From Escherichia coli (GTDB taxonomy: Bacteria > Pseudomonadota > Gammaproteobacteria > Enterobacterales > Enterobacteriaceae), in the NCBI RefSeq assembly GCF_003018255.1, contig NZ_CP027440.1: a DNA stretch of 64,000 nucleotides. One strand, given 5' to 3'. Shown in pieces: positions 1 through 64,000 of this stretch. Both the position numbers and the translations under genes were made by a program. Each line of letters begins with the position of its first letter. Within the stretch, counting starts at the first letter, position 1. Below the pieces are notes generated by a model. The model saw only the letters and a program-made list of their open reading frames with translations. It had not been told where the DNA came from and searched no databases.

Positions 1-975
1 TCAATACCGCGAAAATGTTCTGTTCTTTTAATGTGCGCTGCGGATTATCTTCCGCGCCCCCCTGACGTACAAACATGCAACGCAGAGAGAGTTTGGTTGC
101 GGTATCACAGGAGTAACCACGGAACGCCGCCAGATTTTTTTCCTGGGCCAGCTTCGGTGTGGTATTGCGTTCATAGCCGAAAATGCCCATATGATCCCAG
201 CGCGTGGTTTCACCAATAATGAAAACGACATATGTATCATCAACGTTTTGTGGAGCCTGGTACGTAAACTTCTTCGCAGGGTTAAGGAGAGAATTGTTAT
301 CGGAAGATTCATCGACCCGCGCCCAGGCATAAAGACCTAATGCCGAAAGCCAGTTTGATGGCAGATAAGAGTTCGCGACGACGCCGCCATAACTCGGCAA
401 ATCAACACCTGTCGCCCTCTCCACTTTCTTCTGCTGGATATCCAGCAAACGAATCGGTGCCCAAACCATAATACCTGCCAGTACGACGACCGCCAGGCTG
501 CGAATACGCTGCCCTGGGGTTCGCAGTTGTCGGAGCAAGGTGTAACGACAGCGGTTATTCCAGATAAGGATAAGAGGCAACGCGCTAACGGCGATTAACC
601 AGAGAATAAAGTTCAGACCAACAACTTCTTTTGACAGGTCGATATCGGTGGTCATGACGGAAGCGATGATGCCATAACCAATGACCACATTAAGGAAGGT
701 CATGTAATAGCTGGCACCTGCGGAAAAGAGCACCACCAGCGACGCCAGAATACGCCAGCTACGGCGGCCAAACAGCGAAAGAAGACGTAGTAAAAAGAAG
801 GTCACCAGTACGGTGGCGGCCAGTTCAACAACAGCAGAAATGCCTTTCCAGACGGTAAAATCGTGCGCATAGCTGCCGAAGCGGCGGTAAAAAACCGCGC
901 CATTCATAAAAAGGCCAATATAGATTGCAAGCAAAAAGCTCAGCTTCTGCTGTGTAATCGATTTGATGTATCTCA
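1..975 (-). CDS. eptB: Phosphoethanolamine transferase EptB, 5' portion (gene runs off the window start)
   Basis: Reverse-complement translation from ATG at 973-975 gives MRYIKSITQQKLSFLLAIYIGLFMNG..., matching EptB from memory; upstream of yhjX as in K-12. Not in the ORF track because it has no in-window stop. Confidence 0.85.
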
Positions 976-1189
976 TGCAAACAAACCCTGGACAAACAGG
1001 TGATAACACCCTGCTTAGCGGCTTTTCAGGCCCGGCAGGGGAAAAGTGCGGAGGTAGTCAGATAAGTAAAATCTACACGCGCGAATAAGTAGACCACAGC
1101 AAAGGGAAAAAGTGTGGGGAAAGAGTGTGCATGAAGCACAAATTTACAAAAATGCAAGTTTGAAAAGAGACTTTAGCGTTACAAAAAGC

Positions 1190-1218
1190 AGTAAAAAGGG
1201 CCAGTTAACTGGCCCAAA
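1190..1218 (-). terminator. Hairpin GGGCCAGTTAACTGGCCC flanked by A/T runs, downstream of yhjX
   Basis: Perfect inverted repeat with a T-run on the minus strand, between the yhjX stop and eptB start. Confidence 0.5.
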
Positions 1219-1299
1219 TTTTACGCGTCATTGTTTATACATTGCGTTGAAGCGTTTGATTCACACTAAGGCTAAAGCCCAGTAGCTCGCGGCAGATGA

Positions 1300-2508
1300 T
1301 TAAAGGGAGCCATGCGCCTCACGCAACATTTTCTGCTCTGGCTGACGAATCGTCGTAGAGAGCGCCAGTGACAGAATCAGCAGTGCGAAAATCACGTAGA
1401 AGGTCACATAGAAGCCGCCAAACAGTGAGGCGATAATCGACCCACAAATGCTGCCGATACCGAAACCGAGATAAATCACACCGTAGTTTTTCGCCAGGTT
1501 ATTGAGGCCGAAGAACTCACTGACCAGTGACGGGAACACCGTGATAGTGCCGCCAAAGTTAAATGCCACGCAGGCAATCGCTGCAAAGAACGTCACTGCA
1601 TTCAATGGTGCAAACAGCAGGGCCGCCATACCCACCAGCGATATCACCTGACCAATGGTGATAACACGGATACGGGCGATTTTGTCAGACAGAATGCCCA
1701 GCACCAGACGACCAGAAAGGTTGGCGATGGAAATAACCGTCACAGCATTGGCTGCGGAAATTGCATCAAGATGCGCCAGACTTTGAGCGATATCTTTCGC
1801 TACACCAATCACATACAGACCACTCATGCACGCAGTCAGGAACATAACCGCTAACATCCAGTACTGCGGTTTACGCATCGACTCTGCCAGGGTGTAGTCC
1901 TTCTCCACCACACCATTGCTGGTTTTCACTTCCTGTTTTGGTGCGTCTTTCATTAATGTTGCGCCAAAGACAATCATCACCAGCGCAATCGCTCCCCAAA
2001 TCACAAAGGTTTTTTCCAGACCCACCGTTTCCAGCAGCTGCGTGTCGATAAATTTGAAACCCAGGCTACCCAGACCATAAGAACCGATAGCGAACGCGGA
2101 GATCAGACCTTTACGCTCCGGGAACCACTTCACGCAGTTAGAGAGCGTCAGCAGGTAACCCGCGCCATCCGCCAGACCGACCAGCACACCGGCGCTTAAC
2201 CACAGCATCATCAGGTTGTCAGAATGCGCTGTCAGGAAGAAGCCTAATCCCAGCAAAATGCCGGAAGCCATAGTGACGCGTTTAACGCCAAAACGTTCCT
2301 GTAATTTCCCCGCAACAGAAGATGAAATTGCCAGCCCCAGACTTAACAAGCCGAAAGAGAAAGCGACCTGGCTTACCGGCGCATCCAGCTTGGCAGAAAG
2401 CGCGCCGTTAAACAGGCTCCAGGTATAAACCGACCCAAGGGCAAACTGGGTAATGATAGTACCGATGAGTGTCAACCAGCGGGTACGCTGATAATTTGAA
2501 GGTGTCAT
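1300..2508 (-). CDS. yhjX: MFS transporter YhjX (oxalate/formate antiporter family, pyruvate-inducible)
   Basis: 417-aa ORF; 12-TM MFS-like hydrophobic protein; likely start is the internal MTPSNYQRTRW... at 2508 (402 aa). Confidence 0.9.
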   Translation of the reverse strand: MTPSNYQRTRWLTLIGTIITQFALGSVYTWSLFNGALSAKLDAPVSQVAFSFGLLSLGLAISSSVAGKLQERFGVKRVTMASGILLGLGFFLTAHSDNLMMLWLSAGVLVGLADGAGYLLTLSNCVKWFPERKGLISAFAIGSYGLGSLGFKFIDTQLLETVGLEKTFVIWGAIALVMIVFGATLMKDAPKQEVKTSNGVVEKDYTLAESMRKPQYWMLAVMFLTACMSGLYVIGVAKDIAQSLAHLDAISAANAVTVISIANLSGRLVLGILSDKIARIRVITIGQVISLVGMAALLFAPLNAVTFFAAIACVAFNFGGTITVFPSLVSEFFGLNNLAKNYGVIYLGFGIGSICGSIIASLFGGFYVTFYVIFALLILSLALSTTIRQPEQKMLREAHGSL

Positions 2509-2591
2509 GGCAGTATTCCTGCAGTAATAAAAAGGAAAAATCTCTGCTGACAACCATAACGAAGTGCACTTTATGCCTGGGGAAAAACGGC

Positions 2592-2623
2592 ATGAAATGC
2601 CATCAGAACGGAATGAAATGCAT
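2592..2623. promoter_or_regulatory. Direct repeats ATGAAATGC(C/A) upstream of yhjX, candidate YpdB response-regulator site
   Basis: Two copies of ATGAAATGCx about 22 bp apart (reverse complement GGCATTTCAT), with a third degenerate copy; matches the YpdB repeat motif as I remember it. Confidence 0.45.
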
Positions 2624-2736
2624 TAGTTCAGGAATGAATGACTCGACAATTATTCACCAAATTTATTATTTAGTAAGTTAGCACCCACTATCGCCACATT
2701 AGTTGTTATTTATTGGTTTCAATTGTATCTATAACG

Positions 2737-3441
2737 TTAAAATCTGGCGCTAACCCCCATCGTATACAGATAGTCGCTATTGTTAGTGGTATTTTCTGCC
2801 TGAGATAGCGCAGCATAGGCAGCAATATTTTGATTGAGCAACATATCAGCGCCTACGGTGACATCCAGCCAGTTGCCGTTCTGGTTTGTCGCCGTCATCC
2901 GGCTCAGGCCTGATTGCGCCTTCCAGATATTCTCGCCAAATTGCTGGTTATAGCTGATTTGCGCCCAGGGTCGGAGATCGCCAAGCCGGGAGTCAACACG
3001 CCAGCCTAAGGTACTCACGCTGGCATGCCATAACGGATCGGCCAGCGTGGTAGTACTGTCGCCAAACTCGTTATACATCGAGGTGGTTGTGCCATCGTAA
3101 TGTAATGCCGCGACCGGGCCGGTTGTAACCTGCTCATATAAAGGAAAATTCCAGCCCATACTCATACTGCTGGTCACATCCACAGGAGTTTCTTCCGCCA
3201 GATTGACTTCCAGTCCCAGCGCCCTTTGGCTACTTTGAATACGTTGCGACAAAATATCGTTGTAATCAGGTTGATGATCGCTATCCCAGGTGTAACGCTC
3301 TGTGGAATGTCCGGGTTGCGTATCAACGATATATTCTTGTTGCCAGGCGTAAGCTGTGTTGAGAAAAAAGGCACTGATTACCACACTCGCCAGCAGGCTT
3401 AGCTGCCAGCGACCACCGCTTTTTTTTATGATCATTAACAC
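2737..3441 (-). CDS. yhjY: YhjY, autotransporter-beta-domain-like outer membrane protein
   Basis: 234-aa ORF with N-terminal signal-like segment and C-terminal ...GVSARF; conserved position between yhjX and tag. Confidence 0.8.
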   Translation of the reverse strand: MLMIIKKSGGRWQLSLLASVVISAFFLNTAYAWQQEYIVDTQPGHSTERYTWDSDHQPDYNDILSQRIQSSQRALGLEVNLAEETPVDVTSSMSMGWNFPLYEQVTTGPVAALHYDGTTTSMYNEFGDSTTTLADPLWHASVSTLGWRVDSRLGDLRPWAQISYNQQFGENIWKAQSGLSRMTATNQNGNWLDVTVGADMLLNQNIAAYAALSQAENTTNNSDYLYTMGVSARF

Positions 3442-3592
3442 GACTCCAGGGAAGAGCCGAATTCGGCAATATTATTGTCATTGTATGAAGGATATCGGGC
3501 ATAGTAGCCCTGTATTAAATATTGACTTTTTCACCGATGCGTCAAGAAAAGCGGCTGAAATTTTTACGATCGGGTACATAGCGAGGGAAAGT

Positions 3593-4156
3593 ATGGAACG
3601 TTGCGGCTGGGTGAGTCAGGACCCGCTTTATATTGCCTACCATGATAATGAGTGGGGCGTGCCTGAAACTGACAGTAAAAAACTGTTCGAAATGATCTGC
3701 CTTGAAGGGCAGCAGGCTGGATTATCGTGGATCACCGTCCTCAAAAAACGCGAAAACTATCGCGCCAGCTTTCATCAGTTCGATCCGGTGAAGGTGGCTG
3801 CAATGCAGGAAGAGGATGTCGAAAGACTGGTACAGGACGCCGGGATTATCCGCCATCGCGGGAAAATTCAGGCAATTATTGGTAATGCGCGGGCGTACCT
3901 GCAAATGGAACAGAACGGCGAACCGTTTGCCGACTTTGTCTGGTCGTTTGTCAATCATCAACCACAGGTGACACAAGCCACAACGTTGAGCGAAATCCCC
4001 ACATCTACACCCGCCTCCGACGCCCTATCTAAGGCACTAAAAAAACGTGGTTTTAAGTTTGTCGGTACCACAATCTGTTACTCCTTTATGCAGGCATGTG
4101 GGCTGGTGAATGATCATGTGGTTGGCTGCTGTTGCCATCCGGGAAATAAACCATGA
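3593..4156 (+). CDS. tag: DNA-3-methyladenine glycosylase I
   Basis: ORF frame 3356-4156; 187-aa product from ATG 3593 (MERCGWVSQDPLYIAYHDNEWGVP...) matches Tag. Confidence 0.92.
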   Translation: MERCGWVSQDPLYIAYHDNEWGVPETDSKKLFEMICLEGQQAGLSWITVLKKRENYRASFHQFDPVKVAAMQEEDVERLVQDAGIIRHRGKIQAIIGNARAYLQMEQNGEPFADFVWSFVNHQPQVTQATTLSEIPTSTPASDALSKALKKRGFKFVGTTICYSFMQACGLVNDHVVGCCCHPGNKP

Positions 4157-4593
4157 TTCGGGAAGTGCAACATTCAGAACTCCCCGCGATCCTCGAACTG
4201 TGGCTGGAAAGTACAACCTGGGGGCATTCCTTTATAAAATCGAGTTACTGGCGTGACTGCATTCCGCTGGTGCGCGATGCGTATCTTGCCAACGCGCAAA
4301 ACTGGGTCTGGGAAGAAGACGGTAAGCTTCTCGGTTTTGTCAGCATTATGGAAGGCCGATTTCTGGCTGCAATGTTTGTCGCACCGAAGGCCGTCAGACG
4401 CGGTATTGGTAAGGCGCTAATGCAGTATGTGCAGCAGCGCCATCCCCATCTGATGCTGGAGGTTTATCAAAAAAATCAACCGGCGATAGATTTTTACCAG
4501 GCGCAGGGTTTTCACATTGTCGACTGCGCATGGCAGGATGAAACCCAACTACCCACCTGGATTATGAGCTGGCCGGTGGTTCAAACGCTGTAA
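4153..4593 (+). CDS. yiaC: GNAT-family N-acetyltransferase YiaC
   Basis: 146-aa ORF; ATG overlaps tag stop (ATGA); acetyl-CoA-binding-like RRGIGKAL motif. Confidence 0.88.
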
Positions 4594-6895
4594 GTGTCAG
4601 TTCCGGACCGTTGTATTTTTCCAGCCATGCCAGCGCCGTATTACCCGCACAGCCATTCCCCAGCCGCGAGCTGGGGAGATCTTTGGTCAGCACGTTCACT
4701 GCGCCGTTTTTACAAATACCGTCAGCGGTTAAATCCAGATCCGGCCATGCCCCTTCGTGAATGCAAATCACGCCAGGTTTAATTCCCTCGCTAATGACTG
4801 CCCCGGCAAGAATTTGCCCGCGTGCGTTCCACAGCCGAACAGTATCGCCATCTTGTATGCCGCGCGCCTGAGCATCGTCAGGATGAATGGTGACAGGCTC
4901 ACGGTTTGCCACCGCGTACAATTCGCGCAGAGAACTGTAATTCAGCTGGCTGTGCAGACGATGTGCCGGATGAGCAGAAAGTACCTGCAACTGTTCCGGT
5001 TCGGCATTGCCCTGCCATTCGTCCGGCTCCAGCCACATTGGATGCCCAGGGCAATCCGGATAAGCGTAATCGGCAATACGCTGCGAGAAGATTTCAATCT
5101 TGCCGCTGGCGGTTTTTAATGGATGCGCCTGCGGATCGCGGCGAAAATCGGCGAAGCGAATAAACCGCTCGCTGTCCGGGTTTTCCGGCATCTCAATTAA
5201 CTGGTTGGCTTGCCAGAACTCAGCAAATGGCGGCAATTCAACCTGCTGGCTTGCCCCGCGTTGCCGGGCAACGTTATAAAACGTTTCCAGCCATTGCAGC
5301 TCACTTTTTCCTTCCGTAAACCGCGCATAGCCGCCCTTCTCCCAACGTTCACTTAACTCGGCAAAAACATCAAAATCATTACGCGCTTCATAGCGTGGCG
5401 GCACCACTTGCTTCATCGGCACCAGATGCTGATTACTGTAATCGCCGGTCATGGTGAGATCATTACGCTCAAAAGAGGTGGTCGCAGGCAGAACGATATC
5501 CGCGTGTTTCGCCGCCGCCGTCCAGAAGCATTCAGAGATCACCACCAGCTCCGGTTTTTGCCAGGCACGGATCAGGCGATTGGTATCCTGATGATGAGTA
5601 AAGTTGGCACCACCCGCCCACCAGATAAAACGAATATCCGGGAAATGTCGGTCCATACCGTTATGTTGATATGCGCCACCGGGGTTTTCCAGTGCTTCAA
5701 CAATGCGGGCAACAGGGATTTTATCCACCGCATCGGTGCCGCCAGGCAAACTGCCCTGCATGGAAGAGAGCACCGCAGCGCGGCGCGTGGGGTTACCACC
5801 ATTGGCAAAATGGTAAGAAAGACCAAAACCGCCGCCGGGTGTGCCGATTTGCCCCAACATTGCCGCCAGCGTGACGAGCATCCAGTGTTTTTGCTCACCA
5901 AACTGTTGGCGCTGCATTCCCCAGCCTGCCATCAGCATGGTTGTATTTTGGTGGAAAATAGCCGCCAGCTCGCGGATTTTCGCTGCGCCAACACCACAAA
6001 TCTCTGCCGCCCATTCGGCGTTTTTCGCTATACCATCACTCTCGCCCAGCAAATAAGAGGCGAAGACGGCATAACCTGTGGTGCAACGCGCCAGAAACGC
6101 TTCGTCGTGCCAACCATTTTCCACCAGCGTATGGGCGATCCCCAGCATCAACGCAACATCGGTGCCCATGTGTGGTGCCACCCACTCCATTTTATCGCCA
6201 AAGAAATCGATGGTTTCCGATCGCATTGGATCAATGCAGATCAGCTTTTTCCCGCTGTCACGCAGTGCGGAAAAGTAAGAAAGCCCCTGCTCATCGGATG
6301 CATTCCACGCAATTTTCAGCGTATTGAGTGGGTTAGCACTCCACAGCACCATGACATCGCTATGTTCCAGCACCAGCGGCCAACTGGTTTGCTGTTGATA
6401 AACTTCGCTGCCACCCACGACATACGGCATGATCGCCTGTGCCGCGCCGGTCGAATAATCCCCCAGATGCCCAGTATAACCGCCTGCCAGCGCCATATAG
6501 CGTTGTAATAATGTCGAGGCCTTATGCAGCACGCCGTTTGAACGCCAGCCGTAGGAACCAGCAAAAATCGATGCCGGACCATAAGCCTCACGAATGCGTT
6601 TATGTTGATGGTGAATAAGCTCCAGCGCCTCATCCCAACTCACGCGAACAAATTCATCCTGCCCACGAATGCCTTGCGGATTTTCCGGTGACGCAAGAAA
6701 GCCTTTGCGCACCATTGGAAATCGCACCCGCGTATTGCTGTGAACCTGGTCGCGAACCGCGCTCTGCAAGGAGTTTTCCATTCCTGTGGCTAACGCGCCA
6801 CGCGAGCTAAACACGGTTTCGCCGTCGGTTTCAACCAGCATAGGCCCCCAGTGGGCGGCAGTCAGAACGGAATATCGTGAGGATGAGTTGGCCAA
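4562..6895 (-). CDS. bisC: Biotin sulfoxide reductase (molybdopterin oxidoreductase)
   Basis: 777-aa ORF starting [19 protein letters not shown]...; length and sequence match BisC; 3' end overlaps yiaC convergently. Confidence 0.93.
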
Positions 6896-7047
6896 ACCGA
6901 AGACTCCTGAAAGGTTAGATGTATTGAGCAGTTAAATATTACTTACAAATTTCCGAGTATTCCCAGGAATAATCTTCATGTTCACGCGGCATAATCTCCC
7001 GCCACAGAACCCGTGGCAAAGAATAAAAAGGTTATTAAGGATTAACA

Positions 7048-7707
7048 ATGAAGAAACGTGTTTATCTTATTGCCGCCGTAGTGAGTGGCGCTCTGGCGGT
7101 ATCTGGCTGTACAACTAACCCTTACACCGGCGAACGCGAAGCAGGTAAATCTGCTATCGGCGCAGGTCTGGGCTCTCTCGTTGGCGCGGGTATTGGTGCG
7201 CTCTCTTCTTCGAAGAAAGATCGCGGTAAAGGCGCGCTCATTGGCGCAGCAGCAGGCGCAGCTCTGGGCGGCGGCGTGGGTTATTACATGGATGTGCAGG
7301 AAGCGAAGCTGCGTGACAAAATGCGCGGCACTGGTGTTAGCGTAACCCGCAGCGGGGATAACATTATCCTCAATATGCCGAACAATGTGACCTTCGACAG
7401 CAGCAGCGCAACCCTGAAACCGGCGGGCGCTAACACCCTGACCGGCGTGGCAATGGTACTGAAAGAGTATCCGAAAACGGCGGTTAACGTGATTGGTTAT
7501 ACCGACAGCACGGGTGGGCACGACCTGAACATGCGTCTCTCCCAGCAGCGTGCGGATTCCGTTGCCAGCGCGTTGATCACCCAGGGCGTGGACGCCAGCC
7601 GCATCCGTACTCAGGGCCTTGGCCCGGCTAACCCAATCGCCAGCAACAGCACTGCAGAAGGTAAGGCGCAAAACCGCCGTGTAGAAATTACCTTAAGCCC
7701 GCTGTAA
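7048..7707 (+). CDS. yiaD: OmpA-family outer membrane lipoprotein YiaD
   Basis: 219 aa; lipoprotein signal ending AVSGC, Gly-rich linker, C-terminal OmpA-like peptidoglycan-binding region (NRRVEI). Confidence 0.9.
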   Translation: MKKRVYLIAAVVSGALAVSGCTTNPYTGEREAGKSAIGAGLGSLVGAGIGALSSSKKDRGKGALIGAAAGAALGGGVGYYMDVQEAKLRDKMRGTGVSVTRSGDNIILNMPNNVTFDSSSATLKPAGANTLTGVAMVLKEYPKTAVNVIGYTDSTGGHDLNMRLSQQRADSVASALITQGVDASRIRTQGLGPANPIASNSTAEGKAQNRRVEITLSPL

Positions 7708-7715
7708 TCCCTTTC

Positions 7716-7756
7716 ATGCCAGGTGATGCAGAAATCACCTGGCATTCTTCAGTTTT
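7716..7756 (+). terminator. Rho-independent terminator after yiaD
   Basis: Inverted repeat ATGCCAGGTGAT...ATCACCTGGCAT followed by a T-rich tract. Confidence 0.6.
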
Positions 7757-7810
7757 CCTTCATCATATTTCAGGCTAAGGTGATCGCCTTATCAGTGAAT
7801 GGAGAGAAGA

Positions 7811-8785
7811 ATGAAGCCGTCCGTTATCCTCTACAAAGCCTTACCTGATGATTTACTGCAACGCCTGCAAGAGCATTTCACCGTTCACCAGGTGGCAAAC
7901 CTCAGCCCACAAACCATCGAACAAAATGCAGCAATTCTTGCCGAAGCTGAAGGTTTACTGGGTTCAAACGAGAATGTTGATGCCGCATTGCTGGAAAAAA
8001 TGCCGAAACTGCGTGCCACATCAACGATCTCCGTAGGCTATGACAATTTTGATGTCGATGCGCTTACCGCCCGAAAAATTCTGCTGATGCACACGCCAAC
8101 CGTATTAACAGAAACCGTCGCCGATACGCTGATGGCGCTGGTATTGTCTACCGCTCGTCGGGTTGTGGAGGTAGCAGAACGAGTAAAAGCAGGCGAATGG
8201 ACCGCGAGCATAGGCCCGGACTGGTACGGCACTGACGTTCACCATAAAACACTGGGCATTGTCGGGATGGGACGGATCGGCATGGCGCTGGCACAACGTG
8301 CGCACTTTGGCTTCAACATGCCCATCCTCTATAACGCGCGCCGCCACCATAAAGAAGCAGAAGAACGCTTCAACGCCCGCTACTGCGATTTGGATACACT
8401 GTTACAAGAGTCAGATTTCGTTTGCCTGATCCTGCCGTTAACTGATGAAACGCATCATCTGTTTGGCGCAGAACAATTCGCCAAAATGAAATCCTCCGCC
8501 ATTTTCATTAATGCCGGACGTGGCCCGGTGGTTGATGAAAATGCACTGATTGCTGCATTGCAGAAAGGGGAAATTCACGCTGCCGGGCTGGATGTCTTCG
8601 AACAAGAGCCACTGTCAGTAGATTCGCCGTTGCTCTCAATGGCCAACGTCGTCGCAGTACCGCATATTGGATCTGCCACTCATGAGACGCGTTATGGCAT
8701 GGCCGCCTGTGCCGTGGATAACTTGATTGATGCGTTACAAGGAAAGGTTGAGAAGAACTGTGTGAATCCGCACGTCGCGGACTAA
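7811..8785 (+). CDS. ghrB: Glyoxylate/hydroxypyruvate reductase B (2-ketoaldonate reductase)
   Basis: ORF 7799-8785; product from [16 protein letters not shown]... (324 aa) matches GhrB; D-2-hydroxyacid dehydrogenase GxGxxG motif GIVGMGRIG. Confidence 0.9.
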
Positions 8786-8803
8786 GCCGCGACTGCGTGG
8801 AGT

Positions 8804-8830
8804 AAAGCCCGATAATCGCTCGGGCTTTTA
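8804..8830. terminator. Bidirectional hairpin between convergent ghrB and yiaF
   Basis: AAAGCCCG-ATAATCGCT-CGGGCTTT stem-loop with flanking A/T runs. Confidence 0.55.
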
Positions 8831-8834
8831 CTCT

Positions 8835-9545
8835 TTATTGGGTTGCAGTAACTGCTGTAGTCCAGGCCTGATTAAACGCCTGATGTTGTGCCGGTAATGG
8901 CGCAATCAGTTTGTTATATTCACTTGCCTGCTGCGAAGTCGGGAACTGGATGCCATTTGCGACAAAGCTCACCTGAGTACCTTGCTGAGCAATGTAGTCT
9001 CCAACCATCACCAGTTGTTGCGTGAAAGTTTGTGCCGCCGGAATCAACGGTTGCAACGCATCAGCTGGCGTCGTTACCACTTTGGTGAATGCCTGATCGA
9101 AGACCGGTTTCAGGTCATCGCTCTGTTTTAGCGCAGAGTGCGCAGCATCGGCCTGCAACTTCGCATTTTGCAGCTGTTGCGCCAGTACGCCCAGAGAACC
9201 GTTCATTTCACGCAGTGGGCCGCTTTGCGTAACGTAATCCTGCGGTACGCGAATTGCGTTAACGCTGTCTACAACCGGGCGCAGACCGGAATCCATCGCC
9301 TGATTCACCTGCTGAGAATAACCATACAGAATCGCGTAATCAGAGACAAAAGGACCAAACTGTTTTTTCTGATCGGCAGTCAGGGTTGGTAGACGTTCAC
9401 CGCTACGCATCACTGTATTCTGCAGGAAGTCGATAAACGCTTTACGCTGATCGCCTTCTTTATCAAAACACCCACTCAGGCTAACTACCATTAATAACGC
9501 CGCAAGAGGCGCAAACCAGCGAGAGCAGGACTTTCCTGTCGCCAT
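8835..9545 (-). CDS. yiaF: Lipoprotein YiaF (DUF3053)
   Basis: ORF frame to 9665; probable start MATGKSCSRWFAPLAALLMVVSLSGC at 9545 (236 aa) with lipobox. Confidence 0.85.
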   Translation of the reverse strand: MATGKSCSRWFAPLAALLMVVSLSGCFDKEGDQRKAFIDFLQNTVMRSGERLPTLTADQKKQFGPFVSDYAILYGYSQQVNQAMDSGLRPVVDSVNAIRVPQDYVTQSGPLREMNGSLGVLAQQLQNAKLQADAAHSALKQSDDLKPVFDQAFTKVVTTPADALQPLIPAAQTFTQQLVMVGDYIAQQGTQVSFVANGIQFPTSQQASEYNKLIAPLPAQHQAFNQAWTTAVTATQ

Positions 9546-9978
9546 TTTCTTACTCCTTTCACCCAAAAAAAGCGCACAACGACACACGCGTGTCTGACGT
9601 GACAAGGATAGTCCAGGACAGGCTTGCAGGATACCCTTTCTACGTAATCTTCCTGGTAAAATCATGGAGAAAATGAAACAAGGTCAATTTGTTGTTTCAT
9701 TGTTAAAAAATGATAGTGCCGTTGCTTTTTTTGTAGCCTGAGATTTACGCCTTCGCAGAACGTTAGATTTTCGAAATCTTTACAAACCGGGAGTGGTAAG
9801 AGATATATCGGCATTTATCAGATCGTTAGGTGGCTATAAGTCACGCTAAATGACTGGCTGAATCGAATCATAGCCAGAGCATGCCCTGACCACACCCCGC
9901 TATGTCTGTTTTTCCCGACTATTCTTAATGAGCTTCGATGCAATTCACGATCCCGCAGTGTGATTTGAGGAGTTTTCA

Positions 9979-10269
9979 ATGGAATATAAAGATCCAATGC
10001 ATGAGCTGTTGAGCAGCCTGGAACAGATTGTTTTTAAAGATGAAACGCAGAAAATTACCCTGACGCACAGAACAACGTCCTGTACCGAAATTGAGCAGTT
10101 ACGAAAAGGGACAGGGTTAAAAATCGATGATTTCGCCCGGGTTTTGGGCGTATCAGTCGCCATGGTAAAGGAATGGGAATCCAGACGCGTGAAGCCTTCA
10201 AGTGCCGAACTAAAATTGATGCGTTTGATTCAAGCCAACCCGGCATTAAGTAAGCAGTTGATGGAATAG
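9979..10269 (+). CDS. yiaG: XRE-family HTH transcriptional regulator YiaG
   Basis: 96-aa ORF; HTH segment LRKGTGLKIDDFARVLGVSVAMVKEWE. Confidence 0.85.
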   Translation: MEYKDPMHELLSSLEQIVFKDETQKITLTHRTTSCTEIEQLRKGTGLKIDDFARVLGVSVAMVKEWESRRVKPSSAELKLMRLIQANPALSKQLME

Positions 10270-10329
10270 ACTTTTATCCACTTTATTGCTGTTTACGGTC
10301 CTGATGACAGGACCGTTTTCCAACCGATT

Positions 10330-10549
10330 AATCATAAATATGAAAAATAATTGTTGCATCACCCGCCAATGCGTGGCTTAATGCACATCAACGGTTTGAC
10401 GTACAGACCATTAAAGCAGTGTAGTAAGGCAAGTCCCTTCAAGAGTTATCGTTGATACCCCTCGTAGTGCACATTCCTTTAACGCTTCAAAATCTGTAAA
10501 GCACGCCATATCGCCGAAAGGCACACTTAATTATTAAAGGTAATATACT
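10330..10549 (+). promoter_or_regulatory. cspA promoter (AT-rich UP element, -35 TTGCAT) and long 5' UTR with cold-box-like TGACGTACAGA
   Basis: Sequence matches the cspA upstream region as I remember it; about 160-nt leader before the ATG at 10550. Confidence 0.75.
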
Positions 10550-10762
10550 ATGTCCGGTAAAATGACTGGTATCGTAAAATGGTTCAACGCTGACAAAGGC
10601 TTCGGCTTCATCACTCCTGACGATGGCTCTAAAGACGTGTTCGTACACTTCTCTGCTATCCAGAACGATGGTTACAAATCTCTGGACGAAGGTCAGAAAG
10701 TGTCCTTCACCATCGAAAGCGGCGCTAAAGGCCCGGCAGCTGGTAACGTAACCAGCCTGTAA
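10550..10762 (+). CDS. cspA: Major cold shock protein CspA
   Basis: 70 aa, [38 protein letters not shown]..., identical to CspA. Confidence 0.97.
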
Positions 10763-10790
10763 TCTCTGCTTAAAAGCACAGAATCTAAGA

Positions 10791-10819
10791 TCCCTGCCAT
10801 TTGGCGGGGATTTTTTTAT
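10791..10819 (+). terminator. Rho-independent terminator of cspA
   Basis: Stem TCCCTGCCA...TGGCGGGGA followed by TTTTTTTATTT. Confidence 0.8.
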
Positions 10820-10949
10820 TTGTTTTTCAGGAAATAAATAATCGATCGCGTAATAGAATCTAGTGTTATTTTTGTGAAGAATAAATTTGGGTGCAATGAG
10901 AATGCGCAACGCCGTAAGAAAGGCGGGAATAACTTCCCGCCAAAGTCTC

Positions 10950-11102
10950 TTACTCTTTCAAATTGCAGGCTAAAAATGCCGCCAGCTCATAACTTCCCTG
11001 TTTAATATGCAATTCACACAGTGAATCTCTTACCATCCAGGTAAAAAATAAAAGCGTGAAACAAATCACTATTAAAGAAAGCAATCTATATTTCTGCGGC
11101 AT
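10950..11102 (-). CDS. hokA: Hok-family type I toxin HokA; the ORF continues in frame upstream to 11162 (mok-like position)
   Basis: C-terminal 50 aa of the 70-aa ORF, MPQKYRLLSLIVICFTLLFFTWMVRDSLCELHIKQGSYELAAFLACNLKE, is a Hok/Gef-family peptide with a single TM helix. Confidence 0.8.
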   Translation of the reverse strand: MPQKYRLLSLIVICFTLLFFTWMVRDSLCELHIKQGSYELAAFLACNLKE

Positions 11103-11119
11103 TCCCAGCCTCCTGTGTT

Positions 11120-11200
11120 GATTTCCAACGAGTAAGAGGCTAACCTTATGGTGTTCAGGCATAGGGTAGCCTCACTTTGATTTATAGTCAGGTGGGGCTT
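11120..11200 (+). ncRNA. sokA: Expected position of Sok-type antisense RNA (sokA), antisense to the hokA/mok leader
   Basis: Inferred only from hok/sok locus architecture; no promoter or terminator defined by eye; coordinates approximate. Confidence 0.25.
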
Positions 11201-11382
11201 TTCTCTGTCTGCCTTTCGGTGAATACCTGAGACAAACAGTCTCAAGCACCCACAGCTATTCTAGCTTAATAAGTTCGTTTCTTCTCCTTGATATAATCCT
11301 AAAAAAATCTCATAAAATTAATATATGAGACAATCTTTATTCAGCAGAAGATTATTAAAGGTTGCTCTATTATTTAGCGATA

Positions 11383-11410
11383 AAAAAGCCTGCCAGATGG
11401 CAGGCTTTTT
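11383..11410. terminator. Bidirectional terminator downstream of glyS
   Basis: AAAAAAGCCTGCCAGATGGCAGGCTTTTT: perfect hairpin with A-run and T-run on either side. Confidence 0.8.
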
Positions 11411-11423
11411 AATAACGGCGTTA

Positions 11424-13493
11424 TTACTGTAACAGCGAAATATCCGCAACGCGCAGGAATAATTCGCGCAGTTTCTCCAGCATGGTAAGACGGTTGATTC
11501 GCAATTCTTTGTCATCAACCATGACCATCACTTTATCGAAGAAGGCATCAACCGGTTCACGCAATTCAGCCAGTTCGACCAGCGCGTCCTGGTAACGACC
11601 TTCAGCGAAGTACGGCTCCAGCTTGTCGCGCAGCACCACAACTTGCATCGCCAGTTTAATTTCTTCCGGCTCTTTCAGAGTAGAAGCATTCACGCGATCG
11701 CTCAGCACTTCGTCAGACTTCGCCAGAATGTTAGATACACGCTTGTTTGCCGCCGCCAGTGACGCTGCCGCATCCAGAGTACGGAAGTGCGATACCGCCT
11801 TCATACGGGCATCGAAATCTGCCGGACGAGTCGGACGACGCGCCAGTACCGCCTGGATGGTATCAACGGTGTAACCTTCGTCCTGATACCAGGCGCGGAA
11901 GCGACCGAGCATAAAGTCGATAACATCATCAACTACGTTGGTATTAGTCAGCTTATCGCCATACAGACGCACCGCTTCTTCGGTCAGCGTTTGCAGATCA
12001 AGGTTGAGGTTCTTCTCAACGATAATACGCAGCACGCCAAGTGCGGCACGACGCAACGCAAACGGGTCTTTGTCGCCTTTCGGATGCTGGCCGATACCGA
12101 AGATACCCGCCAGAGTATCCATCTTGTCAGCAATCGCCAGCGCACAGGCTACCGGGTTAGACGGCAGGTCATCACCGGCAAAGCGCGGCTGATACTGCTC
12201 GTTCAGCGCCACGGCAACATCTTCCGCTTCGCCATCGTGACGCGCGTAGTGCATCCCCATAACGCCCTGGGTGTCGGTGAACTCGAAGACCATGTTGGTC
12301 ATCAGGTCGCACTTGGACAGCAGGCCCGCACGGGTAGCGTGGTTAACGTCAGCGCCAATCTGTTCAGCAATCCAGCCAGCCAGCGCCTGGATGCGGTCAG
12401 TCTTGTCACGCAGCGTACCCAGCTGTTGCTGGAACAGCACGGTTTGCAGGCGCGGCAGGTTATCTTCCAGACGTTTTTTACGGTCGGTGTTGAAGAAGAA
12501 CTCGGCATCCGCCAGACGTGGACGAACGACTTTCTCGTTACCAGAGATAATTTGCTGCGGATCTTTCGATTCGATGTTGGCAACGAAGATAAAGTTCGGC
12601 AGCAGTTTGCCGTCGTTCGCATACACCGGGAAGTATTTCTGGTCACCTTTCATGGTGTAAACCAGCGCTTCAGACGGCACCGCGAGGAATTTCTCTTCGA
12701 ATTTTGCGGTCAGCACAACCGGCCATTCCACCAGCGAAGCGACTTCTTCCAACAGGCTTTCGCTTAAGTCAGCGTTACCGCCAATCTTACGCGCCGCTTC
12801 TTCGGCATCGGCTTTAATCTTCGCCTTACGTTCTTCGTAATCGGCGATGACTTTCCCGCGCTCACGCAGAATTTCCGGATACTGATCAGCATTGTCGATA
12901 GTGAATTCCGGCTCGCCCATAAAGCGGTGGCCGCGAATCACGCGATCGGACTGAATGCCCAGAATGGTAGCCGGAATAACTTTGTCGCCCAGCAGCAGGG
13001 TCACGGTGTGCACCGGACGCACGAAGTGCACGTCGCTTGCACCCCAACGCATCAGTTTCGGGATCGGCAGTTTCGCCAGCGAAGTCGCAACCATATTCGG
13101 CAGCAGTGCTTCAGTGCTTTCGCCCTTCACGTGGGCGCGATACAGCAGCCATTCGCCTTTATCGGTAGTCAGACGCTCAGCCTGGTCAACGGTAATACCG
13201 CAACCACGCGCCCAGCCTTCTGCCGCTTTGCTCGGTTTGCCTTCAGCGTCGAACGCCTGGGCAATCGCCGGGCCGCGTTTTTCGATTTCACGATCCGGTT
13301 GCGCTTCCGCCAGGTTAGCTACTTTAAGCGCCAGACGACGCGGAGCAGCAAACCATTGAACGGTGCCGTGTGCGAGGCCAGCGTTATCCAGCTCCGCAGT
13401 AAAGTTCGCAGCAAAGGACTCAGCCAGGCTGCGCAGTGCTTTTGGTGGCAGCTCTTCAGTGCCGATTTCCACCAGAAAAGTTTTCTCAGACAT
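11424..13493 (-). CDS. glyS: Glycine--tRNA ligase beta subunit
   Basis: 689-aa [23 protein letters not shown]...; matches GlyS. Confidence 0.97.
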
Positions 13494-13502
13494 AGCCGCC
13501 TC

Positions 13503-14414
13503 TTACTTATCTTTGTTGCACATCGGGAAGCCGAGGGCTTCACGGGAAGCGTAGTATGCTTCTGCCACTGCTTTGGTCAGGGTGCGAATGCGCAGAATAT
13601 AGCGCTGACGCTCGGTGACGGAGATGGCTTTACGCGCATCCAGCAGGTTGAAGCTGTGGGCGGCTTTCAGAATACGCTCGTAGGCTGGCAGCGGCAGCGG
13701 ATTTTCCAGCGCCAGCAGCTGCTGCGCTTCTTTCTCGTACTGCTCAAAGCAGGTGAACAGGAAGTCCACATCCGCGTATTCGAAGTTGTAAGTGGACTGC
13801 TCCACTTCGTTCTGATGGAACACGTCGCCATAGGTGGTTTTACCCAGCGGGCCGTCGCTCCAGACCAGGTCGTAAACGCTGTCTACGCCCTGAATGTACA
13901 TTGCCAGACGTTCCAGACCGTAGGTGATCTCGCCGGTAACCGGTTTACACTCCAGACCACCAACCTGCTGGAAGTAAGTGAACTGCGTCACTTCCATGCC
14001 GTTCAGCCACACTTCCCAGCCCAGCCCCCAGGCACCCAGCGTCGGGTTTTCCCAGTTATCTTCCACGAAACGGATGTCGTGGATGGTCGGGTCCATGCCC
14101 AGCTCTTTCAGAGAACCAAGGTACAGCTCCTGAATATTGTCCGGCGATGGCTTAATGACCACCTGGAACTGATAGTAGTGCTGTAAACGGTTGGGGTTTT
14201 CGCCGTAGCGACCATCGGTCGGGCGACGAGAAGGCTGAACATAAGCAGCCGCCATCGGTTCTGGCCCCAGCGCGCGCAGACAGGTCATTGGGTGAGAGGT
14301 TCCCGCGCCGACTTCCATGTCCAATGGTTGAACAATGGTGCAGCCCTGGCGAGCCCAGTAATCCTGTAAGGTCAGGATCAAGCCCTGGAAGGTCCTGGTA
14401 TCAAACTTTTGCAT
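13503..14414 (-). CDS. glyQ: Glycine--tRNA ligase alpha subunit
   Basis: 303-aa [28 protein letters not shown]...; 9 bp upstream of glyS (operon). Confidence 0.97.
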
Positions 14415-14508
14415 ATTATTTCGTGCTGGATACGTGTGGATTTAAAGGAAGGGATCAGTATACCCGCTGGATGGAAGATATACAGTACGAAACGGGAAAA
14501 AGCAGGGC

Positions 14509-14817
14509 TTAACGCATGGAAAGATGCAAAAAATGGCCATCTGCGTCAAAAGAACAGACAAACTGCTCTTTACGGAAGGTATAACCGCGCATTTCGTAGC
14601 TTCCCTGGAACTGTTCAAATGCGGTGACGTCGATTTTTTGCTCGCCGGTGTTATAACGTTTCGCCGCCTGATCCTTGCATAACGCTTCCATATTCAACGA
14701 ACGCAGAGGATCAACCTTTACCCGTTGTGCTTTCTGCACGGGTGGCGGTGTAGAACAACCCACTAGCGCCATAAGCACCATAAGCGCCATTGCCGGAAAG
14801 AAAGAGTTCATCATCAT
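14509..14817 (-). CDS. ysaB: Lipoprotein YsaB
   Basis: 102-aa ORF with lipobox (LVGC) in a signal peptide; conserved position upstream of glyQ. Confidence 0.8.
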   Translation of the reverse strand: MMMNSFFPAMALMVLMALVGCSTPPPVQKAQRVKVDPLRSLNMEALCKDQAAKRYNTGEQKIDVTAFEQFQGSYEMRGYTFRKEQFVCSFDADGHFLHLSMR

Positions 14818-14990
14818 TAAATTACCGTCTGGTTTGCAGGTGAGTCTTATTATTTATATCGGTATAGTGGCTGATATCTTACGAATTTCCTTAAGCCTCT
14901 ATAAGCTGTAGTGATAAAACTCAGATTATTCCAGTGCGCCAACCGAATGATTTATCGGTCAGACTTTTTTAACCAGATACAGAGACACAG

Positions 14991-15986
14991 ATGCAGCCCA
15001 AAATTTACTGGATTGATAACCTGCGAGGGATAGCGTGTTTAATGGTGGTGATGATTCACACCACTACCTGGTATGTGACCAATGCTCATAGTGTTAGCCC
15101 CGTCACCTGGGATATCGCCAATGTTCTGAATTCTGCCTCTCGTGTCAGCGTGCCGCTATTTTTCATGATTTCCGGCTATCTCTTTTTTGGCGAACGCAGC
15201 GCCCAGCCGCGCCATTTCTTGCGTATCGGCTTATGTCTGCTTTTTTATAGCGCAATCGCACTGCTCTACATTGCGCTGTTTACCTCCATCAATGTGGAGT
15301 TAGCGCTGAAAAACCTGCTGCAAAAGCCAGTGTTTTACCACTTATGGTTTTTCTTCGCGATTGCGGTGATTTATCTGGTTTCACCGCTGATTCAGGTGAA
15401 GAACGTCGGCGGAAAAATGTTGCTGGTGCTAATGGTGGTGATTGGTATTATCGCTAACCCAAACACAGTGCCGCAGAAAATTGACGGTTTTGAATGGCTG
15501 CCAATTAACTTATATATCAATGGCGATACTTTTTACTACATCCTGTATGGCATGTTGGGCCGCGCTATAGGGATGATGGACACACAGCATAAAGCACTGT
15601 CGTGGGTGTGCGCAGCACTGTTTGCGACGGGGGTTTTTATTATCTCTCGCGGGACATTATATGAATTGCAGTGGCGCGGAAATTTTGCCGATACCTGGTA
15701 TCTTTACTGTGGGCCGATGGTTTTTATCTGCGCAATCACGCTATTGACTCTGGTTAAAAACACGCTTGATACGCGTACCGTTCGCGGACTTGGCTTAATC
15801 TCCCGCCATTCGTTGGGCATATACGGGTTCCACGCCTTGATTATCCATGCACTGCGCACCCGGGGGATTGAGCTTAAAAACTGGCCAATACTCGATATTA
15901 TTTGGATCTTTTGCGCGACGTTGGCAGCGAGTTTGTTACTTTCTATGCTGGTACAACGAATCGACAGAAACAGACTAGTGAGTTAA
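14991..15986 (+). CDS. wecH: O-acetyltransferase WecH (acyltransferase 3 family, ECA acetylation)
   Basis: 331-aa polytopic membrane [27 protein letters not shown]... Confidence 0.9.
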
Positions 15987-15989
15987 GTA

Positions 15990-16022
15990 AAAGCCCGGTC
16001 ACATTGGACTGACCGGGCTTAT
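15990..16022. terminator. Bidirectional hairpin between wecH and yiaA
   Basis: AGCCCGGTCA-CATTGGAC-TGACCGGGCT perfect stem-loop. Confidence 0.6.
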
Positions 16023-16027
16023 GTGAA

Positions 16028-16468
16028 TTATTCGCTGTATTCTTCCTGGGTAACCTGTGTTTCTTTTGGTGGGTTTATTCCGGCATCACGAATATTCTTC
16101 TGCACCGCTACTGCACCAAACAAGCTTAAGAAGAAAGCCAGTCCATAAAAACCTTTCTCGCTGAGTAATAACGTTGCATTCCACAGACCTACCATCAGTA
16201 ACGCAACAGAGATAATAAAGACAGTCAGGCAGGTCATATAATAAATGGAGGTGGTCGGTATGCCTTCATACTTGTCCCGAACGGTCTTTTGATAAGACGC
16301 CGCAGAAAACAGTCCTAATACCAGTACGGCAAAATAATATCCTTTTTCATTTAACTGCATCTCTGCATTCCATAGCCCTAACAGATAGGTAACGATACCA
16401 CCAACGAGAGCTATCCATGACACAATACTGAATGCCGGAGAATAGGTTGATATTTTGTTGTCCATCAC
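16028..16468 (-). CDS. yiaA: Inner membrane protein YiaA
   Basis: 146-aa ORF with 4 predicted TM segments; internal duplication shared with YiaB. Confidence 0.85.
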
Positions 16469-16509
16469 AGTATTCCTTCATTCCTGAATGTGTAAGAGCT
16501 TTATGTTGC

Positions 16510-16851
16510 TCATGCCGAGCGAAACAAACGCATTTGACCAAACAAGCAGACAAAAAAGGCGATAGGGTAGATCACCATTTCATAAGCATTGATAGGTGCG
16601 TTTAAAACACCGATAAACAAGAGACCGATAGTGATTAACGCAACTAACTGGCAGATATGGGTAAAAAAATTATCCAGTTGCCCGAGTTTTTCTGCGCGAA
16701 GATATGCATAGTTGCCAAAAGTTGCTGTCATTAATATGCCAAGAAAATAGCCTTTTCCACTTAACAATGGGCATGAGATCCATAGCCCAACCAGATAAAC
16801 CAGCGCCCCGACAACAAATAATAGTTTTGCCACAGTCTTTGAGGTTTTCAT
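16510..16851 (-). CDS. yiaB: Inner membrane protein YiaB
   Basis: ORF frame to 16893; probable start MKTSKTVAKLLFVVGAL at 16851 (113 aa); paralogous to YiaA. Confidence 0.8.
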   Translation of the reverse strand: MKTSKTVAKLLFVVGALVYLVGLWISCPLLSGKGYFLGILMTATFGNYAYLRAEKLGQLDNFFTHICQLVALITIGLLFIGVLNAPINAYEMVIYPIAFFVCLFGQMRLFRSA

Positions 16852-17019
16852 AACGATCTCCATATCTACCAGCGATACATTACGAGTAACCAACGAAAGA
16901 CAAAACTGAAAAATGCCATTAACAAATGATTTTCAGAATAAATTCATACTAAATATTAATTAATTACTGAGATATATAGATGTGAATTATCCCCCACCCG
17001 GTCAGGCAGAGGATAACGT

Positions 17020-18474
17020 TTACGCCATTAATGGCAGAAGTTGCTGATAGAGGCGACGGAACGTTTCTCGTCGTGGCTGATAAGCGGCATAACGCTGCGC
17101 ATCTGGTAGATGCGACTGTTCTAACGGTAACTGCGGCAACAACTCAATGAGCGATTTCTCTGGATTCGCCGCAATCTGCGCCAGCCTTGCTGCGCCCAGT
17201 GCTGGCCCCACATCCCCCCCCGTACGGTAATCGAGCTGCTGACCGCTGATATCCGCCAGCATTTGACGCCAGTACTCACTACGCGCCCCGCCACCAATCA
17301 ACGTAACACTTTGCGGTTTAATGCCGCAGGCATGCACGACATCCATGCCATCTGCCAGCGCATAACCCACGCCTTCCAGCACTGCTCGCGCCAGTTCATT
17401 GGGGCCATGTTGATGAGTCAAACCAAAGAAAACCCCCTTCGCCTGGGGATTATTGTGTGGCGTACGCTCGCCGGAAAGATAAGGCAGAAACCAAACTGGC
17501 TCGGCACTTTCATCAGCCTGTTGAGCTGCAGCGATTAAAGCTGGGACATTGCTCAGGCCGGTTAATTTCGCGGCCCAATCCAGACACGACGCTGCACTCA
17601 GCATTACAGACATTAAATGCCAACGCTGCGGTAGCGCATGGCAAAAGCTGTGTACGGCGCTTTCTGGCTTGCTTAAAAACCCTTCGCTGACAGCAAAATA
17701 GACCCCCGACGTCCCCAGCGATAACATTGCCTGATTAGCATCAACCATTCCTACACCAACCGCACCAGCTGCATTATCACCACCGCCTGCGACAACTGGC
17801 ACCGCCGCCATACTCCACGCTTTCGCAACTTCAGGTAGCAAAGCACCAGTAATTTCGCTGCCTTCGTATAATGCGGGCATCTGGTCACGAGATAAGTGGC
17901 AAGCCTGCAGCATGTCGTCACTCCAGTCACGCTTTGCGACATCCAGCCACATGGTGCCAGCTGCGTCAGACATATCGCTGGCAAACTCCCCCGTCATACG
18001 CAGACGCAAGTAATCTTTCGGTAATAATACTTTGTCGATTTGACGGAATATCTCCGGCTCATGCCGCTGAACCCATAGCAATTTAGGCGCAGTAAATCCG
18101 GGCATCATCAGGTTACCGGTAATCACCCGTGATTGCGGAACTCGCGCTTCCAGCAAAGTGCACTCTTGCGCACAGCGCCCGTCGTTCCACAAAATGGCAG
18201 GGCGTAATACCCGTTGCTGGGCATCCAGTAAGGTTGCACCGTGCATCTGGCCGGCAATACCCAATGCTTTAACGTCCTGCAGAGAATGCTGATCGCCCAG
18301 AGCTTTCATTGCGCGGTCAGTTGCCTGCCACCACTGTTCCGGGTCTTGTTCCGACCAGAGTGGATGCGGGCGCGAAACGGTCAGCTTTTCCGTTTGCGAA
18401 GCAACCACCTCACCCTGCTCGTTGAGCAAAATAACTTTTACGCCCGAGGTGCCAAGATCTATCCCGATATACAT
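17020..18474 (-). CDS. xylB: Xylulokinase
   Basis: 484-aa ORF MYIGIDLGTSGVKVILLNEQGEVV...; FGGY kinase; downstream of xylA. Confidence 0.97.
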   Translation of the reverse strand: MYIGIDLGTSGVKVILLNEQGEVVASQTEKLTVSRPHPLWSEQDPEQWWQATDRAMKALGDQHSLQDVKALGIAGQMHGATLLDAQQRVLRPAILWNDGRCAQECTLLEARVPQSRVITGNLMMPGFTAPKLLWVQRHEPEIFRQIDKVLLPKDYLRLRMTGEFASDMSDAAGTMWLDVAKRDWSDDMLQACHLSRDQMPALYEGSEITGALLPEVAKAWSMAAVPVVAGGGDNAAGAVGVGMVDANQAMLSLGTSGVYFAVSEGFLSKPESAVHSFCHALPQRWHLMSVMLSAASCLDWAAKLTGLSNVPALIAAAQQADESAEPVWFLPYLSGERTPHNNPQAKGVFFGLTHQHGPNELARAVLEGVGYALADGMDVVHACGIKPQSVTLIGGGARSEYWRQMLADISGQQLDYRTGGDVGPALGAARLAQIAANPEKSLIELLPQLPLEQSHLPDAQRYAAYQPRRETFRRLYQQLLPLMA

Positions 18475-18545
18475 ATCGATCGTTCCTTAAAAAAATGCCC
18501 GGTATCGCTACCGATAACCGGGCCAACGGACTGCACAGTTAGCCG

Positions 18546-19868
18546 TTATTTGTCGAACAGATAATGATTTACCAGATTTTCCAGTTGCTCCTGGCGACCA
18601 CTCTGATGCACCGGAGACAAATTGTGTTCCTGAGCATATTTGGCTAAATCTGCCAGTGACATTTGGCCTTTCAGGATTTGCTGGCCTAATTCGCTATTCC
18701 AGCCGGAATAACGCTGCGCGATGCGTTTATCCAGCTCGCCATCTTCAATCATGCGTGCTGCAATTTTCAGCGCCAACGCCATCGTATCCATCGCGCCGAT
18801 ATGACCGTAAAACAGATCATATTTATCAGTACTTTGACGACGTACTTTGGCATCGAAGTTCAGACCGCCAGTGGTGAAACCGCCTGCTTTGAGAATTTCA
18901 TACATCACCAGCGCATTCTCTTCCACACTGTTCGGGAACTGGTCGGTGTCCCAGCCCAGTTGTGCATCGCCACGGTTGGCGTCGACAGAACCGAACAGGC
19001 CAAGCGCAATGGCGGTGGCTATTTCATGATGGAAAGAGTGACCTGCCAGCGTCGCGTGGTTAGCTTCAATATTCAGTTTAATCTCTTTTTCCAGACCAAA
19101 CTGTTTCAGGAAGCCATAGACCGTCGCAGCATCGTAATCATATTGATGTTTGGTCGGTTCTTGCGGTTTCGGTTCGATAAGCAACGTGCCCTGGAAACCG
19201 ATTTTATGTTTATGCTCAACCACCATCTGCATAAAGCGGCCCAGCTGTTCACGCTCCTGGCGCAAGTCGGTATTTAACAGCGTTTCGTAACCTTCACGAC
19301 CACCCCACAGGACATAGTTTTCACCGCCCAATTTATGGGTTGCTTCCATCGCTGTAACAACTTGCGTTGCCGCCCAACTGAAGACTTCAGGATCTGGGTT
19401 CGTCGCCGCACCCGCGCCATAGCGAGGGTTTGTAAAGCAGTTAGCAGTTCCCCACAGCAGCTTCACGCCGCTCTCTTCTTGCTTGCCTGCCAGGACATCA
19501 ACCATTTGCGCAAAATTATTGATGTACTCTTTTAACGACGCGCCCTCAGGGGAAACATCCACATCGTGGAAGCAATAAAATGGCACATGTAACTTGTGGA
19601 AAAACTCAAATGCGACATCTGCTTTACGCTTCGCCAACGCCAGTGCCTCACCAGGCTGCTGCCACGGACGATTAAACGCTCCCACACCAAACATATCCGC
19701 CCCGTTCCAGCAGAAGGTGTGCCAGTAGCAGGCGGCAAAACGCAAGTGCTCTTCCATACGCTTGCCCAACACCAGTTCGTCGGGATTGTAGTGACGGAAT
19801 GCTAACGGGTTTGAGGATTTTGAGCCTTCATAACGAACGCGATCGAGCTGGTCAAAATAGGCTTGCAT
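18546..19868 (-). CDS. xylA: Xylose isomerase
   Basis: ORF frame to 19880; start [28 protein letters not shown] at 19868 (440 aa). Confidence 0.97.
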
Positions 19869-20233
19869 ATTGAACTCCATAATCAGGTAATGCCGCGGGT
19901 GATGGATGATGTCGTAATATTGGGCACTCCCTTTCAGTTGCTCAATTATGTTATTTCACACTGCTATTGAGATAATTCACAAGTGTGCGCTCGCTCGCAA
20001 AATAAAATGGGATGATGAAACTGGGTAATTCCTCGAAGAGAAAAATGCAATAAGTACAATTGCGCAACAAAAGTAAGATCTCGGTCATAAATCAAGAAAT
20101 AAACCAAAAATCGTAATCGAAAGATAAAAATCTGTAATTGTTTTCCCCTGTTTAGTTGCTAAAAATTGGTTACGTTTATCGCGGTGATTGTTACTTATTA
20201 AAGCTGTCCTCTAACTACAGAAGGCCCTACACC
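19869..20233. promoter_or_regulatory. Divergent xylAB / xylFGH promoter region (XylR and CRP controlled)
   Basis: 365-bp AT-rich intergenic region between divergent xylA and xylF; individual sites not resolved by eye. Confidence 0.7.
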
Positions 20234-21226
20234 ATGAAAATAAAGAACATTCTACTCACCCTTTGCACCTCACTTCTGCTTACCAACGTTGCGGCACACG
20301 CCAAAGAAGTCAAAATAGGTATGGCGATTGATGATCTCCGTCTTGAACGCTGGCAAAAAGATCGAGATATTTTTGTGAAAAAAGCAGAATCTCTCGGCGC
20401 GAAAGTATTTGTACAGTCTGCAAATGGCAATGAAGAAACACAAATGTCGCAGATTGAAAACATGATTAACCGGGGTGTCGATGTTCTTGTCATTATTCCT
20501 TATAACGGTCAGGTATTAAGTAACGTTGTAAAAGAAGCCAAACAAGAAGGTATTAAAGTATTAGCTTACGACCGTATGATTAACGATGCGGATATCGATT
20601 TTTATATTTCTTTCGATAACGAAAAAGTCGGTGAACTGCAGGCAAAAGCCCTGGTCGATATTGTTCCGCAAGGTAATTACTTCCTGATGGGCGGCTCGCC
20701 GGTAGATAACAACGCTAAGCTGTTCCGCGCCGGACAAATGAAAGTGTTAAAACCTTACGTTGATTCTGGAAAAATTAAAGTCGTTGGTGACCAATGGGTT
20801 GATGGCTGGTTACCGGAAAACGCATTGAAAATTATGGAAAACGCGCTAACCGCCAATAATAACAAAATTGATGCTGTAGTTGCCTCAAACGATGCCACCG
20901 CAGGTGGGGCAATTCAGGCATTAAGCGCGCAAGGTTTATCAGGGAAAGTAGCAATTTCCGGCCAGGATGCGGATCTCGCAGGTATTAAACGTATTGCTGC
21001 CGGTACGCAAACTATGACGGTGTATAAACCTATTACGTTGTTGGCAAATACTGCCGCAGAAATTGCCGTTGAGTTGGGCAATGGTCAGGAACCAAAAGCA
21101 GATACCACACTGAATAATGGCCTGAAAGATGTTCCCTCCCGCCTGCTGACACCGATCGATGTGAATAAAAACAACATCAAAGACACGGTAGTTAAAGACG
21201 GATTCCACAAAGAGAGCGAGCTGTAA
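20234..21226 (+). CDS. xylF: D-xylose ABC transporter periplasmic binding protein
   Basis: ORF frame from 20156; start MKIKNILLTLCTSLLLTNVAAHA (signal peptide) at 20234, 330 aa. Confidence 0.96.
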   Translation: MKIKNILLTLCTSLLLTNVAAHAKEVKIGMAIDDLRLERWQKDRDIFVKKAESLGAKVFVQSANGNEETQMSQIENMINRGVDVLVIIPYNGQVLSNVVKEAKQEGIKVLAYDRMINDADIDFYISFDNEKVGELQAKALVDIVPQGNYFLMGGSPVDNNAKLFRAGQMKVLKPYVDSGKIKVVGDQWVDGWLPENALKIMENALTANNNKIDAVVASNDATAGGAIQALSAQGLSGKVAISGQDADLAGIKRIAAGTQTMTVYKPITLLANTAAEIAVELGNGQEPKADTTLNNGLKDVPSRLLTPIDVNKNNIKDTVVKDGFHKESEL

Positions 21227-21303
21227 GCGTTACGCCCCGGCGAGGAGCGGGGGCGTGATTTCTCTCCATGCCGTGTGAATTAATTGGCTTAGGTGGAGTC
21301 GTT

Positions 21304-22845
21304 ATGCCTTATCTACTTGAAATGAAGAACATTACCAAAACCTTCGGCAGTGTGAAGGCGATTGATAACGTCAGCTTGCGGTTGAATGCTGGCGAAATCG
21401 TCTCACTCTGTGGGGAAAATGGGTCTGGTAAATCAACGCTGATGAAAGTGCTGTGTGGTATTTATCCCCATGGTTCCTACGAAGGCGAAATTATTTTTGC
21501 GGGAGAAGAGATTCAGGCGAGTCACATCCGCGATACCGAACGCAAAGGTATCGCCATCATTCACCAGGAATTGGCCCTGGTGAAAGAATTGACCGTGCTG
21601 GAAAATATCTTCCTGGGTAACGAAATAACCCATAATGGCATTATGGATTATGATCTGATGACGCTACGCTGTCAGAAGCTGCTCGCACAGGTCAGTTTAT
21701 CCATTTCACCTGATACCCGCGTTGGCGATTTAGGACTTGGGCAACAACAACTGGTTGAAATTGCCAAGGCACTTAATAAACAGGTGCGTTTGTTAATTCT
21801 CGATGAGCCGACAGCCTCATTAACTGAGCAGGAAACGTCGGTTTTACTGGATATTATTCGCGATCTACAACAGCACGGTATCGCCTGTATTTATATTTCG
21901 CACAAACTCAACGAAGTCAAAGCGATTTCCGATACGATTTGCGTTATTCGCGACGGTCAGCACATTGGCACGCGTGATGCTGCTGGAATGAGTGAAGACG
22001 ATATTATCACCATGATGGTCGGACGAGAGTTAACCGCGCTTTACCCTAATGAACCACATACCACCGGAGATGAAATATTACGTATTGAACATCTGACGGC
22101 ATGGCATCCGGTTAATCGTCATATTAAACGAGTTAATGATGTCTCGTTTTCCCTGAAACGTGGCGAAATACTGGGTATCGCCGGACTCGTTGGTGCCGGA
22201 CGTACCGAGACTATTCAGTGCCTGTTTGGTGTGTGGCCCGGACAATGGGAAGGGAAAATTTATATTGATGGCAAACAGGTAGATATTCGTAACTGTCAGC
22301 AAGCCATCGCCCAGGGGATTGCGATGGTACCCGAAGACAGAAAGCGCGACGGCATCGTTCCGGTAATGGCGGTTGGTAAAAATATTACCCTCGCCGCACT
22401 CAAAAAATTTACCGGTGGCATTAGCCAGCTTGATGACGCGGCAGAGCAAAAATGTATTCTGGAATCAATCCAGCAACTCAAAGTTAAAACGTCGTCCCCC
22501 GACCTTGCTATTGGACGTTTGAGCGGCGGCAATCAGCAAAAAGCGATCCTCGCTCGCTGTCTGTTACTTAACCCGCGCATTCTCATTCTTGATGAACCCA
22601 CCAGGGGTATCGATATTGGCGCGAAATACGAGATCTACAAATTAATTAACCAACTCGTCCAGCAGGGTATTGCCGTTATTGTCATCTCTTCCGAATTACC
22701 TGAAGTGCTCGGCCTTAGCGATCGTGTACTGGTGATGCATGAAGGGAAACTAAAAGCCAACCTGATAAATCATAACCTGACTCAGGAGCAGGTGATGGAA
22801 GCCGCATTGAGGAGCGAACATCATGTCGAAAAGCAATCCGTCTGA
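21304..22845 (+). CDS. xylG: D-xylose ABC transporter ATP-binding protein
   Basis: ORF frame from 21268; start [14 protein letters not shown] at 21304; two ABC cassettes (Walker [10 protein letters not shown] and GLVGAGRTE). Confidence 0.96.
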
Positions 22846-24004
22846 AGTGAAATTAGCCGTACCGACATCCGGTGGCTTTTCCGGGCTGAAATCACTGAAT
22901 TTGCAGGTCTTCGTGATGATTGCAGCTATCATCGCAATCATGCTGTTCTTTACCTGGACCACCGATGGTGCCTACTTAAGCGCCCGTAACGTCTCCAACC
23001 TGTTACGCCAAACCGCGATTACCGGCATCCTCGCGGTAGGAATGGTGTTCGTCATAATTTCTGCTGAAATCGACCTTTCCGTCGGCTCAATGATGGGGCT
23101 GTTAGGTGGCGTCGCGGCGATTTGTGACGTCTGGCTAGGCTGGCCTTTGCCACTTACCATCATTGTAACGCTGGTTCTGGGATTGCTTCTCGGTGCCTGG
23201 AACGGATGGTGGGTCGCGTACCGCAAAGTCCCTTCATTTATTGTCACCCTCGCGGGCATGTTGGCATTTCGCGGCATACTCATTGGCATCACCAACGGCA
23301 CGACCGTATCCCCCACCAGCGCCGCGATGTCACAAATTGGGCAAAGCTATCTACCTGCCAGCACTGGCTTCATCATTGGCGCGCTTGGCTTAATGGCTTT
23401 TGTTGGCTGGCAATGGCGCGGAAGAATGCGCCGTCAGGCTTTGGGTTTGCAATCTCCCGCCTCTACCGCAGTAGTTGGTCGCCAGGCTTTAACCGCTATC
23501 ATCGTATTAGGCGCAATCTGGCTGTTGAATGATTACCGTGGCGTTCCCACTCCTGTTCTGCTGCTGACGTTGCTGTTACTCGGCGGAATGTTTATGGCAA
23601 CGCGGACAGCATTTGGACGACGCATTTATGCCATCGGCGGCAATCTGGAAGCGGCACGTCTCTCCGGGATTAACGTTGAACGCACCAAACTTGCCGTGTT
23701 CGCGATTAACGGATTAATGGTAGCCATCGCCGGATTAATCCTCAGTTCTCGACTTGGCGCTGGTTCACCTTCTGCGGGGAATATCGCCGAGCTGGACGCA
23801 ATTGCAGCATGTGTGATTGGCGGCACCAGTCTGGCAGGCGGCGTCGGGAGCGTGGCTGGAGCGGTAATGGGGGCATTCATCATGGCTTCACTGGATAACG
23901 GCATGAGTATGATGGATGTACCGACCTTCTGGCAGTATATCGTTAAAGGTGCGATTCTGTTGCTGGCTGTATGGATGGACTCCGCAACCAAACGCCGTTC
24001 TTGA
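22823..24004 (+). CDS. xylH: D-xylose ABC transporter permease
   Basis: 393-aa polytopic membrane ORF overlapping the xylG 3' end by 23 bp. Confidence 0.95.
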
Positions 24005-24081
24005 TTTTGATAAAAATTTTCTCAAAGCCGGTAACGTATTACCGGTTTTGAGTTTTTGCATGATTCAGCAGGAAAAGAACC

Positions 24082-25260
24082 ATGTTTACTAAACGTCACC
24101 GCATCACATTACTGTTCAATGCCAATAAAGCCTATGACCGGCAGGTAGTAGAAGGCGTAGGGGAATATTTACAGGCGTCACAATCGGAATGGGATATTTT
24201 CATTGAAGAAGATTTCCGCGCCCGCATTGATAAAATCAAGGACTGGTTAGGAGATGGCGTCATTGCCGACTTCGACGACAAACAAATCGAGCAAGCGCTG
24301 GCTGATGTCGACGTCCCCATTGTTGGGGTTGGTGGCTCGTATCACCTTGCCGAAAGTTACCCACCCGTTCATTACATTGCCACCGATAACTATGCGCTGG
24401 TTGAAAGCGCATTTTTGCATTTAAAAGAGAAAGGCGTTAACCGCTTTGCTTTTTATGGTCTTCCGGAATCAAGCGGTAAACGTTGGGCCACTGAACGCGA
24501 ATATGCATTTCGTCAGCTTGTCGCCGAAGAAAAGTATCGCGGAGTGGTTTATCAGGGGTTAGAAACCGCGCCAGAGAACTGGCAACACGCGCAAAATCGG
24601 CTGGCAGACTGGCTACAAACGCTGCCACCGCAAACCGGGATTATTGCCGTTACTGACGCCCGGGCGCGGCATATTCTGCAAGTATGTGAACATCTACATA
24701 TTCCCGTACCGGAAAAATTATGCGTGATTGGCATCGATAACGAAGAACTGACCCGCTATCTGTCGCGTGTCGCCCTTTCTTCGGTCGCTCAGGGCGCGCG
24801 GCAAATGGGCTATCAGGCGGCAAAACTGTTGCATCGATTATTAGATAAAGAAGAAATGCCGCTACAGCGGATTTTGGTCCCGCCAGTTCGCGTCATTGAA
24901 CGGCGCTCAACAGATTACCGCTCGCTGACCGATCCCGCCGTTATTCAGGCCATGCATTACATTCGTAATCACGCCTGTAAAGGGATTAAAGTGGATCAGG
25001 TACTGGATGCGGTCGGGATCTCGCGCTCCAATCTTGAGAAGCGTTTTAAAGAAGAGGTGGGTGAAACCATCCATGCCATGATTCATGCCGAGAAGCTGGA
25101 GAAAGCGCGCAGTCTGCTGATTTCAACCACCTTGTCGATCAATGAGATATCGCAAATGTGCGGTTATCCATCGCTGCAATATTTCTACTCTGTTTTTAAA
25201 AAAGCATATGACACGACGCCAAAAGAGTATCGCGATGTAAATAGCGAGGTCATGTTGTAG
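24082..25260 (+). CDS. xylR: Xylose operon transcriptional activator XylR (AraC family)
   Basis: 392-aa ORF; periplasmic-binding-protein-like N domain plus C-terminal AraC HTH. Confidence 0.96.
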   Translation: MFTKRHRITLLFNANKAYDRQVVEGVGEYLQASQSEWDIFIEEDFRARIDKIKDWLGDGVIADFDDKQIEQALADVDVPIVGVGGSYHLAESYPPVHYIATDNYALVESAFLHLKEKGVNRFAFYGLPESSGKRWATEREYAFRQLVAEEKYRGVVYQGLETAPENWQHAQNRLADWLQTLPPQTGIIAVTDARARHILQVCEHLHIPVPEKLCVIGIDNEELTRYLSRVALSSVAQGARQMGYQAAKLLHRLLDKEEMPLQRILVPPVRVIERRSTDYRSLTDPAVIQAMHYIRNHACKGIKVDQVLDAVGISRSNLEKRFKEEVGETIHAMIHAEKLEKARSLLISTTLSINEISQMCGYPSLQYFYSVFKKAYDTTPKEYRDVNSEVML

Positions 25261-25323
25261 CGATGATGAGAATTGTCGGCGTCGCATCAGGTAACTCAGC
25301 ACAACCACCTGATGCAAGCAAAA

Positions 25324-25353
25324 GCCTTATCCGACTGACAAGTCGGATAAGGC
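25324..25353. terminator. Perfect palindrome GCCTTATCCGACT-GACA-AGTCGGATAAGGC between convergent xylR and bax
   Basis: 13-bp perfect inverted repeat, REP-like, bidirectional terminator candidate. Confidence 0.55.
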
Positions 25354-25367
25354 TCGAGGAAATGCAA

Positions 25368-26192
25368 TTACATATGCGCCGCGATTAACCGTTGGTTATC
25401 CTGGTACATTGCGAACAGGTAGTTGTTATAACTCTTCCCTTTAGTCGAGTAGCCCTTCAGCTTGTGAATCATCGCTGTGGCAGTCACTTCCTGATCCGCT
25501 TTACGCAGCTGTGCACGCGATTTACGGAACGAAGAGTAAGCCGGATGAGTATTCAGGTTAGTGACATAGGCGCTCACCGATTCTTTGACAGAACTAAACT
25601 GTGAGTACCCTTTCACTTTACCCGGCGCATTGGTACAACGTCCTTTCATGCATTTCATGCCGAACAGATTGTTGTTGTTGCGCGCCAGCTTTGACGTTCC
25701 CCAACCGCTTTCTGCTGCAGCCATCGTCGCCACCATACTGGTAGGGATAATGTCTACGCGTTCAAGCAAGGTATTCCACGGGATTTTTCGCGTATTACCA
25801 GACCACTTCACCTTGTAGCGTTTGGCGATGTCTTTCAGACGCGCACGCTCAGCAGGTGACCATTGGCCCTGATACTGTTTTGAAATCAGCCAGTTACGTT
25901 CCGCAGTAATGGCCGCATTTTGGCTGGTAATGTAAGGCATTACAGTCCGGAGAAACGCCTTTTTCCTTGGTGTTCCGGAAGGGTATTTTCGCAAATCAGG
26001 AAGTGAACTACTCTTTGCACTATTGCGAGAATACTCTTGTTTACTGCTTACCTGTTTATTACTAGCTTTAGTTAAGTGGGACTTTTGACTCGCTGTTGTT
26101 GTGTGCGTCTTCGCTAACACCTCACTCGAAAACACCAGAGTGAGTAACATAAGAATCATCGCCCCATATCGTCGTATGGGAGTCAAAATCAT
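25368..26192 (-). CDS. bax: Bax protein (putative glucosaminidase-domain protein)
   Basis: 274-aa ORF with N-terminal signal sequence; conserved location. Confidence 0.88.
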   Translation of the reverse strand: MILTPIRRYGAMILMLLTLVFSSEVLAKTHTTTASQKSHLTKASNKQVSSKQEYSRNSAKSSSLPDLRKYPSGTPRKKAFLRTVMPYITSQNAAITAERNWLISKQYQGQWSPAERARLKDIAKRYKVKWSGNTRKIPWNTLLERVDIIPTSMVATMAAAESGWGTSKLARNNNNLFGMKCMKGRCTNAPGKVKGYSQFSSVKESVSAYVTNLNTHPAYSSFRKSRAQLRKADQEVTATAMIHKLKGYSTKGKSYNNYLFAMYQDNQRLIAAHM

Positions 26193-26420
26193 CAGGTCTC
26201 CTGGTCGGATTTAATCATTCCAACACCTTATATTTTTCACAAATTTGAGAGTTGGATCTCAAATCATATCAAAAATAGCTGTCAAGAGCACCCCAAGGAA
26301 TAGTCCAAATCTGAAACTATGTCACGAGTTAACGATTCAGATTGGCGCTAAATCGCAGAAAATGTGGGGTTTATCGCAAAATTCAGCCGTTTTTTGTGCG
26401 CGATCGCTCACCCTTGCTTC

Positions 26421-26500
26421 TCATCCTGTGGACTTACCGCTCAGGGATGAGTTTTGTCTGGCTTATCGCTGGCAAACTGTCTGAAATCGCAGCAATAAGG
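26421..26500. promoter_or_regulatory. malS promoter region with MalT-box-like GGATGA motifs
   Basis: GGGATGAG at 26444-26451 and inverted copies (TCATCC at 26421-26426, ACTCATCC at 26491-26498) just upstream of the malS ATG. Confidence 0.5.
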
Positions 26501-26511
26501 ACTCATCCGCC

Positions 26512-28539
26512 ATGAAACTCGCCGCCTGTTTTCTGACACTCCTTCCTGGCTTCGCCGTTGCCGCCAGCTGGACTTCTCCGGGGTTTCCCACCTTTAGCGA
26601 ACAGGGGACGGGAACATTTGTCAGCCACGCGCAGTTGCCCAAAGGTACGCGTCCACTAACGCTAAATTTTGACCAACAGTGCTGGCAGCCTGCGGATGCG
26701 ATAAAACTCAATCAGATGCTTTCCCTGCAACCTTGTAGCAACACGCCGCCTCAATGGCGATTGTTCAGGGACGGCGAATATACGCTGCAACTAGACACCC
26801 GCTCCGGTACACCAACATTGATGATTTCCATCCAGAACGCCGTCGAACCGGTAGCAAGCCTGGTCCGTGAATGCCCGAAATGGGATGGATTACCGCTCAC
26901 ACTGGATGTCAGCGCCACTTTTCCGGAGGGAGCCGCCGTCCGGGATTATTACAGCCAGCAAATTGCGATAGTGAAGAACGGTCAAATAACGTTACAACCC
27001 GCTGCCACCAGCAACGGTTTACTCCTGCTGGAACGGGCAGAAACTGACGCCCCTGCCCCTTTCGACTGGCATAACGCCACGGTTTACTTTGTGCTGACAG
27101 ATCGTTTCGAAAACGGCGATCCCAGTAATGACCAGAGTTACGGACGTCATAAAGACGGTATGGCAGAAATTGGCACTTTTCACGGCGGCGATTTACGCGG
27201 CCTGACCAACAAACTGGATTACCTCCAGCAGCTGGGCGTCAATGCTTTATGGATAAGTGCCCCATTTGAGCAAATTCACGGCTGGGTCGGCGGCGGTACA
27301 AAAGGCGATTTCCCGCATTATGCCTACCACGGTTATTACACACAGGACTGGACGAATCTTGATGCCAATATGGGCAGTGAAGCCGATCTACGGACACTGG
27401 TTGATAGCGCGCATCAGCGCGGTATTCGTATTCTCTTTGATGTCGTGATGAACCACACCGGCTATGCCACACTGGCGGATATGCAGGAGTATCAGTTTGG
27501 CGCGTTATATCTTTCTGGTGACGAAGTGAAAAAAACGTTGGGTGAACGCTGGAGCGACTGGAAACCTGCCGCCGGGCAAACCTGGCATAGCTTTAACGAT
27601 TACATTAATTTCAGCGACAAAACAGGCTGGGATAAATGGTGGGGAAAAAACTGGATCAGAACCGATATCGGCGATTACGACAATCCTGGATTTGACGATC
27701 TCACTATGTCGCTGGCCTTTTTGCCGGATATCAAAACCGAATCAACGACCGCTTCTGGTCTGCCGGTGTTCTATAAAAACAAAACGGATACCCACGCTAA
27801 AGTCATCGACGGCTTTACCCCTCGCGATTACTTAACCCACTGGTTAAGTCAGTGGGTTCGCGACTATGGGATTGATGGTTTTCGGGTCGACACCGCCAAA
27901 CATGTTGAGTTGCCCGCCTGGCAGCAACTGAAAACCGAAGCCAGCGCCGCGCTTGTCGAATGGAAAAAAGCGAATCCCGATAAAGCGTTAGATGACAAAC
28001 CGTTCTGGATGACCGGTGAAGCCTGGGGCCACGGCGTGATGCAAAGTGACTACTATCGCCACGGCTTCGATGCGATGATCAATTTCGATTATCAGGAGCA
28101 GGCGGCTAAAGCAGTCGATTGTCTGGCGCAGATGGATACGACCTGGCAGCAAATGGCGGAGAAATTGCAGGATTTCAACGTGTTGAGCTACCTCTCGTCG
28201 CATGATACCCGCCTGTTCCGTGAAGGGGGCGACAAAGCAGCAGAGTTATTATTAGCGCCAGGCGCGGTACAAATCTTTTATGGTGATGAATCCTCGCGTC
28301 CGTTCGGCCCCACCGGTTCGGATCCACTGCAAGGCACGCGTTCGGATATGAACTGGCAGGATGTTAGCGGCAAATCTGCCGCCAGCGTCGCGCACTGGCA
28401 GAAAATCAGCCAGTTCCGCGCCCGCCATCCCGCAATTGGCGCGGGCAAACAAACGACACTTTCGCTGAAGCAGGGCTACGGCTTTGTTCGTGAGCATGGC
28501 GACGATAAAGTGCTGGTCATCTGGGCTGGGCAACAGTAA
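26512..28539 (+). CDS. malS: Periplasmic alpha-amylase
   Basis: 675-aa ORF with signal peptide MKLAACFLTLLPGFAVAAS; GH13 motifs (DVVMNH, GFRVDTAKH). Confidence 0.96.
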   Translation: MKLAACFLTLLPGFAVAASWTSPGFPTFSEQGTGTFVSHAQLPKGTRPLTLNFDQQCWQPADAIKLNQMLSLQPCSNTPPQWRLFRDGEYTLQLDTRSGTPTLMISIQNAVEPVASLVRECPKWDGLPLTLDVSATFPEGAAVRDYYSQQIAIVKNGQITLQPAATSNGLLLLERAETDAPAPFDWHNATVYFVLTDRFENGDPSNDQSYGRHKDGMAEIGTFHGGDLRGLTNKLDYLQQLGVNALWISAPFEQIHGWVGGGTKGDFPHYAYHGYYTQDWTNLDANMGSEADLRTLVDSAHQRGIRILFDVVMNHTGYATLADMQEYQFGALYLSGDEVKKTLGERWSDWKPAAGQTWHSFNDYINFSDKTGWDKWWGKNWIRTDIGDYDNPGFDDLTMSLAFLPDIKTESTTASGLPVFYKNKTDTHAKVIDGFTPRDYLTHWLSQWVRDYGIDGFRVDTAKHVELPAWQQLKTEASAALVEWKKANPDKALDDKPFWMTGEAWGHGVMQSDYYRHGFDAMINFDYQEQAAKAVDCLAQMDTTWQQMAEKLQDFNVLSYLSSHDTRLFREGGDKAAELLLAPGAVQIFYGDESSRPFGPTGSDPLQGTRSDMNWQDVSGKSAASVAHWQKISQFRARHPAIGAGKQTTLSLKQGYGFVREHGDDKVLVIWAGQQ

Positions 28540-28716
28540 CTTTTCCGGCTTCCCGTTCGTCAGTACCTCGGGAAGCCGCCAACCAGGATAAAATGTCAGA
28601 CCTAATCAGCGTTGCAGGATAAAGCACCGCTCCCTCTTCAACAGAGCGATTTGCACCCCAGCAAATGTAGCGTTATTGTTACCTTCCTTGCTACAGAGTT
28701 CGACAGATATCCCGCT

Positions 28717-29970
28717 ATGACATTCTCCCTTTTTGGTGACAAATTTACCCGCCACTCCGGCATTACGCTGCTGATGGAAGATCTGAACGACGGTTTACGC
28801 ACGCCTGGCGCGATTATGCTCGGCGGCGGTAATCCAGCGCAGATCCCGGAAATGCAGGACTACTTCCAGACGCTACTGACCGACATGCTGGAAAGTGGCA
28901 AAGCGACTGATGCACTGTGCAATTACGACGGTCCACAGGGGAAAACGGAGCTACTCACACTGCTTGCCGGAATGCTACGCGAGAAGTTGGGTTGGGATAT
29001 CGAACCACAGAATATTGCACTAACAAACGGCAGCCAGAGCGCGTTTTTCTACTTATTTAATCTGTTCGCCGGACGCCGTGCCGATGGTCGGATCAAAAAA
29101 GTGCTGTTTCCGCTGGCACCGGAATACATTGGCTACGCTGACGCCGGACTGGAAGAAGATCTGTTTGTCTCTGCGCGTCCGAATATTGAGCTGCTGCCGG
29201 AAGGCCAGTTTAAATACCACGTCGATTTTGAGCATCTGCATATTGGCGAAGAAACCGGGATGATTTGCGTCTCCCGGCCGACGAACCCAACAGGCAATGT
29301 GATTACTGACGAAGAGTTGCTGAAGCTTGACGCGCTGGCGAATCAACACGGCATTCCGCTGGTGATTGATAACGCTTATGGCGTCCCGTTCCCGGGTATC
29401 ATCTTCAGCGAAGCGCGCCCGCTGTGGAATCCGAATATCGTACTGTGCATGAGTCTTTCCAAGCTGGGTCTACCAGGCTCCCGCTGCGGCATTATCATCG
29501 CCAATGAAAAAATCATCACCGCCATCACCAATATGAACGGCATTATCAGCCTGGCACCTGGCGGTATTGGTCCGGCGATGATGAGTGAAATGATTAAGCG
29601 TAACGATCTGCTGCGCCTGTCTGAAACAGTCATCAAACCGTTTTACTACCAGCGTGTTCAGGAAACTATCGCTATCATTCGCCGCTATTTACCGGAAGAT
29701 CGCTGCCTGATTCATAAACCGGAAGGAGCCATTTTCCTCTGGCTATGGTTTAAGGATTTGCCCATTACGACCGAGCAGCTCTACCAGCGCCTGAAAGCAC
29801 GGGGCGTGCTGATGGTGCCGGGGCACAACTTCTTCCCAGGGCTGGATAAACCGTGGCCACATACACATCAATGTATGCGCATGAACTACGTGCCGGAGCC
29901 GGAGAAAATTGAGGCGGGTGTGAAGATTCTGGCAGAAGAGATAGAAAGAGCCTGGGCTGAAAGTCACTAA
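28717..29970 (+). CDS. avtA: Valine--pyruvate aminotransferase
   Basis: ORF frame from 28612; start MTFSLFGDKFTRHSGITLLMEDL at 28717 (417 aa). Confidence 0.93.
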   Translation: MTFSLFGDKFTRHSGITLLMEDLNDGLRTPGAIMLGGGNPAQIPEMQDYFQTLLTDMLESGKATDALCNYDGPQGKTELLTLLAGMLREKLGWDIEPQNIALTNGSQSAFFYLFNLFAGRRADGRIKKVLFPLAPEYIGYADAGLEEDLFVSARPNIELLPEGQFKYHVDFEHLHIGEETGMICVSRPTNPTGNVITDEELLKLDALANQHGIPLVIDNAYGVPFPGIIFSEARPLWNPNIVLCMSLSKLGLPGSRCGIIIANEKIITAITNMNGIISLAPGGIGPAMMSEMIKRNDLLRLSETVIKPFYYQRVQETIAIIRRYLPEDRCLIHKPEGAIFLWLWFKDLPITTEQLYQRLKARGVLMVPGHNFFPGLDKPWPHTHQCMRMNYVPEPEKIEAGVKILAEEIERAWAESH

Positions 29971-29975
29971 AAATT

Positions 29976-30075
29976 GCCTGATGCGCTACGCTTATCAGGC
30001 CTACATGATTTCTGCAATATATTGAATTTGGTAGAATTTGTAGGCCGGATAAGGCGTTTTAGCCGCATCCGGCAT
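29976..30075. repeat. REP/BIME palindromic units between avtA and ysaA
   Basis: GCCTGATGCGCTACGCTTATCAGGCCTAC and GTAGGCCGGATAAGGCG...CGCATCCGGCA match REP consensus. Confidence 0.8.
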
Positions 30076-30121
30076 AAACAAAGCGCACTATCCCTGCGTT
30101 GAGAAACGCCGGAAAAACGTT

Positions 30122-30601
30122 TCAAACAGGCTGCTGCCGTAGCCGATGTCGCTGCACTTTCTCGACATCCATGCACTGCAACGCCTTTGTCGGGCAGGCT
30201 TCAACACAGGCCGGTCCCGTCGCCCGATGCCAGCACAGATCGCACTTAATCGCCCTCGCCTTTTTGCGCGAAGAAACGACCTCCATCGCACCAAACGGGC
30301 AAGCCAGCATACAGCTTTTACAGCCAATGCAACGTGATTGTTCAACGAAAATATGCCCATGTTCGCGGCTTATCGCGTCAACAGGGCAGACATTCGCGCA
30401 CGGTGCATCTTCACACTGATGGCAGGCTACAGCCGTGGTCCATGTGTGGTCTTTAATGACACGAATACGGGAAATAAACTCGTCTGGTGACAACGCAGCG
30501 CAATCCTGATTCTCCTGATGCGACACTGCGCAAGCCACTTCACAGGTACGGCAACCGATACATTTCGTCGCATCCGCAATAATAAACCGGTTCATGATCA
30601 C
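30122..30601 (-). CDS. ysaA: 4Fe-4S ferredoxin-type electron transport protein YsaA
   Basis: 159-aa ORF with several CxxCxxCxxxC(P) clusters; true start may be MNRF at 30595. Confidence 0.88.
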   Translation of the reverse strand: MIMNRFIIADATKCIGCRTCEVACAVSHQENQDCAALSPDEFISRIRVIKDHTWTTAVACHQCEDAPCANVCPVDAISREHGHIFVEQSRCIGCKSCMLACPFGAMEVVSSRKKARAIKCDLCWHRATGPACVEACPTKALQCMDVEKVQRHRLRQQPV

Positions 30602-30696
30602 TCCTTTGCACTAAAACAGCAGAGTGCCAGAGAGCGCGTCTCTACTGCTTTGATCCAACGAAGGAAATGTTAAAGTTTTGGCACTTGTCCAAAGCG

Positions 30697-31545
30697 TTAT
30701 GTGATCGCGCCCTGGTCGTCCCTGACAGTAAATCCCAGTTCATTAGAAATAGCCTGCGCGGTTTCACGCAGTGGTTTCAGGAGATTTTTCTCCCCCACCT
30801 GTTTCAGACGTGATGTCGAAAGCGAAATCGACACGGCGTACGGCACCCGCCCATGAATATCAAACACCGGAACAGCAATACAGGAGACGCCGAGTTCGTT
30901 TTCTTCTCTGTCCATCGCCGCTCCGCTTTCACGAATGTGCGCCAGTTCGTCGAACATCGCGGGCAGCTCGGTAATGGTATTGCGGGTTAACGGCTGGATC
31001 TCATGCTGATGGCTTTCCCAGTATGACTTCACGTAGTCCGGGTGGCCAAACGCCATGTAGATCTTGCCCATTGCGGAACAGTAGAGCGGCATATGCTGGC
31101 CAATATAGGCACGGGTTCGCAGCATCCCGGTTGTGGGTTCCAGCTTATAAATCAAAATAGCGTGATCGTCTTCGCGGCTGGAGAAGTTAATAGTTTCACC
31201 AGTGGCGATGTTCAGTGCCTCAAGATGCGGAGCGGCGATATGAATGATATTCAGCGAAGACAGCGCCTTCTGCCCGACGGCAATAAATTTGGTGGTCAGG
31301 CGATAACTCCCTGCGGCGGGCGCGGTGGTCACATAGCCGCAGGATTGTAATCCCTGCAATAAGCGATGGACGGTACTCTTATTTAAACCAGCCAGCTCCG
31401 AAAGATGCGCCAACGGACAACCGTTTGGATAGTTGCTCAAAATCTCAATCAGCATCAACCCGCGAAACAGACTCTGGCTTCCGGCTGGACGCTCTTTTTC
31501 CTGCGCCATCTCGTTCTCTTTTTTTCCCATCACTTCTTTCCCCAT
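30697..31545 (-). CDS. yiaJ: IclR-family transcriptional repressor YiaJ
   Basis: 282-aa ORF; N-terminal HTH; divergent from yiaK. Confidence 0.92.
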   Translation of the reverse strand: MGKEVMGKKENEMAQEKERPAGSQSLFRGLMLIEILSNYPNGCPLAHLSELAGLNKSTVHRLLQGLQSCGYVTTAPAAGSYRLTTKFIAVGQKALSSLNIIHIAAPHLEALNIATGETINFSSREDDHAILIYKLEPTTGMLRTRAYIGQHMPLYCSAMGKIYMAFGHPDYVKSYWESHQHEIQPLTRNTITELPAMFDELAHIRESGAAMDREENELGVSCIAVPVFDIHGRVPYAVSISLSTSRLKQVGEKNLLKPLRETAQAISNELGFTVRDDQGAIT

Positions 31546-31573
31546 TTTGTCGCGTCAAGATGGTAGCGCAAAG

Positions 31574-31589
31574 TGTGTCGTAGTTCACG
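31574..31589. promoter_or_regulatory. CRP-like site TGTGT-N6-TCACG in the yiaJ/yiaK divergent promoter region
   Basis: Close match to TGTGA-N6-TCACA; a direct repeat of AAAAGCGATC also lies further downstream. Confidence 0.5.
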
Positions 31590-31745
31590 ATCTCGACAGA
31601 TAATTTATAACCACTTGATTTTTAAGTTTTTTGAAATTCATCAATCAGATTGCTTTGTTAAAAAGCGATCGATATATTTGAAATCAGATTTCGCATATTG
31701 AAATTTTAAGCCAAAAAAGCGATCAAAAAAACAAGGAAGCCAGGG

Positions 31746-32744
31746 ATGAAAGTGACATTTGAGCAGTTAAAAGCAGCCTTTAATCGAGTCTTAATTTCAC
31801 GCGACGTTGACAGCGAAACGGCTGATGCCTGTGCCGAAATGTTCGCCCGCACCACCGAATCCGGCGTTTATTCTCACGGCGTCAACCGTTTCCCTCGTTT
31901 CATTCAACAACTGGAAAACGGAGATATCATTCCTGATGCCCAACCCAAACGTATAACCAGCCTCGGCGCAATTGAACAGTGGGACGCCCAGCGTTCGATC
32001 GGTAACCTGACAGCGAAAAAGATGATGGATCGCGCCATTGAACTGGCTGCCGATCACGGTATTGGTCTGGTGGCACTACGTAATGCCAACCACTGGATGC
32101 GCGGCGGCAGCTACGGCTGGCAGGCGGCGGAAAAAGGCTATATTGGCATTTGCTGGACCAACTCCATCGCCGTAATGCCGCCGTGGGGCGCAAAAGAGTG
32201 TCGCATCGGCACTAACCCGCTGATCGTCGCCATTCCTTCTACCCCAATCACCATGGTCGATATGTCGATGTCGATGTTCTCTTACGGCATGTTAGAAGTT
32301 AACCGTCTGGCAGGCCGTCAGCTCCCGGTCGATGGTGGCTTTGATGATGAGGGCAATTTGACCAAAGAACCTGGCGTTATCGAGAAGAATCGCCGCATTT
32401 TGCCGATGGGTTACTGGAAAGGTTCGGGCATGTCGATTGTGCTGGATATGATCGCCACTCTCCTTTCTGACGGCGCATCGGTTGCCGAAGTCACCCAGGA
32501 CAACAGCGACGAATACGGCATTTCACAAATTTTTATTGCCATTGAAGTAGATAAGCTTATCGACGGCCCCACCCGCGATGCCAAACTGCAACGCATCATG
32601 GATTACGTTACCACCGCTGAACGCGCTGACGAAAATCAGGCCATTCGCTTACCCGGCCACGAATTTACTACCCTGCTGGCCGAAAACCGCCGTAACGGTA
32701 TTACCGTTGATGACAGCGTGTGGGCAAAAATCCAAGCGTTATAA
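31746..32744 (+). CDS. yiaK: 2,3-diketo-L-gulonate reductase
   Basis: 332-aa [25 protein letters not shown]...; first gene of yiaK-sgbE operon. Confidence 0.93.
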
Positions 32745-32752
32745 GGAGATAA

Positions 32753-33223
<471 letters not shown>

Positions 33224-33340
33224 TCGAATAATCGTCTACGCCAGAACGCCTGGGTAATGTTATTGCTCTAACTATATTAATAATTTAGGTTGCTGCACAT
33301 GCAACTTGAATTATGACAGACATAGCCTCAAGGAATAGCT

Positions 33341-33814
33341 ATGAAAAAAATACTTGAAGCAATACTGGCGATTAATCTCGCCGTACTTTCCTGTATTGTG
33401 TTTATAAACATTATTTTAAGATATGGTTTTCAGACAAGCATTTTATCTGTAGATGAATTGTCACGTTATTTATTTGTCTGGTTAACATTTATTGGCGCGA
33501 TTGTGGCTTTTATGGATAACGCCCACGTTCAGGTCACCTTTCTGGTGGAGAAACTCTCCCCCGCATGGCAGCGACGAGTCGCTCTGGTTACCCATTCCTT
33601 AATCTTATTTATTTGTGGCGCACTGGCCTGGGGCGCAACGCTAAAAACAATTCAGGACTGGAGCGATTATTCACCGATCCTCGGTTTGCCCATCGGCCTG
33701 ATGTATGCCGCTTGTCTGCCCACCAGCCTCGTTATCGCATTCTTTGAACTGCGTCATTTATATCAACTCATCACGCGTAGCAATTCTCTAACGTCGCCAC
33801 CGCAAGGAGCTTAA
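33341..33814 (+). CDS. yiaM: TRAP transporter small permease (2,3-diketo-L-gulonate)
   Basis: 157-aa ORF with 4 TM segments. Confidence 0.9.
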
Positions 33815-33816
33815 TC

Positions 33817-35094
33817 ATGGCTGTGCTGATTTTTCTGGGCTGTCTGTTGGGTGGTATTGCTATCGGTTTGCCTATTGCCTGGGCACTGTTGTTGTGCGGA
33901 GCGGCGTTAATGTTCTGGCTGGACATGTTTGATGTCCAGATCATGGCACAAACGCTGGTGAACGGAGCCGACAGCTTCTCCCTGCTGGCGATTCCGTTCT
34001 TTGTGCTGGCGGGTGAAATCATGAATGCGGGCGGCTTGTCAAAACGCATTGTTGACCTGCCGATGAAACTGGTGGGGCATAAACCTGGCGGGTTGGGCTA
34101 CGTCGGCGTGCTGGCGGCTATGATTATGGCGAGCCTTTCTGGTTCTGCTGTTGCTGATACCGCCGCCGTTGCCGCGCTATTAGTGCCGATGATGCGCAGC
34201 GCTAACTACCCGGTCAACCGGGCTGCGGGGCTGATTGCCTCTGGCGGCATTATCGCGCCAATTATTCCCCCTTCCATTCCGTTTATTATTTTCGGCGTTT
34301 CCAGCGGATTATCCATCAGTAAGCTGTTTATGGCGGGCATTGCCCCTGGCATGATGATGGGCGCAACGCTGATGCTTACCTGGTGGTGGCAGGCCAGTCG
34401 CCTTAATTTACCCCGCCAGCAAAAAGCAACGATGCAGGAAATCTGGCACTCTTTTGTCTCCGGTATCTGGGCGCTGTTTCTTCCAGTCATCATTATTGGC
34501 GGGTTTCGCTCCGGTCTGTTTACCCCTACCGAAGCCGGGGCCGTTGCTGCTTTCTATGCGCTGTTTGTCGCCACAGTTATTTACCGTGAAATGACCTTCG
34601 CCACACTTTGGCATGTGCTCATTGGCGCAGCGAAAACGACCTCAGTGGTGATGTTTCTGGTAGCCTCGGCACAAGTTTCCGCCTGGCTGATCACCATTGC
34701 TGAACTGCCGATGATGGTTTCTGATTTACTGCAACCGCTGGTCGATTCACCGCGTCTGCTGTTTATCGTCATTATGGTGGCTATCCTGATTGTCGGCATG
34801 GTCATGGATTTAACGCCGACGGTATTAATTCTTACCCCGGTATTAATGCCTTTAGTTAAAGAGGCAGGAATCGATCCGATTTATTTCGGTGTCATGTTTA
34901 TCATTAACTGCTCAATCGGCTTAATTACACCGCCTATCGGTAATGTGCTTAACGTTATTTCAGGGGTGGCAAAACTCAAATTCGATGATGCAGTCAGAGG
35001 CGTTTTCCCTTACGTCCTGGTTTTATATTCATTATTAGTCGTATTTGTTTTTATTCCCGATCTCATCATCCTCCCTTTGAAATGGATTAATTAA
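33817..35094 (+). CDS. yiaN: TRAP transporter large permease
   Basis: 425-aa polytopic DctM-like ORF. Confidence 0.92.
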   Translation: MAVLIFLGCLLGGIAIGLPIAWALLLCGAALMFWLDMFDVQIMAQTLVNGADSFSLLAIPFFVLAGEIMNAGGLSKRIVDLPMKLVGHKPGGLGYVGVLAAMIMASLSGSAVADTAAVAALLVPMMRSANYPVNRAAGLIASGGIIAPIIPPSIPFIIFGVSSGLSISKLFMAGIAPGMMMGATLMLTWWWQASRLNLPRQQKATMQEIWHSFVSGIWALFLPVIIIGGFRSGLFTPTEAGAVAAFYALFVATVIYREMTFATLWHVLIGAAKTTSVVMFLVASAQVSAWLITIAELPMMVSDLLQPLVDSPRLLFIVIMVAILIVGMVMDLTPTVLILTPVLMPLVKEAGIDPIYFGVMFIINCSIGLITPPIGNVLNVISGVAKLKFDDAVRGVFPYVLVLYSLLVVFVFIPDLIILPLKWIN

Positions 35095-35106
35095 AAGGAA
35101 AATATT

Positions 35107-36093
35107 ATGAAATTACGCTCTGTAACCTACGCATTATTCATTGCTGGCCTGGCTGCATTTAGTACATCTTCACTGGCGGCGCAATCTTTACGTTTCGGTT
35201 ATGAAACCTCACAAACCGACTCGCAACATATTGCGGCGAAAAAATTCAATGATTTATTGCAGGAGAGAACCAAAGGCGAGCTGAAATTAAAACTGTTCCC
35301 GGACAGTACTCTCGGTAACGCACAGGCGATGATCAGCGGCGTACGTGGCGGCACCATCGATATGGAAATGTCCGGCTCGAATAACTTTGCCGGGTTATCA
35401 CCAGTGATGAACTTGCTTGATGTCCCTTTCCTGTTCCGCGATACCGCTCACGCGCATAAAACGCTCGACGGCAAAGTCGGTGATGATCTGAAAGCCTCAC
35501 TTGAAGGTAAAGGACTAAAAGTACTGGCCTACTGGGAAAACGGCTGGCGCGATGTCACCAACTCGCGCGCACCGGTTAAAACCCCCGCCGACCTGAAAGG
35601 GCTGAAAATTCGCACCAACAATAGCCCGATGAATATCGCCGCATTCAAAGTCTTTGGCGCTAACCCGATCCCGATGCCGTTTGCCGAAGTCTATACCGGG
35701 CTGGAAACGCGCACTATCGACGCTCAGGAACACCCGATCAACGTCGTCTGGTCAGCAAAATTTTTCGAAGTACAGAAGTACCTTTCTCTGACGCACCACG
35801 CCTATTCGCCACTTCTGGTGGTGATCAACAAAGCGAAGTTTGATGGCTTAAGCCCGGAGTTCCAGCAGGCGCTAGTTTCATCTGCACAGGAAGCGGGTAA
35901 CTACCAGCGCAAACTGGTTGCCGAAGATCAGCAAAAAATCATCGACGGCATGAAAGAAGTGGGCGTGGAAGTCATCACCGATCTCGACCGCAAAGCCTTT
36001 AGCGACGCACTGGGTACTCAGGTCCGCGACATGTTTGTTAAAGATGTTCCGCAGGGCGCTGAGCTGCTGAAAGCCGTGGATGAGGTGCAATAA
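35107..36093 (+). CDS. yiaO: TRAP transporter periplasmic solute-binding protein
   Basis: 328-aa ORF with signal peptide; DctP-like. Confidence 0.92.
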   Translation: MKLRSVTYALFIAGLAAFSTSSLAAQSLRFGYETSQTDSQHIAAKKFNDLLQERTKGELKLKLFPDSTLGNAQAMISGVRGGTIDMEMSGSNNFAGLSPVMNLLDVPFLFRDTAHAHKTLDGKVGDDLKASLEGKGLKVLAYWENGWRDVTNSRAPVKTPADLKGLKIRTNNSPMNIAAFKVFGANPIPMPFAEVYTGLETRTIDAQEHPINVVWSAKFFEVQKYLSLTHHAYSPLLVVINKAKFDGLSPEFQQALVSSAQEAGNYQRKLVAEDQQKIIDGMKEVGVEVITDLDRKAFSDALGTQVRDMFVKDVPQGAELLKAVDEVQ

Positions 36094-36096
36094 ACC

Positions 36097-37593
36097 ATGA
36101 CGCAATACTGGCTGGGGTTAGATTGTGGCGGTAGCTGGCTGAAAGCCGGGCTGTATGACCGCGAAGGCCGGGAGGCAGGCGTGCAGCGCCTGCCGCTGTG
36201 CGCATTAAGCCCGCAGCCAGGTTGGGCAGAGCGCGATATGGCAGAACTGTGGCAATGCTGCATGGCTGTCATTCGCGCCCTGCTTACTCATTCTGGTGTT
36301 AGCGGGGAACAAATTGTCGGTATCGGCATCTCCGCACAGGGAAAGGGCTTGTTTTTGCTGGATAAAAACGACAAGCCGCTCGGTAACGCCATTTTGTCCT
36401 CGGATCGCCGGGCGATGGAAATCGTTCGTCGCTGGCAGGAAGATGGCATCCCGGAAAAACTCTACCCGCTGACGCGACAAACCTTGTGGACCGGGCATCC
36501 GGTGTCGCTGTTACGCTGGCTGAAAGAGCACGAACCGGAACGCTACGCGCAAATTGGCTGCGTGATGATGACGCACGACTACCTGCGCTGGTGTTTAACC
36601 GGCGTCAAAGGTTGCGAAGAGAGCAATATTTCTGAGTCCAATCTCTACAACATGAGTCTTGGGGAATATGACCCGTGCCTCACCGACTGGCTGGGGATCG
36701 CTGAAATCAACCACGCCCTGCCACTTGTTGTCGGATCTGCCGAAATCTGCGGGGAGATCACCGCTCAGACAGCCGCACTGACCGGTCTGAAAGCGGGTAC
36801 GCCCGTTGTCGGCGGCCTGTTTGATGTGGTTTCCACCGCACTCTGCGCCGGGATCGAAGACGAATTTACCCTCAATGCGGTGATGGGCACCTGGGCGGTG
36901 ACCAGCGGCATAACCCGTGGTTTACGTGACGGTGAAGCGCATCCGTATGTCTATGGTCGCTACGTTAACGATGGTCAATTTATCGTTCATGAAGCAAGCC
37001 CCACCTCTTCCGGCAATCTCGAATGGTTTACCACACAGTGGGGAGAAATCTCGTTTGATGAGATCAACCAGGCCGTTGCCAGCTTGCCGAAGGCCGGGGG
37101 CGATCTCTTTTTCCTGCCGTTCCTGTACGGCAGCAACGCTGGACTCGAGATGACCAGCGGTTTCTACGGGATGCAGGCCATTCACACCCGCGTACACCTG
37201 TTGCAGGCCATTTATGAAGGCGTGGTGTTCAGCCATATGACCCATCTCAACCGGATGCGCGAACGTTTTACTGATGTGCACACCCTGCGCGTCACTGGCG
37301 GTCCGGCGCACTCCGATGTCTGGATGCAAATGCTGGCGGACGTCAGCGGTCTGCGTATCGAGCTGCCGCAGGTGGAAGAAACCGGCTGCTTTGGTGCGGC
37401 ACTTGCCGCCCGCGTCGGCACCGGAGTTTATCGCGATTTCAGCGAAGCCCAACGTGATTTACAGCACCCGGTACGCACCCTGCTGCCGGATATGACCGCC
37501 CATCAGCTTTACCAACAAAAATACCAACGTTATCAGCATCTCATTGCCGCACTTCAGGGCTTTCACGCCCGCATCAAGGAGCACACATTATGA
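36097..37593 (+). CDS. lyxK: L-xylulose/3-keto-L-gulonate kinase
   Basis: 498-aa FGGY-family kinase ORF. Confidence 0.93.
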   Translation: MTQYWLGLDCGGSWLKAGLYDREGREAGVQRLPLCALSPQPGWAERDMAELWQCCMAVIRALLTHSGVSGEQIVGIGISAQGKGLFLLDKNDKPLGNAILSSDRRAMEIVRRWQEDGIPEKLYPLTRQTLWTGHPVSLLRWLKEHEPERYAQIGCVMMTHDYLRWCLTGVKGCEESNISESNLYNMSLGEYDPCLTDWLGIAEINHALPLVVGSAEICGEITAQTAALTGLKAGTPVVGGLFDVVSTALCAGIEDEFTLNAVMGTWAVTSGITRGLRDGEAHPYVYGRYVNDGQFIVHEASPTSSGNLEWFTTQWGEISFDEINQAVASLPKAGGDLFFLPFLYGSNAGLEMTSGFYGMQAIHTRVHLLQAIYEGVVFSHMTHLNRMRERFTDVHTLRVTGGPAHSDVWMQMLADVSGLRIELPQVEETGCFGAALAARVGTGVYRDFSEAQRDLQHPVRTLLPDMTAHQLYQQKYQRYQHLIAALQGFHARIKEHTL

Positions 37594-38252
37594 GCCGACC
37601 ACTTCTGCAACTGGCCCTCGACCACTCATCACTTGAAGACGCACAGCGCGACGTGACGCTGTTAAAAGACAGCGTCGATATCGTCGAAGCGGGCACCATT
37701 CTCTGTTTAAACGAAGGGCTTGGCGCAGTGAAAGCCTTGCGCGAACAGTGCCCGAACAAAATCATCGTCGCTGACTGGAAGGTCGCCGATGCCGGTGAAA
37801 CGCTCGCGCAACAGGCGTTTGGCGCAGGCGCTAACTGGATGACCATCATCTGCGCCGCACCGCTCGCGACGGTGGAAAAAGGCCACGCGATGGCGCAACG
37901 CTGCGGTGGTGAAATTCAGATCGAGTTGTTCGGTAACTGGACGCTGGACGACGCCCGCGACTGGCATCGTATTGGCGTGCGGCAGGCCATTTATCATCGC
38001 GGTCGCGACGCGCAGGCCAGCGGGCAACAGTGGGGCGAGGCCGATCTGGCACGCATGAAGGCGCTTTCCGATATCGGCCTTGAGCTTTCCATTACCGGCG
38101 GGATTACCCCTGCTGACCTGCCGCTGTTTAAAGATATTCGCGTGAAAGCGTTTATTGCCGGGCGAGCACTGGCAGGCGCAGCAAATCCGGTGCAGGTGGC
38201 TGGCGATTTCCATGCACAAATTGATGCCATCTGGGGAGGTGCGCGCGCGTAA
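37590..38252 (+). CDS. sgbH: 3-keto-L-gulonate-6-phosphate decarboxylase
   Basis: 220-aa [25 protein letters not shown]...; start overlaps lyxK stop. Confidence 0.93.
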
Positions 38253-39105
38253 TCATCCGTTAGGGATTTATGAAAAAGCGCTGGCGAAAGATCTCTCCTG
38301 GCCGGAGCGGCTGGTGCTGGCAAAAAGCTGTGGCTTTGATTTTGTCGAAATGTCGGTGGATGAAACCGACGAACGGCTCTCACGTCTTGACTGGAGCGCC
38401 GCACAACGTGCTTCGCTGGTCACTGCGATGATCGAAACGGGTGTTGGGATCCCGTCGATGTGCCTGTCCGCACATCGTCGCTTTCCTTTTGGTAGCCGTG
38501 ACGAGGCAGTGCGCGAACGGGCGCGGGAAATCATGAGTAAAGCGATTCGCCTGGCGCGCGATCTCGGCATTCGCACCATCCAGCTGGCGGGCTACGACGT
38601 CTATTACGAAGACCACGACGAAGGCACCCGGCAACGTTTTGCTGAAGGGCTGGCGTGGACAGTCGAACAGGCGGCGGCATCACAAGTAATGCTGGCGGTG
38701 GAGATTATGGATACTGCGTTTATGAACTCCATCAGCAAATGGAAAAAGTGGGACGAGATGCTCGCCTCGCCGTGGTTCACCGTCTACCCGGACGTCGGCA
38801 ACCTCAGCGCCTGGGGCAATGATGTTCCCGCCGAACTGAAACTGGGCATTGACCGTATCGCCGCGATCCACCTGAAAGATACTCAACCAGTCACCGAGCA
38901 AAGCCCCGGACAGTTCCGTGATGTGCCGTTTGGCGAAGGCTGCGTCGATTTCGTTGGCATCTTCAAAACGCTGCATGAACTGAACTATCGCGGTTCTTTC
39001 CTGATTGAGATGTGGACCGAAAAAGCCAAAGAGCCGGTGCTGGAGATTATTCAGGCGCGGCGCTGGATTGAAGCGCGTATGCAGGAGGCAGGTTTTATAT
39101 GTTAG
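38239..39105 (+). CDS. sgbU: L-ribulose-5-phosphate 3-epimerase (start codon uncertain)
   Basis: ORF frame opens at 38155 inside sgbH; conserved sequence begins ...[22 protein letters not shown]. Candidate starts are GTG 38239 or ATG 38224. Confidence 0.75.
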
Positions 39106-39794
39106 AGCAACTGAAAGCCGACGTGCTGGCGGCAAATCTGGCACTTCCCGCTCACCATCTGGTGACGTTCACCTGGGGCAATGTCAGCGCGGTAGACGAA
39201 GCGCGGCAATGGATGGTAATCAAACCTTCCGGCGTCGAGTACGACGTGATGACCGCCGACGATATGGTGGTGGTTGAGATAGCCAGCGGTAAGGTGGTGG
39301 AAGGCAGCAAAAAGCCCTCGTCCGACACGCCAACGCATCTGGCGCTTTACCGTCGCTATGCCGAAATCGGTGGCATTGTGCATACCCACTCGCGCCACGC
39401 CACCATCTGGTCGCAGGCCGGGCTGGATCTCCCCGCCTGGGGCACCACGCACGCCGATTATTTCTATGGTGCCATCCCCTGCACGCGACAGATGACCGCA
39501 GAGGAGATTAACGGCGAATATGAATATCAGACCGGCGAAGTGATCATTGAAACTTTCGAAGAACGCGGCAGGAGTCCGGCACAAATCCCGGCGGTGCTGG
39601 TGCATTCTCACGGCCCGTTCGCCTGGGGAAAAAATGCCGCCGATGCGGTGCATAATGCCGTAGTGCTGGAAGAGTGCGCCTATATGGGCCTGTTCTCGCG
39701 CCAGCTTGCGCCGCAGCTCCCTGCGATGCAAAACGAACTGTTAGATAAGCACTACCTGCGTAAGCATGGGGCCAATGCCTATTACGGGCAGTAA
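39099..39794 (+). CDS. sgbE: L-ribulose-5-phosphate 4-epimerase
   Basis: 231-aa [36 protein letters not shown] (AraD-like). Confidence 0.94.
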
Positions 39795-39825
39795 TCCCTC
39801 ACGCCGGGGCTTCATTGCCCCGGCA

Positions 39826-40641
39826 CTACGAATTGATATGTTCCTTGCTGTAACGTCGCTTCCACGCAGCTGGCGTTAAACCGGTGTGTTTGCGAAAAAT
39901 CTGTCGGAAATAGCCAACGTCATTAAACCCGCACAACGCAGCCACTTCAGTGAGCGATCGCGCTTCGCTAATTAACAGCTTTTCGGCTTCGCGCACTCGC
40001 TGGCGATGAATTGCTTCTGTTAACGTCAGATGAAACACCCGCCGGTAGACGCGCCCAAGATAATCGGCATTGCAGTACAGCTCGCGGGCTAAAAGCGCCG
40101 TAGAAAGCGGGCGATGATATTGCGTGCGAATCAGTTTCTGCGCTTTCCAGGCAAGCGTGGTACCTGCGGCATCGGCCTGTTCATCAAGACGCGCGTCACG
40201 GGTGAGCTGCTGCAAAATCAGCAGCACAATAAACTCCAGCGCCGGAGTGCGTTGATGCTTTTCCTGTTCGCTTAAGAACTGGCGAAACAGGGCCACCAGC
40301 GCCTGCGGATCGGCAACCTTCGTTTGTTGCGGCACGCTAAGATGAGTGAGCCAGCGCGGGTCGCTATCCGGCGCTTTAACCTCAAAATGCAGCCAGTAAA
40401 ATTTGAGATCGGCGGGAAAATCCTCTACCCCAACATGCTGTCGGTTCGGCCAGAGTAATAAACTCTCTCCCGCATCGACCAGAAATATCCGCTCTTCTTC
40501 CTGAATCGTTAATCGACCTTTTTCGACAAAGATAATTTCCCATGACTCCAGCCGCCTTGCCGGGTGCCTCCCTACGCCACGGGAAATAAATAATCCACCA
40601 TTTTGCACTTTAATCGGTAACGTCATGGATAATTCGAGCAT
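39826..40641 (-). CDS. AraC/XylS-family transcriptional regulator (accessory; absent from K-12 at this position)
   Basis: 271-aa ORF; cupin-like N domain and C-terminal AraC HTH (...EVAALCGFNDVGYFRQIFRKHTGLTPAAWKRR); alternative start MTLPIK at 40626. Confidence 0.8.
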   Translation of the reverse strand: MLELSMTLPIKVQNGGLFISRGVGRHPARRLESWEIIFVEKGRLTIQEEERIFLVDAGESLLLWPNRQHVGVEDFPADLKFYWLHFEVKAPDSDPRWLTHLSVPQQTKVADPQALVALFRQFLSEQEKHQRTPALEFIVLLILQQLTRDARLDEQADAAGTTLAWKAQKLIRTQYHRPLSTALLARELYCNADYLGRVYRRVFHLTLTEAIHRQRVREAEKLLISEARSLTEVAALCGFNDVGYFRQIFRKHTGLTPAAWKRRYSKEHINS

Positions 40642-40866
40642 TGATATGTAATTTCCCGCTTATTCATTAATGATTAAACACATTACCTTTTGATTATTAA
40701 TCAAAAACATTAATTTCACCTGATCCATTTCACACTTTTAAATTCAGGTCGGAATCGTCACCTTTTTTTACTCTTTTCTCGCCTTGTTGATATTCCCGTT
40801 CACGGCAGAATTAATCAGGTCATTGCAATAAAACTAAAAATTGCTCCCTATTCACGAGGAATATCT
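40642..40866. promoter_or_regulatory. Divergent promoter region of the accessory cassette, containing palindrome TTGATTA-T-TAATCAA
   Basis: AT-rich 225-bp intergenic region; 15-bp inverted repeat at about 40700-40714. Confidence 0.4.
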
Positions 40867-42267
40867 ATGACCTCTACACCGATTACTGCCGCTGATATCG
40901 CTAAAGGTAAAATTGACGATGCGTTATCTGTACGGGAAAAAATAGGCTACGGCCTGGGTGACGCAGGCGGCACCGTAATAACTTGCCTGATCATGAACTT
41001 TCTCACCTTTTTCTACACCGACGTTTTTGGCTTAACTCCGGCGCTGGTCGGCACGCTGTTTATTGCACTGCGCGTGTTTGATGCCATCTCCGACCCGGTG
41101 ATGGGCGTCATTGCCGACCGGACGCAAAGTCGCTGGGGGCGCTTTCGTCCGTGGCAGTTATGGATTGCCATTCCCATCGGCATTATCGGCATCCTGACGT
41201 TCACCGTGCCAGATGCCAGCATGGGAGTAAAAATCGCCTGGGCGTTCGGTACTTACCTGCTCCTTTCAGTCGGTTATACCGCCATCAACGTACCGTACTG
41301 CGCGCTGATCAACACCATGACCACCCGCCACAATGAAGTGATCTCCTGCCAGTCCTGGCGATTCGTTCTCTGCGGCGTAGCGGGATTTCTGGTTTCGGTT
41401 GGCCTGCCGTGGATGGTGGATCTCTTCGGTCAGGGTAATGCCGCGCGCGGCTATCAACTGGGCGTCGGCGTGCTGTGCGCCATTGCCGTGGTGATGTTCC
41501 TGTGCTGTTTCTTCTGGGTTCGTGAACGGGTGCCACTCTCCACAATGGGGAAATTTACCCTGCGCGAACATCTTGCCGGGCTGCGGAACAACGACCAACT
41601 GCTGCTGATGCTGGTCATGTCTTTCCTGCTGATTAACGTCTTTAATATTCGCGGCGGTGGGTATATGTACTTCATTACCTACGTCTTACAAGGCAGTACG
41701 GGCTACACGTCGCTGTTCTTCACCATGGTCACCTTCGCCTCCATTATCGGCTCGGTGATTGTCAGCCCGTTAACGCGGCGTTTCGATACCGTCAAAATTT
41801 ACTACTACACCAACCTGCTCCTCGCTGCGCTGGCGGTGTTGATGTGGTTCCTGCCTTCTGGCCCGGCTTATCAAACGCTGTGGCTGGCGGTGATCCTCGG
41901 TAATGGCGTGATTCTTGGCTTCACATTGCCACTGCACTTCTCATTGATGGCCTTTGCCGATGACTACGGCGAGTGGAAAACCCGCGTACGTTCTTCCGGC
42001 ATGAACTTCGCCTTCAATCTGTTTTTCATCAAGCTGGCATGGGCCTCCAGCGCCGGGATCATCAGCCTGCTGTTTATTTTTGTCGCCTACCAGCCAGGCG
42101 TGGAAAACCAGACCACCAGTTCGCTTGGCGGGATCACGGCGATGGAAACATTACTGCCTGCGCTATTCCACCTGCTGCTGGCAGGGGCGATCCGCTTTTG
42201 CAAACTCAATAACCCTATGATGTCACGCATTGCTAGCGACCTGCGTCAGCGTCATGTACAGCCTTAA
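40867..42267 (+). CDS. GPH-family glycoside/pentoside/hexuronide:cation symporter (MelB/YicJ-like)
   Basis: 466-aa 12-TM ORF with GPH signatures ([23 protein letters not shown]). Confidence 0.85.
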
Positions 42268-42277
42268 GGAGCACAAG

Positions 42278-44257
42278 ATGAACATTTCGGAAGTCGATCT
42301 GCATAAACTGACGGTCAGCGATCCGTTCCTCGGTCAGTACCAACAACTGGTCCGCGATGTGGTGATTCCTTATCAGTGGGACGCCTTGAACGATCGTATC
42401 CCAGAAGCGGAACCCAGCCATGCGATTGAAAACTTTCGCATTGCCGCAGGACTGCAAGACGGTGAATTTTACGGGATGGTGTTTCAGGACAGCGACGTCG
42501 CCAAATGGCTGGAAGCGGTAGCCTGGTCGCTGTGCCAGAAGCCGGATGCCGAACTGGAAAAAACCGCTGACGAGGTGATTGAACTGATCGCCTCCGCCCA
42601 GTGCGAAGATGGCTATCTCAATGCTTACTTTACGGTAAAAGCGCCCGAAGAACGCTGGAGCAATCTGGCGGAGTGTCATGAACTTTACTGCGCCGGTCAT
42701 CTGATTGAAGCCGGAGTCGCCTTCTTCCAGGCCACGGGAAAACGGCGCTTGCTGGAAGTGGTTTGCCGTCTGGCCGATCATATCGACAGCGTATTTGGTC
42801 CAGGTGAAAGTAAGTTACACGGTTATCCTGGTCACCCGGAAATTGAACTGGCACTAATGCGCCTGTATGAAGTGACCGAAGAGCCGCGCTACCTGGCGCT
42901 GACGAACTATTTTGTCGAACAGCGTGGTGCGCAACCGCACTATTACGACCAGGAATATGAAAAGCGCGGGCAGACCTCGCACTGGCACACCTACGGCCCG
43001 GCGTGGATGGTGAAAGATAAAGCCTACAGCCAAGCGCATTTGCCCATCGCACAGCAACAAACCGCCATCGGACATACAGTACGCTTTGTATATCTGATGA
43101 CTGGCGTCGCACATCTCGCGCGTTTAAGTCACGATGAAAGCAAGCGTCAGGATTGCCTGCGGCTGTGGAACAATATGGCCCAGCGTCAGTTATATATTAC
43201 CGGCGGCATTGGCTCACAAAGCAGCGGCGAAGCGTTCAGCAGCGATTACGATCTGCCGAATGACACGGTTTACGCCGAAAGTTGTGCTTCCATCGGCCTG
43301 ATGATGTTCGCCCGGCGAATGCTGGAAATGGAAGGCGACAGTCAATATGCCGATGTGATGGAGCGCGCACTGTACAACACTGTGCTCGGCGGCATGGCGC
43401 TGGATGGCAAACATTTCTTCTACGTTAATCCGCTGGAAGTGCATCCAAAAACGTTAAAATTCAACCATATCTACGATCACGTTAAGCCGATCCGCCAGCG
43501 TTGGTTTGGTTGCGCTTGTTGTCCGCCAAATATCGCCCGCGTGCTAACCTCGATTGGTCATTATCTCTACACGCCGCGTGAAGATGCGTTGTATATCAAC
43601 ATCTACGCAGGAAACAGCATGGAAGTGCCGGTAGAAAATGGCACGCTGCGTCTGCGGGTTAGCGGAAACTATCCGTGGCAGGAACAGGTGACAATTGCGG
43701 TTGAATCGCCCCAGCCGGTGCGTCATACGCTGGCTTTACGTCTGCCGGACTGGTGCACACAGCCGCAGATCATATTGAATGGGGAAGAGGTCGAGCAGGA
43801 TATTCGTAAAGGGTATTTGCACATTACCCGCGAATGGCAGGAGGGCGACACGCTGAATCTGACTTTGCCAATGCCGGTACGTCGCGTTTACGGTAACCCT
43901 CTGGTGCGTCACGTCGCCGGAAAAGTGGCGATTCAGCGCGGCCCGCTGGTGTATTGCCTGGAACAGGCCGACAACGGCGAGTCACTGCATAATCTGTGGC
44001 TGCCCGCCGATGCGCCATTTACGACATTTGAAGGTAAGGGATTGTTCCGCCATAAGATCTTAATCCAGGCACCGGGTTATCGGTATGAACAGAGCAATCC
44101 AGAGCAGCAACCGCTGTGGCATTACGACAGCGCGCCAGCCAAACGCCAGCCGCAAACCCTGACCTTTATCCCGTGGTTTAGCTGGGCCAACCGGGGTGAA
44201 GGCGAAATGCGGATCTGGGTGAATGAGGAAAAGCATTGCCATCCGGAGGTTGGATAA
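42278..44257 (+). CDS. Glycoside hydrolase family 127-like protein (DUF1680; putative beta-L-arabinofuranosidase)
   Basis: ORF frame from 42230; likely start MNISEVDLHK at 42278 after RBS AAGGA; contains WFGCACCPPN cysteine motif typical of HypBA1-like GH127. Confidence 0.75.
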   Translation: MNISEVDLHKLTVSDPFLGQYQQLVRDVVIPYQWDALNDRIPEAEPSHAIENFRIAAGLQDGEFYGMVFQDSDVAKWLEAVAWSLCQKPDAELEKTADEVIELIASAQCEDGYLNAYFTVKAPEERWSNLAECHELYCAGHLIEAGVAFFQATGKRRLLEVVCRLADHIDSVFGPGESKLHGYPGHPEIELALMRLYEVTEEPRYLALTNYFVEQRGAQPHYYDQEYEKRGQTSHWHTYGPAWMVKDKAYSQAHLPIAQQQTAIGHTVRFVYLMTGVAHLARLSHDESKRQDCLRLWNNMAQRQLYITGGIGSQSSGEAFSSDYDLPNDTVYAESCASIGLMMFARRMLEMEGDSQYADVMERALYNTVLGGMALDGKHFFYVNPLEVHPKTLKFNHIYDHVKPIRQRWFGCACCPPNIARVLTSIGHYLYTPREDALYINIYAGNSMEVPVENGTLRLRVSGNYPWQEQVTIAVESPQPVRHTLALRLPDWCTQPQIILNGEEVEQDIRKGYLHITREWQEGDTLNLTLPMPVRRVYGNPLVRHVAGKVAIQRGPLVYCLEQADNGESLHNLWLPADAPFTTFEGKGLFRHKILIQAPGYRYEQSNPEQQPLWHYDSAPAKRQPQTLTFIPWFSWANRGEGEMRIWVNEEKHCHPEVG

Positions 44258-44326
44258 GGCGCTCGCGCCGCATCCAACGTAGGGAGCACATTGCCTGATG
44301 CGACGCTTAACGTGTCTTATCAGGCC
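44243..44326. repeat. REP-like palindromic units at the right edge of the accessory cassette
   Basis: GGATAAGGCG...CGCATCC and GCCTGATGCGACGCTTAACGTGTCTTATCAGGCC. Confidence 0.65.
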
Positions 44327-44377
44327 CACGAGTCGGTGCGAGAGCGTAGGCCAGCCGCACCGACATCCACCGGTAAA

Positions 44378-45118
44378 TTAAAAACGCCAGCTCACGCCGG
44401 TGACAAAGGTAAAACTCTCATTACGATCAATCATCGGGCTGTCGGTAATCTCTTCCGGCAGCTCGCTGTATCCGGCGCTCGCCATCAATACGACGTGCTC
44501 TCCTATCGGGTATTTTGCCGTCAGGCTGACATAAGGCACCCAGGCATCCTGCGCGGAATAACTTGCCAGACCGCTACGACGGGACTCACTCTCTGAAATG
44601 CCATAGTAATAGTCACTGAAATTCTCGTCATAATAGAGAACGCCCAGCGCAGGTGTCAGCGACAGGCGACCTATCTGCATTTTGTGGAATACCGATAGCT
44701 CCCCCACCCAGCCGTTGCTGTTATCCAGAACGTCCGCAGCCGCAGAGGCTTTCACGGTTCCCCAACGCTCGTGGTGATACCAGGCAACCCCCGCCATAGC
44801 CGTACTATCACGCTTATCAAGCTGTTGCATGGCATAATCGTCATTATCGGTAGGGTCAAATTCCAGCGGCATCCAGGATGCGGTCAGGCTAAGTTCATTT
44901 TTTTCACTTTGCGACAGAATAAAACCTAACGTGGTCTGACGAACATAAAAAGTATCACCTTCATAACTAATCAGCGGAATTGCCTTTGTATTTTCATTAT
45001 AACCGCGATAAGGCGATTCATTATAAGCCGCACCAGCACCAATGGATAATTCAGAAGCAGTTGCGCTTGCCATAAAAGGCAACGCAAATAACGCCACAAT
45101 ATTGCGGTTAATTAACAT
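44378..45118 (-). CDS. yiaT: MipA/OmpV-family outer membrane protein YiaT
   Basis: 246-aa ORF with signal peptide, ending in aromatic F. Confidence 0.88.
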   Translation of the reverse strand: MLINRNIVALFALPFMASATASELSIGAGAAYNESPYRGYNENTKAIPLISYEGDTFYVRQTTLGFILSQSEKNELSLTASWMPLEFDPTDNDDYAMQQLDKRDSTAMAGVAWYHHERWGTVKASAAADVLDNSNGWVGELSVFHKMQIGRLSLTPALGVLYYDENFSDYYYGISESESRRSGLASYSAQDAWVPYVSLTAKYPIGEHVVLMASAGYSELPEEITDSPMIDRNESFTFVTGVSWRF

Positions 45119-45241
45119 GTCCGGTATTCCATTTTAAAATAAGATAAAAAAGAGTCGGCATAGTAATGCTTACAATTTCTCCGGTGCAAGATTCATATTT
45201 ATATAGTAATATATAAAATTATATATAATTGGGCTGTTGCG

Positions 45242-46216
45242 ATGACAAAATTACAACTTAAGTACCGGGAGTTAAAAATTATCTCGGTAATCGCTGCCAG
45301 TGAAAATATCAGCCATGCCGCGACTGTACTTGGCATCGCACAGGCCAACGTCAGCAAATATCTTGCTGATTTTGAATCAAAAGTGGGTTTAAAAGTCTTT
45401 GACCGAACCACCCGACAGCTGATGCTCACACCTTTTGGCACCGTGCTGTTACCGTATATCAACGACATGCTGGACAGAAACGAGCAGCTTAATAATTTTA
45501 TTGCAGATTATAAGCATGAGAAACGTGGTCGGGTCACTATCTATGCACCAACCGGCATAATTACCTATTTATCCAAACATGTAATCGATAAAATTAAAGA
45601 TATCGGTGATATCACCTTATCGCTAAAAACCTGCAATCTTGAGCGTAATGCCTTTTATGAAGGCGTCGAATTTCCCGATGATTGTGATGTTTTAATCAGC
45701 TACGCCCAACCAAAAGATGAATCGCTGGTTGCCAGTTTTATTACCCAATATGCCGTAACCGCTTATGCCAGCCAGCGCTATCTTGAGAAACATCCCATTA
45801 GCCGTCCTGACGAACTCGAACATCACTCCTGTATTTTGATCGACTCGATGATGATCGACGACGCGAATATCTGGCGCTTCAACGTCGCCGGGAGTAAAGA
45901 GGTGCGGGATTATCGCGTGAAGGGAAATTACGTTTGCGACAACACGCAATCTGCGCTGGAGCTGGCACGAAATCACCTGGGGATTGTGTTTGCGCCAGAC
46001 AAAAGTGTGCAGAGCGACCTGCAAGACGGCACGCTGGTGCCCTGCTTTCAGCACCCGTATGAATGGTGGCTGGATCTGGTGGCTATCTTCCGTAAACGGG
46101 AATACCAGCCCTGGCGGGTCCAGTATGTGCTGGATGAAATGCTGCGTGAAATTCGCCACCAGCTTGCTCAGTCGCAGCAACTGCGGCCTGAACAAGCGGC
46201 GGAAAGCGAAGATTAA
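45242..46216 (+). CDS. yiaU: LysR-family transcriptional regulator YiaU
   Basis: 324-aa ORF with N-terminal LysR HTH; divergent from yiaT. Confidence 0.88.
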
Positions 46217-47349
46217 TGATCGAGATAAAGGTAATGCACCCAGCTGGTCATGCGTAACAGTACTTTGCGCATCACCGAGACATGGCTGAAATGATCAGAA
46301 TAGACCGCCACCTGGGCGTAAATACCGTCTGGTAATGCGCTCAAATCAGTATGCTCATCCAGTTCAATGGTCGCGATAACGCCATCTGAACCCGGCGCTG
46401 TGTTTAACGTCTGTAAGGTGCCGGTCGACTGATAAGCTCCACCGGGAACAGCTGGACTAATGGCTGCCAGCTTACCGCTGAACACTTTGCCTGGCAGAGC
46501 GTTAAATACCACTTCCGCATCATCGCCGGGAGCCAGGCGCAGCAAGGAGTTCTGACGGAACTGCGCCACGATTTGTCGTTTCTGATCGGGTATAAACACC
46601 ATCACCGGACGTAGCGGCAGCGACGCGGCATAGGTACCCGGACGAATCAGCACCTGGGTCACATAACCATCGCTCGGCGCACGCACTATCGTCTGCTCAA
46701 GGTTATATTTTGCTTCCGCGAGCTGCGCTTTCAGGCTGGCGATTTGAGAATGTTCACCCAACACCAGGCTATCCAGCTGGCTCTGGATCTGTTTTTGTTC
46801 CGCCGCCGCTGATTTTACGGAGGCTTCCTGCGCCAGATAATTTTGCCGCGCCACATCGATATCGCGTTCTGAAAACGGGTTTACTTTCGCCTGGCTGCCA
46901 CGTGCGTAACGCTGATACTCTTTAGCGAACTTATCCCGCGTGGCCTTTGCCTGCTGAGTATTCGCCGCCATCTCATCTAACTCTGCGCCCAACGCCCGCT
47001 GTTTATGTTCTGCGGTAACGATATCCGCCATCAGCCGATCCACCCGAGCCTGATAACGCGTCGGGTCCAGTCGAAATAGCACCTCACCTTTTTTAATCAG
47101 CGTATTTTTCTTGTCCGTCACTTCGATCACCACGCCTGTCACCTGTGGGACAACAGGAATAGAAATAACCGCTTTTTGCGCTTTAAAGGTATACGGATGG
47201 TTATAGTTCATTAACAGAATTAGACCGCTGACAATAAATATGCCTCCCAGGGCCGCTGTGGGAATGGTCCATTTATTTACAGGAATTTTGAAGATCTTAA
47301 ACATTGCCCATGCGAAAGCCACATAGGTTAAAATAATCAGTAAATCCAT
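46213..47349 (-). CDS. yiaV: HlyD-family membrane fusion protein YiaV
   Basis: 378-aa ORF; N-terminal TM anchor then coiled-coil; paralogue of YibH in this window. Confidence 0.9.
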
Positions 47350-47354
47350 AAGTA

Positions 47355-47678
47355 TTACTCGGCAGAAGAGGATTTGATGTCAGCGAGCTGTTTCTCCAGC
47401 CCGGCAATACGCTGTTGTAGTTGCACAACGGAGGAGTCATGGTTTTGCATTCCCCATCCACGCTCCGGGCGGTAAAGCGTGGCCCAAATCCACAAAAATG
47501 GCCAGATAACATGTAACGTAAAAAGACTCACCCAACCAGCAACATGAATGGCGTCGGCATGAGGATGATTACGTTTTTTGGCAATCAGGTAGGGAACATC
47601 ATGTAAAATAATAATCCCATAGAATATCACCAGAAATACAAAAATAAGCACTCCCAATGCAAAATAATCCAGGAACAT
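47355..47678 (-). CDS. yiaW: Inner membrane protein YiaW (DUF3302)
   Basis: ORF frame to 47708; probable start [15 protein letters not shown] (107 aa); 5 bp upstream of yiaV. Confidence 0.82.
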
Positions 47679-47791
47679 ATTTCCCTCAGAGAATATAGAA
47701 AAGAACAATTAACGCATATTATGAAATACCATAATGCGGTGCAATTTCCTTATTTATATAACGACATATTGTTTTTTATATACTTTCTGAA

Positions 47792-48004
47792 GTGTGCAGC
47801 CTGGCTTTTCAACAGTGCGAGGCTTATCATATTGAAATAATGGAACTATTGGCCAAACTAATGAATAACTCCAGTAAAACATCCACAGTACAGATTAAGC
47901 GTATTAAACCTTCAATTATCTACCGTTTATTGCTGATTGGCCTCGGAACGCCAATGGTGATTTATGGCCTGGTTCGCCCGCTCACCATCGAAACGCGAGA
48001 TTAA
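47792..48004 (+). CDS. Hypothetical small protein with C-terminal hydrophobic segment
   Basis: 70-aa ORF (internal Met starts possible) in an otherwise non-coding gap; predicted TM helix IIYRLLLIGLGTPMVIYGLV; no family recognised. Confidence 0.25.
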   Translation: MCSLAFQQCEAYHIEIMELLAKLMNNSSKTSTVQIKRIKPSIIYRLLLIGLGTPMVIYGLVRPLTIETRD

Positions 48005-48109
48005 ACTCCTGGCAAAACACGCCCCAGAAACGCACTTCTGTTGACGTAGTCTGGGTTATTGCGCACGTAGGTTTAAAACGTAAATTGTAACAACGTGCGC
48101 TTTGTTTAT

Positions 48110-48190
48110 GCCGGATGCGGCGTGTACGCCTTATCCGGCCTACGGTCAGGTCCCCGTAGGCATGATAAGACGCGTAAGCGTCGCATCAGG
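48110..48190. repeat. REP palindromic units between yiaW and aldB
   Basis: GCCGGATGCGGCGTGTACGCCTTATCCGGCCTAC and GTAGGCATGATAAGACGCGTAAGCGTCGCATCAGGC. Confidence 0.8.
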
Positions 48191-48222
48191 CAATGAATAC
48201 CCAATGCGACCAGCTTCTTATA

Positions 48223-49761
48223 TCAGAACAGCCCCAACGGTTTATCCGAGTAGCTCACCAGCAGGCACTTGGTTTGCTGGTAATGCTCAAGCATCATCTT
48301 GTGGGTTTCGCGTCCGATGCCCGACTGTTTGTAGCCACCAAACGCCGCATGTGCCGGGTAAGCGTGATAACAATTGGTCCACACGCGCCCTGCCTGTATG
48401 CCGCGCCCCATCTTATAGGCAAGATTACCGTTGCGGCTCCAGACGCCCGCGCCCAGGCCATATTGCGTATCGTTCGCCAGCTCCAGCGCTTCTTCCATCG
48501 TTTTGAAGGTGGTCACCGCCAGCACCGGGCCAAAAATCTCCTCCTGGAACACGCGCATATTGTTCTGACCAAACAAAATCGTCGGTTCGAGGTAGTAGCC
48601 GTCTTTCAGTTCACCTTCCAGCAGCTTGCGCCGCCCGCCAGTGAGCACGTCTGCGCCCTCTTTTTTACCGATATCAATGTAGTTGAGGATGGTTTCCAGT
48701 TGCCCGTGAGAAACCTGCGCCCCCATTTGCGTCACGCTGTCGAGCGGGTTACCGCTGCGAATGCTTTCGACACGGCGGATGGCGCGTTCCATAAAGCGTT
48801 CGTAGATAGACTCCTGCACTAAAGCACGGCTTGGACAGGTGCAAACTTCGCCCTGGTTAAAGGCAAACAGTGCAAAGCCTTCCAGCGCTTTATCGAAAAA
48901 GGCATCTTCTTCATCCATTACGTCAGCAAAGAAGATATTTGGCGATTTGCCACCCAGCTCCAGCGTCACCGGAATAATGTTTTGCGTGGCGTATTGCATA
49001 ATTTGTTGGCCCACTTCCGTTGAGCCGGTAAACGCCACTTTGGCGATGCGTTTCGAGGTCGCCAGATATTCGCCAATTTCCCCACCTGCGCCGTTGACCA
49101 CGTTCACCACGCCCGGCGGCAGTAAATCACCGACGATTTCCATTAGCAGCAGTACAGAAAGCGGGGTAAGACGTGCGGGTTTCAGCACCACACAGTTGCC
49201 CGCCGCCAGCGCGGGAGCCATTTTCCAGCTCGCCATCAGCAGCGGGAAGTTCCACGGAATAATCTGCCCCACCACGCCTAACGGCTCATGGAAATGATAG
49301 GCCACGGTTTCGCTATCAACTTCACTGATCCCACCTTCCTGCGCCCGAATACACGAGGCAAAATAGCGAAAATGATCAATCGCCAGCGGCACATCAGCAG
49401 CACTGGTTTCGCGAATGGGTTTGCCGTTATCCCAGGTTTCAGCGGTCGCTAACAGTTCAAGGTTTTGTTCCATTCGATCGGCAATCTTAAACAGAATCGC
49501 CGCACGATCCTGCACCGAGGTGTGCGCCCATTTATCTTTCACTTTGTGCGCAGCATCCAGCGCCAGATCGATGTCTCGTTTGCCCGAAGACGCCACTTCG
49601 CACAGCAGCTGCCCGGTCACCGGCGTCAGGTTCTGGTAATACTCGCCATCGGCAGGCGCTACCCATTCGCCACCGATAAAGTTGTCGTAGCGGGCTTTTA
49701 ATTTGAGGGGGAAACCATACTCGCCGGGCTTAATCTGTGCTGAAGGGGGATTATTGGTCAT
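48223..49761 (-). CDS. aldB: Aldehyde dehydrogenase B
   Basis: ORF frame to 49851; start [33 protein letters not shown] at 49761 (512 aa). Confidence 0.95.
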
Positions 49762-49868
49762 GATCGTCTCCTTGCGGTGTGAGGTATAACAAGGGTAGAC
49801 GTGACTGGCGAAATCTTCGCCAGTCGGTAACAGCTTTACGACGGCTATCACGAATTTACGGGCAAAAG

Positions 49869-51164
49869 CTACAGCGGGTAGTGTGCGACGTACACGGCTT
49901 GCTGGTTATTAATTCTTTTCTCTTGCGCGAATCCTTCTTTAACAATTGTCCGTAAATCAGCTCGAGCCGTATTATCAGAGACGCCCAAGCTCGCGCTAAT
50001 TTCAGCAACTGTGTACTCTTTCCCCGGATTGGCGAGCATCACATTCAGGAGCGTTACCTGGCGCGGATTCAGGCGTTTAAGCACACCAGAGCTAAACAGC
50101 ACACTATCGAGTTTTGCGCTTCGTTGTGTAATTTCATCGATATGCTGCTGCCAGTTTTGCAGAGCACGTTTAATGACACCCGCCTGATATTCAAGGAAAT
50201 AAGTCAGATCCATACCATCTGATTCAGTGTACTGGTAGCTGGCGGCATATTTGACCGGTGCAGCATGAAGCAAACGGCTGATGGAAATATATTTAAAGAC
50301 ATCGTAGCCCGATTTCAGCATATACCAGTAAAACAGCGCCCGACTGGTGCGCCCGTTGCCATCGCGAAACGGATGTTCATGGGCCAGCATAAAATGCAGA
50401 ATGCAGGCACGGACCAACGGATGAATATACCCTTCATGGCTGTTTAACCACTGGCAAACTTTTTCCAGCCGTTCCGGTAACAATGCCGCAGCGGGCGGTT
50501 GATGCACTATATTGCCATCATAGTCGGCGATCACAACATCATCTGTTTCACGAAATTCTCCCGGACGATATTTCGCGTCATTGATTCCACCCATACCAAT
50601 GGCATGTAACTGGCGAATAAGCGCAGGTGTCAGCGGTTCTGCGAGTAAGTGCGGAATTTCCGCCATCAGCCGGGCATTTCCCGCAATCATATGCTCGTCT
50701 TCAGTGCGTGGCGACCGCCCTGTTTCCAGCATTTTTCTCGCCACCAGCGTTGTAGTATTCGCACCTTCCAGTTGGGAACTGGTGATCGGCTCTTCCAGGC
50801 GTAACTGACTTAACTCGGCGCCCGCCCCGCGTAACCGTTCAGTCTGATCTTTCAGCGCCAGTGCAGTGGCATGTTTATCAACAAGCTCGCACGCTTCTGC
50901 AATCACCGGCGTAATGTTGAATCCGGCCTGTTCACCCGCTTCATTGCAATAATTAATTCGTTGGATCGCCGCGTTGCGCGCCAGACGGGTAAGCGTCCAC
51001 GCCACATCGACGTTTTCTCCTTTTTTGATGCGGTACTGCAGCTCATCAAAAGGCAGATAACGTCCTTTTTCATCGGTAACCCGGTTAAAGCGCAGGTGGG
51101 CCAGGAGTTCCTCACCCGATAAGTGTGATAAAGGAATAAGTCCGGGAGGTGATTTGATAGCCAT
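49869..51164 (-). CDS. Fic-domain protein (putative AMP-transferase) with N-terminal inhibitory-helix-like motif and probable C-terminal winged-helix domain; accessory
   Basis: 431-aa ORF containing canonical Fic motif [12 protein letters not shown] and upstream SSQLEG matching [ST]xxxE[GN]; not between aldB and yiaY in K-12 as far as I recall. Confidence 0.8.
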
Positions 51165-51167
51165 GTG

Positions 51168-51250
51168 CTTATCTCAAAAAAGCGCAATATTGAGATAGTG
51201 TATAGCAGGAAAGAGAAACTATCTCAAAAATCGCAAATTTTGAGATAGTT
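51168..51250. promoter_or_regulatory. Two palindromic sites upstream of the Fic gene, candidate autoregulatory operator
   Basis: Perfect 13-bp arms AACTATCTCAAAA / TTTTGAGATAGTT with 8-bp spacer (51217-51250) and an imperfect copy TATCTCAAAA...TATTGAGATA (51170-51197). Confidence 0.5.
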
Positions 51251-51280
51251 TAAAAAATGGCTGACAATTAGACAGCCATT
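51251..51280 (-). terminator. Rho-independent terminator of yiaY
   Basis: Hairpin ATGGCTG-ACAATTAGA-CAGCCAT, preceded on the plus strand by AAAAAA (T-run on the minus strand). Confidence 0.6.
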
Positions 51281-51293
51281 GTGGGAATGATGA

Positions 51294-52445
51294 TTACATC
51301 GCTGCGCGATAAATCGCCATAATTTCTTCGTGAGTTGCCTGAATCGGGTTAGTAAACCCACACGCATCTTTCAGGGCATTGGTTGCCAGCACTGGAATAT
51401 CTTCTTCTTTCACGTTCAGGTCACGCAGGCCTGCCGGGATATTCACTTTCTTCGCCAGTTCACGGATGGCATTGATGCACGCTTCTGCGCCTTCCGCGTC
51501 ATTTTTGCCTGTCACGTTAACGCCCATGGCAGCAGCACAGTCACGCAGACGCGCAGCAGCGACTTTGCTGTTGAACACCTGAACGTGTGGCAGCAGAACG
51601 GCATTACATACACCATGTGGCAGGTTGTAGAAACCGCCCAGTTGGTGCGCCATCGCATGAACATAACCAAGAGATGCGTTGTTGAATGCCATGCCAGCGA
51701 GGAACTGGGCATAAGCCATTGCTTCACGCGCTTTAGCATTGCTGCCATCTTCAACGGCTAACGGCAGGTTTTCGGCAATCATGGTCACGGCTTTCAGTGC
51801 GCAAGCGTCAGTGATCGGCGTGGCGGCAATAGAAACATACGCTTCGATAGCGTGCGTTAAGGCATCCATACCCGTTGCGGCGGTCAGTGACTTCGGCATA
51901 CCGACCATCAGAGATGAGTCATTGACAGAAAGCAACGGAGTTACATGTTTATCAACAATCGCCATTTTGATATGACGCGCTTCGTCAGTGATGATGCAGA
52001 AACGGGTCATTTCAGAGGCCGTACCCGCCGTGGTATTGATGGCGATCATCGGCAGCTGCGGTTTTGCAGAGCGGTCAACGCCTTCGTAATCGCGAATATC
52101 GCCGCCATTGGCTGCCACCAGCGCAATACCTTTTGCGCAGTCGTGCGGAGAACCACCGCCTAAGGAGATCACGCTATCGCAATTATTTTCTTTAAGTAAT
52201 TTTAAACCTTCGGCGACGTTTTCCGTGGTGGGGTTAGGTTGGGTGCCATCATAAATAACGCTAAAAATATTGCGTTCTTCCAGTGCTTTTTGCACATCAC
52301 CCGCCATACCCAATTTCGTTAACATGTTGTCGGTGACAATTAAGGTACGGGTAAATCCATAATCTGCCATCATATTCATTGCATCATTCAATGAATCAGC
52401 ACCAATAACATTCACGGAAGGAATAAAAAAGGTTGAAGCTGCCAT
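51294..52445 (-). CDS. yiaY: Iron-containing alcohol dehydrogenase YiaY
   Basis: 383-aa [29 protein letters not shown]...; group III Fe-ADH. Confidence 0.93.
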
Positions 52446-52635
52446 AACACACTCCTGAAAGTGTAAAAAAGGGCGGGCAGCTTACTGAGGATTTTCATTT
52501 GAAAATATGATCAACATTACCGTTTATTAAAATATTTTTAATAAAAAGCACGTTACATTCATTAAATAACGTGCCTTCTTAACATTAATAAGAAATTTTG
52601 TATTAATTCATATTTATTATGAATTAATCATTTCC

Positions 52636-54480
52636 TTATTTTTCCGGAAATAATAATGCGTCGCGCAATAAATGATCATTTCCACGACGACGCGTAAAGC
52701 CAATGCGGTCAAAATATTCCAGGATTTGAATTGCCAGCTTTCGGCCTACGCCTAAGCGATCGCGGAAATCCGCCGCGCAGGTTGAACCACATTCCTGATC
52801 GAGATCGCGGATCATATTGGCAAATTCGACAATCCGATCGTTACGGTAATAACGATCTTTGACGATCGCAGTAATTATCCCCTGTTGCGCCGCCTGGCGT
52901 AGCGTCAGGCGCATTGCCTGCTCGTCGGTTCCCGTTTCTTTTGCCAGGTCTCGCACCCACCACGGTTCGTCACCAAACAGTGGCTCTGCTTTTTGCCAGA
53001 TGGCCTGCTGCTCTTCGCTGAAGCCCGCTTTGTGATCCGGCAGATGCAGCCAGCCGTGATGACTGAGGATGTCGCCGCTTTCGCGCATCTTTTCAATCAG
53101 CAACAGTACCAGCGCTTCATCTTCCATTGGCAACGCCATACGTCGCAGACGTTCTCGCCCAGGACCAGGTTCATCGCGATGTTGCTCATGATAAGTCGCT
53201 AATGTGTCGAGAATTTTCCGCTGCCAGCGAGCGGCAACCGGCGCATTCAACAAGCTATAACCAGCCTGAATATAGCCAGGCTGTTGCAGCAGTTCGCGCA
53301 TCCCTTCGCCGTTGAGCTGCCGTGCCCAGGCGAAATCCGCAAGGTTAACCGCTCCGCGTTCCAGATGAACAGATAACGCATCGGCATCGCTCTGCGCCCG
53401 TGCAAGAGACGCCAGCCATTGCAGATATTCCGGCTTACGCTTACCGCGACGCGGCGGGTTAAGCATCACCACACGCGCCCCCGCCAGCGTGTTGCGGGCC
53501 GAGATATCGCGCAACACTAAGCGATCGTTATCCGCCAGCCACAGCGGCGTGTCGAACACCAGCTCGGCAAGGTTATCTTCCAGCAGCGAAACGCGTCCCG
53601 TGACGTGGCTGGCGGCGTGGTGAATATGCAGCGGCTGCCACTGGGTCAGCGGTGTATGGGTTTGAAGCTCGACAATCACCCGTGTGAACGGCTCCGGCGG
53701 CGCATCGGCAAGCAGCCAGTCGCCACGGTTAATCTGCTCTTTTTCCGCATCACCCGCGATGTTAAGCGCGATACGCTGCCCGGCATGGGCAGTTTCTGTT
53801 GGCTGATTTTGCGCATGCAGCGCACGCACGCGCATCGGTTTATTTACACCAGTCAGCCAGAGTGAATCGCCTACCTTCACTTCCCCGCTTAACGCCGTAC
53901 CGGTGACGACCAGCCCGGCACCTTTTACGGTAAATGCACGGTCGATCGCGAGGCGGAAACTATGTTGGCTGGCGTGTTCGCGTTCTGGTAACTGAAGCAG
54001 ATGCTCGCGCAGGGCATCAATTCCCCGACCTTCGGTTGCTGCGGTGATAAACAGTTTTGCCTCAGCAAAACCGTATTCCCGCAGCACCTCCTTTACCTGG
54101 CGTTCAACCTCATCAACACGCGCTTCGTCCACGCGATCGGCTTTGGTCAGCGCCACTGTCAGCATCGGGTTACCAGTCAGCTGCAAAATCGCCAGATGCT
54201 CACGGGTCTGTGCCATCACACCGTCATCGCACGCCACCACCAACAGCGCGTGATCGATACCACCGACGCCCGCCAGCATGTTGGAAAGAAACTTTTCATG
54301 ACCGGGAACGTCGATAAAACCAGGCACGCGGCCATCCGGCTGCGGCCAGTAGGCATAGCCGAGATCGATAGTCATGCCGCGCTTTTTTTCTTCCGGCAGA
54401 CGATCGGCATTTACGCCAGTAATCGCCTGCAATAAGGTTGTTTTGCCGTGGTCAACGTGTCCGGCAGTCGCAATAATCAT
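52636..54480 (-). CDS. selB: Selenocysteine-specific translation elongation factor
   Basis: 614-aa [25 protein letters not shown]... (GTPase G1 motif). Confidence 0.96.
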
Positions 54481-55868
54481 TTCAACAACATCTCCAAAAA
54501 CCGTTGCTCATCTTCAAGGCAGCGTAAATCCAGCCACAATCGTCCGTCATAAATACGACCAATCACCGGCACTGGCAATTCACGCCAGCGGGCGGCTAAT
54601 GACTCAAGGTGGCTACCGCGTCCATCATGGGGTGTAAACGTTAATGCCGCGCTCGGCAGGCGATCAACCGGCAGTGAACCACTGCCAATCTGCGAAAGAC
54701 ATGGCATAACCTGGACTGCAAACTCCGCGCCGTAATGTGCGGCAAGGGGAGCCTGTAAACGTTGTGCCTGGATTTGAATGACCTCTGCGCTGCGGGTAAG
54801 CAGGCGCAGGGTCGGTAATTTTTCACTCAGAGCTTCAGGGTGTAAATAAAGACGCAACGTGGCTTCCAGCGCCGCGAGGGTCATTTTATCCGCGCGTAAT
54901 GCACGCTTCAGCGGGTGGCTTTGCAGGCGGGCGATCATCTCTTTTTTACCAACAATAATTCCTGCCTGCGGCCCGCCTAACAACTTGTCACCGGAGAAAC
55001 TCACCAGACTGACGCCCGCCGCAATCAACTCCTGCGGCATTGGCTCTTTCGGCAAACCGTACTGGCTAAGATCAACCAGCGAGCCACTGCCTAAATCAGT
55101 CACTACGGGAACATCCAGCTCTTTGCCGAGCGCCACCAGTTCCGCTTCATCTATCGCTTTGGTGAATCCCTGAATGCTGTAGTTACTGGTATGTACTTTC
55201 ATCAACAGCGCGGTATTTTCATTCACCGCCTGACGATAATCATTAGCGTGCGTGCGGTTGGTGGTCCCCACTTCGTGTAGGGTGCAGCCTGCCTGACGCA
55301 TGACATCAGGAATACGAAACGCGCCGCCAATCTCCACCAGTTCGCCGCGAGATACCACCACCTCTTTCCCGCTGGCAGTGGCCGCCAACATCAATAACAC
55401 CGCCGCCGCATTGTTATTAACGATACAGGCATCTTCCGCTCCCGTAATGCGGCACAGCAGCTGCGCCAGCGCCCGATCGCGATGTCCGCGTCCGGCGTCG
55501 TCCAGATCGTACTCGAGGGTCACTGGCGAACGCATAGCCTGCGCAACGGCTTCCACCGCGGCTTCTGCCTGTAAAGCTCGCCCAAGATTGGTATGCAGCA
55601 CGGTTCCCGTCAGGTTGATCACCGGACGCAGCGCGCTCTGCGCCTCTTTCGTCAACCGGGCATCGACTTCTTGCGCCCAGTTTTCACACCATGCGGGCAG
55701 CGTCTGGCTATCACGAATCACTTCTCGCGCTTCGTCAAGCATCTGACGCAGCAATTCCACCACGCGGGTGTGACCATAAGTATCACGCAAAGAAAGGAAG
55801 GAGCTATCGCGCAATAAGCGATCAATAGCCGGAAGTTGACTATAGAGGGAACGCGTTTCGGTTGTCAT
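54477..55868 (-). CDS. selA: L-seryl-tRNA(Sec) selenium transferase
   Basis: 463-aa ORF; stop overlaps selB start (ATGA). Confidence 0.96.
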
Positions 55869-55965
55869 AGGAAACCTGGCTGATCAAGGCCCTCTCACAC
55901 GGAGAAGGGCGTTTAACATAACCACGGATTGTAACGTGAGATGGGTCAGGAGGACATATCGCGCA

Positions 55966-56574
55966 TCAAGCCTTTGGCGGTTCGGTGCGAGCAAAACTTT
56001 CGCGGCTAAACAGGTTTTCGACCAGTTTGACTAAGTGTGGGCGGTCGACACACCAGCCTGGCGCAACGCGGCGGAAATTGAGATATCCGACGGCACAGGC
56101 AATGGCGATAGTCGCCAGATTGACCGTATCGGTTTTGAGCGTGCCATCGACCAGATATCCTTCCAGCACATCCAGACTGCGGTTGATTTTCTCGCGCTGG
56201 CGTAACAATTCATCTTCAGACTGCTGCGCCGCTGGACGCGCCTGTTCACGCACCGATACCAGCCCGGCATCCATAATGCCATCCGCCAGTGCCTCAATTT
56301 TGCGCACCCGCAACGACTCCAGCGGATCGCGCGGCAACATCGCCGGAGCGACATTCATTAATTCAATATATTCAGCGATGATCGGCGAATCAAACCAGCA
56401 TTCGCCCTCTTCGGTCACCAGCACCGGCACTTTCCCTAACGGGTTAAATTGCGCCACGCCGTTATCCGCGTTATAGGGCAGTTCATTAATAAATTCGAAA
56501 GTTATGCCCTTTTCTAACAACAGAATAGAAAGTTTGCGTACAAACGGGCTGGTGTAGCTACCGACGAGTTTCAT
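55966..56574 (-). CDS. yibF: Glutathione S-transferase-like protein YibF
   Basis: 202-aa [31 protein letters not shown] (GST N-terminal thioredoxin fold). Confidence 0.92.
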
Positions 56575-56802
56575 GCCGAGTCCTTTGTGCGAGGAAAAAT
56601 ATCAGTATGGCCTGGTGATAGGAAAAAGGGCAGAAAATGTTGATGGTTTGTTACTTCCCAATAAATCACATATTTATCATGGTGATATAAATATTTTCCT
56701 AATTGTTCTTATCTGACAGATATCTCACTTAAGGCTTTCTTATAAATCTGTAGGGTTTCGCCTGTCAGCAGACAAATAACCCGATAAAACAAGGATGAGC
56801 AG

Positions 56803-64000: not shown

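Follow-up and report, generated by a model that had tools for sequence, protein, structure and literature searches.

A solitary gene for a Fic-domain protein lies between the core metabolic genes aldB and yiaY in this stretch of Escherichia coli DNA. The locus raises the questions of what kind of enzyme the gene encodes, how its expression is controlled, what the protein does in the cell, and whether the gene was gained by some strains or lost by others. We addressed these questions in the whole stretch of 64 kb (hereafter the window) and in homologous loci from other genomes. Our preferred explanation, to which as a whole we give a probability of about 0.6, is that the protein joins a class II Fic enzyme to a winged-helix DNA-binding domain and would form dimers, repress its own gene and act in a stress or anti-phage response. 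The predicted architecture, the class II status and the autoregulation, taken jointly, are very likely on the evidence of the sequence. This explanation does not overturn the current understanding of Fic enzymes.

Architecture of the Fic protein

The gene (49869–51164, minus strand) begins with ATG and encodes 431 amino acids, and it is supported by the open reading frame list, the RefSeq annotation, Pfam, AlphaFold and dN/dS. The identical RefSeq protein record is WP_001562279.1, labelled 'Fic family protein', and the annotation of the identical record places aldB at 48223–49761 and yiaY at 51294–52445, leaving gaps of 107 nt towards aldB and 129 nt towards yiaY. The Fic core (Pfam PF02661, E=1.7e-19) spans residues 177–281 (50322–50636, minus strand) and is present in 35/35 members of a homologue set that extends down to 41% identity. 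The canonical active site that the initial annotation had assigned to this reading frame is indeed there: the catalytic motif HxFx[DE]GNGRxxR can be read directly at residues 264–275 (50340–50375, minus strand), and H264, P265, F266, D268, G269, N270, G271, R272 and R275 are invariant among the 35 homologues. The same annotation had matched SSQLEG to the [ST]xxxE[GN] inhibitory motif, which is likewise borne out. The motif occupies residues 129–134 (50763–50780, minus strand) at the end of a helix comprising residues 114–132, and in the 35 homologues S129, Q131, L132, E133 and G134 are invariant and S130 nearly so. It stands 130 residues N-terminal to H264 in the same polypeptide, and E133 aligns with E234 of FICD and E70 of EcSofic (SSRIE70N). 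By homology, we infer that the E133 side chain lies in the site of the ATP gamma-phosphate.

The AlphaFold model of the 431-residue protein (pLDDT 89.6, pTM 0.84) has the Fic fold and the winged helix for which structure prediction had been proposed as a check. In Foldseek searches the top matches were the SoFic structures 3zcn, 3eqx and 3zec (E about 5e-12, TM 0.68–0.72 on the target), followed by CbFic2 (8cil), 7xux and FICD, with a probability of 1.00 to many Fic structures. The alignment to SoFic covers about 352 columns and includes the winged helix-turn-helix (wHTH), and full-length alignments were also obtained to 8cil and 7xux. At the sequence level, 7xux, probably the structure of CccR, matches with E=1.6e-11 over residues 122–289, and FICD ranks first among the matches to the Fic core (E=3e-12). 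On its sequence and its model, the protein is a class II Fic enzyme, in the classification of Engel et al. 2012, with a C-terminal winged helix and a predicted activity; the Fic fold is also found in some kinases and phosphocholine transferases. The earlier description of an auto-inhibited AMP-transferase stands insofar as this is a class II Fic protein with intact motifs. However, 'AMP-transferase' is too narrow a term, because the characterised relatives with an inhibitory Glu are bifunctional AMPylase/deAMPylases. This is true of CbFic2 from Coxiella burnetii (PMC10628234) and of human FICD/HYPE, which resemble our protein in being class II enzymes with the inhibitory Glu and owe their two activities to that residue. 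They differ from it in their targets (histone H3 and BiP), their cellular settings and their accessory domains (TPR in FICD), and neither is, as far as has been shown, an autoregulator of a bacterial chromosomal gene.

The C-terminal wHTH comprises residues 361–427 (49884–50084, minus strand), with a putative recognition helix at 396–408. In the model it consists of helices 367–378, 386–393 and 397–409 and strands 413–417 and 423–427. Pfam HTH matches to the region are weak, and across the family HTH_DeoR is found in 14/35 members and SoFic-like_C in 3/35; within the putative recognition helix N398 is nearly invariant, and T399 and A400 are invariant, among the 35 homologues. At the other end of the protein, residues 1–85 (50910–51164, minus strand) form a domain of three helices and a beta-hairpin. 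This domain of about 85 residues is specific to the subfamily, in which it is conserved, and does not occur in SoFic, EcSofic or CccR; it has no structural relative among solved structures. This conserved domain is the obvious place to seek an activating signal. Between this domain and the inhibitory helix lies helix 86–111 (50832–50909, minus strand), predicted either as helices 86–98 and 101–111 or as a single helix 86–109, which is a candidate equivalent of the N-terminal dimerisation helix of SoFic. The alignment to the PADLOC SoFic profile starts inside it, at residue 96 against profile position 30. Dimerisation through this helix would follow the precedents of SoFic and EcSofic, and a homodimer is implied by the palindromic form of the operators described below.

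The gene is solitary, as had been claimed for it. The open reading frames of at least 20 amino acids listed in the two gaps are all out of frame or overlapping, and the coding strand has no intergenic one of that length. An overlapping frame of 50 amino acids was considered as a partner and rejected because stop codons break it; of the six alleles and homologues compared, those of CFT073 and E. albertii have the frame interrupted, and other genera lack it. Searches of the intergenic regions against Rfam found no structured RNA or known RNA family at E<=1. E. coli FicT/FicA (fic-yhfG), a class I system, is comparable in that it pairs a Fic-fold AMP-transferase of the same species with a Glu-bearing inhibitory helix, but there the helix sits on a separate antitoxin, whereas here it belongs to the same chain.

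Putative operators and promoter

The initial annotation missed the subfamily-specific N-terminal domain, the link to the SoFic/CccR group and two putative autoregulatory operators. The proximal one, the putative operator O1 (51170–51197), matches TATCTCAA-N12-TTGAGATA with 0 mismatches, where 0.2 matches are expected in the window. O1 is flanked by the -10 element on one side and the start codon on the other, and the sole Shine-Dalgarno-like GAGA is in its promoter-distal arm. The putative distal operator O2 (51216–51251, core 51220–51247) is a perfect palindrome with 14-nt arms, AAACTATCTCAAAA-N8-TTTTGAGATAGTTT; it overlaps the -35 element and is 50 bp from O1. The two operators provide two exact TATCTCAA-N12-TTGAGATA sites that bracket a putative sigma-70 promoter of the Fic gene (51199–51227, minus strand), which we place at a -35 TTGAGA (51227–51222), a 17-nt spacer and a -10 TATACA (51204–51199). 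The hexamers are weak, and a consensus scan missed the promoter because its -10 element lacks the final T. Comparable TTGAGA/TTGCGA-17/18-TATAAC/TATACT layouts are found upstream of homologues at loci L005, L006, L007 and L011.

Upstream of the promoter, the intrinsic terminator of yiaY (51250–51280, minus strand) is an inverted repeat whose stem, AATGGCTG/CAGCCATT, runs into a stretch of T; this terminator is also present in genomes without the Fic gene, and it would isolate the Fic promoter from yiaY transcription. O2 was itself scored as a 'terminator-like' hairpin by the scan. We rejected that assignment in favour of an operator, since the palindrome occurs twice, is conserved upstream of homologues elsewhere and lies downstream of the true yiaY terminator.

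Both elements recur outside this locus. O2 is conserved in E. albertii, Pseudescherichia, Salmonella and Leclercia, and in homologues from the Enterobacterales a palindrome of the O1 type precedes the start codon by about 30 nt. More generally, CTCAA-N10-12-TTGAG is present in the 160 nt that precede the start codon in 23/80 homologous loci, which come from other genera and unrelated contexts. In 641 kb of sequence there are 25 such matches upstream of starts and 3 elsewhere, against 1.8 expected. The bases that flank the half-sites vary by clade (ctatCTCAA, tcacCTCAA, tcaaCTCAA), and these changes are accompanied by small changes beside the invariant NTA(R) of the recognition helix. Covariation between recognition helix and half-site (D versus E before NTAR) is only suggestive; several loci did not yield a clean extraction of the helix. 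Relatives in the Bacteroidota have palindromes of other sequence at the equivalent position. Within the 64-kb window, the search for further operator copies found a single match with 3 mismatches, probably due to chance.

The conserved palindromes at the promoter point to autorepression of the kind described for CccR and SoFic. For the arrangement of the operators, the nearest precedent is CccR of Yersinia pseudotuberculosis, which has the same Fic-wHTH layout and a palindrome-based autorepression like the one predicted here. The CccR dimer represses its own promoter by way of palindromes close to the -35 and -10 elements whose half-sites are far apart; its recognition helices are 70.2 Å apart, and its toxin and regulator activities are separable (PMC9755527). 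Here, the half-sites within each operator are about 20 bp apart, a distance consistent with the wide (~70 Å) spacing of recognition helices in Fic-wHTH dimers. CccR differs in lacking the N-terminal domain and in using one long-spacer palindrome instead of two 28-bp operators 50 bp apart. Very probably, the protein represses its own promoter, and we propose that it would do so with one dimer on each operator, the O2-bound dimer covering the -35 element and the O1-bound dimer covering the transcription start and the ribosome-binding site. This gives a concrete operator model for a large Fic-wHTH subfamily: two CTCAA-N10-12-TTGAG sites, 50 bp apart, that bracket the promoter.

Relation to SoFic and possible roles

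The best structural match, SoFic of S. oneidensis (SO_4266/MloA; PDB 3eqx, 3zcn), combines the Fic and wHTH domains with the inhibitory Glu, but it is 17–18% identical in sequence and has no extra N-terminal domain. SoFic dimerises through its N-terminal helix and binds the 100-bp region that precedes its own start codon; it is bifunctional, its target is switch I of EF-Tu, and the wild type is an efficient constitutive deAMPylase (bioRxiv 10.64898/2026.07.09.737422). The net activity of our protein in vivo could therefore be the removal of AMP and not its addition. EcSofic from E. coli H397 is similarly a single-gene class II Fic protein with SxxxE[GN], HPFxDGNGR and a C-terminal wHTH-type domain, and its upstream region also contains repeated palindromes. 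In contrast to our protein of 431 residues, EcSofic has 358 and lacks the N-terminal domain of about 85 residues. Moreover, it is toxic in an H194-dependent manner and is followed by AS1, an antitoxin of 47 amino acids (Wu et al. 2025, PMC12249575), for which the locus described here has neither room nor a conserved reading frame.

How close is this match? The two proteins share 23% identity, with an hhalign probability of 98.4% over residues 109–431, and are thus homologous from the inhibitory helix to the C-terminus. The PADLOC SoFic model PDLC03963 matches residues 96–427 at profile positions 30–351 of 361 (E=1.1e-43, 148 bits), and the same model gives 407 bits on the validated EcSofic. 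The NCBIfam SoFic equivalog NF046030 gives 39.3 bits against a cut-off of 550, which speaks against orthology to S. oneidensis SoFic. Defence-finding software thus labels such proteins 'SoFic' despite about 23% identity to the validated protein, and this calls for caution in defence censuses of E. coli: through this gene alone, 29% of genomes would be credited with a 'SoFic system'. In the defence screen of Millman et al. 2022, the H397 EcSofic construct SG63 is marked 'v', which we read as protective, and a second EcSofic-type construct, SG64 (KTE165), is marked 'x', which we read as not protective; close SoFic relatives may therefore not all defend. The protein is a distant relative of the SoFic anti-phage protein; a defence role of its own is a tentative reading, made by analogy, which we hold to be less likely than not.

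Relatives of the gene are found in varied surroundings. One in Klebsiella is on a P4-like satellite or prophage, one in Salmonella is on an ICE, and one in Photorhabdus lies beside ParE/Phd and HicAB, while the Pseudescherichia homologue lies between ordinary chromosomal genes. The family as a whole spans very diverse phyla, including an archaeal MAG. A phage origin was considered and rejected: in a tblastn search of 50,697 phage records no match covered 80% or more of the protein, and identities reached at most 36%. PHROGs searches matched only families of unknown function. A plasmid origin was likewise rejected, the best match being 61% identical and on a Rahnella megaplasmid, with none on E. 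coli plasmids. A literature search on the Fic gene at the aldB-yiaY locus found nothing relevant.

In the mechanism that we propose, the E133 helix precedes the Fic core, and the same Glu is known in relatives to block productive ATP binding and to catalyse de-AMPylation. Relief of autoinhibition and of repression would lead to AMPylation of an essential, abundant cell protein and so to growth arrest, and the same active site could reverse the modification. We hold the chances to be even that AMPylation of an endogenous target arrests growth, by analogy with SoFic and EF-Tu, CccR and FtsZ, and the toxicity of EcSofic. Toxin, antitoxin helix and repressor would be combined in one polypeptide, the subfamily-specific N-terminal domain may be a sensor or a target adaptor, and the gene would serve as a chromosomally fixed single-gene stress or abortive-infection (anti-phage) module of the SoFic type. 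The PADLOC SoFic match, the relatives on mobile elements and in toxin-antitoxin clusters, the toxicity of EcSofic and the presence/absence polymorphism all lean towards defence or toxicity. Vertical inheritance and strong purifying selection, on the other hand, are less typical of defence genes, which turn over fast.

These last features bear on a different role, as a housekeeping-type regulator that would reversibly AMPylate an endogenous protein, for example a translation or division factor, tune growth under stress and control transcription from its own promoter and perhaps from others, with no part in phage defence. We consider this less likely than our preferred explanation. The dN/dS of the gene is 0.02–0.19 within E. 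coli and 0.06–0.08 against E. albertii, and these comparisons indicate that it is under strong purifying selection and inherited vertically. It occupies a core locus, it has a long vertical history with typical GC content and a dS like that of aldB (see below), and its E. coli neighbours in the RefSeq annotation are core metabolic genes and not a defence island; the Pseudescherichia homologue likewise lies between ordinary chromosomal genes. Furthermore, SoFic is a constitutive deAMPylase that binds its own promoter, and CbFic2 switches its activity when its HTH binds DNA (PMC10628234). However, about 70% of E. coli can dispense with the gene, and its loss has left two or more types of scar; its relatives sit on satellites, ICEs and in toxin-antitoxin clusters, and the 64-kb window has no further copy of the operator apart from the one match with 3 mismatches.

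The stress or abortive-infection reading can also be carried further than our preferred explanation. Proteins of 431–455 amino acids would then form a distinct Fic-wHTH subfamily that spans phyla and comprises no fewer than 1000 clusters when grouped at 50% identity, in which the N-terminal domain would sense, for example, a phage protein or stress signal and release both autoinhibition and autorepression, and the target of this immune module would be other than EF-Tu or FtsZ. We regard this as speculative, and improbable in its full form. If true, sensor, toxin, antitoxin and repressor would be united in a one-polypeptide immune module, and E. coli would provide a natural set of presence and deletion alleles.

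Far less probable is a secreted interbacterial effector like CccR, a protein of 380 amino acids that is secreted by the T6SS and AMPylates FtsZ at Thr8 (PMC9755527). Such an effector would be delivered through a T6SS to AMPylate FtsZ in competitors or to act as a transcription factor in kin. The common Fic-wHTH layout, the palindrome-based autorepression of CccR, the presence of 7xux among the structural matches, and an Rhs toxin locus about 5 kb from the gene would fit this idea. Yet CccR is distant and lacks the N-terminal domain, the open reading frame list and annotation contain no T6SS, VgrG, PAAR or adaptor genes nearby, and a family found in phyla as diverse as these, an archaeal MAG included, is a poor fit to T6SS cargo.

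Ancestry of the locus and distribution in E. coli

The absence of the gene from K-12, which the initial annotation had stated, is confirmed: in MG1655, aldB (b3588) and yiaY (b3589) are direct neighbours, and the 164 bp that separate them hold no Fic gene. The annotation had taken the gene to be inserted, and the junction comparison that it suggested points the other way, since the Fic-less genomes carry two types of scar with remnants of the gene or its operators. In the K-12 scar, the Fic stop codon CTACAG runs straight into the outer half of O2, AGATAGTT. Alignment with the K-12 and THO-008 junctions shows that the segment missing in K-12-type genomes is 1368 bp long (49875–51242). The second, THO-008-type scar retains the entire distal operator. 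Its left breakpoint is that of K-12, but its right end falls near 51192, within the equivalent arm of O1, and it has an extra 14-bp loss. The aldB-yiaY intergenic distance is correspondingly 1532 bp in the window, 164 bp in K-12 and 200 bp in THO-008. In a census of 5426 complete E. coli genomes, 1572 had the Fic gene, 3159 had the K-12 scar and 576 had the second type.

The comparison with E. albertii agrees with loss. There the Fic gene adjoins aldB at the same site, with a dS of 0.30 for the Fic gene as against 0.41 for aldB. The GC content of the gene, 50.5% against 50.9% in the window, equals the genome average. Together, the scar remnants, the E. albertii locus, the average GC content and the aldB-like dS lead us to conclude, with high confidence in what is a reading of sequence comparisons, that Escherichia ancestrally had the gene at aldB-yiaY and that deletion has removed it from about 70% of E. 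coli, K-12 included. The polarity of a common difference in gene content is thereby corrected: the Fic-less strains, K-12 among them, are deletion mutants that keep operator remnants.

The same data contradict a recently acquired selfish cassette, that is, a mobile gene of toxin-antitoxin type that landed between aldB and yiaY. The presence/absence polymorphism would suit such a cassette, as would the homologues that other genera carry on an ICE, a satellite and plasmids, but Fic-less genomes still have the Fic stop codon and parts of the operators, the borders of the segment carry no integrase, IS or direct repeats, and the closest homologue outside Escherichia is only 77% identical. Taken with the shared site in E. 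albertii, this makes recent acquisition very improbable.

The gene is carried by ST131, CFT073, Nissle and O157:H7, and also by commensal and animal isolates. In CFT073 it is very probably c4409, judging from gene order relative to upaG, which we take to be c4424. A host-directed virulence AMPylator like VopS or IbpA, retained in ExPEC and EHEC lineages, would account for those carriers and for the absence from K-12, but it is largely refuted, as neither wild-type CFT073 nor its c4409::Km mutant gave reproducible AMPylation of host proteins in infected HeLa cells (PMC9558369), the protein has no secretion signal or associated secretion system, non-pathogenic carriers exist, and an inhibitory Glu with an autorepressor domain is typical of intracellular bacterial enzymes. 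The class I fic gene of CFT073 is a separate locus, c4136 as against c4409, and FicT differs from the protein described here in having no wHTH.

A class II Fic enzyme carrying a winged helix at its C-terminus

The Fic gene is an open reading frame of 431 codons with an ATG start, read from the window at 49869-51164 on the minus strand, and it lies between aldB (48223-49761) and yiaY (51294-52445), with all three genes in the same direction. It is already known in that RefSeq names it 'Fic family protein', as in E. coli strain JNE23-011, to which the window is 100% identical along the Fic stretch, and in that defence-finding software would label it SoFic. From the sequence, the initial annotation had proposed a Fic active site and had read SSQLEG as an inhibitory motif of the form [ST]xxxE[GN], and both assignments hold. 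The 12-letter catalytic motif lies at residues 264-275, and Pfam places a Fic domain over residues 177-281 (E=1.7e-19), besides a series of weak helix-turn-helix hits over 361-414. SSQLEG occupies residues 129-134, and its E133 aligns opposite the inhibitory Glu234 of human FICD (phmmer alignment) and opposite E70 of SSRIEN in EcSofic, the validated SoFic of E. coli H397 (profile alignment). In 35 homologues, down to 41% identity, S129, Q131, L132, E133 and G134 are invariant, as are H264, P265, F266, D268, G269, N270, G271, R272 and R275. Structure prediction and HMM searching had been suggested as checks and indeed recovered a Fic fold: the AlphaFold2 model based on the 35-homologue alignment is confident (pLDDT 89.6, pTM 0.84), and its top Foldseek matches are S. 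oneidensis SoFic structures (3zcn, 3eqx and 3zec; E ~5e-12, TM 0.68-0.72 on target over ~352 columns), followed by Coxiella CbFic2 (8cil), 4rgl, 7cb8, 7xux and FICD. Because of the motif conservation, the FICD and EcSofic alignments, the model and the Foldseek matches, we assign the protein to the class II Fic enzymes, with a winged helix at the C-terminus, the same architecture as in SoFic, CbFic2, EcSofic and CccR, a Yersinia Fic-winged-helix protein. Judged by sequence, its mode of action resembles that of SoFic and CccR; it is an orthologue of neither, and represents a large subfamily marked by its N-terminal domain and a putative CTCAA-N10-12-TTGAG operator.

The absence of a partner gene was also borne out. 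Neither gap flanking the Fic gene holds a coding-strand ORF of at least 20 aa, and a 50-aa out-of-frame ORF overlapping the Fic 3' end is not conserved, being broken in CFT073 and E. albertii and missing in other genera. We therefore read the gene as truly solitary, in contrast to EcSofic, for which a 47-aa antitoxin, AS1, was reported downstream (PMC12249575).

Putative operators and predicted autorepression

Four elements occupy the 129 nt that separate the Fic start codon from yiaY: the terminator of yiaY (51250-51280); a putative distal operator, O2, which is a perfect palindrome with 14-nt arms (51216-51251); a putative proximal operator, O1, a second copy of the O2 core 50 bp away (51170-51197); and, between O1 and O2 on the minus strand, a putative sigma-70-like promoter (TTGAGA-17 nt-TATACA), the weak hexamers of which escaped a consensus scan. 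Both operators match TATCTCAA-N12-TTGAGATA exactly, with 0.2 matches expected in the window, and the only other match there has 3 mismatches. This imperfect match (TATGTTAT-N12-TTGAGATA, 19947-19974), between the divergent ORFs 18546..19880(-) and 20156..21226(+), is probably due to chance.

We surveyed the region upstream of each start codon in 80 loci coding relatives, with one genome per species. CTCAA-N10-12-TTGAG occurred within 160 nt upstream of the start in 23 of the 80 loci (25 hits), the genomic contexts of which are unrelated, and only 3 hits fell outside those upstream regions in 641 kb, with 1.8 expected in all. The flanks of the CTCAA core vary by clade, with ctatCTCAA in close relatives in Enterobacterales, tcacCTCAA in the Siccibacter group, tcaaCTCAA in Alloalcanivorax loci and the variants gctcaa and attcaa in Pseudomonas; in Campylobacterota the half-site takes the form AACTCAAA, and Bacteroidota relatives carry palindromes of different wording at the same position. 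Covariation between recognition helix and half-site is only suggestive. The two-operator layout recurs in Pseudescherichia, Salmonella, Leclercia and E. albertii, with a TATAAC, TATACT or TATACA hexamer just before the proximal operator. Furthermore, the half-sites are ~20 bp apart centre to centre (~68 Å), which fits the 70.2 Å between the recognition helices of the CccR dimer; CccR acts as a repressor of its own promoter via palindromes near -35 and -10 (PMC9755527), and S. oneidensis SoFic, as a dimer only, binds the 100-bp stretch that precedes its start codon. Because of the palindromes at the promoter, the upstream conservation and the CccR and SoFic precedents, we predict with high confidence that the Fic protein is an autorepressor. 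Occupancy of O2 would block the -35 element, and occupancy of O1 would block the transcription start and the sole Shine-Dalgarno-like element. This element is GAGA in the gene-proximal arm of O1 (TTGAGATA), so that bound repressor would mask the DNA of the ribosome-binding site as well; in Enterobacterales relatives (loci L005-L013, at positions equivalent to 51165-51197 of the window) this arm stops 5-8 nt short of the start codon.

The upstream DNA cloned with EcSofic (construct SG63; bioRxiv 10.1101/2022.05.11.491447, supplementary table) contains repeated palindromes, GTGTCGAT...ATCGACAC, about every 60 nt, suggesting that operator-based autoregulation may be general in Fic-winged-helix proteins. 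At the other end of the gene, no terminator-like site was predicted in the 107 nt from the Fic stop to the aldB start (49762-49868), and transcription of the Fic gene may therefore continue into aldB in carriers.

Loss of the Fic gene by deletion

The Fic gene had initially been described as inserted between aldB and yiaY, given as adjacent in K-12. They are indeed adjacent in MG1655 (b3588 and b3589, 164 bp apart, Fic gene absent); the insertion, however, did not survive the junction comparison. The full Fic locus is present in 1572 of 5426 complete E. coli genomes, the K-12-type junction in 3159 and a second junction, exemplified by strain THO-008, in 576; a few genomes show other rearrangements, e.g. 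one IS1-associated. The K-12 junction (...GGGCAAGGGTTACAG|AGATAGTTGAAAAAGCGGCT...) joins the last two Fic codons including the stop (CTACAG, plus strand) to the outer half of the yiaY-proximal arm of O2. The THO-008 junction shares this left breakpoint, its right side lies at the corresponding point in the O1 arm, and O2 is retained in full. A site that predates an insertion would carry neither a stop codon nor operator halves making up a perfect palindrome; the junctions are scars of 1368-bp (K-12-type) and 1332-bp (THO-008-type) deletions. Given the common left breakpoint, the K-12 scar may derive from the THO-008 scar through collapse of the 50-bp repeat. In agreement with deletion rather than insertion, E. 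albertii has a 96%-identical protein encoded directly upstream of aldB with both operators, the window and E. albertii differ by a dS of 0.30 in the Fic gene and 0.41 in aldB, and the GC content of the gene is 50.5% versus 50.9% for the window. Beyond these, the nearest homologues belong to other genera and reach only 77% identity (one genome per species sampled outside E. coli). Where retained, the gene appears functional, given its low dN/dS (0.02-0.19 among E. coli alleles, 0.06-0.08 versus E. albertii). This deletion polarity at aldB-yiaY and the operator model for the Fic-winged-helix subfamily are new.

The K-12 deletion moves the yiaY terminator to ~110 nt upstream of aldB. In E. coli CP131_Sichuan (L003, locus 2248-3112), IS1A adjoins yiaY with glyS on its other side, pointing to an IS1-associated rearrangement that took away the aldB side, a third route of Fic loss.

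Possible functions

The in silico picture is of a Fic protein with a DNA-binding domain, whose catalytic site is intact and whose inhibitory Glu lies in the same chain; its gene is under purifying selection and its putative operators are conserved. Among relatives with known activities, EcSofic has an H194-dependent toxicity (PMC12249575), SoFic AMPylates switch I of EF-Tu, blocks translation and constitutively reverses the modification, CccR AMPylates Thr8 of FtsZ (PMC9755527), and CbFic2 switches between AMPylase and deAMPylase upon DNA binding. The most economical model would be a Fic enzyme kept tightly autorepressed and autoinhibited until triggered; to judge from these relatives, it would then AMPylate an abundant essential protein and cause growth arrest, with the N-terminal domain as candidate sensor or target adaptor.

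We hold an anti-phage role only tentatively (probability roughly 0.35). The PADLOC SoFic model matches (E=1e-43), and relatives lie after the primase of a P4-like element (Klebsiella), in an ICE (Salmonella) and beside ParE/Phd and HicAB (Photorhabdus). However, the protein is only 23% identical to EcSofic, scores 148 bits against 407 for EcSofic with the PADLOC model and fails the NCBIfam SoFic equivalog (39 bits versus 550), and the E. coli copy sits among core metabolic genes and is vertically inherited. In the original defence-screen table, EcSofic construct SG63 is marked 'v', which we read as protective, but another construct of the EcSofic type (SG64, KTE165) bears an 'x', read as not protective (bioRxiv 10.1101/2022.05.11.491447). 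Caution is needed, as a distant paralogue would earn 29% of E. coli genomes the label of a 'SoFic system'. That the Fic protein is instead a non-immune regulator acting by reversible AMPylation seems nearly as probable as the anti-phage role. A host-directed virulence role is unlikely. In CFT073, whose upaG we take to be c4424, araD is directly followed by aldB without yiaT-yiaW, unlike in the window, and the same Fic gene lies between aldB and yiaY (20951-22246 of the locus NC_004431.1 4170000-4219000). Judging from gene order relative to upaG, it is very probably c4409, the gene deleted in a chemoproteomics study of 2020 in which host AMPylation was not seen reproducibly (PMC9558369).

The Klebsiella homologue (P0084; loci L090-L092), 49% identical, directly follows a primase-like gene (DUF927) within a satellite or prophage of the P4 type, close to Bro-N and AntA genes; in phage P4 this position is occupied by the gop-beta-cII exclusion genes. 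In JNE23-011 (L097, 27104-32537), ~5.6 kb beyond yiaY, a frameshifted Rhs core-domain gene and an Imm57-family immunity gene lie between yibF and yibH, another variable toxin locus near the Fic gene.

Follow-up and report, generated by a model that had tools for sequence, protein, structure and literature searches.

Paired inverted repeats upstream of an Escherichia coli Fic gene as probable operators of the winged helix of its own product

Results

Two related dyads between yiaY and the Fic gene

[quoted passage not shown] That the outcome is simple negative autoregulation is also expected, with somewhat less confidence. The window, that is, the whole 64-kb stretch of DNA that was analysed, is a part of the E. 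coli chromosome and carries on the minus strand aldB (48223-49761), the Fic gene (49869-51164), yiaY (51294-52445), selB, and selA. The dyads sit in the 129-nt gap from the yiaY stop codon to the Fic start codon (51164-51162, minus strand), which contains three inverted repeats: the yiaY terminator, the distal dyad, and the proximal dyad.

The distal dyad, a predicted operator at 51216-51251, is AAACTATCTCAAAA-N8-TTTTGAGATAGTTT with the core TCTCAA-N12-TTGAGA at 51222-51245. Its arms (51216-51229 and 51238-51251) are 14 nt long, 100% complementary, and separated by an 8-nt spacer. The preliminary description had given a perfect 13-bp inverted repeat with an 8-bp spacer; the perfect pairing and the spacer were correct, and the arms proved to be one nucleotide longer. 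The far end of this dyad (51251) lies 87 nt from the Fic start codon, in agreement with the earlier placement within 90 bp. The proximal dyad, likewise a predicted operator, was located at 51170-51197 and is TATCTCAA-N12-TTGAGATA with its core at 51172-51195. Its arms (51170-51177 and 51190-51197) have 8 perfect nucleotides around a 12-nt spacer, pair at 9 of 10 positions when extended, and end 5 nt before the Fic ATG. Both dyads thus have the form TATCTCAA-N12-TTGAGATA and the common core TCTCAA-N12-TTGAGA. They are copies of each other, being the two members of a 33-nt direct repeat that is 79% identical and 50 bp apart from start to start. An imperfect second copy had been described before at about 47 bp; the copy was confirmed, and the distance needed correction.

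Perfect inverted repeats with arms of at least 11 nt and a spacer of at most 20 nt occurred six times in the window, compared with a mean of 0.73 in dinucleotide shuffles, and a 14-nt arm appeared in only one of 30 shuffles. The exact sequence TCTCAA-N12-TTGAGA was found in the window only at 51172 and 51222. Furthermore, when TATCTCAAAA was searched with at most one mismatch, four of the seven matches in the window fell inside the 80 bp of the dyads. Chance is an unlikely source of the two dyads.

Two perfect palindromes elsewhere in the window were also noted. The one at 52602-52628 is A+T-rich, has 11-nt arms (ATTAATTCATA-N5-TATGAATTAAT), and lies upstream of yiaY, in the gap that separates it from selB; the second, at 25323-25354, has 14-nt arms (AGCCTTATCCGACT-N4-AGTCGGATAAGGCT).

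The yiaY intrinsic terminator (51250-51280, minus strand) bounds the predicted operator region. It consists of the stem AATGGCTG-loop-CAGCCATT (51256-51280) followed by a T run, and its predicted fold has -12.1 kcal/mol with a z score of -5.4. The terminator is kept in genomes without fic. Between strains, matched changes were observed on both arms, from AATGG/CCATT to AACGG/CCGTT (AATGGCTG/CAGCCATT vs AACGGCTG/CAGCCGTT). Such matched changes would be the pattern of an RNA stem, unlike the dyad arms, which are invariant in sequence.

Variation of the locus within E. coli and E. albertii

Of 5426 complete E. coli genomes, 1572 (about 29%) carried the Fic region, always on the chromosome and once per genome; the positive strains include CFT073, LF82, 042, O127:H6 (E2348/69-type), and O157:H7. 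The dyad DNA occupied a median of one place per E. coli genome and was not found on plasmids. In a comparison of five diverged E. coli alleles with E. albertii, the half-sites of the two dyads were all invariant and the proximal dyad was fully conserved, and the distal spacer had three forms (TTTGCGAT, CTTGCTTT, and TTTTCGAT). Invariant arms around a variable spacer are the pattern that a protein-binding site would be expected to leave.

Three alleles of the aldB-yiaY region were observed in E. coli. About 1570 genomes have fic and both dyads. About 524 genomes have no fic and keep an orphan distal dyad in which one half-site is mutated (TTGAGAGAG). The remaining, K-12-like genomes have only AACTATCTC joined to TGTAAC. 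Both fic deletion junctions fall directly after a TATCTC half-site, which suggests deletion through short homology, between copies of the half-site and a similar sequence, ACTACCCGC, at the fic 3' end. In E. albertii, fic lies beside aldB as in the window, on a contig that ends before yiaY; because of this adjacency, the K-12 state was read as a deletion and not as an empty target. This contig stays collinear with the window across fic and aldB, and from there it skips to 39793, so that some 8.4 kb of the window (39794-48210) is missing from it.

We also considered whether the dyads belong to a dispersed repeat, such as a REP, a MITE, or a cassette end. This was rejected on the median of one place per genome, the lack of extra copies in the window, and the confinement of the copies to the upstream side.

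The Fic protein and its C-terminal winged helix

The Fic gene (49869-51164, minus strand) encodes a protein of 431 aa. Since this protein has the canonical Fic motif and an inhibitory motif upstream of it, we assigned it to the class II Fic enzymes. The motif HxFx(D/E)GNGRxxR is present at residues 264-275 (Pfam Fic, E = 1.7e-19), and its columns are invariant among 22 homologues. The inhibitory motif, SSQLEG at residues 129-134, fits (S/T)xxxE(G/N), is invariant in the family alignment, and aligns with SARIEG of CccR.

An AlphaFold2 model of the monomer, built with the 22 homologues, had a pLDDT of 89.6 and a pTM of 0.86. In this model, the C-terminus folds as a winged helix at residues 367-427 (pLDDT 81-94), with helices at 367-378, 386-393, and 397-409 and a beta wing at 413-427. 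The wHTH is assigned to 49872-50084 (minus strand) by the model, Foldseek, and the covariation given below, and its recognition helix, residues 397-409 of the model, to 49938-49976 (minus strand). Foldseek aligned about 350-365 columns at 17-20% identity with SoFic (3eqx/3zcn), CbFic2 (8cil), CccR (7xux), a Fic protein of Mycobacterium marinum (7cb8), and Dde_2494 (4rgl), and the alignment of the family profile with CbFic2 runs through the HTH (E = 4.5e-23). Pfam HTH matches at residues 361-414 were weak, and the C-terminal 83 aa alone gave just marginal wHTH matches among PDB sequences. The preliminary description had spoken of a putative C-terminal DNA-binding domain; the modelled wHTH fold, with which the Foldseek and profile alignments agree, supports that proposal.

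The PADLOC SoFic HMM matched residues 96-427 of the protein (E = 1.1e-43). The score against the NCBIfam SoFic equivalog NF046030 was 39.3 bits, far below the cut-off of 550; hence, the gene is not a SoFic orthologue. Within the Fic-wHTH group, it is a distant paralogous member with about 60 extra N-terminal residues.

An AS1-like antitoxin was sought downstream of fic, and no same-strand ORF of at least 20 aa was found in the 107-nt gap (49762-49868) before aldB. A 50-aa ORF with a TTG start (49856-50008) was rejected as a small antitoxin, since it lies almost wholly inside the fic coding sequence in another frame and is unsupported.

Promoter-like elements around the dyads

On the minus strand, a predicted -35 element read from the sequence, TTGAGA (51222-51227), matches the consensus at five of six positions and lies within the promoter-proximal half-site of the distal dyad. 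A predicted extended -10 element, TGcTATACA (51199-51207), follows 17 nt past the -35 and abuts the proximal dyad. With these elements, transcription is predicted to start near 51192, inside the proximal dyad. The Shine-Dalgarno-like GAGA (51172-51175), 7 nt before the ATG, lies in the ATG-proximal half-site TTGAGATA and is the sole Shine-Dalgarno-like sequence before the Fic ATG. Because the dyads overlie these predicted elements, occupied operators would make the -35, the start site, and the ribosome-binding region inaccessible; such an arrangement would be of the repressor type. A generic promoter scan did not call the minus-strand Fic promoter. The -10 (TATACA) is without the highly conserved final T that the scan rule requires, which explains the omission.

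The same plan was seen in relatives. The upstream regions of E. coli, E. albertii, Pseudescherichia, Salmonella, Pantoea, a gammaproteobacterial MAG, Halopseudomonas, Pseudomonas asuensis, and Glaciecola were aligned, and the alignment was accompanied by a scripted check. All nine of these two-dyad loci have a -35 in the distal dyad, a TATAnn -10 element 16-19 nt on, and then the proximal dyad, and all nine have TTGAG 7-14 nt before the ATG. The TATAnn at the equivalent place is kept in Salmonella, Pantoea, Glaciecola, and other loci.

Dyads upstream of homologous Fic genes

Scanning one genome per species with the family alignment gave 80 homologous loci at 29-96% identity, which span E. albertii to Pseudomonas, Glaciecola, Campylobacterota, Verrucomicrobia, Actinobacteria, and methanogenic archaea. 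Of these, 73 had a usable start codon, and for each of them the best inverted repeat within 120 nt before the gene was compared with those in 200 dinucleotide shuffles. The best dyad beat the shuffles at p<=0.05 in 40 of the 73 loci and at p<=0.01 in 26, where about 4 and about 1 were expected by chance. A common geometry emerged, namely a 6-bp half-site T-N-Y-Y-A-A, 10-12 bp, and then the complement (TNYYAA-N10-12-TTRRNA). Two or more dyads were present in 35 of the 55 loci with a clear half-site, typically 45-60 bp apart and with the proximal one adjoining the ATG. When the dyad type of each locus was counted, 94 copies were found in 7.1 kb of upstream DNA vs 11 in the other 312 kb of the loci; the half-sites had been defined from the same upstream DNA in which they were counted, so that this figure shows confinement and is not an independent discovery. 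RIT691 and Photorhabdus had one dyad only, and several Pseudomonas loci had none that beat the shuffles.

The gene contexts of the homologues were entirely different from genus to genus. In Salmonella, the context comprised an autotransporter gene as well as an element carrying AcaB, DUF3158, and DUF3577 genes; this element is ICE-like in our own reading. The Pantoea gene has AbiEi in its context, and that of Photorhabdus lies in a toxin-antitoxin cluster with ParE/HicAB modules. No conserved neighbour or other regulator gene was found near the homologues, and the sole constant companion of the dyads was the Fic gene. In two archaeal loci (L064 and L071) and one bacterial locus (L056), an extra dyad of the locus's own type was seen just past the end of the Fic gene, at roughly +1324 to +1346 relative to the start of fic. 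Such a dyad may serve to regulate the following gene or a tandem paralogue.

Covariation between the recognition helix and the half-site

Using the 56 proteins with a clear dyad, we scanned protein positions 300-431 without bias against each base of the half-site. The highest mutual information was found between residue 398 and base 3 (1.09 bits), and the second highest between residue 397 and base 2 (0.96 bits). The modelled recognition helix begins with these two residues, which belong to the motif S-D-N-T-A-R. Proteins with N at the second of the two positions have (T/A)CTCAA as the half-site, the pair being D-N in E. coli and its close relatives and Y-N in the Pseudomonas/Glaciecola group. 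YQ or YE goes with TACTAA, and T, P, L, R, or H followed by Q mostly with TGCTAA. YA or YG is paired with TATCAA, and YD with TACCAA.

The observed covariation was not reached in any of 10000 permutations; statistics of this kind are inflated by shared descent and by co-transfer of the gene with its upstream DNA. Several specificities occur side by side in one cluster of related bacterial proteins. Furthermore, the pairings recur in the archaeal cluster, where L064 has YA with TATCAA, L065 has YD with TACCAA, and L079 has YE with TACTAA. The recurrence across clusters and the landing of an unbiased scan on the recognition helix would be hard to explain unless the helix reads these sites. We regard this covariation as the strongest evidence suggesting that the Fic wHTH reads the dyads.

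Discussion

The findings described above favour the view that the dyads are operators of the Fic protein itself. In the mechanism that we infer, as regards binding, dimer geometry, start site, and sign of regulation alike, a Fic dimer, as the symmetry of the dyads would imply, places one wHTH on each half-site (TATCTCAA and TTGAGATA). With about 18-20 bp between their centres, the half-sites would then share one face of the DNA helix. The -35 element TTGAGA would be covered by the distal dyad, and the predicted transcription start, together with the 5' UTR and the ribosome-binding site, by the proximal one. Occupied dyads would block RNA polymerase, and a potentially toxic AMP-transferase of the SoFic type would in this way be held low and limit itself. 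The preliminary description had proposed autoregulation by the C-terminal domain, and every prediction from it that we examined at the level of sequence was borne out: the wHTH fold in the model, the dyads over the predicted promoter and start region, the dyads throughout the family, and the covariation of residues 397 and 398. CccR provides a precedent for such control (PMC9755527).

Several observations speak against the operator reading. The DNA persists without its proposed reader in the about 524 E. coli genomes that keep the distal dyad and have no fic. CbFic2 binds random DNA with high affinity (PMC10628234), so that a Fic protein with a wHTH is not necessarily sequence-specific. The -10 element without its final T, missed by the generic promoter scan, and the homologues with one dyad, or with none beating the shuffles, also count against it.

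Other explanations of the dyads were weighed against the same data. It is very unlikely that they act in RNA, with the distal palindrome as a second tandem terminator or insulating hairpin of the yiaY transcript and the proximal one as a 5' UTR hairpin that hides the ribosome-binding site. A terminator scan does flag the distal dyad on the minus strand, the RNA fold of that dyad reaches -15.9 kcal/mol (z -5.9), and the proximal dyad folds with -7.3 kcal/mol and has GAGA in its 3' arm. However, only three of the 14 pairs of the distal stem are G-C, the tail CUCUUUCC has no U run, and the canonical yiaY terminator stands just upstream and is the only one of the two kept in K-12-like genomes. The scan call of an intrinsic terminator was accordingly rejected on stem composition, tail, and conservation pattern. 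Among homologues, moreover, the sequence of the arms, beyond their pairing, is conserved whatever lies upstream and tracks the recognition helix of the Fic protein. A start near 51192, as predicted, would leave the 5' arm of the proximal hairpin untranscribed, and an Rfam scan of 50900-51500 gave sub-threshold chance matches only. Still less credible is a reading of the palindromes as mobile-cassette ends or scars, as recombination sites, or as sites of a different host regulator. The presence/absence polymorphism of fic in E. coli, the position of both deletion junctions directly after the TATCTC half-site, and the orthologues in mobile or defence islands would fit a mobile origin. The dyads, however, lie upstream of fic only and never flank it, they occupy one place per genome with none on plasmids and no further copies in the window, and the adjacency of fic and aldB in E. 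albertii makes the K-12 state a deletion. On the upstream-only position, the single occurrence per genome, and the E. albertii adjacency, the idea of a mobile cassette or attachment site was rejected. As to another host regulator, no other regulator gene is conserved nearby, and the covariation points to the helix of the Fic protein.

A further alternative is that the dyads serve mainly as a docking or allosteric platform, instead of or besides a switch, with binding setting the AMPylation/deAMPylation state or sequestering the toxin. We regard this as the main role only with considerable doubt. In its favour, DNA binding by CbFic2 stimulates activity, promotes dimerisation, and brings a shift towards deAMPylation (PMC10628234), and no antitoxin-like ORF follows fic. 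[quoted passage not shown] Such a role would be compatible with repression, and the two could coexist. Since the protein has no separate antitoxin, we also propose, as a speculation with a low chance of being right, that dimers bound to the operators (or a dimer of dimers bridging the 50 bp) are the inactive or deAMPylating form, and that loss of the DNA contact in phage infection or DNA damage would give both derepression and active AMPylase. If this were true, the gene's own promoter would be the "antitoxin" and the sensor of a SoFic-type defence. More likely than such an antitoxin role of the promoter is that residues 397 and 398 provide the entire Fic-wHTH family with a recognition code that is simple and transferable.

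The operator reading concerns a gene present in about 29% of complete E. coli genomes that belongs to a SoFic-like group linked to anti-phage defence. It offers as usable products the operator TNYYAA-N10-12-TTRRNA (usually in two copies that lie about 50 bp apart and enclose the promoter), the predicted promoter, and a two-residue specificity code. The general picture of the control of such genes is unchanged: autorepression by a Fic-wHTH protein is already known from CccR, and the E. coli locus would add a further example. What may be new is the layout of operators across the family, together with the residue-to-base code. A literature search, with subscription journals outside its range, found nothing on the regulation of the E. 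coli Fic gene, on a family-wide operator, or on a recognition code.

Comparison with known systems

The closest parallel in function is CccR of Yersinia pseudotuberculosis. Its autorepression through the C-terminal HTH was established by lacZ fusions, EMSA, footprinting, and ITC: the cccR promoter was derepressed 3.3-fold in a cccR mutant, the C-terminal half of the protein shifted and footprinted the promoter, and mutation of the repeats abolished binding and raised expression (PMC9755527). The E. coli protein shares with CccR the architecture of a class II Fic enzyme with a C-terminal HTH, as well as a full-length Foldseek match to 7xux. In both cases, the repeats lie near the -35 and -10 of the gene's own promoter, those elements being predicted ones in E. 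coli. The two proteins are nevertheless only about 18% identical, and CccR, with 380 aa, is without the N-terminal extension of about 60 aa. Its HTH (KPAQITYQIGKLV) also does not have the S-x-N-T-A-R helix start. CccR is an effector secreted by the T6SS, whereas nothing suggests secretion of the E. coli Fic protein.

In the published description (PMC9755527), the CccR site is an inverted repeat of 10 bp with a 26-bp spacer, and we compared it with the E. coli dyads. An exact DNA pattern search for the cccR locus in metagenomes gave no match, and a protein search with a 167-aa CccR fragment gave short relatives only and no 380-aa protein. A scan of viral contigs with the same fragment yielded ten loci (L093-L102), of which L093 is 100% identical over the 167 residues of the 7xux alignment. 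The region upstream of cccR in L093 (1221-1350) has five TTGAGATAAT-like words in the same orientation, at -125, -102, -88, -38, and -15, and no inverted repeat was found in it. The upstream core of L093, TTGAGATA, and the E. coli half-site are identical 8-mers, and each locus has a copy just before the ATG. The published 46-nt footprint, AGATAATCAT-N26-ATGATAATCT, corresponds to L093 1226-1271 and spans three of the direct repeats, and the CccR relatives L097 and L101 have the same paired direct repeats. To read the published CccR site as direct repeats would therefore be simpler. It would then consist of same-orientation copies about 23 bp apart with no inverted partner, whereas E. coli has two dyads with N12 spacers. 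By analogy, the E. coli locus would work like that of CccR with an operator design that is not shared; the probability of about 0.8 given above covers the operator reading only.

SoFic of Shewanella oneidensis (SO_4266, 3eqx/3zcn) gave the best structural superposition with the E. coli protein (TM about 0.7, rmsd 4.3 A, 350 columns). The identity is about 17%, however, and the E. coli protein is not its orthologue. In its dimeric form, SoFic binds DNA directly before its own gene, in the first 100 bp (bioRxiv 10.64898/2026.07.09.737422), and proteins of the SoFic type are listed as single-gene anti-phage systems (bioRxiv 10.1101/2022.05.11.491447). By sequence profile, the closest solved relative is CbFic2 of Coxiella burnetii (8cil), the match (E = 4.5e-23) running through the wHTH. 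CbFic2 binds DNA in an HTH-dependent manner and dimerises via an N-terminal helix; random DNA is bound with nanomolar affinity and stimulates the enzyme activity (PMC10628234). CbFic2 thus bound random DNA, whereas the E. coli protein is proposed to read specific dyads.

In type II toxin-antitoxin operons, a DNA-binding module represses the operon's own promoter. EcSofic of E. coli H397 is toxic and is countered by the small downstream protein AS1 (PMC12249575). The E. coli Fic protein resembles EcSofic as a potentially toxic Fic enzyme whose level would need restraint. Unlike both the EcSofic/AS1 pair and the type II systems, it combines the toxin and the predicted DNA-binding module in one polypeptide, with no AS1-like ORF beside it.
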